The notes under the pieces are model-generated. The model was not told the origin of the DNA and made no database searches. It saw nothing but the letters and a program-made list of their open reading frames with translations. From Mytilus trossulus (taxonomy: Eukaryota): a DNA stretch of 64,000 nt. Below, piece by piece: positions 1-64,000 of the stretch (the first letter of the stretch is position 1; each line of letters opens with the position of its first letter). The DNA is taken from positions 91,181,630-91,245,629 of the forward strand of contig NC_086376.1 of the NCBI RefSeq assembly GCF_036588685.1. Reading direction: 5' to 3'. The position numbers were made by a program, and so were the translations under genes.

Positions 1-61
1 CAGTGTCAAAAAATCCTTAAGACAATCACATAAACTTATCCCTTCAATTTACAGAATTACT

Positions 62-980
62 AGAACGTCCTTTATTGTGATCATGAATAACAAATGTTGA
101 TGAAAGACATACTCAGGATCATGAATAACAAATGTTGATGAAAGACATACTCATGATCATGAATAACAAATGTTGATGTAAGACAGACTCATGATCTTAG
201 GTATAATGACAGAACGTATATTGTGATCATGAATAACAAATGTTGTTGAAAGACAGACTCATGATCTTAGGTCTAATGACATAACGTATATTGTGATCAT
301 GAATAACAAGTGTTGTTGAAAGACAGACTCATGATCTTAGGTCTAATGACAGAACGTATATTGTGATCATGAATAACAAGTGTTGTTGAAAGACAGACTC
401 ATGATCTTAGGTCTAATGACAGAACGTATATTGTGATCATGAATAACAAGTGTTGTTGAAAGACAGACTCATGATCTTAGGTCTAATGACATAACGTATA
501 TTGTGATCATGAATAACAAGTGTTGTTGAAAGACAGACTCATGATCTTAGGTCTAATGACAGAACGTATATTGTGATCATGAATAACAAGTGTTGTTGAA
601 AGACAGACTCATGATCTTAGGTCTAATGACAGAACGTATATTGTGATCATGAATAACAAGTGTTGTTGAAAGACAGACTCATGATCTTAGGTCTAATGAC
701 ATAACGTATCTTGTGATCATGAATAACAAATGTTGTTGAAAGACAGACTCATGATCTTAGGTATAATGACAGAACGTATATTGTGATCATGAATAACAAA
801 TGTTGATGAAAGACAGACTCATGATCTTAGGTATAATGACAGAACGTATATTGTGATCATGAATAACAAATGTTGATGAAAGACAGACTCACGATCTTAG
901 GTATAATGACAGAACGTATATTGTGATCATGAATAACAAGTGTTGTTGAAAGACAGACTCATGATCTTATGTCAAATGAC
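62..980. repeat. 70-bp minisatellite (~12 copies) preceded by two 38-bp sub-units
   Basis: GAATAACAA recurs at 85, 123 and 161, then every 70 bp (231 to 931). Confidence 0.95.
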
Positions 981-3900
981 AAAAAATGAGAAAAATGCTG
1001 AGTACCAAAGATAATTCAAGAACCATGAGGTCCTTTAACCTACATCATAGATATCCAACACAACTGACGTATAAAATAACATACAACGGATTTTTTTCGT
1101 ACTTATTGTACGCTGGATGAGCTCTTACATTTTGTACCTTTATTAAAAAACAATGGTAAATATTCATTATCATACGGATGAGGTACAAATAATAAGAATA
1201 TCACATGACATATTCAACTATTGTGATACAAATGTGTTGTTCAGTTCATTCTTTGAGTGTATGCGTTTTGATTACATATTTGTTTTGGAAGAGGGCGTAT
1301 TGAAATACATATTAAAGAGATTACATAAAAACATTTTATTCTAAAATAATTTTAAAAGAGTTTTTTTATATATCCTTTAGTCATCTTCTATATTATACGA
1401 AGGTACCGTAAAAACTTTACATCCTAATTTCGAAGACATTGAGTCATCAAGATTCTTATACTTATTAAAAATCTATTGAAGGAATATACTTTGATTGTTT
1501 TGTCAGTAACGTCAAATGTCAGTATACAAATAATTCCCTTTCAACATATATAAAACTATGAAAGTTTAGTCAGTACTCTTTGAGCAATGCAACTAGAGAG
1601 TACATCAAATCCTTTTTAAGAAGAGGCTACAACATTTCTAGAAAAAAATCAACATATTGCACTTCGTTTGAAACTGGAAAAAGGAAAATATTGCGTAAAA
1701 TGTGTTGTCAATGCGATAAATCGTATGACAAGTAATACAATAAATGTCTCTTAACTGTGGTCTTGTTAAATGTTCTGCGTTATATCGCTTTGATGGATTA
1801 GGACCTTTTCAATTGTTTTGTACCGTTACACACTTCACTACGGTTATGGGGGATATTGCGCTATCAAACGTATTTAACCCCGTCATATTCTTTATGTTTG
1901 TATAGTTTAAAGGATGTGACAGGTCCATTTCAGTCATATATATCGAATTGTTTTGTTATAAATTAATCTGTTAATTTTCTTTATTTTAATTGTTCGATAT
2001 CTTTCATGTCGGTATCTTTTATAGCCGACTTTATGATATGGGTATCTCTTCTAATTATTGAAGTCCTGTAGTTGTGTAAATTCACTTCATTTTAGCTTAG
2101 CTGTAAAGTTGTTTTATAAGTAATCATACCACATCTCCTCATTTTTATAAAATAAAATTGTGTATATTTGATATTGCCTGTAGACCATGAATTATCAAAT
2201 GTTACTTATACGCCAATTCCTGGAATCAGAGACAATTTTCAAGTACCCACAAAAAGCATGTATTGTTCGTACTGACCGCCAAAACAGTCAATCATTTGGT
2301 AGTGGTATCCTCTCTTTTTGACTGTCGTTTCCATTCGTATGATGCGTTCGGGCTTCTGGTTTTTCATTTGATAAGAAATCTTCCGTTTTGAGTTTTCCTT
2401 GGAGTTTGAAATTTTTTACTTTTACAGCGAGAAAATGTATTTTGGTCGAATCCATATAAAGGGGACTTTATTACAGTAATATAATATAAGATAATAAAGG
2501 TATGTATCATTTGTATACTCTTGCATCAAAAATGATACTCCATATATTGGCTGTATATACATGGTCAGATAAGGTGCAATACAGTTTCTATAGTTTTAGA
2601 CATATATGTATATAATATAACTATCAATCAGACAATCATGAAAATATATGCAATGAAATATATAAAATGAAATGTAAACATTCAACACGAAATTTTGGAA
2701 TTATACAAGAGGGTTTGAGTTTTAATATGTATAACGTTAAAGATTAATTTAGTCTGATCAGAGCAGATTGCTCAAAGAGGGACTAAAGATACCAAAGGGA
2801 CAGTCAAACTCATAAATCTAAAACAAACTGAAAAGCTAAGATTAATATTACATTATCATGATTATAATGTCATCCAACACATTTAAAACTAACTAACAAT
2901 CATTTTTTTTCTTTTTTTTTTGTATTAGTGTTGTTACACTTTTTAGGCGTATATATATATATATATATATATATAATCATGAAGAAATATATCAATATGA
3001 ATATACAAGTAGTTATAAACCATATTATATTTTAAGGATAGTTTGCATTGTAATGAGACAATACTCGTCTCTACATCACCCTAATTGGAAAAGTGGCGAT
3101 ACAAAATAAATACCGAACCATATAAAAAGTTTTTGGAATAAAGTGAATGAAACAATCAATCGCTTTTTAAACTTTCAGTTGTTTTAGATATATTATGGCG
3201 TATAATTTGTTAGCCCTCAAACATAGAATGGATGGCATTGATCTTAGAGATTTAATAAGCTGAAAGGGAAAAAATGTATCGAGCAGATTGATTTTAGCAT
3301 AAGGCAAACACAAGATCACTTCCCGTTTTGATGATATGTACTGTCCAATGGTACATGCCCTATAACTCATGCTTTATTTGGTAAATCTAAAGGATTCATA
3401 ATTATGATCACTTGAAAAAAAAGAACAAATAATGCTATTACAAGTATGAAAGGTTTTATGCAAACGGTGTCCAAGGAGTGTTGTACATAAAGTCACAGAC
3501 TAACGGACAGGTGCAATACGCAGATTTTCGATCTGCTTCTGTGCCACACCAACCAAAAAATATGTTAAGTAGAATAAAATTTATTACGAGACGACAAGAT
3601 AGGCGTTTAAAACAAAATTTCTAAGTACAGCTAATCATATTACTTGAAAGCTTGTGTTATGTTTTTTCTGTTCAAATTTGGCGATTACTCTCATAAAAAT
3701 TACTTAATCCGTAAAACAAATCGCTATTTCTATTACCGATAGTTTTTAAACTTTTATTTCAGGAAAGTTACTTTTTAGTATAAACGCACGTATGAATATT
3801 CATTGAAATATAAGAGTTTTTGCTTTTAATTGAATAGGAAAATACACCTGTGTGAGTCTGACGCTCTTTCCATAGTCTATCGTCTACAAGGAAGATCAAA

Positions 3901-4893
3901 TCCATGTATTCCAAACCCCAATAATGTATACTAAATTGGAACTTGACCAGCTCTAGGGCATAAAAGAGCCTAAAAAGAGTAGCAAAAATCCATCTAAAGA
4001 ATACTTTGCCTGAAGAATTTGAAACACAAGTGTCCTAATGACTTCTAAATTTATTAATTGTCTTTTCTCAACATTACGATTATTAAAATAGTTGTAATAA
4101 GCTGAAACTATCTACGTCAAGAATTTAATAATGCTAGTCTATTTAGGAGCAAAGAACTTCAATTCATACGTCATAGATTTTACATAGAATAGTCTGCATC
4201 AACCGCACAAACTTGTATAGATGCAAATTAAACTGTATACGTTTAGTTACATAGTGTGACAGTGACATAATACGATTTATACGGGGTAAGTGAATTCGAT
4301 ATGGGGTGAAAGCGAGGCAATTGAAACACCACGTGCTTTTCTGAGCAATGATTTTCGTCAAATGATAACTTTTTCTTTTCTTCTTGTATATTCTTTCTTC
4401 TTCATACCACACCTTCTTTTTATATTAAGTGCTCTTTGTACTTAAAATATGCTAGTATGTTTAATCTGTTCAAATAATACTAAAAAGGAATGAAAGACAA
4501 AAGGTTATTTTTTTATTCAGCAACTAGTGGGTAGACGTACATCATATAATGGGGAATTAAAAAATGTCTCGAATATTTCAGAAACACAATATCGGTCAGC
4601 TATTTTGTGCAGGATTGTTAAAACCACATCATAATTGATCCTATCTATTTATTGTGGTAAACTGACCTACTCTATTCCCTCTACTGCGGTAAACTGACCT
4701 TATAGAATAATTCATTGTAATGATTCTGATTATATATGAATGGTCGTGTAAAGGGCAAACTCGTGACATTTTTCTTTTGCATACCAGAATGGTATCATTA
4801 GAAACATTATTTAAAATTTATTGATATGTCACACGCATGTACGATCACATGTAAAAATTGACATGTGTGGCATTATTACACTAAACACCTTCA

Positions 4894-5360
4894 TAGATAT
4901 AAGAAGATGTGATATGAGTGCTAATAAGACAGCTCTTCGTCCATGTCAAAATGTGCAAAGGTAAACCATTATAAGTCAAAGTACATTCTTTAACACGAAG
5001 CCTTGGCTCACACCGAAAAGCAAGCTATAAAAGGCCCACAAAATGACTAGTGTTAACCAGTAAAACGGGGAAAAAACTAGAAACGTGAAACAGTAATGAA
5101 TAAAGGCATCAGTAGTACACCGCTGTTTAAAACTCGTAAATCGATGTGAAAAAAAAACAAAATCGGGGTAAACCGTTGGTTTTCCTGTTTGAATGGTTTA
5201 ACACTAGTAATTTTGGGGCCCTTTATAGTTTGTTGTTCGATGTGAGTCAAGGCTCCGTGTTGAAGGCCGTACATTGACCTATAATGGTATCCTTTTTTTA
5301 AATAGTTATTTAGATGGAAAGTTGTCTCATTGGCACTCACACCACATCTTCCTATATCTA
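4894..5360. mobile_element. Fold-back/MITE-like element with ~180-bp imperfect terminal inverted repeats
   Basis: TAGATATAAGAAGATGTGATATGAGTGC... at the left is the reverse complement of ...GCACTCACACCACATCTTCCTATATCTA at the right. Single arms recur at ~43210-43365, 53625-53720, 60100-60257 and 63140-63190. Confidence 0.7.
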
Positions 5361-5744
5361 CTACAAAATTAAAACGACAACATCATCAAACAACAATTAC
5401 TGAACATCAGGTTCCTGACTAAGAACATGTGCAAACAGGTGCCAACAAATTCAGTGGGTTTAAACGTTTTATAGGAACCAACCCCTCGCTTCCCGAAACA
5501 ATAGTTTAACATCACAACATAGAAAGACATACTATTGAATATCAGTTGTAATGGCTTAACTCAACCAAAAGACTTTAAAACACAAGTGAACATACAAAGA
5601 ACGAATAAATTTGATAAACAGTACGCCTCAAACATATCTTCTTCAAGCTTTTTTATTTATGTTATAGCAGCATACATCTAGATAAAACAAGGTAGATCAT
5701 AATTAATTATCAATTGCATAGTATCATGTTTACATGGAATGTGT

Positions 5745-6915
5745 GAATGTCTCGTTCTTCAACTTTGTACTTGTTTGGCTTTGTAATTATTTTGATATGA
5801 GCGATACTGATGAAGATTGTGTAGTCGAAATGCGCGTCTTACGTTCAAATTATAATCCTGGTACCTTAGATAACTATTTACACCACTGGGTCGATGCCAT
5901 TGCTGCAGGACGTTTCGTCACCGAGAGCATTACCAGCCCAGTAGTCAACACTTCGGTGTTGACATGAATATCAATAGTGTGGTAATTTTTATAAATTTCC
6001 TGTTTACAAAACTTTGAATTTTTTGAAAAACTAAGGATTTTCTTATCCCAGGCATACATTAGCCGTATTTAAAACAACTTTTGGAAATTTTGAATATACA
6101 ATGCTCTTTAACTTTGTACTTGTTTGGCTTTATAAATATTTTGATATGAGCCTCACTGATATGTCTTATGCCGGCGTCACACATTGGTGTATAAACCAGC
6201 ATACACCAAACATACATGAACAAATGACAAAGTGGGTATACGTTAGTTGCACGCCAGAGGAACGATAAGCAACCGTTAAACGTGCATTGCATAAGTTTGA
6301 AGTACGTAGAAATACAAAAGTATACGCTTGGTGAACGCTACAACTCGAGGAAATTTTTATGCAGCTAAAAAATTTCCTCCAGCTCAAGCGTGTGTCTATC
6401 ATATATCTCTACGCTACACGCACGTTATACATAAGCTACAAGCGTTTAACGAGCTACATAAAAGTTTAAGACACGTTTAGGGCACGTTGTATACGCTTCG
6501 AGATCGTTCGACTTTAACTTAAACGTATGCGGGTGTGTTTGTAACAAACACTTTATAATAAAATGTCCAAGATGCGACCCGGACGCGTCTTAAATACCTC
6601 CAAGAAACCTTTTAGCGTGCATTCAATCTACGTGAGACAAACGCCAGGCAAACGCAACCATACGTCTCTTAAGCGCCAGATAAACGCTTAGGTACGCTGA
6701 TCGTACGCCCAATACACCATAAAAGCTCGTTGTGCACACGTTACAGATATTGTTGACAGATTGAAGGCATCTATAATCACTAGCGTATTGGCAGCGTACA
6801 TGATTTTTAACACGCCCGGAGTACGTCGGAGTTATACGCTGATGTGTGACGCCAGTATTATATAGACGATCACGCGTCTGGAGTACTAAATTATAATCCT
6901 GGTACCTTTGGTGAC
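5745..6915 (-). repeat. Dispersed repeat family A (CGCCAGACGCGCGTTTCGTCTACA core), head-to-tail units, interrupted by a MITE
   Basis: The same sequence occurs at ~9950-10410, 13825-14100, 14838-15020, 34770-34965 and 45960-46270, with fragments at 18265, 20470, 28990, 33525, 42280 and 47580. Confidence 0.8.
6169..6857. mobile_element. PIF/Harbinger-like MITE (689 bp)
   Basis: TIRs TGCCGGCGTCACACATTGGTGTATAA / TTATACGCTGATGTGTGACGCCAGTA. TTA TSD at 6166-6168 and 6858-6860. Splits a family A copy. Confidence 0.8.
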
Positions 6916-7339
6916 TATCAGTATCCATAATCACATTAGCAATCAACACTTCACAAGTTTAAAATTACTATCGCCATCACGAATTGGTTGATAAATATGA
7001 TGCGTTGGTTTATTAAATAAAGATATTTAGATGTCTTACATGCAGAGAACAATTATTTCTGTTTCATCTTACACAGGTACCCACTAAAGCTTAAAAAATT
7101 CTTACAACGTCTGAGAGTAGTTTCACAAAACGGACAAAATCATTTAAAGTTATATGTCATTCTTAAAATTTAACAAAAAAGATAAATATGTGTCATGTAG
7201 CTGAATAACTTATTTTCATTATTACACTCATGTTCAACTACAGATGGGGGAGCATTTATTTATCGATTCTGAAAGAAATCTTCAGAGCAAAGATTTGAAC
7301 GCACGAAATAAAATTGATATTAATTTGATAACACAATAT

Positions 7340-7640
7340 TGGCTGCTGTACCCCAATTTTTTTACATTTTTCCTCTTTGAGTATGTTTGTTTTGTTCATG
7401 CATCGTTGACAATGTAATGGAATATTATGCGAATGTCATACAAGTGAGAGGGTTAGCTAGCTATAAAACCAGGTTCAATCCACCATTTTCTACATTAGAA
7501 AATGCCTGTACCAAGTCAGGAATATGACAGTTGTTATCCATTCGTTTGATGTATTTGGACTCTTGATTTTGCCTTTTGATTTTGAATTTTCCTTTTTGAA
7601 TTTTCCTCAGAGTTTAGTAATTTTTTGTTTTTACTTTTTA
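7340..7640 (+). repeat. Dispersed repeat family B (AAATGCCTGTACCAAGTCAGGAATATGACAGTTGTTATCCATTCG...GGAGTTCAGTATTTTTGTGATTTTACTTTT)
   Basis: Further copies at ~28070-28550 (+), 33075-33480 (-), 39680-39960 (-), 40200-40315 (-), 44190-44395 (+), 49260-49385 (+) and 50190-50400 (+), with tails at 2320-2420 and 38410-38470. Confidence 0.8.
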
Positions 7641-9949
7641 TAGAACTATAAGGTTTTCATTAGGAAGAGAGTGTGACCATGGACGAGTAGAAAATATAAA
7701 AAAAAAGATACACATCACTCCATCAATTGTTTATTGTGTATTTGTGTATTGTGTAACAATTTATCAGTAATCATCTGCTCCATAACCCAAGAGATACTAA
7801 ACAGCTATTGTGTTATGTTTCAACAATTAATTAAGAATTTCTTGTTGTTGATTATACATTAAGTAATCGACATAAATGTTAAAAAACATGCTCAGACGAA
7901 AAGTGTAGAATATGTGCATGATGAACATGTTTAACCCCGCCGCAATGTTGCGCCTGTCCCAAGTCAGAAGCCTCTGGCCTTTGTTAGTTTTGTATGATTT
8001 TTAATTATAGTTTCTTGTGTAGAATTTAGATAAGTGCGACGTCCATTATCACTGTACTTATAAACATATTTTTTAAGGGTCCAGCTTAAGGACACCTACA
8101 GGTGCAGGAGTTTCTCGCTACATTGAAGACCCATTTGTGGCCTTTGGCTGGTGTCTGCTCTGTGGTCGGGTTGTTGTCGCTTTGACACATTCCCCATTTC
8201 CTTTCTCAATTTTATGCTTTGATTAAAAAAATCCTGAAAAATAATATCATCAGAAATTAGTTTACATGACTTTAAGCACAATAAGAGTTGTTTGATAAAA
8301 AATATTCACACATTATGCTCTTTTCTCAACAGTCGGGATAATTCTCAATTGTACAGATGCAATCAGTGAAGTCGAATTTCATTAAAGGACAAAATAATGG
8401 CAATTTGGATTTTGTATCCTGTTACAATACCTTTTCCTGTACCACTGTAACTCCAACCGTACTCTAACATATCTTCTTATCCAATAACAAACCAAGATTG
8501 TTATCACTATTTCTATGATTGTCTTCATGAGTTTATCAATGAATAGAAAGTACTAACATAATCTTATATTACAGTTTTATCAATGAAGATACACAAAAAT
8601 TTGGAATTAATGACCTGACTTCTAATTCTGTTTACAATTTAATGTATGGCTTCTCATGTCTGTTATTGTACAATACGGATATAGGATTGTTCGTATGGTA
8701 TCGATTTCACGTTCTTAAGGTGTGACATACTTAAAAGCTTGGAACTAAAATATTGCCTCCATAATAATTATTTAAAGCAAATAAGTATCCATTTTCTATA
8801 AGTTCATTCTGAATTTGATTTAAAAAAAAAAGCTGTGCTACATTCGTCAATGGGGGAAGTCAAATCTAAAAAGAACATATAGCAGACTCATTTCTAAAAT
8901 GAAAAGACCAAAATAGAAACATAGTGACTGAAATGATTGTTCTTGACACAACATTCCCAATTAACAGTTACACACCACTTATTCAAAAACTATTTGCTAA
9001 ATGCAATCTTGTACTTTCAGTAAAATCTTATTTTAAAAATTAGACATGGTCACCTTAATGACAGGTATTTCAAGATGGTGATGACGATGTTATCACTTGC
9101 ATTACCATTGATTTTGCATTGGAAATGTGATGTTAGAAGAATGCCCTTTTTTAAGTAATATAAGTTCTTTAGTAAACCCTCGGTACAAGTAAATCATATA
9201 ATCACAAAACAGTCGTAACAGTTTGAAAAATATATAAAAAAAATACAGTTACTAAGGAAAAATTATCGACCATAATGTTACGGGATGATACACAAAACAA
9301 ATCAATTAAAATAAAATAGAACACAAGACTTACTGAAAACCAAACAACGGCAACAAAAACCGCTTCGAAGTAGAATTAGCGGAAACTCCGATAAAACGAA
9401 AGGTCAAGTTGTTACTACTAATCTAATGACAACCGTTCTGATGCTCATAACCAGTTAAAGATCGATAAGAAGTCACGATTAGCTATGTCACAATCAAAAG
9501 AAAGAAAACGGGATAATGTATAGCAACGACAAGTGGAACAACATACATATCTATGACAAATGTTCTATAAAGGTCAACACAATACATATATTTAAAAACG
9601 TTCTGAAATTTTACGAATGGTTAACTCGATGTTAATGTTAATAATCTTTGGTTTAAGTAACACTTGATACCACAATATGATTTACAAGTTTAAACATGTC
9701 CGCCTTGACAGGAACATCATTCTTAACCATACTGTTGTTTTTATACTGGTGTTTTTATTTTTTTATAAGAATGTTGTGATATTGGTAAAATTTAATGAAG
9801 TAGCTCATAAACTCATTCCTTTTCAAAGTGTATAAACTCCTCATAGAAATCAGGATTACAGACGCGTTAAAGAATATGATGAGTTAACACCATATTAAGC
9901 AACATAAGCTCTCAAGTGACTATAAAGATGAAGTAAGATAGTAAAAAAA

Positions 9950-10410
9950 TTATCAAATGTACAAGGATTATAATTTAATACGCCAGACGTGCGTTTCGTC
10001 TACATAAGTCTCATCAGTGATGCCGATCAAAAACAGTTATAAAGCCAAACTAGAACAAAGTTAAAGAGCATTGAGAACCCAAAATACCAATAAGGCTAAG
10101 GTTATCTATTCTTGGGATAAGAAAATCCTTAGTTTTTCGAAAAATTCAAAGTTTTGTAAACAGGAAATTTATAAAAACGACCATATAATTGATATTCATG
10201 TCAGCACCGAATTACTGACTACTGGGCTGGTGAAACCCTCGAGGACGAAACATCCATCATCAGTGGCATCAACCCAGTGGTGTAAAAAGTTATCAAAGGT
10301 ACCAGAATTATAATTTGGACGCCAGACGCACGTTTTCTCTACATAAGACTCATCAGGGACGCTCAGATCAAAAAAGTTATAAAGTCAAACAAGTACAAAG
10401 TTGAAGAGCA
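9950..10410 (+). repeat. Family A copy (one full unit plus a partial unit in tandem)
   Basis: TATCAAA.GTAC.AG.ATTATAATTT...CGCCAGACG occurs at ~9950 and again at ~10290. Confidence 0.8.
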
Positions 10411-12416
10411 CCAGATTCTGCATATCAGTCAACATTTGACATTCCTGACTTAGGACAGACACATGAGCAATTAGAAGTTACTTATGTTCCCGTCCTTTTT
10501 CCTGTGATTAATACATAGTGTAAATCATATCTATTCTTTTGTCGGGAATTTATTGTTTTATTCTGACTAACAATGATTTTCTTTTCACCTTTTTCTATCT
10601 TTTTAGGTTTCTATAGTATCCTGATATGTCTTTAAAAGTTCGATTCACCCAATAATATCAAAGGTTTCTTTCTAAAAGTTTGCAATACATGAGTACTGTT
10701 GGAAACAACATATAGTTATATCATTGATGTTATAAGTTTTTGTTGTGGTGGGATGGTTGTTCAAAGTCTTAATATGCATGAAATGATATATGCTTTTTCT
10801 TCGGTTTATCTGTCTGTTAACTTAAGTCTATTTTTTCTTCTGGAAATGACATTAATTTGCAAACTTAAGTAAAAAAACGAATGAAATATTAACCCAACGT
10901 AATGTATGATCACAATATATTTAGATTATTATAAGGAAGAGTATGAAAATTATGAAATGTGGTAATATAGCCATAAGACAAATTCGCCAAGGAACGAATG
11001 ACAAGAATATGAACAAATATAGTCATCTTGTGGCCTTGCATAATGAACAAAACCAAAACAGGTATCGTTAACTATAGAGGGCACTAGTATTTCATAATGT
11101 GCATATGTAGGTGTAGTGTTTTTAAAACAAAGATTCAGAAGTGTATCAACTGTCATCAAGCATTCTGACAGTGTAACATTAAGAATAGATGTAGGTGAGC
11201 TATGAAGACTTCAGGGGCTATATTATAATAAATACCAATCCCATCCTTTTAAAAAGCTATAACAATTTATAAAACAATAATTATTGCGTGGCATTTTACC
11301 AACCCAAGTGTAGGACGATTGTTATTGCTGATATTATCAAATCAACTTTAAAATTCTATATATTATTAATTTCACTATAAAGATGATGATTTATTATACA
11401 TTTGATCTTCTGATCCTATGACGACATTATGAAATGGACGTCATATCAACTATAGATTGTTGCAATGACTTCTTGCACGTTTAACTGAAGATAGTAAAAC
11501 ATTCTAAAGTTAGATATTATAACACGATTCTTAATTCCCAAATGAATACATAATATAAACGATTGATATTATGTACATTGCTATTCCTGATGTTATCAAA
11601 TATTTTAATAGTCTTTGTTTATTTATTACATCACGATATTGAGCGATACAATATCTTTATAATTCACAAATGACAACGTTTAAATCTATATTTAGAATGA
11701 ATGAAAAGTTCTACGCTACAAAATCTATACAAGACTGTTGATGTCGGAATTGATTTTGTAATAAATTGACAAAATCCATTCATGATTTTACTAAAATAAT
11801 CCCACCCCCTCTTATTGATTGCATTTCCAAATATGGTAAACAAGATGAATGAAATGAACGAAAACGCAGTACGATGTTGACGTGGAAGAATCTAGAAAGC
11901 TTCCCAAAAGGCGATAAAAGAATCCGGAATAGACCATTGAGGGGGCGACTAAATTATTAAAATACAAATACTACGCAAGTTTACACACGAAACAATATTC
12001 TGAAAACAGTTATGGTGTATTTTGAACACAGAAATTATTTGCCTCTGTATCCTGTGACATTTCGAACATGATGAGGACCAGTCTCTCTTACGTCATAGAT
12101 ACTTTATCCCAGGGTTTTTCGCTGAGACAAAGAATTCTACTAATATTAGAGTGTAGAGTCCTCTGGCTCGACGAGAAAAAGCCAAAGGGAAATTAACCTC
12201 TGCTAAAATGGCTACCAGTGTCAGGAAATTGAGCAATAACTTAAACTCAATCGGTTACTAGCATATGGAGAAAATTATCTATCGATGGAATCAGTTCAAA
12301 TAGTAAGTCCTTACATATATACAACTCTTTATGAAATATTTCTAAGTTAAAAGGCGTGTTAATTAGACTGTTCAATCAGTAGTTGTACCACATCATAACA
12401 TAACTAGTATTATATA

Positions 12417-12587
12417 NNNNNNNNNNNNNNNNNNNNNNNNNNNNNNNNNNNNNNNNNNNNNNNNNNNNNNNNNNNNNNNNNNNNNNNNNNNNNNNNNNNN
12501 NNNNNNNNNNNNNNNNNNNNNNNNNNNNNNNNNNNNNNNNNNNNNNNNNNNNNNNNNNNNNNNNNNNNNNNNNNNNNNNNNNNNNNN
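12417..12587. other. Assembly gap
   Basis: Run of N. Confidence 1.
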
Positions 12588-12589
12588 AA

Positions 12590-13122
12590 TTTTTCCCAAA
12601 GAAAAAAAAAGCACTAGTGCAATAAATCATCAAAATTCATGACGTCATCAACAACAAAATCTTAGTTTAAACCAGTTTATACTTTCAAATATTATATTGC
12701 TAAACAATAAAAGGGTTATTGCATGAATATTGGGGAATATTGTCCCTCGTAGAACATATATTGTACTCGCAAGCTCGTGCAATATTAAATTCTACTCTGG
12801 ACAATATTCCCCAATATTCATGCAATAAACCTATATTATTGTATAGCAATATAATATTTCCCACAGAAAGTAACCAAAAGTTAGCATGCAATAAATTCTA
12901 ATATTGCACTAGTGCAATAAATCTTCAAAATTCATGACGTCATCAACGATAAAATCTTAGTTTAAACCAAATATTATATTGCTATACAATAAAAGGATTA
13001 TTGCATGAATATTGGGGAATATTATCCCTCGTAGAACATATATTGCACTCGCAAGCTCGTGCAATATAAGATTCTACTCGGGACAATATTCCCCAATATT
13101 CATGCAATAACCCTATATTATA
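12590..13122. repeat. Tandem ~285-295-bp units, each containing a ~125-bp hairpin (MITE-derived array), bounded by gaps
   Basis: GGGTTATTGCATGAATATTGGGGAATATTGTCC...GGACAATATTCCCCAATATTCATGCAATAA(A)CC occurs at ~12713-12832 and ~12995-13113. GCACTAGTGCAATAAAT recurs at 12611 and 12906. Confidence 0.85.
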
Positions 13123-13133
13123 CTTTTATCATT

Positions 13134-13420
13134 NNNNNNNNNNNNNNNNNNNNNNNNNNNNNNNNNNNNNNNNNNNNNNNNNNNNNNNNNNNNNNNNNNN
13201 NNNNNNNNNNNNNNNNNNNNNNNNNNNNNNNNNNNNNNNNNNNNNNNNNNNNNNNNNNNNNNNNNNNNNNNNNNNNNNNNNNNNNNNNNNNNNNNNNNNN
13301 NNNNNNNNNNNNNNNNNNNNNNNNNNNNNNNNNNNNNNNNNNNNNNNNNNNNNNNNNNNNNNNNNNNNNNNNNNNNNNNNNNNNNNNNNNNNNNNNNNNN
13401 NNNNNNNNNNNNNNNNNNNN
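13134..13420. other. Assembly gap
   Basis: Run of N. Confidence 1.
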
Positions 13421-15079
13421 ATCATTAATATACTTATTATTATTTTATTATTATTAGTAGTAGTAGTAGTATTAGAAGAAGTAGTACTTTCATTTATATG
13501 ATAACAAACATTTGTACAATTACGAAGAGTACTCTTTTTCAGTGAATAGGCAAAATAACTTTAGAGAAATGTGCACGTAATGAAAATAACCTATTGAAAT
13601 TTGGTGCCCTTTTGTACGTCCTGGAAATATTTTTAGAATTGACTTCTTGCGTACATAAAAATAGTCTGGTATATTTGGTGTGTTTGTTTTAGATAAACAA
13701 ATGCGCGTGTATTGCTTATCTTCACATATGTATCATAATAACATAGAGTAAAATATCAAAATACACAAATAAATAAGAATATTCATATGAAAGTGTCTGA
13801 TTTAGGACATCCATCTTAAGTATATAAACTCATCATAGATACCAGGACAAAATTTAGTATTTACGCCAGACGCGCGTTTCGTCTACAAAAGACTCAGCAG
13901 TGACGCTCGAATCCAAAAAAGTTAAAAAGGCCAAATAAAGTACGAAGTTGAAGAGCATTGAGGACCAAAATTCCTAAAAGTTTTGCCAAATACAGCTAAG
14001 GTAATCTATGCCTGAGGTAGAAAAGCCTTAGTTTTTCAAAAAAATCAAAAATTTGTAAACAGTAAACTTATAAATATAACCATATCAATGACAATTCATT
14101 ATTCATTATCATACATTATTCTACCTTGTATCAATGAAATAGTATGTTCTCTACTTACAGCCTTGGACTGTTTTCTGTTCATTGATTAGGCTGTTGTCTC
14201 TTCGACATAATTCCAATTTCCATTCTCAATAGTATTTAATGATACATATATTCATTCAACTAAATGTTTCGATTCCAATTGCACGAAACTTTAGATTACA
14301 AATTGTAAGATTATTTGAAGCTTTAAAGCCCTTCGGGAATGGTGTACTTCTGTCAGTTGTAATAGTAATGTGTATGCCATGTTCGTGATTAATTTTAAAA
14401 ACCTGTATTTTGGGAATTTAGAATGTTTGTACGCTGCTGGTATATCATCAATCTACTAGGGTACCAGCCTCTGTCCCTTATAACTTCAAATGGGGAATAA
14501 TTTAAACAAATCATGTCCCTGTTTAGTTCCAATTATTATGTCTTTATTAAAATAGAGATAATTAATTTTCTAGTTCTGATCATTTTGCGTCTGTACTTAT
14601 CGTTCTCCTTAGTAAAGTTAATTTAAAAAATGTTCTTCTCTAAAAAAACAATTTTAGTCAAACTTTTCTACTTTTTGGTCAATACCTCCTAATTACAAGC
14701 CTTCCATGGTAAGTAAATTAACATAGGTATAAAAAGTTAGTCAAATGTCAAGAAAGCAAAGGAGATAGAGAGAATATGACAAAACTATATTGGCACAGAA
14801 TGTCACGTTCTATTTACAATGTATTCCTCAGGAATATATTACCTTAGCTGTATTTGGCAAAACTTTTAGGAACTTTAGGTTCTCAATGCTCTTCAACTTC
14901 GTATTTCATTTGGCCTTTTAAACATTTTTTGTATCGAGCGTCACTGATGAGTCTTTTGTAGACGAAACGCGCGTCTGGCGAATATATAAAATTTTAATCC
15001 TGGTATCTATGATGAGTTTATTTCCACCAAAATTATCAGATGATATTGATCGAAATTGTTCAGAGATGATTTTCCAGCA

Positions 15080-18000
15080 TAGTCCAGCGGATATCAGAAT
15101 AATTGATCACTTTATGGTAAAAGCATGAAACTTGGCATAGGGAAAGATTAAGGGGTATAGACAAAATTCAGATATGGAGCCACAAAAAAAAATCCAATAT
15201 GGCCGCCAAATTCAAGATGGCCGACATAAGTATAACATAATTCACTTGATGAAGTCTTCCAATTTTAATGAGTTCAGAAGATGTCACAAACTTAAGGAAA
15301 AACAATTAAGATATGTCAATTATTATTTTTTTTAAACCTAATAACACAGAAATCATCAAAATGGCGTCCAAATTCAAAATGGCGCGTCAAAATGTCTAAG
15401 TTTGACAGTATTCGTATGTATACACCATCATTGTGTGATAGAAAGTTACCAAATCCGTGAAACTGGATAATTTGATATCGACAAAGGCCTACAATGTATC
15501 ATTGATACCTGGGTGCATAGATAATATTTTCAAAATGGCGGCAATATTCAAAATGGCGCCGTTTAACATGTGAAAATTTGACGTTTGTTTTTAAATATGT
15601 TATAAAAATAATTAAAAAATAATGGATCAATTATTTCAATACAAGCACGTATATACAAACATATTATTATTTAATGTAACAGGTGACATTAACTATGAAA
15701 TAAAAAATGTCTGATACAACTCAAAGTGGTGTCTTTGACGAGTTCTTATTTTTCACAGCTATAGGTAATGACCTTAATAGAAAATTTCACAATTTTCCTG
15801 AAATGAAAAAAAAACCCAACATATGCAGTATTGAATCAGTGCACAGAGTATTTCTTTTTTAAGAAATGAGATAAGAAATAAAAAAAACCTCACAAGTAAC
15901 TATTTAACATAACAACAGTTTAAAATTATTATTAAAATATGATACAAATGCAGGAAAATCAAAAGAAAGCATAGTCTTAATCAGTTTCTCTTTCACAGTC
16001 CGGTGAGCAGTTTCATAATGCTGTGCATTTTAATGCTGCTTTCAAGAATTTACATGCATGACATTGAAGCTTCAGCAAGCACAGACCAGAATGGTACCAT
16101 CAAGTTTTTGCCAACCAAATAAATCTGGTGAAGGCATACTTTGATTTGCAACTAAACAATTGCCCTAAATAACACTACCTTGGTAAGCTGCACGTTTCGT
16201 ATGTTCAATAAAGAAGTGCATCTCGTGTTGGAGGAATATTGTCAATTGTTCTTGTCTTCTGCGTGAAAAACTGTTTCCTTAACTCATTCACCATATAAGC
16301 TGTACTAGACCGATCATACAAAAGATCAATATATCGTTCTATTACTTTTCACACTTTTAAAATGTCCCCTTCATTTGGATTCTCGATAACCTGCAGAAAT
16401 GCTTTTGACAACTCCTCATATACGAACCATGTGTCCCAAGCTGATTTCTTACCTTTCCCAGAAAAAGCTGAGACTGTGTCACAACTGGTAAATGAATGGA
16501 ACAGTGGAAAGACTTTCAATTTCAATGGTCCTAGAGCAAGGCACAATCCATGGATTGAAATATATCGGAAGTTCTTTCCAGTGTCAAATCCTATCCACAG
16601 CTGTTCATTCATTTGAAAAAAGACACTCTCTTTGACTGGCATTTCAACATAGGTTCAGATTGGTCAAATGTTTGAACAACGCCTTGAACATCCTCTGAAA
16701 TATGTTGGAATAAAGATATACCTGTACCATAGAATGAATCTTTTAACGAGATACTGCTTGAATTGTGTTCAAGGTTGTCTACAGCAGATGAAGTAAACAC
16801 ATTTCGTAGTAGATTGGTAGTGCAAACAATACCTTTTTGGACATAACGACGACAAGCATCATTGGCCATGGAAGTATAATTTTCTAATCCTCGGTCGTAG
16901 GAGACAGACAGTTCAAGTTTGAAGAAAGTATCTACTAGATCACGTTTTCTAGTCTTAATCTGGATCGTGATTCCCAAATAAGCACAAACTGGAGGTTCAT
17001 GATCTTTCATGTGACGGTTGGATAGTTTCTTTGTACAACTATACATCAGAAGCTGTGCTATTGTTAATGTCGACTGAGAATATGAACGATCCTGAATGTT
17101 GGGTCCAAACTGAATGATACTGACCAAAGAAAGCAATGACTGAGGTACAGAAGCTGCCTGACATCCCTTTGGGAAGGTTCCTTTAAATTCTAAATTTGAT
17201 GCGAAAATATCTTTACGAACAAACCTAGCTGCTTTTGATATGTTGACAAACTCATTATCAAAGTCTTCTAAGCGGACTCTCTTCAATGCAGGACCAATGT
17301 CATCTTTGAAAGCAAGAATGTTTTCAAGGCCTTGTTTGTAAGCATCTTAGTTAGGGAAATAAGATACAATTATGTGTTTTAGTCGTGTACTATTAACTCG
17401 AGATGAAACATCTGCACCTATACATGTTGTTCTTTCCGTATAAAGTTTACATAGATCTGACAACTTGTAAACACTTATGGTCTCATCGCATGACCTTGTT
17501 TCATTTATATAGGAGACTAGTTCTGAAAATGTAATACCATGGATTTGACTTTCCTTCTTAGATTCGACATTATCATTTTTCATTTCAATTCGAGATGCAC
17601 GATTATATAAGGAAACTAAGCATTCAGAGTGGGACTTTGTTTCCTGTGCAATTAGATCACCAGTACTTAACTTTGCAAGTAACAATGTGTCATTTAATTT
17701 TATTGCACATTCTCTCACACGTGTATCTTGTCCAAACGTTGAGGACTCATGAAGGGCTTCTTGGCTATTTTCATTATGGAAAAAGTACACAGACGGGTTA
17801 CTGGTGGACTGAACGGAAAAGCTATGTATAGTTTTCTATGAGATGTGGTTGCTTTATTATCTATCCTCTCATGTGTTCGTATTTCTGCTCTATTCAACAT
17901 CGTCCTGTTCAGTTTTTAGTAGCAAGATTTGTGCCAACATGCCTTTTGGTAAATGAAAGACTGTGCTATTTCAGATCCCTCATCTAAGTTTTCAATGCAC

Positions 18001-18856
18001 ACATTAATGCCTTCAGTCATCAATCGTAATTCATGAAACTTCTTAATATTGTCAGCTAAAGATTGATAACCAGCACCAACATTTAGACGTTTAGAATCAA
18101 ATGGGCATATAAGTTTTTCATCTATAATTTCTTGGCATAGGATGCAATTTGCCCAATCAATATTATTTGATTTAGTCGGTTTGTCATATTCTACACTTAA
18201 TACCCTGAATGTCTTTTTAGTAGCCATGTTGTAAAAACTCTGATCGTAAATTGGTTTATATATTCCTTGAGGATAACTTCTGTATGCCAGATGCGTATTT
18301 CGTCTACAAATGACGTATCAGTGACGCTAACAGCTTTCTAGATATAACCGACATAGTTTCTGATAATGAGACTTTTGGCGGCCATTTTGAATTTGTCGGC
18401 CATTAAGGAATTATTTTTGATTGTTCAATATTCAGAAAAGATTAATTAGCATCATAACTAGCAATATGATAAGTTTTGAGCTTTTATTTTCAAATGATCA
18501 ATTGTATCATTTTTTTTACTCTGCCTCATGACTATTGGCGGCCATTTTTAAATTTGGCGGCCATTATGGATTTTTTATTATTGTTCCATATTCAGAAAAA
18601 AATAATAATCATCATAACTGGCAATATGCAAAGTTTTTGTGCTTTTATATTCAAAATATAAATTATACTATATTTTTGGACTCTGCTTTATGACTGTTGG
18701 CGGCCATTTTGGAATTGGCGGCCATTGTGGAATTTTTTTTGATGGCTCCATATCCAAAAATGTTTATAAGCATCATAACTAGCACTGTGCAAAGTTTCAT
18801 GCTTTTACCATAAAGTGATCAATTGTCCCAAAATATTGGATTTAGCTGCTGGACTA
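15080..18856 (-). mobile_element. Academ (AcademX-type) DNA transposon, decayed
   Basis: Termini TAGTCCAGC...GCTGGACTA with a 3-bp TSD GCA (15077-15079, 18857-18859). Long subterminal inverted repeats AATTGATCACTTTATGGTAAAAGCATGAAACTT and multiple AAAATGGC(C)GCC motifs at both ends. The internal protein has an XPG-like motif. Confidence 0.8.
15978..18227 (-). pseudogene. Disrupted Academ transposase/XPG-domain protein
   Basis: Consecutive same-strand ORF pieces at 18227-17916, 17790-17347, 17286-16609 and 16642-16349. They include FHSFTSCDTVSAFSGKGKKSAW (XPG/H3TH-like) and a decayed C-terminal Cys-rich KAALKCTAL segment near 16000-16060. Stops and frameshifts separate the pieces. Confidence 0.8.
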
Positions 18857-19029
18857 GCAATATATTCTGCACATTTATGATTGATTGAATATCAGTATGA
18901 CATAAAAAAAAGATTTAGCACAAAAATGTTAGTATTCAACGCAGAAACTAACAAAACCTTTAAATAGACTTATTAAGAAGGGATATAGTTACGATACTGT
19001 TGTCAGGTCATTAAAGATTGCATATTTTG

Positions 19030-20282
19030 GCGTTAATATTGATTCACTTATAGGGTCTTTGCATCGGAACTAAAAGCATTTATTCAAAAACCAGTTGTTG
19101 GCAGGACACGGGTTATGTTCTTCTCATATATGTTATGATGGTATGATACTTAACCCCTAACGGGAAGGATTGTGCCTGATATTCATATGATGAAATCACA
19201 ATCTTTCAATCATTTTAATTGAAGTCTGGAGCTGGCATGTCAGTTAAGGTGGTTCGGGTGTCTTCCTCCATCTTGGATTTTGAACAAGCAGAAAGCTTTG
19301 GTCTATATATTTGATGAAATGTAAAAATTTTGAAAGTTGTATGTAAATTATGTAAAAGACTTTAGATATAAATATAGAAAATTGTGTGTTTAAACATAAT
19401 TGGAGTTGTAATTTTGCAAAATCACCTTGTTTGTGTTTAATTAGATTTTTTCAAACTTTGCCAAATATGGGGAGATAACGCCAATAAAGTCAATTTTTAC
19501 AATAGAAAGAGTTATGAATTTACCTATTTCGATATATAGCAAGAAAACATGTTCGGTGACCCCATTTTTTCTTTTGCTTATCTGAAAGCATGTTATAAGA
19601 GCAATATTCTCATATTTTATCTTAAAGTTCTTATAGTACCTTTTCGTTTTATCACCCAAAATTTGATTTTCCATGAATAATATATTTACAAAATCTGACA
19701 ATTTTGCGAAACCTGTAGCGTGAAAAAAAGTACGGTGACCCATACTTTTTAATAAAGTTTTGAAAAAAGCATGATAAAAGCTTCATTTTGACAATTTATC
19801 AAAAAATTCTGTCAGTTTTAATTAAGACGCCCCGCCACCTTAACTGCTATTAGTCTGTTGTTATTTATGTATAATTGTCATTTTGTTTCTTTTCTTTGGT
19901 TACATCTTCTGACATCAGACTCGTACTTCTCTTGAATTGAGTTTTAAATGTACGTATTGTTATGCGTTTACTTTTCTACATTGGCTAGAGTTACAGGGGG
20001 AGGTTGAGATCTCATAAACATGTTTCACCCCAGGAGCCTCTGGTCTTTGTTAGTCTTGTATTATTTTAATTTTAGTTTCTTGTGTACAATTTGAAAATTA
20101 GTATGGTGTTCATTATCACTGAACTAGTATATATTTGTTTAGGGGCCAGCTGAAGGACGGCTCCGGGTGCGGGAATCTCGTTACATTGAAGACCTGTTGG
20201 TGACCTTCTGCTGTTGTTTTTTTTTCTATGGTCGGGTTGTTGTCTCTTTGATACATTCCTGATTTCCGTTTTCAATTTTATT
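19030..20282 (+). repeat. Dispersed repeat (family D) interrupted by a TTAA element
   Basis: The 3' part, GGGTTGTTGTCTCTTTGACACATTCCCCATTTCC...CAATTTTAT, is shared with 7925-8216 and 14160-14230. The sequence rejoins as CAG-TTAA-CTGC across the insertion. Confidence 0.65.
19248..19839. mobile_element. Kolobok-like non-autonomous element (592 bp)
   Basis: TTAA TSD (19244-19247, 19840-19843). TIR GGTGGTTCGGGTGTCTT / AAGACGCCCCGCCACC, with purine-purine termini. Confidence 0.75.
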
Positions 20283-21284
20283 TACAAAAAAACTTAAAAG
20301 ATTGACAAATATCTAAATCCATCATTGACCGAGTAGAAGAGTAATTGACCATGAAATCGTATGATACTTCAACTCGAATGAAAATAAGAAAATGTTTTAT
20401 TCAATTTAATTTTATAAAAAAAGTCGTTTATAAATTTGTCATAAATATTGAATATTAAAAAACACAATACCGCCAGACGCGTGTTTTGTCTATATGAGAC
20501 TCACCATTGACGCTCGAATTATATTTTTTTTTCAAGTTGGCCCTGTTTTCATTGTATCTTAGGTTTTATCCATGTTGTAAGATGGTCATATGATATATGA
20601 TAGGAACCGTTTGGTTTACTAGATAGTGTAATACAAATAAAATTTGTATTCCAGCGAATGTCATTTTTGAAATGTTTTGTCCGTTAAATGTGCTACCATG
20701 AAATAACCGTATAAGGCGTACACGTGAAATCTTTTTTTTACAAAATTAATATATCAGTTTTAAGTTATATGTTAGACACACACAACAAGTCGTTATTATA
20801 ATCGAATGCCATCAAAAATATCATATGCATAGTGACGTGCACAAATTTTACTCTTATATTAATCAACCTTTAGAGGCGCGGTCTCTACTAAAACATAATT
20901 TTCTAATGGTATCAAACCATAATAAAAGACTTCAAATACTTTATTCTATTATGTAGTGATATTCAATCACACAATTTGCATTTAAGCAAAAAAATTGCTG
21001 ATAAATACGTTTCTTAATTTGTTTATTTCTACTTTGTATTTTAATGTCGTTATTATCATTTTATGAATTATAATAAATCCTATCACAATAAATATACTGT
21101 GATTTATAGTAAATTGCATCTATAATTATAATGTAGAGACAAAATAAAATGCTTGTAAGAAAAGCATAAAGTTAACATAACTTAGTCGTAATACCAGTGA
21201 CTGTGTATGGCTGTTTCATTACATCTTTGATTAACAGTTTAAAAAATATTGAAAAACATAACACAGAAAAATACCTGAACGAGA

Positions 21285-23985
21285 TTGGATATTTGGCAGT
21301 TGTTTTCCATTCCTTCCTTTTGTAGGTATAGTCTAACAGGTTCGGTATATGGCAGTTGTTTTCCATTCCTTCCTTTGGTAGGTAAAGTCTAACAGGTTGT
21401 ATATATGGCAGTTGTTTTCCATTCCTTCCTTTGGTAGGTAAAGTCTAACAGGTTGGATATATGGCAGTTGTTTTCCATTCCTTCCTTTGGTATGTATAGT
21501 CTAACAATTGATATATGGCAGTTGTTTTCCATTCTTTCCTTTGGTAGGTATAGTATAACAGGTTTGATATATGGCAGTTGTTTTCCATTCCTTCCTTTGG
21601 TAGGTATAGTCTAACATTTCATATAAGCAGTTGTTTTCCATTCCCTCCTTTGGTAGGTATAGTCTAACATTTGATATATGGCAGTTGTTTTCCATTCTTT
21701 CCTTTGGTAGGTATAGTCTAATATTTGGTATATGGCAGTTGTTTTCCCTTCCTTCCTTTGGTAGGTATAGTATAACAGGTTGGATATATGGCAGTGGTTT
21801 TCCATTCCTTCCTTTGGTAGGTATAGTATACCAGGTTGGACATATGGCAGTGGTTTTCCATTCCTTCCTTTGGTAGGTATAGTCTAACAGGTTGGATATA
21901 TGGCAGTTGTTTTCCATTCCTTTCTCTGCTAGGTATAATCTCACATCTGTTATACGGCAGTTGTTTTCCATTCCTTCCTCTGGTAGGTATAATCTAACAT
22001 TTGATATATGGCAGTTGTTTTCCATTCCTTCCTTTGGTATGTATAGTCTAACATTTGATACATGGCAGTTTTTTTCCATTCCTACCTTTGGTAGGTATAG
22101 TCTAACAGGTTGGATATATGGCAGTTGTTTTCCATTCCTTCCTTTGGTAGGTATAGTCTAATATTTGGTATATGGCAGTTGTTTTCCATTCCTTCCTTTT
22201 GTAGGTATAGTCTAACAGGTTGGGTATATGGCAGTTGTTTTCCATTCCTTCCTTTGGTAGGTAAAGTCTAACAGGTTGGATATATGGCAGTTGTTTTCCA
22301 TTCCTTCCTTTGGTATGTATAGTCTAACAATTGATATATGGCAGTTGTTTTCCATTCTTTCCTTTGGTAGGTATAGTATAACAGGTTTGATATATGGCCG
22401 TTGTTTTCCATTCCTTCCTTTGGTAGGTATAGTCTAATATTTGGTATATGGCAGTTGTTTTCCATTCCTTCCTTTGGTAGGTATAGTATAACAGGTTGGA
22501 TATATGGCAGTGGTTTTCCATTCCTTCCTTTGGTAGGTATAGTCTAACAGCTTGGATATAACGCAGTTGTTTTCCATTGCTTTCTCTGCTAGGTATTATC
22601 ACACATCTGTTATATGGCAGTTATTTTCCATTCCTTCCTCTGGTAGGTATAATCTAACATTTGATATATGGCAGTTGTTTTCCATTCCTTCCTTTGGTAG
22701 GTATAGTCTAACATTTGATATATGGCAGTTGTTTTCCATTCCTTTCTTTGGTAGGTATAGTCTAATATTTGGTATATGGCAGTTGTTTTCCATTCCTTCC
22801 TTTGGTAGGTATAGTCTAACATTTGATAAATGGCAGTTGTTTTCCATTTCTTCCTTTGGTAGGTATAGTCTAACATTTGATAAATGGCAGTTGTTTTCCA
22901 TTCCTTCCTTTGGTAGGTATAGTCTAACAGGTTCGGTATATGGCAGTTGTTTTCCATTCCTTCCTTTGGTAGGTATAGTCTAACATTTGATATACGGCAG
23001 TTGTTTTCCATTCCTTCCTTTAGTAGGTATAGTCTAAAATTTGATATAAGGCAGTTGTTTTCCATTCCTTTCTTTGGTAGGTATAGTCTAACATTTGATA
23101 TAAGGCAGTTGTTTTCCATTCCTTCCTTTGCTAAATAAAGTCTAACATTTGATGTAAGGCAGTTGTTTTCCATTCCTTCCTTTGGTAGGTATAGTCTAAC
23201 ATTTGATATATGGCAGTTGTTTTCCATTCCTTCCTTTGGAAGGTAGAGTCTAATATTTGGTATATGGCAGTTGTTTTCCATTCCTTCCTTTGGAAGGTAG
23301 AGTCTAACATTTGATATAATACAGTTGTTTTCCATTCCTTCCTTTGGTAGGTATAGTCTAACATTTGATATAAGGCAGTTGTTTTCCATTCCTTCCTTTA
23401 GTAGGTATAGTCTAACATTTGATATAAGGCAGTTGTTTTCCATTCCTTCCTTTGGTAGGTATAGTCTAACATTTGATATAATGCAGTTGTTTTCCATTCC
23501 TTCCTTTGGTAGGTATAGTCTAACATTTGATATATGGCAGTTGTTTTCCATTCCTTCCTTTGGTAGGTATAGTCTAACATTTGATATATGGCAGTTGTTT
23601 TCTATTCCTTCCTTTGGTAGATATAGTCTAACATTTGATATATGGCAGTTGTTTTCCATTCCTTCCTTTGGTAGGTATAGTCTAACATTTGATATATGGC
23701 AGTTGTTTTCCATTCCCTCCTTTGGTATGTATAGTCTAACATTTGATATATTACAGTTGTTTTCCATTCCTTCCTTTGGTAGGTATAGCCTAACAGGTTG
23801 GATATATGGCAGTGGTTTTCCATTCCTTCCTTTGGTAGGTATAGTCTAACATTTGATATATGGCAGTTGTTTTCCATTCCTTCCTTTGGAAGGTATAGTC
23901 TAACATTTGTTTTCCATTCCTTCCTTTGGAAGGTATAGTCTAATTGTTGTTTTCCATTCCTTCCTTTGGTAGGTATAGTCTAATA
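21285..23985. repeat. 54/56-bp minisatellite, ~49 copies
   Basis: Unit TATGGCAGTTGTTTTCCATTCCTTCCTTTGGTAGGTATAGTCTAACATTTGATA (54 bp), with a 56-bp ...AACAGGTTGGATA variant. Confidence 0.97.
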
Positions 23986-25414
23986 TGTGATTTTGCCAAG
24001 TTTAATGGACTTTACCCTTTCTGAATTTACCTTGGATATAGTTTTCTTTTGTTCTACGGGAAAATCAGAAAGATAGAAAGAAAGCCAAACGTTAAGAGAT
24101 GGAATATATTCACAGTAGGTTTCAATACATTCGCGAACGCTCAAAATAATTATTGGATGAAAAGCGAATCTTTCTTTTGAAAGCAATACATGCCGTTTAA
24201 TAAAAGCGAATAGGGTTAATAATAAAATCATATGAACCCTCATTGGTAAAAAATTACTGATTTGGTATTGTTCGTTCAATTGTTTTCAAAAAGTAGCAAT
24301 TCAATTTGATAAGTTAATTTTAAAATATGTCTTGTATATATGGATGCTTGGTACAACTATCAAACAATAACTATATTATATGATTTAAAATATCAATATT
24401 TACAATAGTGATTGAAATTTCATAAAAATTCAACGAAGTAACTACTTATTTTCAAATTTTACTTATATGACGAATTATAATTGATTTCCTGTGGAACGAT
24501 ACTGGATTCATCTCATTAAGAGAAATTCCGCCGAAGTTTATTGTGAAATATTTTAATTTTAGATTCAAATGTGAATATCATGTTATATTTTTCTTTCAAG
24601 TATCTTTAAATTCAGAATTGAATGATGTTCTAGAAAAAAAAGTGTACAAAATAAAAGCAAGTGAATATCACATTTTAAGCAAGTCGTGTGCTTCATCGTT
24701 TAAATCTAAATCACTTGCTTTGATTTCGTATCTATTTTAAAAATCTGCATTCAATATAAATGATTGAATAGATTTTATAGATTATTCTGAATTATTGAAA
24801 ACTGATTCAAACATCAATACAGACACCTGACCTAAAGAAGCAAAGTATATAGGCTTAATTCCTTAATAGAGGGGAAGGCACAGTTTTATCAACGAAAATA
24901 TGTTGAAGACAGGACTTGATCCTGTATCAAAGTTTCTACACAATCTTGTCTTCGTCATTTGAAAAGAAGAGGACATACTTTCCGATTGTGGCAACCGTCA
25001 CCTTGTGAAAATACCAAAATCAACATGAAAGGGATTCTATGTCTTGATTTTCCTATTTAAAAATCTGTTATTTATTGACAAATAATTACACATAGACAAA
25101 TGTTTGCAGAATTATAAGGTATATGAAATGTCAACACTCAATTATAAGCTAATGAATGCCTTGTAGAAAGCTGTGAAAGCATTCTTCATTGGTGGAATTT
25201 CTCAGATTCACGTGAAGTTAAATATGATGTTTGATTGGCTTTTGACAAATTGTAAAGGCTTTCCACCCAGGAAAAGAGAATGTTTTCCAGAATGAAGGTC
25301 TAGATTTTGCTGTTGACATACATGAAGTGAAAACAAAATTATATCAAACACACTCAACAATAAGCATAGAAGACTAAAGGTCTGAATTCAACTTTGATCA
25401 AATCAACCTTGCTT

Positions 25415-26242
25415 GAATTGATTGATTGATTGATTATTGGTGATTTAACTTTTAAAGGGGCACTAGCTGTCAAATTCATGGTAACCGATTTGACTCAAAT
25501 TCTCATATTTGGTTTATAACAATGTAAAACATTTATCCAAACTATCAAAAGTCTAAAATAAACAGTTTACAGAGCATGGGGTAGATAATATATAGGTTCG
25601 TTTCGTGTGTATTTTAGTCCAGACGCCATCTAATTAACTATCGATTTGACCTCAGATGACCATATAAGCGATGTAAACAAAAATAAAGATACGAATAGAT
25701 TAAAACAACACGTGCAATTGCATTTTTATAGGTCTGTTTGATTTTATTTTATAGATTAAAAATAGATGTTTCTAATTGTTTTTAACCATATAAGAATGAT
25801 TTTATGTGCATCGAATTAGTTATCAAATGATTTACCGTAGTTTCACTTTCATTGTTGACATTCTTTTTATTTAAATAACCAGTACACGTACAATGCATGC
25901 GTTGTCAATCTCTAGCTAGGGGTTAACTTGAAGTTCACATGAATACCGGTTAGAATGATGATGACGTTTTCACTTGCAAGCGAATCAGTCAAAAATTATG
26001 TTTAATCGCTTATTTCAACAAAATTGAAGGAAATTGATTGCTAAAAGCAAATTATTATTTCATTATTCCAATTTGATTAATGATTGATCTAAAAAAAATC
26101 ATACTTTATTTTTTTATATATATCCTAGCTAGTGCCCCTTTAAGCGACACTTTTGGGCTATTTGAACTCACAATCGCAGTGTTGACTGGCTAGAGAATAA
26201 AGTAGTAGACCTATTTAGACAACTTGGCTACCGAGGCTCCCT
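25415..26242 (-). mobile_element. Decayed tRNA-headed SINE remnant hosting the TTAA element
   Basis: Minus-strand head GGGAGCCTCGGTAGCCAAGTTGTCTAA (box A-like) near 26240 and a (TCAA)n tail at ~25417-25435. Confidence 0.45.
25456..26139. mobile_element. Kolobok-like non-autonomous element (684 bp)
   Basis: TTAA TSD (25452-25455, 26140-26143). Perfect 13-bp TIR AGGGGCACTAGCT / AGCTAGTGCCCCT. Confidence 0.85.
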
Positions 26243-26379
26243 TGTTTGAATTAAGGTTCTAACAAAACCAAAGGACTATCAACAATCACCCGACATATAA
26301 CCCCAATTACAATGAATGATCTGCCAGGAGAACGTTTCGAATATTTCACATGTCTACAAACATCGTAGGATAGGAAAAC

Positions 26380-26885
26380 GAAAGAAGAAAGGATTGACAG
26401 GCAACACTATTCTATGTACAAAAATACAAAAACCCGTGTAGACAGTTTGTCAGGCATTATGCGTCAGTGTGGACGAAACTTTGGATAAGTATGTCATTCA
26501 AACAGTTCAAAGGAGGGCTGCGCTATACGGCACCAAGCGTCACACCCACAGATTATGTGTCACTGACATGATTAACAAATGGGGTTTGGAAAGTCTCCAA
26601 GAAAGACCCAGAGAGGCCAGGCTCGCAATGATGTATGTATTCGGGAAAGACAAAGTAGCAATCAACAAAGAAATGTATCTCCAAAGACAAACTAGAATAT
26701 CTAGAATATTAAGACACACACAACAGCATGGGTACAAAGCGGAACCAAAGACTGCAGGACAGGGTCCAAAGAGGAACCAAAGACTGCAGGACAGATTCCT
26801 TGTTGTGAACACCACCAAAAACTGGAACAGTTTCCCCCGGAGATCGCCACAGCACAGTCAATTGAGACATACAAACTAAAGATGA
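26380..26885 (+). mobile_element. Decayed 3' end of a CR1/L2-type LINE ORF2
   Basis: Translates ...VRHYASVW...IQTVQRRAA...VTDMINKWGLESLQERPREARLAMMY...TTKNWNSFP, typical of the post-RT region. Confidence 0.7.
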
Positions 26886-29800
26886 ACAATTTTGTGTAGT
26901 TTAATAAATTGTTTTTCGTGTAATTTATTTCGAGATGTTATATTGCCTATCATTCAAAATTTCGTTGTGCCAATTGTTTATTTGCATATTTTTCTCATAT
27001 TATAATATTTTCTGTATATTTTGCGCGATCGGAATTCAAGGTGTGGTATGGTATTTTTTTTTATCATTATTTAATGAAAACGTTTTCATATTATCAGACC
27101 AGCTGCATTCATAGGGTTTTTTTTTTTCTTTTGCAAGATTCGTACCGTAATACCATATATACCTTTTGGAAGGAAGGAACTCAGCACTAACATATTAAAA
27201 CTTACATCGTACATCTTAAAAGAATCATTCTTTTGTTTTTATCTTGTAAAACATCAAAATAAAATAACTGTTTTGCAAATATTAATGCGATATTTTTTTT
27301 TATTAGAGTATAAATTGTAAGTACAACATGACAATTATCATGTCACAATAAGATAAAATATGTTGTAATTGGCAAACATAATGACATTTTTATACTGAAT
27401 TACAAATGATATAGCATTGCTAGTAGTGTTTTCCAATAAATATTTAGATGAAATGGACATATAATGGAACAAATTATTATTCTTAAAGTTTTTATGATTG
27501 TTTCATATTAAAATATGAGATGTTTTGTAATGATTCAGGTTCAGAGCAAAAATAAAATATGAAAATTGATTAGAAAAATAAACTATGAAATTGTGGAATG
27601 TTAGTGATGAATTGCCACTAATGATTGCAAGTAGAGACTGTTCCGTAACGTTTACTTCAACAGTGCAGAACAAAAATAGATTTACTGTATCGAAACTAGA
27701 TAAATAGTCACTTTGTTTGTGGTATTATTATATTGTCTATAACGGCTAGCAAAAATCAGTTTTCGCGGAATTAATTAGTTTTTGCTTAATAATAGATTTA
27801 CTTTTTACCTGAAGATAGTTGCAGCAGTTTAAAGTTTAAAGTTGCGGTAGAAAGAGTACATCAATATAATGTTTCATCCAGTAATACTACTGTATCATCT
27901 TAATAACGTGCTATACTATTATTTTATTTGTTTTTATGAATATTAGTTTTACTTTTTAGTTGATTAGTTTTATTGACGAACATTTTCCGTGGCTCTTCAC
28001 TTTTATATTGTTCTATGATAATTCTTATATTCCTGTCTTTTATTTTTGCTAATGTGCTTTATCTATATGCCTATTGGTGTTTCTGCAATACATATGACGT
28101 GGCTCTGTACTTATACATCCCATTATTGTGCTATTGTAAAACATTTTTGTATTCTTGTCTAATTATTTTGCTAATATGCTTGGTCTGCGTGCTATTTTGT
28201 GTGTCTTTGTTACATACTTGTTTGTTTTGTGGTGATTAAGATAATAACACAATCTTGACTTCTGTACCCCTTTTCTAAACATTTTTACCTATTATGTCTG
28301 TTTGTTTTGTTCACACATTGCTATCAATATAATATAATGAATGTGATTGTCATACAAGTGAAAGGTTGAGCTTGGATTAAAACTAGGTTTTATCTTCTAT
28401 TTTCTACATACGAACATGCCTGTACCATGTCAGGTATATGACAGTTGTTATCCATTCGTTTGATGAGTTTCAGCTTTCGATTTTGCAATTTAATCAGGGA
28501 CTTTTCTTTTTCAATTTTCCACGGAGTTTACTATTTTTGTGATTTGTCTTTTTAATTCTGCTGGAAACATAATGTCATGCCACTCATCTCATTATATATG
28601 TTCCAAGCCTGGTTGAAATCTTTGTTTTCTTTCATTTGAAACAATATATTTTTATATCTTTTTTGTGATTATATAAGTCTACCTTCGTTTGCTATGCAAC
28701 AATAGTCAGGTAATACTCTGAAATATCACTAATCCAAATAGGAACATACAACAGTGTCCATAATAATTCAGTACACACCAGAAGCGAAAGGAGGATTCAC
28801 TCATACATGAACAAAATATAGTTATGAAATATGTCATATATTAGGAAAAACAATAAATAATTATAATTGTCATAACGATAGATATGGTCTCGAAATATTG
28901 AATGGGACTAATATAATAATAAAAACTAATACTTTGTACAACTTATGTGAACAGTGTGAATTTATACATTGCAATTGCAAACCGAATGTAGGCGTCTGGC
29001 GTGCAAATTTTCTATCAATTCTGGTATCTCTAATGAGTTATTTGGTATAATAGTAAAACTATATTGATACTGTTCATTATATATATATAAATTGTGAAAC
29101 GTTCATCAAATTATTTTGCCTTCACAATTTACTACGAAGTATAGAAATAAAAAAAAGCATGCAAAGTACATGTTTATTTAATGTAAAAAAAGAAGGAATT
29201 TGTCTTTAAATAGGACGTGAGGGACGTCCTGCGAGTATTCAGATAGTTGTTAATGGTAAGAACAATAAAATAATCATTCACCAAAGGGAATCATAAATAT
29301 AGCTGATCATTGCCTGTTCAGAAATGAATCTGATCCGTATGTTCTTGCTTTTTCTGTACATATGGTAGCTCTTTCCAAGATTAAAAAAGTAACTAAAAAA
29401 TAAAAAGTCCTATCGAAGATATTTCCTTTCATCACAATCTGCAACTAATACAGTATCTTATTTCTGCAGTAAAAAAAAGATAACGAACACTTCTGAGCCT
29501 TTCTGACAACTTATTGCAAAAAATGATTTTAAATGAAGCAGTTTATGATCTTTTGTGATATTTGCTTGCCGAAAACACATACGTTTTGCGTGTGATAGTT
29601 TGTATCTTTCCATTACAAATTGACAAAAAATAAGTGAAAACTGAGGCACAAAAAACGAAAGAGTTGTAAACTCATAAATGTAGCGTGATAAACAAATTTG
29701 TTTTTAAATCAATGTTTTATTTCAAAATATGTTACTTTGAGGCGGGTGCTTAAGCAGTGCTTATTTAGAATTTACTTCATTTGATTAGTGAATTGCCTAA

Positions 29801-31249
29801 CAATGACATGGACCATTTCATTATCACAAATATGAATGAAAGACACGTTTTTTCTACTTTATCAGATACGCTCCAAACAAAATAAGAGCGTGTAATTAGT
29901 AAGGTGACACCGCGTGCACTGGCTAAATTTTACATAAACGGTTTTAAAGAAAACACTCTCTCCCAAACTCGACAAAACGTTGTCGAACTAATAGTTATTA
30001 GTAATGCTGTTCTTCGATATCTTTGTGCCGACATAAATGTCGTTCTTCAATAGAAAGATGTTCTATTACCGGTGTTTTTTTTGGTTAGGAGGGGAAAGTG
30101 TTTCATTTTCAAAATGTAACTTGTAGTAATTAACATTTTTCTTTAATAGCTTTGCCAAAGTTTCTGCAAAGATAAGGCAGCACAACTGTGTGATGTATGA
30201 TAAAGATACAAATGGACCCAGCATTATACCACTGTTCATGATATCGAATGTCTTGCAAAAGCGAACGAACCAAAGAGACATCCAATCTAGTAAACCAATA
30301 ACTAAACGAACTGTCAACGCCATGTCAAACAACGATAAACAACAGGTCACAAAACACAACAAAGCAAATGAAATGTTGCTGACGTCTGTTAGTTTTTATT
30401 GAACTTGTTTTCGTGTTATGTAGTGTTATAGGAATTTCCATTTTTCTTCATATCCATCCTGTAAATGCTGTTACTGACTTTGAAATCGTTGATGTTTTGT
30501 AATGATTTAAATGTCAACCCAATTAACCAATAACCCAGGGACATAGTGGTTTTATAGTATAGCAATTGAAACAGATCAACCAAATTCAAATTACTCTAGA
30601 CACATTTTAGTACTATACGACTAATTACACGCCCCCTATTATCAGTAAATATCTTGTCCTCCTTTTAATAAATTGATCATTGTATTATTTAGAGGCAAAG
30701 GCTTCCTTTTTGATATTTACAAGTACACACTGCTTACAATGGGAGATCACTGATTTGCTTTTCTCTCTCATTAAACATTTTCACAGAGAATGTTCCCGTG
30801 ATGATTGAGTTACAGTAAGTAATAATGGGAAATCCGAAGACAGTTTGTGGTCATCATTTCCTGTACATTATTTCCATATATAAACCTAAAAACGTTTTCA
30901 ATATTATACTATTATAATATTTACGACCTATATGGCAGAATTATATTGTCTACAACACAGGACACCACTCCTTCATTGATCGCTGTAACAATACTTTCGC
31001 GTAGGCAGTGACGTTTGTATTATCGATTTAGGGTCGATCAAACCGGATCATCGTCATTAGATTTCTTCACGTAGAATTCTTGTTTTCTTTTAGAGAGATA
31101 GACAACAGAATGGATATGCATATGATACTTTTTCTTGAACAATCATGACAAAAGGTTCTTTTACATTTGTTTTAAGAAATACGCGTGTTAGCTTATTATA
31201 GTGTTCTGTTAAGCGTTGGATATAATTTTTGATTAGTTTGGTCTTTGCT

Positions 31250-31688
31250 TTATAGCTCTATTATTACTAGATAGAAACTAATATTATTAGAACAGTGTTT
31301 TAATAAACTTTTGTAAAATAATATAAACAAAAAGGGGGTTCCTTATCTAGTTTTCATAATTAATTGTTAAAAAGAGAGAATATATGCTGATTTACCTTTA
31401 TTTCAAATTTAATAGCCTACGATGAATAGTGTTAAGACATTGATATCTTGAAAACAATGAAATGAGATTTATAGCTCTACCATTACTAGATAGACACTAA
31501 TATTATTAGAAAAGTGTTTTAATAAACTTTTGTAAAATAATATAAACAAAAATGGGGTTCCTTATCTAGTTTTCATAATTAATTGTTAAAAAGAGAGAAT
31601 ATATGCTGATTTACCTTTATTTCAAATTTAATAGCCTACGATAAATGGTGTTAAGACATTGATATTTTGAAAACAATGAAATGAGACA
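31250..31688. repeat. 219-bp direct tandem duplication
   Basis: TATAGCTCTA..ATTACTAGATAGA.ACTAATATTATTAG starts at 31251 and 31470, and the two copies are near-identical. Confidence 0.92.
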
Positions 31689-31807
31689 CTAATACGTCTC
31701 CTACTCAAAACTCTTATAACGATGATATATATTTCAGCATACTTATACAATATAAATAGCACTCATAAACATCATGCGTCCAATTCAATCTGTTCGTAGG
31801 TAAGTAA

Positions 31808-32125
31808 ATAGTTTAGTTTAAACATATTTATTTATAGTGGATTGGGAAACAAGTTTTGCAACTTATATTAATCTCTTTCCTCTTTGTGGGTGTTTGTAAA
31901 TGCTGCCTTGTATTAGCCGACTCTTTTTCGAGATCTACAAGGGTGTTTTTAACGTGCAAGAGATATGGCTCTCTCTCAACACGGGTCAGCCATGTATCTT
32001 CACCTTACGGTCCCTCAAGACCATACTCGCAATAGTGTCAAGAGAGAACTGACAACTCAGTCCCTGAAATTTTCATACCGGAACGGGAATCGAACCAGGA
32101 ACCTTTGTGTTAGTAGTCCGATATA
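31808..32125 (-). mobile_element. tRNA-derived SINE with a Meta-like central domain
   Basis: Minus strand carries box B GGTTCGATTCCC (~32087-32098), central CTTGCACGTTAAA and tail ATAAATAAATATGTTTAAACTAAAC. Confidence 0.6.
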
Positions 32126-32460
32126 TAAATCCCAAAATTCCACAAGACTTAAGTTCAAACAGGTTCAGGATATCAACTACAAACGATAATATACAAAACA
32201 ATATCCGATCATAATTACAAATAAAACTAGATTCATGAACGCTTGATAAACAAATACCGAGACAAGTCTTATAGCAATGCGAATTAACGCTCAGCAAACC
32301 AGTCATATTCGGAAATAGGTCACGTTCGGTACCTAAAGACCAGACGACGTAAATGATAAACCACAATCTAAGACGTGGTAACAACAGTTCAGTTTAGACA
32401 TAGACAAATTGTATCGTGGTCTCCAGAAAATACACACAACATAGAAAACTAAAGACTTAA

Positions 32461-33052
32461 GGTAGATTCATGGTATACCGCCATCTCGGATTGAACAATC
32501 ACAGTAAAAAAACAGTATAGTTATTTTACTAAATCTGCAAATTTGGAGACAGATTTGCAAATTAATGATTAAACTGTTCAATAATATAAAGAAAACTTGG
32601 CAATTTATTGTATCATTCAAAATATTCAAACAAATATATATTTATTTTGCTTTTTGAATCATTTTTTTCAAATGAGCTATTTGAGGGAAGATAACTCTTT
32701 TAGTTAAAAAAATTATACTGGATAGATAGGGATTTTTTTTCTTTTTACTTGTAGCAAGAAAACAAGTTTGGTGACACCCTTTTTTCTTCTTATTTTCTCA
32801 AAACATATAACAAAACCTATCCTTTCACAATTTATTTCAAAATTCTATCTCATAGATTATTTTTTATGCACACAGTTGTGTTTTTCCATGAACAAACAAA
32901 CCAAATTTAGGCAATTTTCAATGACTCATAGCTTGAAAAATAGCACGGTGACCCCTACTTTTTATTATGTTTTTGAAAAGAGCATTTAAAATCTCCATTC
33001 TGGCTGAGTATAAGAAAATTCTGTCTAAAAAAACATTTACTTATGATCTACC
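32461..33052. mobile_element. Kolobok-like non-autonomous element (592 bp)
   Basis: TTAA TSD (32457-32460, 33053-33056). TIR GGTAGAT(T)CAT / ATGATCTACC. Internal CCGCCATCTCGGATT and two GGTGAC(A/C)CC motifs are shared with 19248-19839. Confidence 0.75.
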
Positions 33053-33739
33053 TTAACGGACAAATCACACAAAGACACTGAACTCCGAGAAAAATTCAAA
33101 ACGGAAATTCCCTAATCAAATGGCAAAATCAAATAATAAAACACATAAAACGAAGAGATTACAACTTTCATATTCCTGACTTGGTACAGATATTTTCGAA
33201 TGTAAAAAATTGGTGGATTAAACATGATTTTATAGCGCAAAACCTCTCACTTGTATGACAGTCTCATCAAATTTCATTATATTTACAACGATGCATAAAC
33301 AAAACAGACCCAATAGGTGAAATTGTCAAAATATGGGTACAGCAGACATCAATGTGTAATAATTGCAAACCAAACAAATGTTTAACAAAGAAGCACAAAA
33401 ACCATTTATCAAATCTAACAACCAGATTCATTAATTCTCGTGTTTAACGTCAGAAAATGTAACGTCGCACAGAAAGAAATATGAAATAATTTCATTCAAA
33501 GTATTTTCAAAAGTATAATTTCACGCGCGTCTGGTGTACTTAATTATAATCCTGGTAACTTTGATAACTATTAACATGGGGAATGGTGGTATACAGGGTT
33601 GAAAAATCAAAAGTTTTGATAGAACTTATTTCAGAAAAAGACCGAGATTAACAATAATCCAGAAGTTCTTTTAAAAATTTAAGAATCCACATATGGTTAA
33701 TATCACTAGGCGAGTGAACAGTTTCACAGTACCTCTTTA

Positions 33740-34310
33740 ACTGCAGCCATAATTTTAGTCAATATAATGGACAATTCTTTAGTTAGGAATATAAACAAGG
33801 TAAGTCCACCTATTTGTTGTTCAATGTATTTTTAATTGAAGCCATGAAGCACTTATGATTTGCCAAAATCTCATCCTTGTCCAATGATATGTCTTTGTAT
33901 GTGGGATTACCTGAGTGCTCATTTATTCTTAATTCTTTTACAAGACATTCGATGTAATACAATTTACATAAAAAGATAATATTATCTTAAGCTTTGTTTG
34001 CAGGAACAACAACATACTTATCATAAAGAGATGATAGACTAAGCAACACGAATCCCACCAAATCTGAGGGTGATATCATGCTCTCCGGAAGGATAAGCAG
34101 ATCCTTCTCCACACGTGGCACCCGTCGTGTTTCTCATGTTATAACAAATCCGGTAAATAGTTTTATTCAGTAGGTCACATGCATGAACGGGAAGGGGATT
34201 GTAGTTACGACGTAAGTGACATATCATTTGTGAAACGGTTGTTCCATAATAACGGTCTACCAACTCGTGATTGCGTCCGTAAAATTTACGAAGGGATGAT
34301 ATCAACCTCT
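33740..34310 (-). mobile_element. Fragments of a Penelope-like retroelement protein
   Basis: Minus strand gives SSLRKFYGRNHELVDRY..TVSQM (34305-34220) and KYVVVPANKA...YYIECLVKEL...GNPTY (~34020-33890). The family assignment is from motif recall only. Confidence 0.5.
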
Positions 34311-36226
34311 CAACTACTCAACATAAGTACAAACAGTCAACATCAGTTTTAATAAGCTTCACTCAAAAGATCGCGGTAGTATTCACAACAACACCTAAAA
34401 TAAAAACGAGAATGCACCTAAATATGAGAATTCGCAGCTACTAAAAGCTTTGAACTATCAGAGCAAAATACAACTTATAAATAAATCATGTTTTCTGAAA
34501 ATCAGGACAATTTGTGTCACGATAAAACGAATATAACAGTGTTTATCAGTGGTAAAAGAATTCCATTATAATCGTCAGAAAGTGAGGTGGTGGTGTTGGC
34601 AAACACCAAAGAAATGTAATAATGTTACCTATTGAGAACCATTGAGAACTATTGACAACCGTTGGTACACCTATTTTCCTGTTAGCAGTCACTATCTCTC
34701 CAGGAACTGAAACATATTAACTAGAATGTCGTATCAAGCGGCAGAAATAAAATGGATTATATGTTCTGATTAAACTCATCATAGATACCATGATTCAAAT
34801 TCTATATTTGCGCCAGACGCGCGTTTCGTCTATAGAAGACTCGTCAGTGACGTTTGAATAAAATATTGATAAAAAGGCCAATTAACGTCCGAAGTTGAAA
34901 AGCATTGAGAAATTAAAAAAAAATTCACCAGCAGTTGCATCGACCCAGTGGTTGTAAATAAACTCTGCATAGCTATTGAATATATAGGATTGAAATAGTC
35001 CCAAAAAAAAGTTCTCTTTAGACCTTTCGACACAGAGTTAAGTCCTCGTTGGAACTAACTATGAATTTAAACATCCTACGAATTAGCCCAAGGTACCGTC
35101 GATATCGATGATATTGAATCAGAATAGATGATTTCTTAAGACAACAATACCAATTCATGGTGTCAAATAATGTAATAGATGAATACAGAGTCAATCTACA
35201 TTTAAAATCAACATTTCTAGATTTGAAACAATATGTATAGACAAATAACATAAATATAGGAAATCATGACATTGTTCAATGCCAAACTATAGATATCGAC
35301 AGATTGAAGAACCGTCAATGTACCTATATGCATAACAAAAAAATCTGGTATTCTTTTATTCATTGGTAATTAAATAAATTTTTATACAATCATATAAAAC
35401 ATTATTCAATAATCGAATACAGTATTGTATTTGTCACCATTAAGAATAAGTTTATTTAAAGGATCGATCAGTTCACACGGAGCTTACTTAAATTCCCGGG
35501 ATTGGTTAAAAAAGAATAACATTGAAAATTGATTATGTTATCCCGCTTGCAATCGGTTATATACTGCAAATTTCCAAACCATAATAGAATTTATCGAAAG
35601 GATGTAATTAATTCTCAATATCTCAATATATCTCAATAATTTATCAGTAGTTCAAATATTGCATTAATTGAAATTCAAAACATATTCATTCATCATAATT
35701 ATTTGTTTCTTGTTTTCTTAAAAAGGCGATATTGAAATGAATAGCAAAAAATGAGATTTAGTAGGTAGGTAATCTGGTATAATAACAAGAGCTTTTCCGT
35801 CCACTGAAAATATTTTTACGCCTTCGTTCTATTTCTAGTTTTGATTTTTATTTTCAATATTTCTTACTGCATTTTAGACCACATACTACGTTACACGATT
35901 AGAACTTCTAATGAAAGAAGAACACAAAAGAATGTACTTGAACATCTATTCGACAATGTCTTTTCCGAACTAAGACAGAAATTCCAATATCAAAATTCAA
36001 ATTAATCACTGCCTGACATATATAATTAACGATTTGAAGTGACATATATGAAAATTATTATAACAATCACATTCCGACACACTTCTAAGTACATACAATA
36101 TAATGGATTTCATCTTAATATGTCGCTAATGGAAAAAAAGTTTAAATTACATGTAATGGTTTGATTAACACATAGTTTAATTGACATTAGTCTGGATTTC
36201 AATTCTGTTTCTGTTTATTTTTCTCT

Positions 36227-38221
36227 TTAATATTTACTGAAGCCTTCGTTGATGACACCTCCATCTACACTCCTATACGTCCCTGGCATTTCTGCATCGC
36301 TAATGGCTATTTCTTTTTCTCCATTTGGAAAAGAGATATCATCATTATTACTCCGAGAAGGAGACTTGAGTGGAAGTGAGGTAATTCCGGTATAAATAGG
36401 AAGTAAAAATAATGTCGTCAACATGATTAAAATCAATATTGCTCGGGAAATAAATAAGACCACAAGTACTCCGCATACTAATGCAAACAGAGAGTATCCC
36501 CATAAGTGATGGAAACTAGATATAAATGGATTGCTATTTCTGAACTCATCCTCTACTGCCCTTTGAGGAATCCATTTAACATTCTTTGCAAGATTTGCTT
36601 GAACAGCTTTAAAAATTCTAACACAGCCAACCATAGCTTCGGGTGTAAATTGGAAGAACGATGCTAAAGTTTCTAGCAAAACATATTTATAATTATTTCT
36701 ATTGCATGTTGCAAATTTTGGGAACACTAGAACGAGAAACATAATAAGGATAATTGAGGCATATCTATATCGTAAATGTACCGAGATGTGGATAATTACA
36801 TACAACATGAGTAATGGCTTCATTACCATTTGTCTCAGTGCTGAATAGGCAATGTAACTGCTAGCGAAATTCAGTGGAGATTCTGTTCTCAGTTTGGTTG
36901 CATTAAATTTCTCCCCCTGAAGTTTCTTTTTTATCCATCGCATAGGCCTTCCGATGCCATTCTCCCAAAAATACATAGCTAATAAAACTTCTCCCCGGTT
37001 CCATCGACGTTCACGAATACTCCATGTCACAAAATTTAATGATGGTGCTTCAAGAAGGAAGACTGATCCGGCATAAAGCGGTTTTAAAATGGCAGCCTCA
37101 AATGTGTCGTGACTGAGAACATCAATTGGAACTCTTTCAATCGGATGATCTCTGCTTCCAATAACATTATCTATGTAAATTCTATTTTTTAGCAATGCTT
37201 TGCCAAAATAAGCTGATTGTCCTAATAATTCCATTACAGCATTTGTCATTGGTTCATAGATTTGCTGGCGTATTGTTTCAATATGCATGAATATTGTATC
37301 CGTAGGTTGACAATGAATTTTTATCGCCGGTTGAATGATACCCTTTTCTGGATTTGCAGCGGCAATGTCTAGCAGATCGAAGACACATTTTTTCGGAACA
37401 CCCGTATCTCCGTCTAATACCAGTGTATAGTCAAATTTTCTACCAAAGATATTTTTGACGTCATCCGAATCATAAAAAAGTTGTTCACCTTCATTCCTAG
37501 CACCTTTGCCATAAAATAATGGGTCACAGTATGAGAAAGCCTCGTCTTCACCTTCAGACAGAAGCATAAGATCTTGATACTGACCACATTTTCTTAACAC
37601 CCGAGATACCCGGTGTATTACCATAAATTCTCTGGCATATCGATCACATATATCATGTAAATATTCGTGAAAGAACAACGTTTTATCTACATCTTCATAC
37701 AAATTCCACACATTCTCTAAACGTAGGGGATCAATAGATTCGAAATCATCTTTTGCAAAACAAGATCCTTCATGAAATAGTTCATCGAAAATGGCCGATC
37801 TGAATCGATCTCGAACTTCCAGTTCGTAGTCTTTTAAACTTTCGTCGCCCGTTGCACTTACTAAAACAGCTGACACATTCGGACTAAGGTTTCCCATGTA
37901 AGCTTCGTACATAGTTTCCATACACTCATCTATTTCATCTCTACTCATTGCTAATAAATTGTAATTGAGAACGATTGTCAATCTGTCAGATTTAGCTTTT
38001 TCTAGTCCTCTTTTATCGCCTCCTATCAAAAGAGTTGCCATTGTTTGAGTAGGAAATTCCATAACGCTGCCTTGAAGAACACCAAGGACAACTACAATGA
38101 TAATTCCGTTGATATAGTTAGTCCTTTCCCAATCCACATTAATAACGTTCAGAATAATAGCAATAAAAGCCAATGACACCCAAGTCGTAAAATACAAGTA
38201 GATTCTTGTTATTCTGTTCAT
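36227..38221 (-). CDS. mdoH: OpgH/MdoH-like membrane glucosyltransferase (GT2 family), 664 aa, no introns within the CDS; candidate bacterial-origin gene
   Basis: The ORF is uninterrupted. It has two N-terminal hydrophobic helices, then in OpgH order: HR..RKCGQ (OpgH RKxGN), YTLVLDGDT (YMVVLDADS, the DxD motif), GIIQ, YFGKALLK (YWGHNAIIR), VLSHDTFEAAIL (ILSHDFVEAALM), EAP, RERRWNRGE (RDRRWCxGN), then C-terminal TM helices, LLETL..F..P and WIPQR. An in-frame TAA lies 6 codons upstream (38237-38239) and the context is TCAAA-ATG, which fixes the start. Confidence 0.88.
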   Translation of the reverse strand: MNRITRIYLYFTTWVSLAFIAIILNVINVDWERTNYINGIIIVVVLGVLQGSVMEFPTQTMATLLIGGDKRGLEKAKSDRLTIVLNYNLLAMSRDEIDECMETMYEAYMGNLSPNVSAVLVSATGDESLKDYELEVRDRFRSAIFDELFHEGSCFAKDDFESIDPLRLENVWNLYEDVDKTLFFHEYLHDICDRYAREFMVIHRVSRVLRKCGQYQDLMLLSEGEDEAFSYCDPLFYGKGARNEGEQLFYDSDDVKNIFGRKFDYTLVLDGDTGVPKKCVFDLLDIAAANPEKGIIQPAIKIHCQPTDTIFMHIETIRQQIYEPMTNAVMELLGQSAYFGKALLKNRIYIDNVIGSRDHPIERVPIDVLSHDTFEAAILKPLYAGSVFLLEAPSLNFVTWSIRERRWNRGEVLLAMYFWENGIGRPMRWIKKKLQGEKFNATKLRTESPLNFASSYIAYSALRQMVMKPLLMLYVIIHISVHLRYRYASIILIMFLVLVFPKFATCNRNNYKYVLLETLASFFQFTPEAMVGCVRIFKAVQANLAKNVKWIPQRAVEDEFRNSNPFISSFHHLWGYSLFALVCGVLVVLFISRAILILIMLTTLFLLPIYTGITSLPLKSPSRSNNDDISFPNGEKEIAISDAEMPGTYRSVDGGVINEGFSKY

Positions 38222-38300
38222 TTTGATTCTATTACTTTATTTTCGTCAGATTTGTATTCCGTGCGCTAATTCGGTAAATTTAAATATCCAAATTCAGTAT

Positions 38301-41299
38301 CTGAAAAAAATAAAAGAAAACTATATAAAAGATAGAATGAAGTAATATTTCGACAATAAAAATTATGAACAGCGGATTATTACAATCACATTAATTCTTG
38401 GTCTATTTGACTAGGGACTCTCCGTTTTTTTATTTTCCTCGGAGTTCAGTATTTTTGTGATTTTCCTTTTCTTTTTAATCAATTTAGAAATAATTTGTAA
38501 TCAATGGAAAAGGGTATTAAGAATTATTTATACAAATACAGATCAAATACAAATCGATGCAAATCAAAAGAATAACTTTTAGAAGAGACCGCCCATCTAA
38601 TAAGTACATTGAATTCCATCACTTGTTCTAAATCAATCACTACAAAAATGTTGTAGAACATCAACAATACAATTACAATTGGGACCGTGTGAAGGATTCA
38701 ATGACATTTATAGTTTTTGCTTTATATTTATCACTAATTTAATTAATTTTTTTTAATATGAAATTTTTTATGTGAATTTCTCGATATTTTAATGATATAT
38801 TCGTAAAAAATGTTGACTATAAAATGTTCTTCACTCCCGTAGTACGCCCATCCAAAACATAATACAAATTATGAGTAATAGGTGAAAAGTACAAAATAGT
38901 CAATCTATTTATGTTCATCAATATTTATTTCAGTTTTACGTGATTTTCTCGTTAATTATATTTTTATGAATTTGGTAATAAAAAGTTACAATAACATTGT
39001 TAACTTTATCTATCAATCACTTTTCATAACAAAATTTAGCTTCATTAATTAATTTGTTTACAGACACCATCATGATTTAGCTGACAATTACTGTATGATC
39101 ACGAACAAGTTACATGTGTCTAAGTCGCAACCCCAGCCTCATTTGTCTTTCATGACGTTACTGAATGTGACTTGTCACCGATTTTCGCTGTCAGGAGCAA
39201 CACAACGGTGCCGTTTTTTTTAATCATATTGAGATAAACCCTCATTTCTTTCAAAGGGATTTATGTGGACTTTAACGTTGTGTGTTGAATTTCGTAGTAC
39301 TAATTATATATTAATATTTGTTAGATTTCTGTACAGTCCATCTTTAACGTTGTGTGTTGAATTTCGTAGTATAATTATATATTAATATTTGTTAGATTTC
39401 TGTACAGTCCATAGAAGTAAATGGTCTTGTCTCCTATTCAAGCTCGAACTCTTTCGTTCAGTCATGTTTTAAAGGTAAACAATTTATATGTAAAAGTGAT
39501 TTATATATTCTCGTTCAATTTGGCATTTTGGTGGTATTGCTATGAAGGTATTCAAAACATGATTTCAAAGTTAGCCTAATTTAAAAAACAAATAAACAAA
39601 TACCGACCCCAATGTAATTCCAAAGGAGGAACTCGATACATACTAACGTTATCAGCCAACGGAACGAGTAAAACATAAAATCATAAAAATACTGAACTCC
39701 GAGGAAAATTCAATACGGAAAGTCTCTAACCAAATGGCAAAATCAAAAGCTTAAACACATCAAAGAATGAACATCAACTGTCATATTTCTGACTTGGTAC
39801 AGGCATTTTCTTAGGTAGAAAATGGTTGATCTAACTTGTTTATAGCTAGCTAAACCTCTCACCTGGATAACAGTCGTGTAAAATTCCATTATATTGACAA
39901 CGATGTGTAAACAAAGCAAACAGACGTTATAGGTAAAAATGTCAAAATAGAGGTAAGGCAGTCATGACTAGTAACCAGCGATAAGCCCCGTGAATTTTAA
40001 TGTTCCTTTGGTATCTTTCGCCTCTCATGTGCAAGGAGGATAATCATTTGTACTTAAGAAGAAAGACATAATAAAAAAACCGTTTTGTTTTCCTTAATCA
40101 TGAAACTAACGTGTCTGGATTAAAATGACAAGCGGTATGGCCATTTTTATTATTTATTTCACAGCAGAGACTTTTCCTTTAAGTCTTTGATTTTTGTCAT
40201 ATAAAAAAGTAAAATCACAAAAATACTGAACTCAGAGGAAAATCAATTTGGAAAGTCCATAATCACATGGCAAAATCAAAAAACAAAACGCATCAAAAAC
40301 GAATGGACAAGAAATTCACAGTATTATAAGGTCATAGTGTGTTCTTCGTTAATATTCTAACGACAATTATAAAACCACTTACAATAGTGTAAATGTATGT
40401 CAGAACATATCATAAAATAATAAATACATATACAGAGTTAAAACTTCCATTTTGACAAATTTTTATTGGAGGCATTCTTTACCAAAAACACAATTGATAT
40501 GCAAGTATTTCAAATATTTTCTATTTAATATAAAGTAATTTATGCATTTTGATAAAAAAAAAAAATGTAGTTAAAACAGGCAACATTTTCAAATATGTTA
40601 AAAATCTAACAAATATTATTCAGAAAACATCTTGGTAATGTACGCAAAATATGATTCGCTTAACTCTATTCATGTTATAATGTCAAAATTGTCTTATTAC
40701 CAAACTAACATAAACAAAATGTATATTTCCGTATTATGAATAAAAAATATCCATGGAAGTTGTCATTAAAAAAATCTTGAAGAATCAAGAATAATACGAA
40801 CTATTGATTCAGTAGTATTATGAATGGTACCAGGAATAAATTTCAATCCACAATCAGCGCATTACGTATAGTGTTGGATTTTTACTAGCAGATATGGTGT
40901 ATACATTTTTAATTCATGTTTAAGTTTAAAAATCAGATTTCACATTTAAAAATCTGAAAACTATTCATGAACCAAGGTGCAAACTCCTTTTGACTAAGTT
41001 AACCTGGCATTCGTTGTAATTTGATTTAGTCATAAATATCGTCTCGTATTAATACACTTTCATAAGCTTTTAATTATTTAGGGTATGTGCGTTACTGTCA
41101 AGTATATCGATATACACATTTCAGACGCACAAAATATAGTTTTTTTTTAGAGCCCTTGATTTTAGAAAGTAAATCCGTAAACAAACTTAAAAAAACGCAA
41201 AGCAAAGCAAATTGCTTACATCGGTGTTCTTTTTATAAAAGTCACAATGAAACCTTCTTTATTAAATCGTTGACTTGAATTACCAAAGACTTAACTTAC
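38301..41299 (-). other. Putative 5'-UTR intron of the OpgH-like gene
   Basis: Strong minus-strand acceptor GTTTTCTTTTATTTTTTTCAG|ATA ends at 38301, 79 nt upstream of the ATG. A consensus donor AAG|GTAAGT lies at 41299. The pairing of donor and acceptor is inferred. Confidence 0.5.
39270..39412. repeat. ~71-bp direct tandem duplication
   Basis: CTTTAACGTTGTGTGTTGAATTTCGTAGTA...GTACAGTCCAT occurs twice. Confidence 0.9.
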
Positions 41300-41554
41300 C
41301 TTGCTACCAGTTAAATGAAGGGGTAATAGCTTGCTCAAACGTGTTCATTTATTCAATTCTAAATGATTCCGGTCATCTCCTTATGGGATTGTACAGTAAC
41401 AAAACATCCTTAACTTCCGACTAAACGATACTTTCATTGCTTGATGTCTTATGCCTACGGCGTTCGACTTAATTAATTAACAATTTTTTTTATGAAAAAG
41501 TACAAGGTTGTCTGTTACGTGTTGTCTTGAACTGATTAATTACCTTTCGCTCTA

Positions 41555-41640
41555 AACAAATGACGTACAAGGATATGTGTACATAAGTGAGATATCTGTA
41601 CACAAATATAGTTACTTATCGGGAGGGGGCGGATGAAAAA
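41555..41640 (-). promoter_or_regulatory. Candidate promoter of the OpgH-like gene
   Basis: CRE-like TGACGTA (~41561) and a GC box GGGAGGGGGCGG (~41621-41632) in an otherwise AT-rich region, 260-330 bp upstream of the candidate donor. Confidence 0.25.
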
Positions 41641-44436
41641 CTACCATACCTAATAATTAATAACACATGAGAAATATAATAAAAGTAGTATTTGCACTTT
41701 AATGTACTAAACAAACGTGTGTTTAATATTTTCCCCTATATTACTAACAATTTACAATACTGAAAATCATTCGTTTCGCTGAGATGAGAGAGAAGTTTAA
41801 GCCAATTAATATTTAAAAAAAAACTGTCATCTGATTTGTGTATACATTTAACATTTACAAACTCCTTGGATCATTTTCTGATTCTATAAATTGGCATTTC
41901 ATTTGGTCGTTTCAAATTTTTTTATCAGTCAAATCTTTATTCCGATCAGTGTGAGTTTTCATTTTCACGTAACATCTTTGTCTTCAATCTGATGACACCA
42001 AAATAGTCTGAACTGAAAATTGCAGGTTAAGTTCTATTGGCTATCTTGACATTTGTTTTCTGAGACTTGATTCGCATAACTAGAAATATTTATAGCGCAA
42101 TTTTAACTTTTGAAAGTCGTCAGAATTTTTTATCTTGTTTGATATATTCTAAATAAATACGCCTTTAAGGAAAACTGTCGTATTCCTGACATGGTGAAAA
42201 ATGTTGTAATAAACCCGAATTTATAGCTAGCTAAACTAGTCGCATTAAAATAAACTGTTGGCAGCTATTGCAAAATTGTGTACGCCAGACCTGCGTTTCG
42301 TCTAAAAAGACCTCAGTTAGTGAGAAATATTTATGTAATACATTATATACCATTATTCTCGTAACCGATGTAAAAAGAATTACACAAATATACATTTATG
42401 CATTCAATACAATGTAATTTAAAATGCAGGGTTGAAATTTAATGTGTTTATCCAGAATATCCCAACATATATTTATACATTTTGTTTAGTTAGGACAGAG
42501 TTTTAAAAATTGTTATACAGCGGTATACTACTGTTGTCTTTATACTGCAGAACTGATGTTGTTTATAAAAACCCATAACAAATATATATATATATATATA
42601 TACTAGAAATACGTTTCTGTAAAAGGAGGTGGTTTTTTTTTTGGAATAGACTTTATTAAATGACAAGGTGTTTTTTTACAGTCTTTATATAAATATTTAG
42701 GTTTAATTGATGATTTGGCTAGGTTTTATTTGATTAATAAGAAGATATAAGAAAGTATGTTCTAACTTGGATGCGTCCAAAGCGTTTTTCTGGATTAACC
42801 ATTAATAGGAACGCTTAGATCTATTATTTGAAAGACATTTAAGATTCAAAACAGTTGAAGAGCTATTTTACCAAAAAGGGAGCAACACACATCCATCTAA
42901 ATGCAACTTTGGTCATAAAAAAAGCAATTCAAAATTTCAATGACCAAATTATTTCTAGCTAGTCTGTTAAAGAGTTTATTTGTACTTGATTTTGAGGGTG
43001 AGCATCATAATAAAACAATGCAATATTAATACTCGTTATTAAAAAAATGCGTTATTTCTCCCAATAACTTTTTTTCAATAAACCGGATGTCATGGTTCAA
43101 TACATTCATATCTTCTTTGACTGTCCATGATGTTAAAATACTAAATCCCTGTTGTTGATGTGATTCATAAATGTTTCTCGATTGCCGTTTTTATGTAGAT
43201 TAGACCTTTAATTTGAATGATTTTACACTAGGGCATTTTAATGAGCCCTTTAAAGCTTGCGTTCCGTGTTAAAGACTGTACTTTGACCTATGATGATTTC
43301 CTTTTACAAATTGTGATTTGGATAGAAAGTTGTCTCATTGGCATCAATACCACATATTTTTATATCTGTTTGTTAAAAGGAAAGAAAATACTGTCGGACA
43401 AGTATAAGTTTTTCATTAAAAAATGAACGTGGGCTGGTGTTTTTACCAATACCGTTAATCCTACATTGTTTATTACGGTTAGTTTACGTTATAATGATGA
43501 ATAAATCATAAGAAAAAGATAAATTCCATTCAATTTACATGACTTTGCAGGAGTGATATTTCAGCAAAACAAAGCGTTTCTGAAGTTTATAACATTGCAC
43601 ATCTGCGTCCTACTCATAAAATTGTCGCCAAACTTATAAAAATATGTCAATACCATTTGTCAAATTCGTCCTGCGTTCGGGATCATATTTTAATCTACTT
43701 TCCTTATTGTGTCTATCATGTATTCAAAAATTATGATAAAACTTAAGTCGCGCAGACAATTATACTTATGCTTTGCTGAAAGAAAAAGATCTTTTTGATA
43801 TGATATTGATATAAAGTATATGACTATCTGTATCAAAACGCATGTAATTTTTCCATTATAACCAAAATATTATTTAATAAAACACTGGATGATACTGAGA
43901 TTGTTTATTATTCTTTGTCCGTGTAGTCATTATATACTGAAGAAAAAGGCGTAAGCTTGTCTTTACAATATAAATATATCAAACAAATTATTACAAAACA
44001 AAATCTCAAATCAAAACAATTGGAATTTAAAAAATAAAAATGAAACTTATACTTCATAAATTTGTTGAGTCCGAAATAACCTTTCCTGGATTTAGTTTTT
44101 TTCATATCCCAAAAAGATGAACGATAAGGATTTATAATAACCTTAATATTCGTAGAAGTATAAGGATCACAATGGGCACAAAACATAACATGTGTCTGTT
44201 TAGTTTACGCATCAGTGTCATATATAACGGAATTTGATGAGACCGTCTTACAAAGTGAGAGGTTTAGCGCTATGAAACCAGACACTGTTGTCCATTCGTT
44301 TTTTATGTGTTTTGTCATTTGATTGTGCCCTGTGATTAGGGACTTTCCGATTAGATTTTCCTATGAGTTCAGTATTTTTGTGATTTTACTTTTTTCGAAT
44401 ACATGGACGGTCAACTTTGCTTTATGGAGTGTAAAG

Positions 44437-44461
44437 CTCTCTCTCTCTCTCTCTCTCTCTT
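44437..44461. repeat. (CT)n microsatellite
   Basis: Direct reading. Confidence 0.9.
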
Positions 44462-45957
44462 TAATATTTGCTCTATTTGACCCACATGTTTACTATTCAA
44501 TAAATTAACTGAACGTCGTCTTTTCTCTAAAGAAACCTTCTGACTGAATAAAGTTGCATATGGTGGTTGATTCACCATGTCTTTTTCAGTTTTGATAAAA
44601 TACAAATTCTACAATTTGTGTTTGGTTTTTTTTCTGTCTAGGGTCTGTTGATTCAGAAAATATTTGCAAAGTTTGAACATCGGTAAAATAGTGTAACCTC
44701 AAATCAAAATTATCAAACCACACTTTCTATTTATGTATAGTCCGAGGTTCCTTAAGCTGGCGATATTATATTCCTCCAAAGTAGAGAAAATATAATCACA
44801 AACTTCTTGTTGATATAATGACTTGCACTCTATATTTTGAAATTTGCACATCCACTGTCAATTTGAAAAAAATGCAAATTTGTAATTATCAGAAACGTTG
44901 TAACTGTATACATTATTCCAGAAATAAAGTTTATTGGATAAAGCTTTATAAAAAAAAACCAGATACAGTTTGTAAATTTTTTCTTTTAAGACCTGCTAAA
45001 TAATTGTTTGTCAAATAAACAAAATTAAGATATTGTCTATCTATTTCAGAAAACAATAATTATGATGACCGTAAAGTTATAATCAGAAAAGTACATTGAC
45101 CTGATTAAAATATATGATCCGGAAAATTCTTACTTAACCCTTTAATCTTTCTTAATATTTAGGTGAACCGACTTGGAGTCATTGCACTTCCATGTATTGA
45201 CTGTATGCAGTTAAATAAAAGCATTGCTTTAAATGTTATGGATAACGTAACATACCAATGAGCTAGGCAGGATTCATGATTCCTAGTAAAAAGTGAGTTT
45301 ATGATAAAACCATTTAATGTTTATTACTAATACAAATAATTAATTTACCCCATAATCGAACATGTTAAATAAAACTATTATAAAGAACCCAAGATGAAAG
45401 ATTTGTGATTCTCAGCTTTGGTAAATATAATAATCGTCTTTTGCCAATAATGATACTATTGCTAGGAAACAAAACATAGATGAAACTGATTTTAATCACA
45501 AAGAGCTTTATCCGACCAGTAGTTTCTCTGTGTTTTATAACATATATAGAAGCAGTTAAACATATTAACGTGTCTTTAAAAAACAATTGAGTAAAAATGA
45601 TTCAAATTAATCAACTATAAGCATCAACGTCCATCAAAGAAGACGAAATGTTCATAAACAAGCAACAAGCTTTTAATTGACTTCGTTGTATCATTTTCAA
45701 TATAAAACATAACGGCGTATTCATTTATTTCAAGTAAGAGGAAGTTGACACTAGGGATGTTTATTATTATTTTTGGTTGGAAAACTCAAAAGGTAATATT
45801 CTTTGCGGAAATAACCTTGACATAAAAACTATTAACGATAAACGATAGCAATGACAAACAAGGTCATAGAAATGGTCAGATCAGATCAAATGTAATGAAA
45901 GTTTCATCAGGAAAACAAAAATCAAACAAAAAATTATAAAAAGATGGTAGTTATATA

Positions 45958-46270
45958 AATATCAAAAGTACCAGGATTATAATTTAGTACGCCAGACGCG
46001 CGTTTCGTCTACATAAGACTCATCAGTGACGCTCAAATCGAAATATTTATAAAGCCAAACAAGTTCAAAGTTGATGAGCATTGAGGATTCAAAATTCCAA
46101 AAAGTTGTGCCAAGTACGGCTACAGTAATCTATGCCTGGAATAAGAAAATCCTTTTTAGTTTTTTGAAAATCCAAAGTTTTGTAAACAGGAAATTTATAA
46201 AAATGACCACATGATTGATATTCATGTCAACACTGAAATGTTAACTACTGGGCTGATGATACACTCGGGG
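45958..46270 (+). repeat. Family A copy
   Basis: ATCAAAAGTACCAGGATTATAATTTAGTACGCCAGACGCGCGTTTCGTCTACATAAGACTCATCAGTGACG... Confidence 0.85.
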
Positions 46271-49200
46271 TTAACCTGACAATTTTAAAAAGATTCTTAA
46301 ATAAGTACTAAGTTATGAAGGCAGCATTTTCTTCTTGAAATAGGAGATCCATATGTAACAACTTAGAAATGTGCAGCCTTACGAAAAACAATGGTTGTTT
46401 AGTGGTAATGTGTTATGCGTCTTTTTATTCTTAAGGGCTTACGTTGACTTTGTTATCATTTTGGTATAAATAGCAGTTCATTGTGTAGTAAAAAGCTTAC
46501 CGAAAATAATGTTGGCTCAATGAAACAATTGTTACCCAGTATCTCTATTTATGTTTCCTTCACTAAACCATCTTATTTGTTAGCTTTAACGGAAAAGAAT
46601 TAAAGAGAAGACAGCAAATATTTGTAACTATGAATACTACAATCCAATACTTGTGCCGTTATTTGAATAACCACCTAAGATTGCTGTGCCACTTCCGATA
46701 TTATGTTTTTGTACTTGTATTACACATTACATCATGGTAACTGTAAGTGTACGTCAAGCTGATTGACATGTATTACAAATTCTTAAATATGGTCAAATCA
46801 TTTATGACATGTCAAGTTATAGTTTTTACTTTGGGCGTGACATATGGGTAGACCGCAAAACCATAAAATCTCATAAATGGGAAGTTAAAAACATGGAAAT
46901 TCATTCATCAATAAACGAATTTAATGGTACTTTTAGTGCGTTTTGGATTTAGTATAGAATAGTATTCTTTGCGCATCTTCCTTTCGTAGAATTTTACAAC
47001 TTTTTATCGAAAATTGTATATTTTTTGTCATATATCCTACAGACTATCAACCCGCGATAGTTAAATATAAACCCAATGGGACTTTTGAATTTGAATTTTC
47101 CTTGGGACTTCGGTATTTTTCCGAATTATTAAAAGGTGGCTAACTTATACAGACTTTCAATACAAGAACAACCTAAACTATAGACATAAGGAAAAGTTTT
47201 ATAAGTTAATACAGTTGAATGCACATGGGAATAGCCTTGACATGTTACACAATATATCTCCGATTAAAAGCAAAATACAGCATGCGCATATATATTGTTT
47301 TCATTTAATTGTTCCTTCTCGAAGAATAGGAGTGTGAATTTGAAGCGAACATTATGTCAAAAACCTAGGGATATTTCTTTAATAAAGCAAACATTAATAT
47401 ATATCACCTTCTTATAGATGTTAAATATTTTTAATGTTTAATTTGGTAATAATGCCTTTGTGTTTAATAACGAGGTCAAGCATTTGTAACACAGAATGTG
47501 TCTCTTTTTTAGGTCATAGCTTTAAAGGCTCTAAATGCTATATGTATACAGAGAGAAAGAGATACTAATTATTGCTAACAGGCCTTTTGTAGATGAAACG
47601 CGCGTTTGGCTTACAAAACTATAAGCCTGGTATCTTCGGTGATTTTTTAAAAGCATGTGACTTGCAATAGTGTGTTGGTCATTGTATTGCCAACAATCAA
47701 AGAGTCTTTGATCTCGTTGTTTTTGAGATACTTCAATATACAGGTCAACAACAAGTTTACTGATGTGAATGTTTAATTACTCTCAATTGTAAAACAAAAA
47801 TTTATTTGTTATGAACATAATGACTAGAAATTACATTTAGGGTTAGGACGCAGTTACTGCAGATCCAGGTCTAAATATTGTGTCCCCTAAGGCGATACCC
47901 ATATATTAAGCAAAGTGCGACCGTTTTAGTAGACCTTGTTAAGATTACGAATCTATATTTATGTTTGTAAAGTCCAAAATATATGAGATATGAAATATGA
48001 AACATAACAATTTTAAAATACAGCATATCATGAAAGTTATACGCTTAAATTTACGTGAATGGACTGCCATAAAATAACTATGTATATTTAGTATGTGTAT
48101 TTTGTAGTAATCAGTTTTCAGTTGTGATTTATAATGATAGCGATTATTTGAAAGTCGAATAAATATCTCTGTATCAGGAAGAACTAAAATAAATCGATGT
48201 TTTATATATCATTTATGACATATACTAACAGAATGTTTGTGTGAGATACGAAGGACACAGGCACATGTCTCAGATTTTTTTTCTTCTATATACCTTATAT
48301 AACACGTTATATAAGGGTTTAAAGGAAAATTATGTTTCTGATACTTAAGTGCCTGTGACGAAGGACGTACGTTTTATCATGAATTTCACATAGCGACTGA
48401 GGTGAACAACAAATATATAAAAGCAGAAAAGAAATAGAGTCTAGATTGTGAGCAAAGGTTAACGATTTAAAAGTCTGTTTCAATTTCGATAATAGTGTAA
48501 TTATCACAAACTCTATAATAGATTCCTATTGCTTTATTAAAAAAAGAAGGAAACTTACCATGTTTCGACTTTTGGTATATACTATGCATTTCTCTCAAAT
48601 GTGGATATGGTCTTACAATTTGACATGATTACCCATCAGTTTGATATCACACGTATGTATGTATATTAGTACGCCTTTTGTTGATTAGATCAATCACTTA
48701 TTTATTACCACACCTTTTGTTTTATTGATATCATTGTCATGAGCTAATAGTAATGAAATTTGAGGTTTTTTTGTATTGTATTTCTACGTAGACGGATCAA
48801 AACTCTCCCTATTGATAATAAAGTAAACATAATTGTTTGTTAGTTTTGTGTAGTTTACAATACAAAACCACAGACAGTACATCATATTTACAACATTAAA
48901 CGTTACCAGCCGTGAAGTTAATATTTATAGTATATATACATATTGTATGAATAAAGACAAACAAATATCACTTTATCAATTTCGTGCGTCCTTTTTTTAT
49001 TTTACCTATATCAGGAACGTTACACCCAAACAGTTGAAAGCCGAAAATGAATAAACATCTGAAAACGTAATGATTATTGCAACCAATTAGAACCTAAAAA
49101 TTTTATTCCAATTAGTCTTAGATAAATTTTGTCTGACGGATAATCACATCTGATTACATGATAGCCTTGTGGACATACTGTCCAACAGAAATGGTATTGA

Positions 49201-51044
49201 CCAAGTACTAGTAAATGGGAATAACACTTCATCAATCTGTCGTCCTAAACACTTTTCAAATCTAATATGACAGTTACTATCCATTCGTTTGATGTGTTTG
49301 GGCTTTTGATTTTGCCATTTGATGATGGGGACTTTCCTTTTTGAATTTTCCTCTGAGTTCAGTATGTTTGTGATTTTACATTTTTTCCTTCTTCAAAAAC
49401 CCTTACATCCAGAACCTAAGTCGTGTCATTGTTAGGCAATTTAATCTTGGTCTTTAAATAAATATGTCTGTTTAACTATATAATTTGCTGTTTATGTAGA
49501 GAGACATATTGGCTTTAAAAGTAAGGAATGTAAAGATAGACAAGCGTGATAAACTATTTATAAACCTATATGGAGTAATTTTCATTCAGAACCATAGGTT
49601 ATTCTTTTTCAGAATCAATCCGGACGATACCATGTTTCAATGAATTACGCTCCAAAGCATAAAATAATGTAAGGTCTTTCATTTAATCAATCCTGACACC
49701 CGATGTGTGTTCTACTACAAGAAAACCCTTAAAATATGCATTAGCTATAACATAACCACAAGGTACCCAAACAGAATAGCATAATGTATATATGGTCAAC
49801 TTTGCGAGAGGGAGTTTGCATCTTAGTTTCTCAATGATTTCTTAATTTCTCATCGTGGAATGTAGGAACAGTATGCTATACATCATGTCAGTACAGATAC
49901 ACTGACTTCTGGTCTGAGTTATTTTAAGGAAAAGTGTACAGCTCATTACATCTAATACATAAATCAAGTTCTCTCAAGCTTAAATATCAATCATAACAAA
50001 TCTAGCGAATTACGTTATAAACGTCATAAATAGTCTGAGAATAGGACAACCTTGTGCAATGCCAACATATAAGAAAATACTTTTGACAGGATGTAGAACC
50101 ATAAATTATCATAACTGTATAGCAATGCATATTTTGTAACGTTTTGAATTATTATAAACATAAGAAGTGTTTATACCAATGAAATAATACTTTCATACAA
50201 ATGAAAGGTTTAGCCAGCTATAAATCCAGGTTTATTGCACCATTTTCTACACAAGAAAATGCATGTACCAAGTCCGGAATATGACAGTTGTAATTCATTC
50301 CTTTTATGTGTTTGAGCTTTTGATTTAGCCATTTGCTTATATGGACTTTCCATTTATAATTATTTCTCGGAGTTTTGTAATTTTATTTTTATTTTACATT
50401 TTAAATGATTTAACAAGTCTCGTATATAAAATTGTTGGCTTTATAATCAAAAGTCATTAAAAGATAAGTTGTGATATTTCGTTTATAAAAAGACAGTCGA
50501 ACTTTAAAACAAAATCTTTTAAACTTATGTATCTTCCACTTCAAAAGAGCTACTTCTATATTTTTTACAGGCTTTAGTACAAAGCTTATATGAATTTCTT
50601 TAATAGCAGTACATGAACTAGTTAAACATAAAAGAAAATTAGTTATTCAACACTTACTGTATGGGAGTATTACAGTCGTTTTAAAATATTCCGTGTTAGT
50701 GTATGTTGGTGGGTTTTTTTTGTGCCTCAGATCAATGTTTCTGTTGTTTCGGTTGTTGTCCTCTGATAGTTGGTGTGTTTCCACGGTTTGTTGACCCGGA
50801 TGTTTTTCTCCTTATCGAATGATGACTTTTGAACATCGGTATACTACTGTTGCCCTTTTATTTAATAAAAGCCGCGATGAGACGATATTAGACGGTTGCG
50901 TTAGTCATTGTGAGTGTAGTTTAGGTATATTATACATGCTACTTAGATACAGTCCGATACTTACCTTAATTTTTAAGCCTGAGACAACTATAACATAGTA
51001 GTCTAGGTCTAAGCTGAGATGCGATAATGGCGTCACCATCGAAT

Positions 51045-51156
51045 TACTAGTATAGTGCATCCCTGTAGTGTGGGGACACCAACCAAGTACTAGTATAGTG
51101 CATCCCTGTAGTGTGGGGACACCAACCAAGTACTAGTATAGTGCATCCCTGTAGTG
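51045..51156. repeat. 43-bp tandem repeat, 2.6 copies
   Basis: Unit TACTAGTATAGTGCATCCCTGTAGTGTGGGGACACCAACCAAG. Confidence 0.92.
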
Positions 51157-52907
51157 ATCGATTAAAAAAGTCAATAAAAAAACATATATATAACAAGAAG
51201 AATGAGAAAAGTCATTACACAATAACTTTCAAAAAAAATAACGTCATATTTATCTTTCAAACTTTATATTAAACTATAGCTAAAACAATTTTAATTAGCT
51301 ATCGCGCAAGGGATAATTAAAGTTATCTCTTCGCTTCAAATGTTAACAATACCATCATGGTGTGGTTGTGACACCAATGTCACTAACGACAAAGCAGATA
51401 TTCTTCTTGTCGTAGCATAATTCCGTGTTCCTTCTCTTGTTGCATCACAGAATTCGTCTTATTTCCCAATCGGTTCCGCCCCCCCTTTTTGATCGGACTT
51501 TTTTTTTTTGTAAAATGATTTATCAGACTAAACTTCGTGAACTTTGCCATTTCCCGTGAACTCTAGTTTTTAATTTTTATGCGACAATTCTTTACTTATA
51601 AAGATATTTTTCGCTGGAATCTACTGATTATCAAAGTCATGTGTATGTGATTCGCTATGCCGGTGGAGTTGACCAGTGCGTCGAAAAAAAACGTCGCTCA
51701 GTCATTTTAAAATTCAAATTACAGCAACACATTGCTTAGGCTGACGATGACAATCGCACTTTCCGTGAAAGCGACACAGGATTTAAGCAAGAACGTATTG
51801 ACCTCTATTGCATTATTCCACAAAACAGAAACTAATACTCTATATATGGACTATTACACTCTCATGACAAAAAAAAGTTCAACAGCAGTATTAAACATCT
51901 ACGAAAAACATGTTTAACCTCAAACGCCCCAACCTATTTAAAAATAAGATAGCTGAATAATGATCCCCAGTCACGGTATATATAGGCTCTATATATATTT
52001 AATGTACGAATAATTTGATTTGAGGAGACAGTCTTAGATATTGGAGAAACAAAATTTACTCTGATTTTTGCCTTCCACAAATCTGGTCGTATCTGGATTG
52101 AAAACAATAATCTTGTCCACGTTTTTGCTATTACAAACTAAAAAATCCAACAGAATTATTCAGTAAATGAACATGATATTTAGTATGTTTTTTTGTGGCA
52201 GGAGTTTTTGTGTCTGACCGGCATGTCAGTTTAGCCGAACTGGTGTTTTTAGTACTTTTTCAAGACCACACTGCAACCTGATTGCTAGGTGTGGCCTTTA
52301 TAAAAATGTTTCCCGATTTGTCGGCCGTCAATCATAAATTCTTTGAGAATTCTTTGTCATTTCAGACTCATTCTTAGCCTTTGGTTGATTTGGAACCCCT
52401 CACTTCCCTTAACTTTGTTGGGTGAAACATATCAACCAAACGTTTGGATAGAAACTGCTTGTTTGTCTTTTTTAACTCGTGTCGGTCATATTTCAAATTC
52501 AATCGAATAGCCCAGCGTATATCTTGTTTACAACAAGACATTTGTGAGGTTATGATAACTTATTACTTGCAACAAACCGGCGAGAATTTTCAATGGTCTA
52601 TTTTTTACTAACAAGTTCCTCATCAAATTTATCAGTACATACCTTTGGATCCATGCTATCATTTTATGATAGACAATTAGTAGGTAGAATACAGTACATC
52701 GAAAATATCCAACCCTTACACTTTACATCAACTATGAAAATATATATGCCCCACTTCAGGAACCGTTTCAAAAGTGCATAGAACACATATTTTATGTTTT
52801 TAGCCCAAAAAAGGTCCCAAAAAAATTTGGCCCCCTTTCCGAAATCCTGGATCCGCTCCTACAATGTATTGTGAGTATTTATAAAAGATCAACATCAGAG
52901 ACTGTCT

Positions 52908-53044
52908 TAGTCCAAATAATTATGACGTTTGGCGAGGCTATTTTTATTTTTTTTTCTGGGACGCCTTCCTACGAGTACGACGGTCGTAGGAAGGCGTCCC
53001 AGAAAAAAAAATAGCCTTCCCAGACGTCATAATTATTTGAACTA
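52908..53044. mobile_element. 137-bp hairpin MITE with a 9-bp TSD (AcademH- or MULE-type)
   Basis: TAGTCCAAATAATTATGACGT...ACGTCATAATTATTTGAACTA is almost fully palindromic. AGACTGTCT is duplicated at 52899-52907 and 53045-53053. Confidence 0.85.
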
Positions 53045-53400
53045 AGACTGTCTCTGTTAAAACTAAAGTCATAAATGCATTAAAAATTTATGAAATCTTG
53101 TTTAACTCTTCCGTAATACCAGAAGTCCATGGACTAAACTGTATTTTATATATTTATATATACAGTAGGGCTATATACCTATACGGCTAGGACTATTAGA
53201 CATTTGCGAAAACTTGCATACACCTAAGATTAGGATTACGATTACACTTATAGGTAACATTTAAACTTTGGTCTTCTCAAAGTGTAAATACAAACTGTCG
53301 TTCAAAACAAATGCTACATGTATCTCTTTTATGATGAATTTAAAAGTTGAACAATTGAGTTTTCAAGCAAAACATGTAACCATAATTAACATATTTAATA

Positions 53401-53566
53401 CAGGCGCGGATCCAGAAGGGGGGGGGGGGTCCGGTGGTTGGAACACCCCTTTTTTTAAAACTTTTTTAAGATCAATGTATTTGAATGGGGACATGTAGTT
53501 GGACCAGCCCCCCTTTTTTTGTCCTGGGTTAGAACCCCCTTTTTAAAATGGCTGGATCCGCCCCTG
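53401..53566. mobile_element. 166-bp GC-rich MITE nested in the Harbinger-group element
   Basis: TIR CAGGCGCGGATCCAG / CTGGATCCGCCCCTG, flanked by TAATA on both sides. A similar lone right end lies at ~52845-52861. Confidence 0.75.
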
Positions 53567-53859
53567 TAATATTGGTCGTTGTGTTAAACTGTAGTTAAAG
53601 TATGCCACTCTAAAGGCATGCATATGTTGAAGGCCGAACATTGACCTATAATAGTTTACTTTTGTAAATTGTTATTTGGATAGGGAGTTGTCTCATTGGC
53701 GCTGATACTACATCTTCATATGAAAACAGAATACTTCTTTTTATGCTCTGGTTACGATCGTATCCGTCATATCACATTTTTTTCTGTAATATTTGACGTT
53801 AGTGTTTCGATTATTAAAGATGACATTCATGCATGTATACCTATTTTTGAAGAAACATA

Positions 53860-54435
53860 TAGTCGTCTCATTTATTGGCCTTCTTTTGGATGAATGGAAG
53901 GACTTACACGGTGGGTGGGGAAAACTTCCGTTTGCAGTAGGGGCTATTGACGGAACTTCAACTGAAATTTATAAGCCGATAACAGAACCACAGGAACAAT
54001 ATTATTCGAGATACAGACAATATCACTGCATTCATACTCAAGTTGTTATATCGAACGAAGGCAGGATATGTTATGTCGAATGTGGATTTCATGGACATCA
54101 AAACGATGCTCAGCATTATATGTTGATGCGAAATATTGGACAACAACTACCTTTCCCGGATGAGCTATTTCTGCTGGGCGATAAAATTTATCCTAACAGA
54201 CATCCAGTACTGACAGCTTATACTAGACAGCAAATTGTTAGAAAACCCCGGAATAGGCAGAGAAAATGTAGAAAGTTAAATAGACTGATTACCCACTATA
54301 GAGTTATGGTTGAACACGCAATCGAAGAATTAAAAAAATATAAAGTTATGGGGACTTAGTGGAGACAGCGATTAACATCTGTTGTGACCATATGCGCTGT
54401 TTTCGTTTGCCGCCGTAAAGACTTATTTACAAAAT
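53860..54435 (+). pseudogene. Harbinger/IS5-like DDE transposase (DDE_Tnp_4/HARBI1-like), C-terminal fragment
   Basis: GAIDGT, G..ND, LLGDKIYP and RVMVEHAI form the catalytic D-D-E motifs. The N-terminus is missing and there is a premature TAG at 54357-54359. Confidence 0.85.
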
Positions 54436-55469
54436 AAAAAAAATCATTTAACTATGTATCTTTATTTGTTTTTTGTTTTTTTTCCAATTTGAGATGACCC
54501 TTTGTTTTTTTAACTGTAATCGTAAGTCTAAGGTGTAATCCTAGGTGTAGACCTAGTTTCCGCAAATGTCTATTATAACATACTTAGTCTAGTCTCAGAT
54601 CTATCTGATTCAGTGAAAGAGTATAATTATTCTCGACTCCTAGTTCTCGACTCCTAGTATGACCTCACGTGTGTGGTAAAATTTGTTGATTGATGCACGT
54701 GGCGATTCTAGTAAATGAATTAATCTACAAAGCGAGAGCTCTTTCCATTTTCATCAGCTAAGAGTGGAATTTAGCACTTTTTGAAAGGCTATCGCTTGTT
54801 TTTTTAATGTCAAAAACATTTTAAAATTTAAAAGAGTGTGGTTCTATCCAGAAGTAAAATGATAGGACTTACAATGTACAACGTGTGTTTATTATCAGAT
54901 TATGTATATTATATAATCTCCCAGTATATAATAGTCCCAGTTACAAATTGTACGCAATTACCGGCCAGTATTGTTTATCTTAGATGTGGTGGTATTTAGA
55001 TTTATCAGGTAGAGTTACCGCCCCTTCAGCGCTAAAATGCCAATTTAGTTCTAGCTCAGACTACTATACTATAGTCTCAGGTTCTAGGTAAACATTTGTG
55101 TATAATTTATTAAGTAATACATCTACAATAGTGAAATATCTGCAGATTATATTGTTATTAGCTATAAATTTTTCTTTTATAATGATATATTCTATGAATA
55201 AATATACTGGGTTAACCCCATTCCGGTGGTCAAAATGTTAATCATTATTCCAAAGTGCCGGTCGAACTAGACGGAACAAATATGATTGAAATAAATAAAA
55301 TTCAGATATTTAGCTCTTCAATGGTGCATAATATGTTACCCATTTGTCAAGTTTTATCAGTTTAATAAATGATTGAAAATCGGTGATCACCACCCATCAT
55401 TGTTTTTGCTATTGTATGTACTCGAGATTCCGCCAATCTAGACGCACCCCTTAGTTGATTGCAAGGGTA

Positions 55470-55895
55470 CAGCGGATCCATGTACACTCCCTAAGGATTA
55501 ATGGAGATGTGTCCTTTACAATATTATCCCACCACCAGAACAATCCCCACCCAACACCACCTAAGGGAGCGTGTAGGACACCGTGAAGTCTGTTATTATG
55601 GTGGAGGAAGCCGAAGTACTCGGAGAGAACCACCGGGCCACTCGGTGGAAACAGACAAACCAGAGAGATATCAGAAGATTGATCTCCAGGTCAAAGTAGG
55701 GGACAACTTTGACCAACCGAGGCCCCCAAAGTACCCATTCTAGTTTAAACTCCGGTCTGGGTACCAGAGATGTGTGTGAGAGGGTGAAAATTACCCTTCT
55801 GATGTACTGATATTTTTAGCACCCTGAGTGAGAATCGAACTCGGGACCTTCAGCACTGTAGCCATCGGTCTTAACCACTAGACCACTAGACCACG
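55470..55895 (-). mobile_element. tRNA-derived SINE with a V-domain-like body
   Basis: Minus-strand head GTGGTCTAGTGGTTAAG (box A)...GAGTTCGATTC (box B). Body GGTGGTTCTCTCCGAGTACTTCGGCTTCCTCCACC. Confidence 0.65.
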
Positions 55896-57929
55896 AACTC
55901 ACTATTAACCTCTTTCCGGTGCAAAGGTAAAATATAGTATGGAGGACAACTTGGAACACTAATGCACCTTATTTTGTGCATCAAATAACGCTAATATTCT
56001 AGTAAAGAAGTACAGATCAGCAAAACACGATTTTATTTAGGACAAATACACAAATTATTTTTGACAAGATGAAAAGTGTTGAAAAGTCCAATATGCAAGA
56101 TTTTTTTTCTAAATTTAAAAAAAAAATATCATTCAAATTTTTGTTTTACTTTCACTCTTTTGTGGAAATTATTTGAAATAATTCTATTTAGATGGCAATA
56201 GTGGAAAAACTATTTTTTTCTCTGTAGACTCATCAAAAGGGTAATTGGAGCATCTCCTATCCACAGAAACCAAACCAAGTGTCCTATCTCTAAGAGTGCT
56301 TTCTGGAATACCATAGTTTTTTGCAGCTTTGTAAACAGACATTCCATTTTAGACAGCACCATAGGCAAATTTCGAAGCATTTGGGTCATATTGTTTTTTC
56401 TTCATTGTAAAAATATCTGTAATAAAAATGAATAGTCATAATCATTTACAAAAGATCAGTAAAATCTTAAATTCAGTTTGAAAAAATAATTTCATTTCCC
56501 CCCCTTATTTATACCTTCAATTAATTATAAAGCACATTTTTTTTAATAATTATTGTGCAACCATTTTGTCCTTTAATCACAGTAATATGTTCTTCATATT
56601 CATTTTTATAAATTCTTATTAAATTCAATCAACATAAATAGTTTTATAAACATAAAAACGAGATTAATAACTTTTTTCTAAAATAAACTGTAAAAGTGTT
56701 CATTTTTGTTAATTAGGCTTTCCATAGATTTTTCAGAGTCATATCGAGGCTGTATCATCACGTGACTGTTGTTTGGGACGCCTTGCAAATGGCAGACGAA
56801 AAATCAATAACAATAAATCGATTTGGGATGATTATTCAATATTTTTAGATGGCTTGAAATTTTATGGCATATGAATGAATTTGGGAATTATGGAAATCAT
56901 ACTATCGTGCGCTAATATATATCTACCTGTAATGAAGACCGTTTGACATATTTACATTTCTTGATGACAGCAATGCACCAGTTGTCTGTAACCTGTAACC
57001 CCTGACCCTTGCACGCGCTTTTAGTTCAACAAATACCCGCAATTTAACATTACACCGGAATCAGGGATACACCGGAAAGAGGAGAAGGCAGTATACACCT
57101 TCTTCTTCTTTAGGTTTCTAGCTTCTTCTTCTCTGAATCTTTACACCCTTTGTAGGGTAACCATACTTCCGTATGTTGAACAGTTCCACCACCAAAGAAA
57201 ATAAAAAATAATATATACATGAAGAATAAATTAACAATCGTAAAACTTATATATACACTATATTTACATTTTTTATTAAGTCTTTATGTGTTTTTACAAA
57301 GGAGGTTTACATGTTTTATTTTGAATTTTACATGGGAAGTTTACAGTTTAATGTGCAATTAAAGGAAAAATTTTGATTTTACTTTTAGCAGTTATTTTTC
57401 ATATATTTTATTATTAATTTTTTAATACTTTTTTTATTTTGTTTATTATTTTTGGTTACTAATTGATATTTAATTATAATGATAACATTTACAGATTAGG
57501 TTATATTCACTTTTTAGATAATTACCCAGATGAAATAAAAAGAAAAAGATTTTGGTCTTTGCCCTTTAAAATTCTCCTTTATATCTTTGAAGTTAATTTA
57601 ACACTAATTTATTCGCTGTGTTTTATGAGAACAATTAGTAAGATGATGTTTTTACGACTATTTATAGTTAATTCACAGAATATTAATGAACTGAAACTTA
57701 ATTCGAATAAATTTTTAAAATGTTTTGTTTAAATTTTACATTGCTGTCCTCCCATCCTTGCCCCCATTCTCAGGCAGCCTTTTTCTTTGCTTGGTCTTTC
57801 ATCACCAGTTGATATCGTGCGTTGTGTATGAGGAACACTAGTCTTCTTGATTGGAATTCTATTTGAGATATCAGGTCAGATGTGATTCTGTATATCTTTT
57901 GTATTTTTGTAATGTCAATTAATACTTGA

Positions 57930-58190
57930 ATTAATGTTACAGGTATTTTATTTGATGTTTCACCTTCAAGGACTACAGTTTGTGTTCTGTTTGTTAAGAA
58001 ATCTTGAATCCAATGATAAGCATTGCAATTTATACCGTAGAAACCAATTTTGTACATGAGGTGGTGATGTGAAACTTTATCAAATGCTTTTGCAAAATCC
58101 ATTATTATGATGTCTATTTGAATGTTTTTATTATTTGAATTTGCAAGATCTTGAATAAATGGTATTAGCTGAGTTTCACAGGAGCGGGAC
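57930..58190 (-). mobile_element. CR1/L2-type LINE reverse-transcriptase fragment
   Basis: Translates RSCETQL...IDIIIMDFAKAFDKVSH...WIQDFLTNRTQTVVLEG. Confidence 0.85.
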
Positions 58191-58216
58191 GATCATATTT
58201 GTACTTTGTATCTATA

Positions 58217-58401
58217 AGTGACATCTGTACATGCATGTATATCCTTAGTCCAAATAATTATGACGTCTTGACTCTTGAAAGGCTATTATATTTTTTTTCT
58301 TTGACGCCTTACATCGAGGCGTCAAAGAAAAAAATATAATAGCCTTTCAAGACGTCATAATTATTTGGACTAAGGATATACATGCATGTACAGATGTCAC
58401 T
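58217..58401. repeat. 185-bp palindrome: hairpin MITE (58246-58372, same family as 52908-53044) plus inverted flanks
   Basis: AGTGACATCTGTACATGCATGTATATCCTTAGTCCAAATAATTATGACGTC...GACGTCATAATTATTTGGACTAAGGATATACATGCATGTACAGATGTCACT. Confidence 0.9.
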
Positions 58402-58627
58402 AGATACCTAATATAATAGTATCAAAAGTATACAAATCCAAAGACAAAAGGAGAAACTACATTACTCATTAGGGATTATAAGTTTGCAAGAGAGGAACAT
58501 TTACTGTAGTAAGTTGGTTAATAAATTGTATTTAACAATCCATACCTTACAGTTAATAAATCATCAAACTTTAAACTTGTTATCTTATATATATATATAT
58601 CCAGGTTAGACAACGGGAAGACAGGAA

Positions 58628-59221
58628 AGCCAGACTTCACTCCCTCTACAGTCCATAGCATGACTTATCTCCCTTTACAGTCCATAGCATGACTTATCTC
58701 CCTTTACAGTCCATAGCCAATCGGAACAACTCGGCCTTTCTGGTTGCACGAAGAAATACTGCGTAGCGAGAATGGCCGAGTAGTTACGATTGAGTCCATA
58801 GCATGACTTCACTCCCTTTACAGTCCATAGCATGACTTCACTCCCTTTACAGTCCATAGCCAGACTTCACTCCCTTTACAGTCCATAGCCAGACTTCACT
58901 CCCTTTATAGTCCATAGCATGACTTCACTCCCTTTACAGTCCATAGCCAGACTTCACTCCCTTTACAGTCCATAGCCAGACTTCACTCCCTTTACAGTCC
59001 ATAGCATGACTTCACTCCCTTTACAGTCCATAGCATGACTTCACTCCCTTTACAGTCCATAGCCAGACTTCACTCCCTTTACAGTCCATAGCCAGACTTC
59101 ACTCCCTTTACAGTCCATAGCATGACTTCACTCCCTTTACACTGAGTCCATAGCCAGACTTCACTCCCTTTACAGTCCATAGCATGACTTCACTCCCTTT
59201 ACAGTCCATAGCATGACTTCA
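58628..59221. repeat. 29-bp minisatellite (~17 copies) interrupted by a 75-bp hairpin insert
   Basis: Unit GACTTCACTCCCTTTACAGTCCATAGC(AT/CA). Confidence 0.95.
58718..58792. mobile_element. 75-bp hairpin mini-element with an apparent 10-bp TSD
   Basis: CAATCGGAACAACTCGGCC...GGCCGAGTAGTTACGATTG, with AGTCCATAGC on both sides. Confidence 0.7.
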
Positions 59222-60443
59222 ACAATTAATTATTGCGCAGGAACAGAAGACCCTTTACCATACCTAGCCCATATAATTGATATGTCTTGTGATGTCTTTA
59301 TTAAAATAATTTATGGACACATTTTTAGTCTTTCAAGATCCTACCCCGACACATTATACACCTCATTGCTATATGTCTGCCATTACTAGACATCACAAAG
59401 GTTCATGTAAAATTTTGATGTGTGTGAATTGTCATAATTCAAAATATCTGATGCCTCAATCATGTCAATGGATAAGTTAAAATGTTGTATTATGTCAAAA
59501 GTTCAAATGACGCAGATTTCCAAATAGCAATAAGGTGTATTTTAAATCTTAACTCTGAGCCAACCAGTCTTTACTCTTACTACTTTAAAAGAATGTTAAT
59601 GCAGCATGCTTAGCCACGAAGCAGTCAAAACCAGCTATCTATTAATTTTGAAGTTTGTCCAATCTAATAGAATTAATTGTTTCATATAGAAATAAGTATT
59701 AAAAGCATGGCAAGCATTAAAAGTAGCATTAAAACATTATTAATAAAATCTAGTACATTCTACAGGTTTTTATTTATTGATGTATCACTTATTCTCTGTT
59801 TATGTTCCACGGACTGTTGACCTCTTTTTGTTTTAAAAGTGAAATAACAGACCTACAGAATTACTTAGCCTTCAATAGAGTATTCGGGACACCTTTCATT
59901 TTCCATTGTCAACAAAAATATTTTATTTCAATGAGATCCATAAAGGTTTTTGTCAAACTGATATAAAATTGAGCCAATATTTTTTTTTTTTAAATGTATG
60001 TTTTTTATAGCAAACATTGCAATGGTATGTTTAATGCTAAAAATAAAACCTTGCATTTGAATTCTGATGTCAATGTCACAGGACATTCCTTTTGGGACCT
60101 AAATTACAGCTTTTGTGAGCCATGGCTTCATGTAGAAGATCTTATATGTACTTTTACCTATAATGCTTATTATGGTTCACTTTTATAAATTGTGACTTGG
60201 ATGGAGAGTCGTCTCATTAATTGGCACTTATACCACATCTTCTTATACATGTATCTATTTGCAAAATGTCTGAATTTACAGTTTACCTAAGCCTGACTTG
60301 GAATGTACTGAAGAAGTGTCAATTAACATGCCTATTATCATGGTTATATACATGATGTCAGATACATTTTTGTATTTGTATGTCAGATTTTTTTTTGTGT
60401 TATTTTTATTTAAAGGCTTAAAGTGAAATAGGAAGAAAAGAAA

Positions 60444-60625
60444 ATGATTAACAAAACAATACTGCTGTTACTGCTGCATATGATTAAGATGACTTACTCA
60501 GAGTATGGGTCAACCAATGTAATGATTGACACAGATACAGTTATTGAAACAATATCCGATAGATTCCTTAGTGTTACATTAGATACATCAACTATACAGG
60601 CTAATTGGGCAACACTCAACCTCAG
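60444..60625 (+). CDS. HPSE: Heparanase-like GH79 endo-beta-glucuronidase, coding exon 1 (signal peptide and N-terminus)
   Basis: MINKTILLLLLHMIKMTYSE is signal-peptide-like, followed by ISDRFLSVTLD (heparanase VSPSFLSVTID). Donor CTCAG|GTAAAG, phase 2. An acceptor TTTTTATTTAAAG at 60415 suggests an upstream non-coding exon. Confidence 0.85.
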
Positions 60626-60990
60626 GTAAAGATTTTCATTGTCAGGCAAATTTGATAACACTCAACCTCAGGTAAAGATTTTCATTGTCAGTCTAATTGG
60701 CAACACTCAACCTCAGGTGAAGATTTTCATTGTCAGGCTAATTGCCAATTGGGCAACACTCAACCTCCGGTAATGATTTTCGTTTTCAGGCAAATTAGGC
60801 AACACTCAACCTTAGGTAATGATTTTCCTTGTCAGGCAAAATGGGCAACACTCAACTCCAAGTTAACAGATTCATTGTTAGGCAAAATAGGCAACACTCA
60901 ATTACCATGATTACAGGTGAAGAGATTCCATATTCATGTTATTAGGCAAATTGGACAACACTTAACCTCAAGTAGATAGATTCATTATCT
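60600..60990 (+). repeat. ~46-bp tandem repeat (about 8 decaying copies) made from the exon 1/intron 1 junction of the heparanase-like gene
   Basis: Unit ~GGCAACACTCAACCTCAG|GTAAAGATTTTCATTGTCAGGCAAATT. GT positions at 60626, 60672, 60717, 60770 and 60816, then degenerate copies. Confidence 0.9.
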
Positions 60991-61193
60991 AGCATCAGTT
61001 AACTTAAAAAATGACCCATTACATGATTACAAGACAAGTTTCATGAAAAAATAAGGAAACAATTATGATGTTCATACTTTAATTCAGATACAGAGATTTA
61101 CTATCCCTCAAATTAACCAAAATTATCTAGGTAAAGAGATTCTTTACCATGTACAATTCACAATTATTGAATACATCTTTTTTTCTTTTTTAG

Positions 61194-61375
61194 TTCTCCA
61201 AAGGTACAGGTTTTAGCCAAAGCTTTATCACCATGTTATTTACGTGTTGGAGGAAGCTCAGCAGATTACCTTCAGTTTAATCAATCGTCTGAGAGTGAAA
61301 GATACCCAAAAGTGTCTAAAGAATTCATGTTCACAGACCATATAAACAACAAACTGACCAATTTTACTATGATAC
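61194..61375 (+). CDS. HPSE: Heparanase-like GH79, coding exon 2
   Basis: Acceptor TTTTTTCTTTTTTAG. Translates SSPKVQVLAKALSPCYLRVGGSSADYLQF (heparanase [28 protein letters not shown]). Donor C|GTAAG. Phases are compatible with both neighbouring exons. Confidence 0.9.
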
Positions 61376-61963
61376 GTAAGAATTTACTATATAAGCTAGT
61401 AATTTATTATGATTTCAGATGTATAGCTGGTATACAAGATGTAACTGATAAATATCCTAGAGTTTAAAAAAACTTTGATAATCTATCTATCACTGTTTTC
61501 ATAGGCAATGTCAATGAAGTATGCTTGTGACTGCATACATTAACAAATGGAAGTTTTTAACGACCTTGACTGGCTATACAGCCCTTGCACGGTCGGCTAG
61601 CATACATTCTCTTTCTGCCCACTGAGAAAAACTTGTATCATTCAAGTACAAGCATGATATAAAATATTACCACAAAAAAAGAACAAAGCAAAACTTTTAG
61701 AATTTTATATTTTGTATGATTATTTAATGACTTGTTTGGCAAAGTAATGATATTGATTTACAGACAGAAAATAAATAATAGAAAAAACGCAAAAGACAAC
61801 TGGAGGTCGACATATTTTTGTGTGTTTTGAAATGATTTTCATAGAAACTTTGCCTGTCTACCAACTTAACTTTTAATTTAAAGCTTATAAGCAAACACAT
61901 AGGTATTTTTGCTCATAAATGTATTTTAAGATTAATTTTGGTTCTTTTCTGGTTTAATTTTAG

Positions 61964-62137
61964 CAAGACAGTGGGATGAACTGAATGGTTTTGTAGAAAT
62001 GGTTGGATGGGATCTTATATTTGACCTCAACTCACTTCTTAGACAGAATGAACAATGGCTACCAGATAATGCTAAACTACTTATGGATTATACAACACAG
62101 AAAGGATATAAAATTGCAGGATGGGAACTAGGCAATG
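61964..62137 (+). CDS. HPSE: Heparanase-like GH79, coding exon 3
   Basis: Translates PRQWDELNGFVEMVGWDLIFDLNSLLR...NAKLLMDYTTQKGYKIAGWELGN. AG and GT boundaries are in phase. Confidence 0.92.
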
Positions 62138-62857
62138 GTAACATTTTAATTAATGATGTCAACACATAACCTTGTATAAATTTGTAGAACTTTTTTTATA
62201 TTTTTTCTTTTAAAAAATATATACAGGCCTTAATTTCTAACCATATCCACCTTCCTAGAAAAAAGAAAAAAAACTATCCCAAAAAGACAATATTACCCCT
62301 GGTAATGTAAACTCATTTCATGTTTGAAAAAATTCAAAGGACTTGAATAATCAAATCATAAGAAACAATTTCTATCAAGCGCCTTTCAAAATTCACATTG
62401 GTATAAGAAGTTAATGTGCAATGAAAGTATAGAGAAAAATCTCTGTACTTTTATGTCTGAAATTTGGCTCCTGTATTTCCAATATCAGTTGTGAGTATAG
62501 GTTTAAAGAGTATGTGCAATGTTAATATAAAGAGAAAAAATATAAAATAACTTCTGAAAAAAATTATTCCAGACAGGCTTTTCCCATTGGGACACATTCA
62601 AACAATAGCATGTTCAAACATCAGTTAGAGGTTTTTGTTTTGTATATATAAAGGAATGTCAATATTCTTATAGCATTAACATGGGCTCATCCTGAACCAA
62701 CTTAATTTCATCCTGAATCAACATGGCTTTACTCTGAATCATGATCTTTTTCTAATTCTGAATTATCTGCTCAATGTTATACTTCTATCTATCACTCAAA
62801 ACTTTACAGATATAGAAAATGCCATGTAAAAATCTATGTATATTTTGTATATTTTAG

Positions 62858-63029
62858 AACCTGATGTTTATAGAGATGTAGGTATTAACATAACAGGAGC
62901 CCAGAGAGCCAAGGACTACAACATACTACACAGCCTCCTCAACCACTACTCACAATGGAAAAATAGTGTTGTTATAGGTCCTAGTGTTACAATGTTGGTC
63001 AAACAAATTAGTAGGAAGTATTTACAAGA
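62858..63029 (+). CDS. HPSE: Heparanase-like GH79, coding exon 4 (gene continues beyond the window)
   Basis: The splice junction completes WELGN-E-P, the GH79 catalytic acid/base Glu. Followed by ...AKDYNILHSLL...VIGPSV. Donor GA|GTAAGT. Confidence 0.9.
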
Positions 63030-63469
63030 GTAAGTATCATCAGTATGAGTGTTAAGGGTCAGTTTGATGTATTAACTGTTTGTATATATTACATGTATCT
63101 GTTTTTGTTGACCATAAACATTTGAAAGTTGTCTCTACTGATATTAAAAAGAAGGAGATTTATTAGGGTTACCAATGAGACAACTATCCACTCGGCCAGT
63201 TTAAATCAAATGTGATCTAAATATGTTTATGATTTCCATTATAGAAGGAAAATGCATGTATTTTACTCAAATGTGATCTAAATCTATCTACGATTTCCAT
63301 GATAGAAGGAAAATGCATGTATTTTACAATGTATTACTTGCTTCCATCAGCAGTGGTGAAAAAAATAACCCAGAGAGTTTGAATGACAATCAGTGGTTAG
63401 ATTACTGTTTTTTGACACGCACATTAAAATGTGGCAATGTTAAACCTGTCTTGAGTACTAAACCATTTA

Positions 63470-64000
63470 ATTTTATTGTCGAGCCTTCGACTTTAGTCGA
63501 AAAAGGGAGACTAAGCGATCCTACTTTCCGTCGGCGGCGGCGGCGGCGTCCACAAATATTCACTCTGTGGTTAAAGTTTTTGAAATTTTGATAACTTTCT
63601 TAAACTATACTGGATTTCTACCAAACTTGGACAGAAGCTTGTTTATGATCATAAGATAGTATCCAGAAGTAAATTTTGTAAAAATGAAATTCCATTTTTT
63701 CCGTATTTTAAATATAAATGGACTTATTTTTTTCTGCGGGGAAACATTACATTCACTCTGTGGTTAAAGTTTTTAGAATTTTAATAACTTTCTTAAACTA
63801 TCCTTGGTTTGAACCAAATTTTGACAGAAGCTTGTTTTTGATCATAAGATAGTATCCAGAAGTAAATTTTGTAAAAAAATAAATCCATTTTTTCCGTATT
63901 TTACTTTTAAATGGACTTAGTTTTTTTCTGCGGGGAAACATTACATTCACTCTGTGGTTAAAGTTTTTAAAATTTTAATAACTTTCTTAAACTATCCTGG
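63470..64000 (+). mobile_element. Helentron/HINE (DINE-1/Pearl-like) non-autonomous element with an internal ~194-bp tandem array, truncated by the window end
   Basis: T-rich insertion point, short palindrome TTCGACTTTAGTCGAA, (CGG)n microsatellite, then units recurring at ~63559, 63752 and 63947. It lies in an intron of the heparanase-like gene. Confidence 0.7.

What the first reader, a model, noticed from the sequence alone, without database searches (positions are those of the whole stretch)
36227..38221. Intact bacterial-type OpgH/MdoH glucan synthase in an animal chromosome: candidate horizontally acquired beta-glucan synthesis system
Seen in the sequence: this is the only long, undisrupted non-repeat ORF in 64 kb, with no introns inside the CDS. 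It carries the OpgH motif series (R210-K-C-G-Q, D270-G-D272, GIIQ, YFG, S370-H-D372-T-F-E-A, R403-E-R-R-W407, WIPQR) and a 2-TM / GT2 domain / multi-TM layout. It is AT-rich like its flanks, surrounded by host repeat families A and B, more than 22 kb from any assembly gap, and on the same scaffold as a spliced animal gene. Established knowledge: OpgH makes the beta-1,2-glucan backbone of osmoregulated periplasmic glucans in Proteobacteria. The familiar animal processive GT2 enzymes (chitin, hyaluronan and tunicate cellulose synthases) carry ED...QRxRW-type motifs rather than SHD...RxRRW. Inference: the animal has domesticated a bacterial polysaccharide synthase and may make a glucan not characterised in animals (mucus, shell or byssus matrix, osmotic stress or microbe interaction). 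I cannot check whether automated annotations already label it.
Basis: partly seen in the sequence, partly recalled or inferred. Interest (0 to 1): 0.92.

Follow-up and report, generated by a model that had tools for sequence, protein, structure and literature searches.

The report
Animal OpgH/Cgs-like glucan synthase gene
This bivalve chromosome carries a real, transcribed, strongly conserved gene for a membrane sugar-polymerising enzyme distantly related to bacterial beta-1,2-glucan synthases, but its close relatives are in other molluscs, ribbon worms, acorn worms, dinoflagellates and giant viruses rather than bacteria, so it is an old, unstudied eukaryotic gene family and not a fresh bacterial capture.

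Summary
It is a genuine host gene. An RNA contig splices a canonical GT-AG 5'UTR intron (38301-41299) full of host repeats onto it. Polymorphisms in the CDS are 25 synonymous to 1 non-synonymous. The 1.3-Gb genome holds two further intact paralogues.

The protein belongs to the OpgH/Cgs superfamily. It is 26% identical to E. coli OpgH over 170 catalytic-core residues. [quoted passage not shown] It fails every curated OpgH model (41 bits against cut-offs of 328-1131).

No bacterial or archaeal species representative carries the family signature. Relatives at 40-98% identity are in Mollusca, Nemertea and Hemichordata. Dinoflagellate relatives are often fused to ABC-transporter halves. Marine giant-virus relatives are about 30% identical. 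Animal monophyly is not rejected, and the genome has no OpgG.

RefSeq already labels some orthologues 'glucans biosynthesis glucosyltransferase H-like'. I found no paper on them. The product, probably a beta-glucan and possibly beta-1,2, is inferred, not shown. The scan had noted this gene's 5'UTR intron before (s1-820943).

The parts
36227..38221 (-). Single-exon CDS, 664 aa: 2 TM helices, GT-A catalytic domain (about 80-420), interface helices and a C-terminal TM bundle (about 450-615), disordered tail 624-664
   Evidence: RNA contigs cover it end to end
38222..38300 (-). 5'UTR part of exon 2 (79 nt), with A at -3 before the ATG
38301..41299 (-). 5'UTR intron, 2999 nt, GTAAGT...polypyrimidine-CAG; contains very high-copy host interspersed repeats (39550-40350)
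   Evidence: Contig X11 record 2 joins 41300 to 38300. The three RNA runs have no depth on the unique intron bins, while DNA run X4 covers all 30 bins. Splice sites; repeats
41300..41357 (-). Non-coding exon 1 (at least 58 nt; probably about 86 nt or more, judged from the unplaced 86-nt end of X7 contig 24)
   Evidence: table 8
35500..36226 (-). 3'UTR, at least about 727 nt (the X7 contig reaches 35756 and runs 256 nt further); a candidate AATAAA lies just beyond at 35456-35451
   Evidence: the lower bound and the poly(A) signal are inferred

Best explanation
The ORF is a bona fide nuclear gene of a pteriomorph bivalve. It has two exons, with a non-coding exon 1, a 3-kb 5'UTR intron and an intronless CDS. 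It encodes an integral-membrane, inverting GT-A glycosyltransferase of the OpgH/Cgs (beta-1,2-glucan synthase) superfamily.

It belongs to a distinct subfamily with the signature KCGQYQD / DxD / IIQP / SHDTFE / RERRWN. That subfamily is shared by molluscs, a nemertean, hemichordates, dinoflagellates and other marine protists, and marine giant viruses. It is only remotely related to bacterial OpgH.

Likely mechanism (inferred): the cytosolic GT domain binds a UDP-sugar, most likely UDP-glucose, through the DxD motif (D270/D272). D372 of the SHD motif acts as catalytic base, and R406/W407 hold the acceptor end. A beta-linked glucan grows at the membrane face. By analogy with the only two characterised enzymes that carry SHD...RxxRW, the linkage may be beta-1,2. 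The product is then passed across or along the membrane by the enzyme's own TM bundle or by a separate exporter, which in dinoflagellates is fused to the enzyme as ABC-transporter halves.

The gene is old in animals (at least the molluscan ancestor, possibly bilaterian) and was not captured from bacteria in this lineage. Whether animals got it vertically or by ancient transfer from a protist or giant virus is open.
For: Shown:
- Intact ORF and conserved motifs.
- Spliced RNA contig across a canonical intron, in RNA runs from three studies that lack the unique intron sequence.
- 25 synonymous to 1 non-synonymous differences, pN/pS about 0.01.
- The window sits at 91 Mb on a chromosome-scale contig, and two more intact paralogues lie at C4:69.76 Mb and C7:67.14 Mb.
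- Orthologues at 60-98% identity in bivalves, gastropods and cephalopods, about 50% in three hemichordates, 39% in Tubulanus.
- Dinoflagellate and MMETSP proteins at 46-52% identity, with ABC_tran and ABC_membrane domains on both sides of the GT module.
- About 30-33% identical proteins on giant-virus MAG contigs, next to a fused topoisomerase II, minor capsid P8 and DUF5755.
- None in 185,579 prokaryotic species representatives.
- Superfamily link: NCBIfam MdoH E 7e-11; BLASTP to E. coli OpgH 26% over 170 aa, E 2e-14; hhalign probability 97.6.
- A profile search of the PDB finds no glycosyltransferase other than Cgs/NdvB, E 2e-11.
- Foldseek E 2e-15 and VIA Z 24.2 (rmsd 3.6, 515 residues, model 1-629 on Cgs 400-993), against Z 18 or less for BcsA and HAS.
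- Query D270, D372 and R406 align with Cgs D624, D739 (catalytic base) and R773 (with PMC10901819 read).

Inferred: donor sugar, linkage and export route.
Against: No biochemical evidence for substrate or product exists for any member of this subfamily.
- The query fails the Pfam GT2 models (11.8 bits against 27) and all curated OpgH models.
- OpgG is absent.
- The Cgs cyclase and GH94 domains, and a conserved equivalent of the Cgs Tyr primer, are absent (Y322 is Tyr in only 25 of 58 sequences).
- The tree root is unstable. The free ML tree puts the protist clade with molluscs at 100/98 support, while an equally good or better tree keeps animals together. The history is therefore unresolved.
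- Tissue and timing of expression are unknown. The RNA runs are coded and were seen only as contigs.
Confidence: 0.78

Rival explanations
1. One reading: a bacterial OpgH/MdoH gene was horizontally acquired by this animal or its near ancestors and domesticated.
For: The catalytic core is recognisably OpgH-like. The CDS is intronless in an intron-rich genome, in all three paralogues. The distribution among animal phyla is patchy. The superfamily is overwhelmingly bacterial, so an ultimate bacterial origin is plausible.
Against: No bacterial sequence comes close. There were only 191 hits in 1.84 billion representatives, and the ten weak or deep ones I scanned were all far below the OpgH cut-offs. 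There was no signature hit in 185,579 prokaryotic species. The nearest relatives are eukaryotic and giant-viral. The gene predates the split of bivalves, gastropods and cephalopods. GC matches the host and a spliced 5'UTR intron is present.
Confidence: 0.05
2. Ancient eukaryote-to-eukaryote or virus-mediated transfer: animals (once in an early bilaterian or lophotrochozoan, or separately in molluscs, nemerteans and hemichordates) obtained the gene from a marine protist or giant virus, or dinoflagellates obtained it from animals. This concerns origin only and is compatible with the functional explanation above.
For: Among named records the gene is found only in Mollusca, Nemertea and Hemichordata. 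Mollusc-dinoflagellate identity (46-53%) is as high as mollusc-hemichordate (about 50%) and higher than mollusc-nemertean (39%). The free ML trees group the protist clade with molluscs to the exclusion of hemichordates at 100/98. The CDS is intronless. Giant viruses carry the gene in a conserved block.
Against: AU tests do not reject mollusc monophyly (p 0.53) or all animal rows together against protists plus viruses (p 0.62, with a slightly higher likelihood). Giant-virus and nemertean branches are long and attract each other. Many unnamed ENA and Logan rows could belong to further animal phyla. Direction cannot be inferred without a reliable root.
Confidence: 0.45
3. The enzyme is a real GT, but its product is not a beta-1,2-glucan. 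It could be another beta-linked polymer or a glycolipid or glycoprotein modification, with the SHD/RxxRW motifs being ancestral features of the clade rather than linkage determinants.
For: It is only 12-15% identical to Cgs overall and 26% to OpgH over the core. The accessory machinery of both bacterial systems (OpgG; cyclase and GH94) is missing. The literature I read describes beta-1,2-glucans as bacterial products (PMC12102758).
Against: Both characterised enzymes that share this motif set and this exact TM-GT-TM core make beta-1,2-glucan (PMC10901819). The structural match to Cgs stands clearly above cellulose and hyaluronan synthases (Z 24 against 18 or less).
Confidence: 0.35
4. Contaminant DNA or a chimeric assembly join.
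For: None found.
Against: A spliced transcript crosses an intron packed with host high-copy repeats. DNA and RNA runs from 8 studies hold the stretch. The gene lies in the interior of a chromosome-scale contig. Host-like GC, paralogues and orthologues across molluscs all argue against it.
Confidence: 0.01

Closest known systems
[quoted passage not shown]
   Same: The whole 2TM-GT-TM-bundle core superposes (Z 24.2, rmsd 3.6 A, 515 residues). Apart from a chance-level 25-residue match (E 0.46), it is the only PDB family found by the sequence profile (E 2e-11). It shares DxD, the SHD catalytic Asp, and RxxRW followed by RG.
   Different: Cgs is about 2800 aa, with an N-terminal domain, a cyclase domain and a GH94 phosphorylase domain, all absent here. 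The Tyr694 primer loop has no conserved equivalent. Overall identity is 12-15%. Cgs is bacterial (Rhizobiales, Brucella).
OpgH/MdoH, the osmoregulated periplasmic glucan glucosyltransferase of Proteobacteria (GT2)
   Same: The catalytic core motifs align one for one: VLDxD, ANPxxGIIQ, LSHDxxEA, RxRRWxxG. It has similar size and a TM-GT-TM layout, and it is the source of the automatic name 'glucans biosynthesis glucosyltransferase H-like'.
   Different: Only 170 residues align (26% identity). The score is 41 bits against curated cut-offs of 328-1131. The OpgH N-terminal cytoplasmic extension is missing, there is no opgG partner, and no bacterial member of this subfamily was found.
Processive GT2 synthases of animals and viruses (hyaluronan synthase, chitin synthase, cellulose synthase BcsA/CesA)
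   Same: The same membrane-embedded GT-A architecture with interface helices (Foldseek E 1e-9 to 1e-5, Z 15-18).
   Different: These carry (T)ED and QxxRW motifs rather than SHD and RxRRW, match clearly less well than Cgs, and are 9-13% identical.

Membership tests
OpgH/MdoH (NCBIfam PRK05454 equivalogs) | Score above the curated whole-protein cut-off of an MdoH equivalog model | tested here: not met
   Best is 40.9 bits (NF003958, cut-off 419); the other models give 15-39 bits against cut-offs of 328-1131. Only residues 253-414 match. The same holds for the giant-virus and other deep members.
OpgH/MdoH | Catalytic motif series DxD ... IIQ ... SHD ... RxRRW | tested here: met
   Aligned residue for residue with E. 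coli OpgH. Invariant or nearly so in 58 family members.
OpgH/MdoH | Works with the periplasmic partner OpgG/OpgD (MdoG, PF04349), usually encoded in an opgGH operon | tested here: not met
   No PF04349 match in the 1.3-Gb genome, while the E. coli control matched. No neighbouring gene of that kind in the window.
OpgH/MdoH | Makes a linear beta-1,2-glucan backbone from UDP-glucose | not testable with these tools
   Needs enzyme assay and linkage analysis.
[quoted passage not shown] | GT84-type GT domain docked under a compact TM bundle | tested here: met
   Foldseek E 1.8e-15, TMq 0.62. VIA Z 24.2, 515 residues aligned, model 1-629 on chain 400-993. Profile E 2.3e-11.
[quoted passage not shown] | Fused cyclase and GH94 phosphorylase domains for cyclisation and length control | tested here: not met
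   The protein is 664 aa and ends after the TM bundle. There are no further domains, and no Pfam hit beyond sub-threshold GT2.
[quoted passage not shown] | Tyr (Y694) in the IF1-homology loop as covalent glucan primer site | tested here: inconclusive
   Cgs Y694 falls in an insertion relative to the family profile. The nearby Y322 of the query is Tyr in only 25 of 58 homologues.
Pfam GT2 families (Glyco_trans_2_3, PF13632) | Score above the gathering threshold | tested here: not met
   Query scores 11.8 bits against 27. Only 4 of 16 diverse family members match PF13632, at a 0.01 E-value cut-off.
Eukaryote/giant-virus OpgH-like subfamily (defined here) | Full-length alignment with invariant K211-C-G, D270, Q297-P, G340-K, S370-H, R403, R406, G410 | tested here: met
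   Alignments A1 and A2. 160 full-length domain matches to the family HMM.

The most novel reading that the evidence does not exclude
Molluscs, nemerteans and hemichordates synthesise a so far undescribed beta-glucan, plausibly beta-1,2-linked like bacterial OPGs and cyclic glucans. They would do so with a synthase family that they share with dinoflagellates (where it is fused to an ABC exporter) and with marine giant viruses, and that moved between these lineages horizontally rather than coming from bacteria. This would be the first beta-1,2-glucan synthase lineage of eukaryotes and their viruses.
Probability: 0.3. Interest if true: 0.8.

Novelty: new variant of a known kind. Interest (0 to 1): 0.62.

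Why it matters
In the literature I could read, beta-1,2-glucans and their synthases (OpgH, Cgs) are treated as bacterial (PMC12102758, PMC10901819). A conserved, expressed, selectively constrained relative exists in three animal phyla, in dinoflagellates and in giant viruses. This points to an unrecognised glycan in marine invertebrates, with possible roles in mucus, osmotic adaptation, the extracellular matrix of shell or byssus, or microbe interaction. It also points to an unrecognised glycan in virus-infected protists.

The family gives a concrete, testable enzyme. The dinoflagellate ABC-GT-ABC fusions offer a natural hint that synthesis is coupled to ABC export, as Cgs is coupled to the separate exporter Cgt in bacteria. 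For genome annotation, the automatic name 'glucans biosynthesis glucosyltransferase H-like' should not be read as evidence of bacterial origin or of contamination.

Tried and rejected
I could not fetch DNA of the 83-98% identical orthologues for a between-species dN/dS, nor see the gene context of the unnamed protist and ENA proteins. I used the polymorphisms listed by read laying instead. Only 40 of 164 differences are printed there, so the 25:1 count is a sample.
- phmmer of the single protein against the PDB was blank. The family profile was needed.
- Two genome-contig scans, viral scans with P0206 and P0176 and a metagenome scan with P0109 found nothing.
- The P0157/P0176/P0206 group (24-27% identical) stays unplaced. 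Contig L037 has 57% GC and a hybrid histidine kinase but otherwise no recognisable genes, and the group has only 9 environmental members. I do not call it bacterial.
- A bacterial 'hypothetical protein' cluster at rank 2 in the ESM Atlas (score 0.94) is a lead only and was not verified.
- The dinoflagellate spliced-leader core was not found on the metatranscriptome loci.
- The first impression from the trees, that protists are nested in molluscs, was tested and not upheld.
- The 512-aa gene that follows the GT in giant viruses has no Pfam match and no match in the bivalve genome, so it is not a shared partner.
- BFVD holds no close viral structure.
- Six literature searches found no paper on OpgH-like genes in animals, dinoflagellates or giant viruses. 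The HGT compendium's supplements are not held.
- I did not build a tree with many bacterial OpgH or Cgs sequences, because only E. coli OpgH was at hand and only about 170 columns align.
Full report
**1. The observation**

The window holds a 664-aa ATG-to-stop ORF at 36227-38221 on the minus strand. It is the longest ORF in the 64 kb by a wide margin. The other ORFs of 180 aa or more are:
- two low-complexity repeat ORFs at 21501-23767;
- an ORF without any family match at 16609-17286;
- a DDE_Tnp_4 transposase fragment at 53793-54359.

GC is 0.357 in the 2-kb bin that holds most of the gene (36001-38000), against 0.24-0.37 across the window's other bins. The only N runs are at 12417-12587 and 13134-13420.

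**2. It is a real, expressed host gene**

The window lies at 91.18 Mb on contig C4 of a 1.30-Gb, 541-contig assembly. Twenty public runs from eight studies hold the stretch.

I laid three probable RNA runs (three studies) and one DNA run on 35750-41740:
- The RNA runs give contigs over 35756-38301 but no depth on the unique parts of 38550-41300. The DNA run covers all 30 bins.
- One RNA contig (X11 record 2, 2146 nt) joins 41357-41300 directly to 38300-36213, in the gene's orientation.
- The joint has textbook splice sites: GCAAG|GTAAGT at 41300/41299, and a polypyrimidine tract with CAG|A at 38301/38300.

So the gene has a non-coding first exon and a 2999-nt 5'UTR intron. The ATG follows 79 nt into exon 2. 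The 3'UTR is at least about 0.7 kb, with a candidate AATAAA at 35456-35451. The intron contains interspersed repeats with enormous summed depth in the DNA run (39550-40350). This ties the gene to host DNA.

Of the 26 differences printed by read laying inside the CDS, 25 are synonymous and one is not (S592P). That gives pN/pS of about 0.011 and a binomial p of 4e-16 against neutral expectation. The genome has two more intact, intronless paralogues, at 57% and 52% identity. Contamination or misassembly can be set aside.

**3. What the protein is**

Pfam gives only a sub-threshold GT2 match, 11.8 bits against a cut-off of 27. The NCBIfam MdoH equivalogs match residues 253-414 at up to 41 bits, far below their cut-offs of 328-1131. 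Against E. coli OpgH the core aligns at 26% identity over 170 residues (E 2e-14; hhalign probability 97.6). Four motifs match one for one:
- VLDxD;
- ANPxxGIIQ;
- LSHDxxEA;
- RxRRWxxG.

An AlphaFold model built on 58 homologues is confident (pLDDT 89.7, pTM 0.87). Its best structural match is again Cgs:
- Foldseek E 1.8e-15;
- VIA-align Z 24.2, rmsd 3.6 A, 515 residues, model 1-629 on Cgs 400-993.

Cellulose and hyaluronan synthases follow at Z 15-18.

In the numbering of the Cgs paper (PMC10901819), the UDP-coordinating D624, the catalytic base D739 and R773 of the RW motif correspond to D270, D372 and R406 here. D270 and R406 are invariant and D372 is Asp in 57 of 58 family members. The protein is therefore a catalytically competent-looking member of the OpgH/Cgs superfamily. 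It consists of just the TM-GT-TM core. It lacks the OpgH N-terminal extension and the Cgs cyclase and GH94 domains. The genome has no OpgG/MdoG, while the E. coli control was positive.

**4. Who else has it**

The word-indexed search gave 177 relatives:
- 83-98% identity in unnamed Logan, ENA and JGI records;
- 78% in Pinctada;
- about 70% in scallop and oyster;
- 60-70% in other bivalves, gastropods (Haliotis, Lottia, Patella, Littorina, Batillaria, Babylonia, Nucella) and cephalopods (Argonauta, Octopus);
- about 50% in the hemichordates Saccoglossus, Ptychodera and Glandiceps.

RefSeq already names the Saccostrea and Haliotis proteins 'glucans biosynthesis glucosyltransferase H-like'. A long-branched member is from the nemertean Tubulanus polymorphus. 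A search seeded with it added no further named phylum.

The exhaustive HMMER scan of 1.84 billion cluster representatives found only 191 proteins at E of 1e-3 or less. The ten weak or deep ones I tested all fell far below the OpgH cut-offs.

Non-animal members:
- Gymnodinium smaydae and an MMETSP protist have proteins of about 2200 aa in which the GT module (46-52% identical to the bivalve protein) sits between ABC-transporter halves.
- Proteins with two or three tandem GT modules also exist.
- A distant paralogue occurs in Noctiluca.
- Proteins of about 600-650 aa, 28-33% identical, lie on giant-virus MAG contigs.

The giant-virus contigs are AT-rich and densely coded. They hold a conserved block of fused topoisomerase II, the GT, a 512-aa unknown protein, tRNA-Leu, DUF5755 and minor capsid protein P8.

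Two scans of one genome for each of 185,579 bacterial and archaeal species found no carrier of the family's signature peptides. One small environmental group (P0157, P0176, P0206; 24-27% identical) is of uncertain origin.

**5. History**

ML trees (83 rows with a quick search, 47 rows with a careful search; LG+C20 PMSF) recover:
- a mollusc orthologue group containing the window gene together with Pinctada, Mizuhopecten and Saccostrea (100/100);
- a second bivalve paralogue group with the two other genes of this genome;
- a hemichordate clade;
- a strongly supported protist clade;
- a giant-virus clade.

The free trees place the protist clade with the molluscs (100/98). However, the giant-virus root attaches next to the long nemertean branch, and the tool flags this join. 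AU tests do not reject mollusc monophyly (p 0.53). They also do not reject a tree with all animal rows on one side and protists plus viruses on the other. That tree even has a log-likelihood 4.5 units higher (p 0.62).

What can be said:
- The gene was present before the bivalve-gastropod-cephalopod split, and it duplicated within molluscs.
- Animal monophyly is allowed.
- Several features keep an ancient transfer between marine eukaryotes or via giant viruses as a live alternative: the patchy animal distribution, the intronless CDS, and mollusc-dinoflagellate identity as high as mollusc-hemichordate identity. I put this at about 45%.
- A direct bacterial donor for this lineage is not supported (about 5%).

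**6. Mechanism**

This section is inferred. The cytosolic GT-A domain would bind a UDP-sugar through D270/D272. D372 would deprotonate the acceptor hydroxyl, and R406/W407 would hold the terminal sugar. A beta-linked chain would grow at the membrane interface.

The only characterised enzymes with this motif set and this core fold, OpgH and Cgs, both make beta-1,2-glucan from UDP-glucose. That is the best guess for the product, at about 50-60% given that a polymer is made.

The Cgs paper reports that the Cgs TM domain forms no export channel, and it cites the separate ABC exporter Cgt. The dinoflagellate ABC-GT-ABC fusions suggest the same division of labour in this family. In animals the exporter, if there is one, is unlinked and unknown.

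**7. Novelty and verdict**

I found no paper that treats these genes in animals, dinoflagellates or giant viruses. Recent work on beta-1,2-glucan enzymes describes the polymer as bacterial.

The gene is not unique to this genome, and automated annotation already hints at its nature. The underlying object is real, constrained and biochemically unexplored: a eukaryote and giant-virus branch of the beta-1,2-glucan synthase superfamily. I rate it a new variant of a known kind, with interest 0.62.

**Limits**
- The RNA evidence comes from contigs only.
- Organism names are coded.
- The taxon of many relatives is unknown.

Noticed in passing
P0124, P0125, P0127 (about 2200 aa); P0085: In dinoflagellates and other marine protists the OpgH-like GT module is fused between ABC-transporter halves (ABC_tran ... 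GT ... ABC_membrane + ABC_tran). This is a natural fusion hinting at coupled synthesis and export.
   Followed up: partly
P0121 (3301 aa, 3 modules), P0122 and P0123 (2 modules), L017:72-8981: Single long ORFs from transcript-like contigs carry two or three tandem copies of the whole GT module.
   Followed up: no
L004, L023, L026, L027, L029, L032, L034 (giant-virus contigs): There is a conserved block of fused topoisomerase II (about 1140 aa), the OpgH-like GT (about 600 aa) and a 512-aa protein with no Pfam match (48% identical between two viruses). In L004 and L029 a tRNA-Leu(CAA) follows. In L004, DUF5755 and minor capsid P8 come next. The 512-aa protein has no match in the bivalve genome.
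   Followed up: partly
window 39550-40350 and 44288-44395: Very high-copy interspersed repeat copies sit inside the 5'UTR intron, with summed depth up to 1.8 million in a DNA run. An 83-nt family occurs at 33068, 39682 and 40215. A 108-nt inverted pair lies at 40203-40310 and 44288-44395, 90% complementary.
   Followed up: no
window 21501-23767 (-): Two ORFs (192 and 385 aa) lie in a strongly AT-skewed stretch (AT skew -0.35 at 22001-24000). Their only matches are repetitive, low-complexity ones to ribosomal_L24/KOW-like profiles, so this is probably a coding-looking tandem repeat.
   Followed up: no
window 53793-54359 (+): A 188-aa ORF with a DDE_Tnp_4 (Harbinger/PIF-type) transposase domain, E 3.5e-19. 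It is probably a transposon remnant.
   Followed up: no
window 31249-31686: Two tandem copies of a 219-nt unit, 96% identical.
   Followed up: no
L037 (MDSV01223748.1, 16.9 kb, GC 57%): A distant 564-aa relative (P0206 type, about 25% identical, passes Pfam Glyco_trans_2_3) lies beside a hybrid histidine kinase/response regulator and several ORFs without any Pfam match. The organism type is unclear.
   Followed up: partly
G000:C4:69757361-69759232 (+) and G000:C7:67138279-67140123 (-) (L002, L003): Two further intact, intronless paralogues of the gene occur in the same genome. Near-identical proteins appear in Logan assemblies (P0073, P0090).
   Followed up: partly
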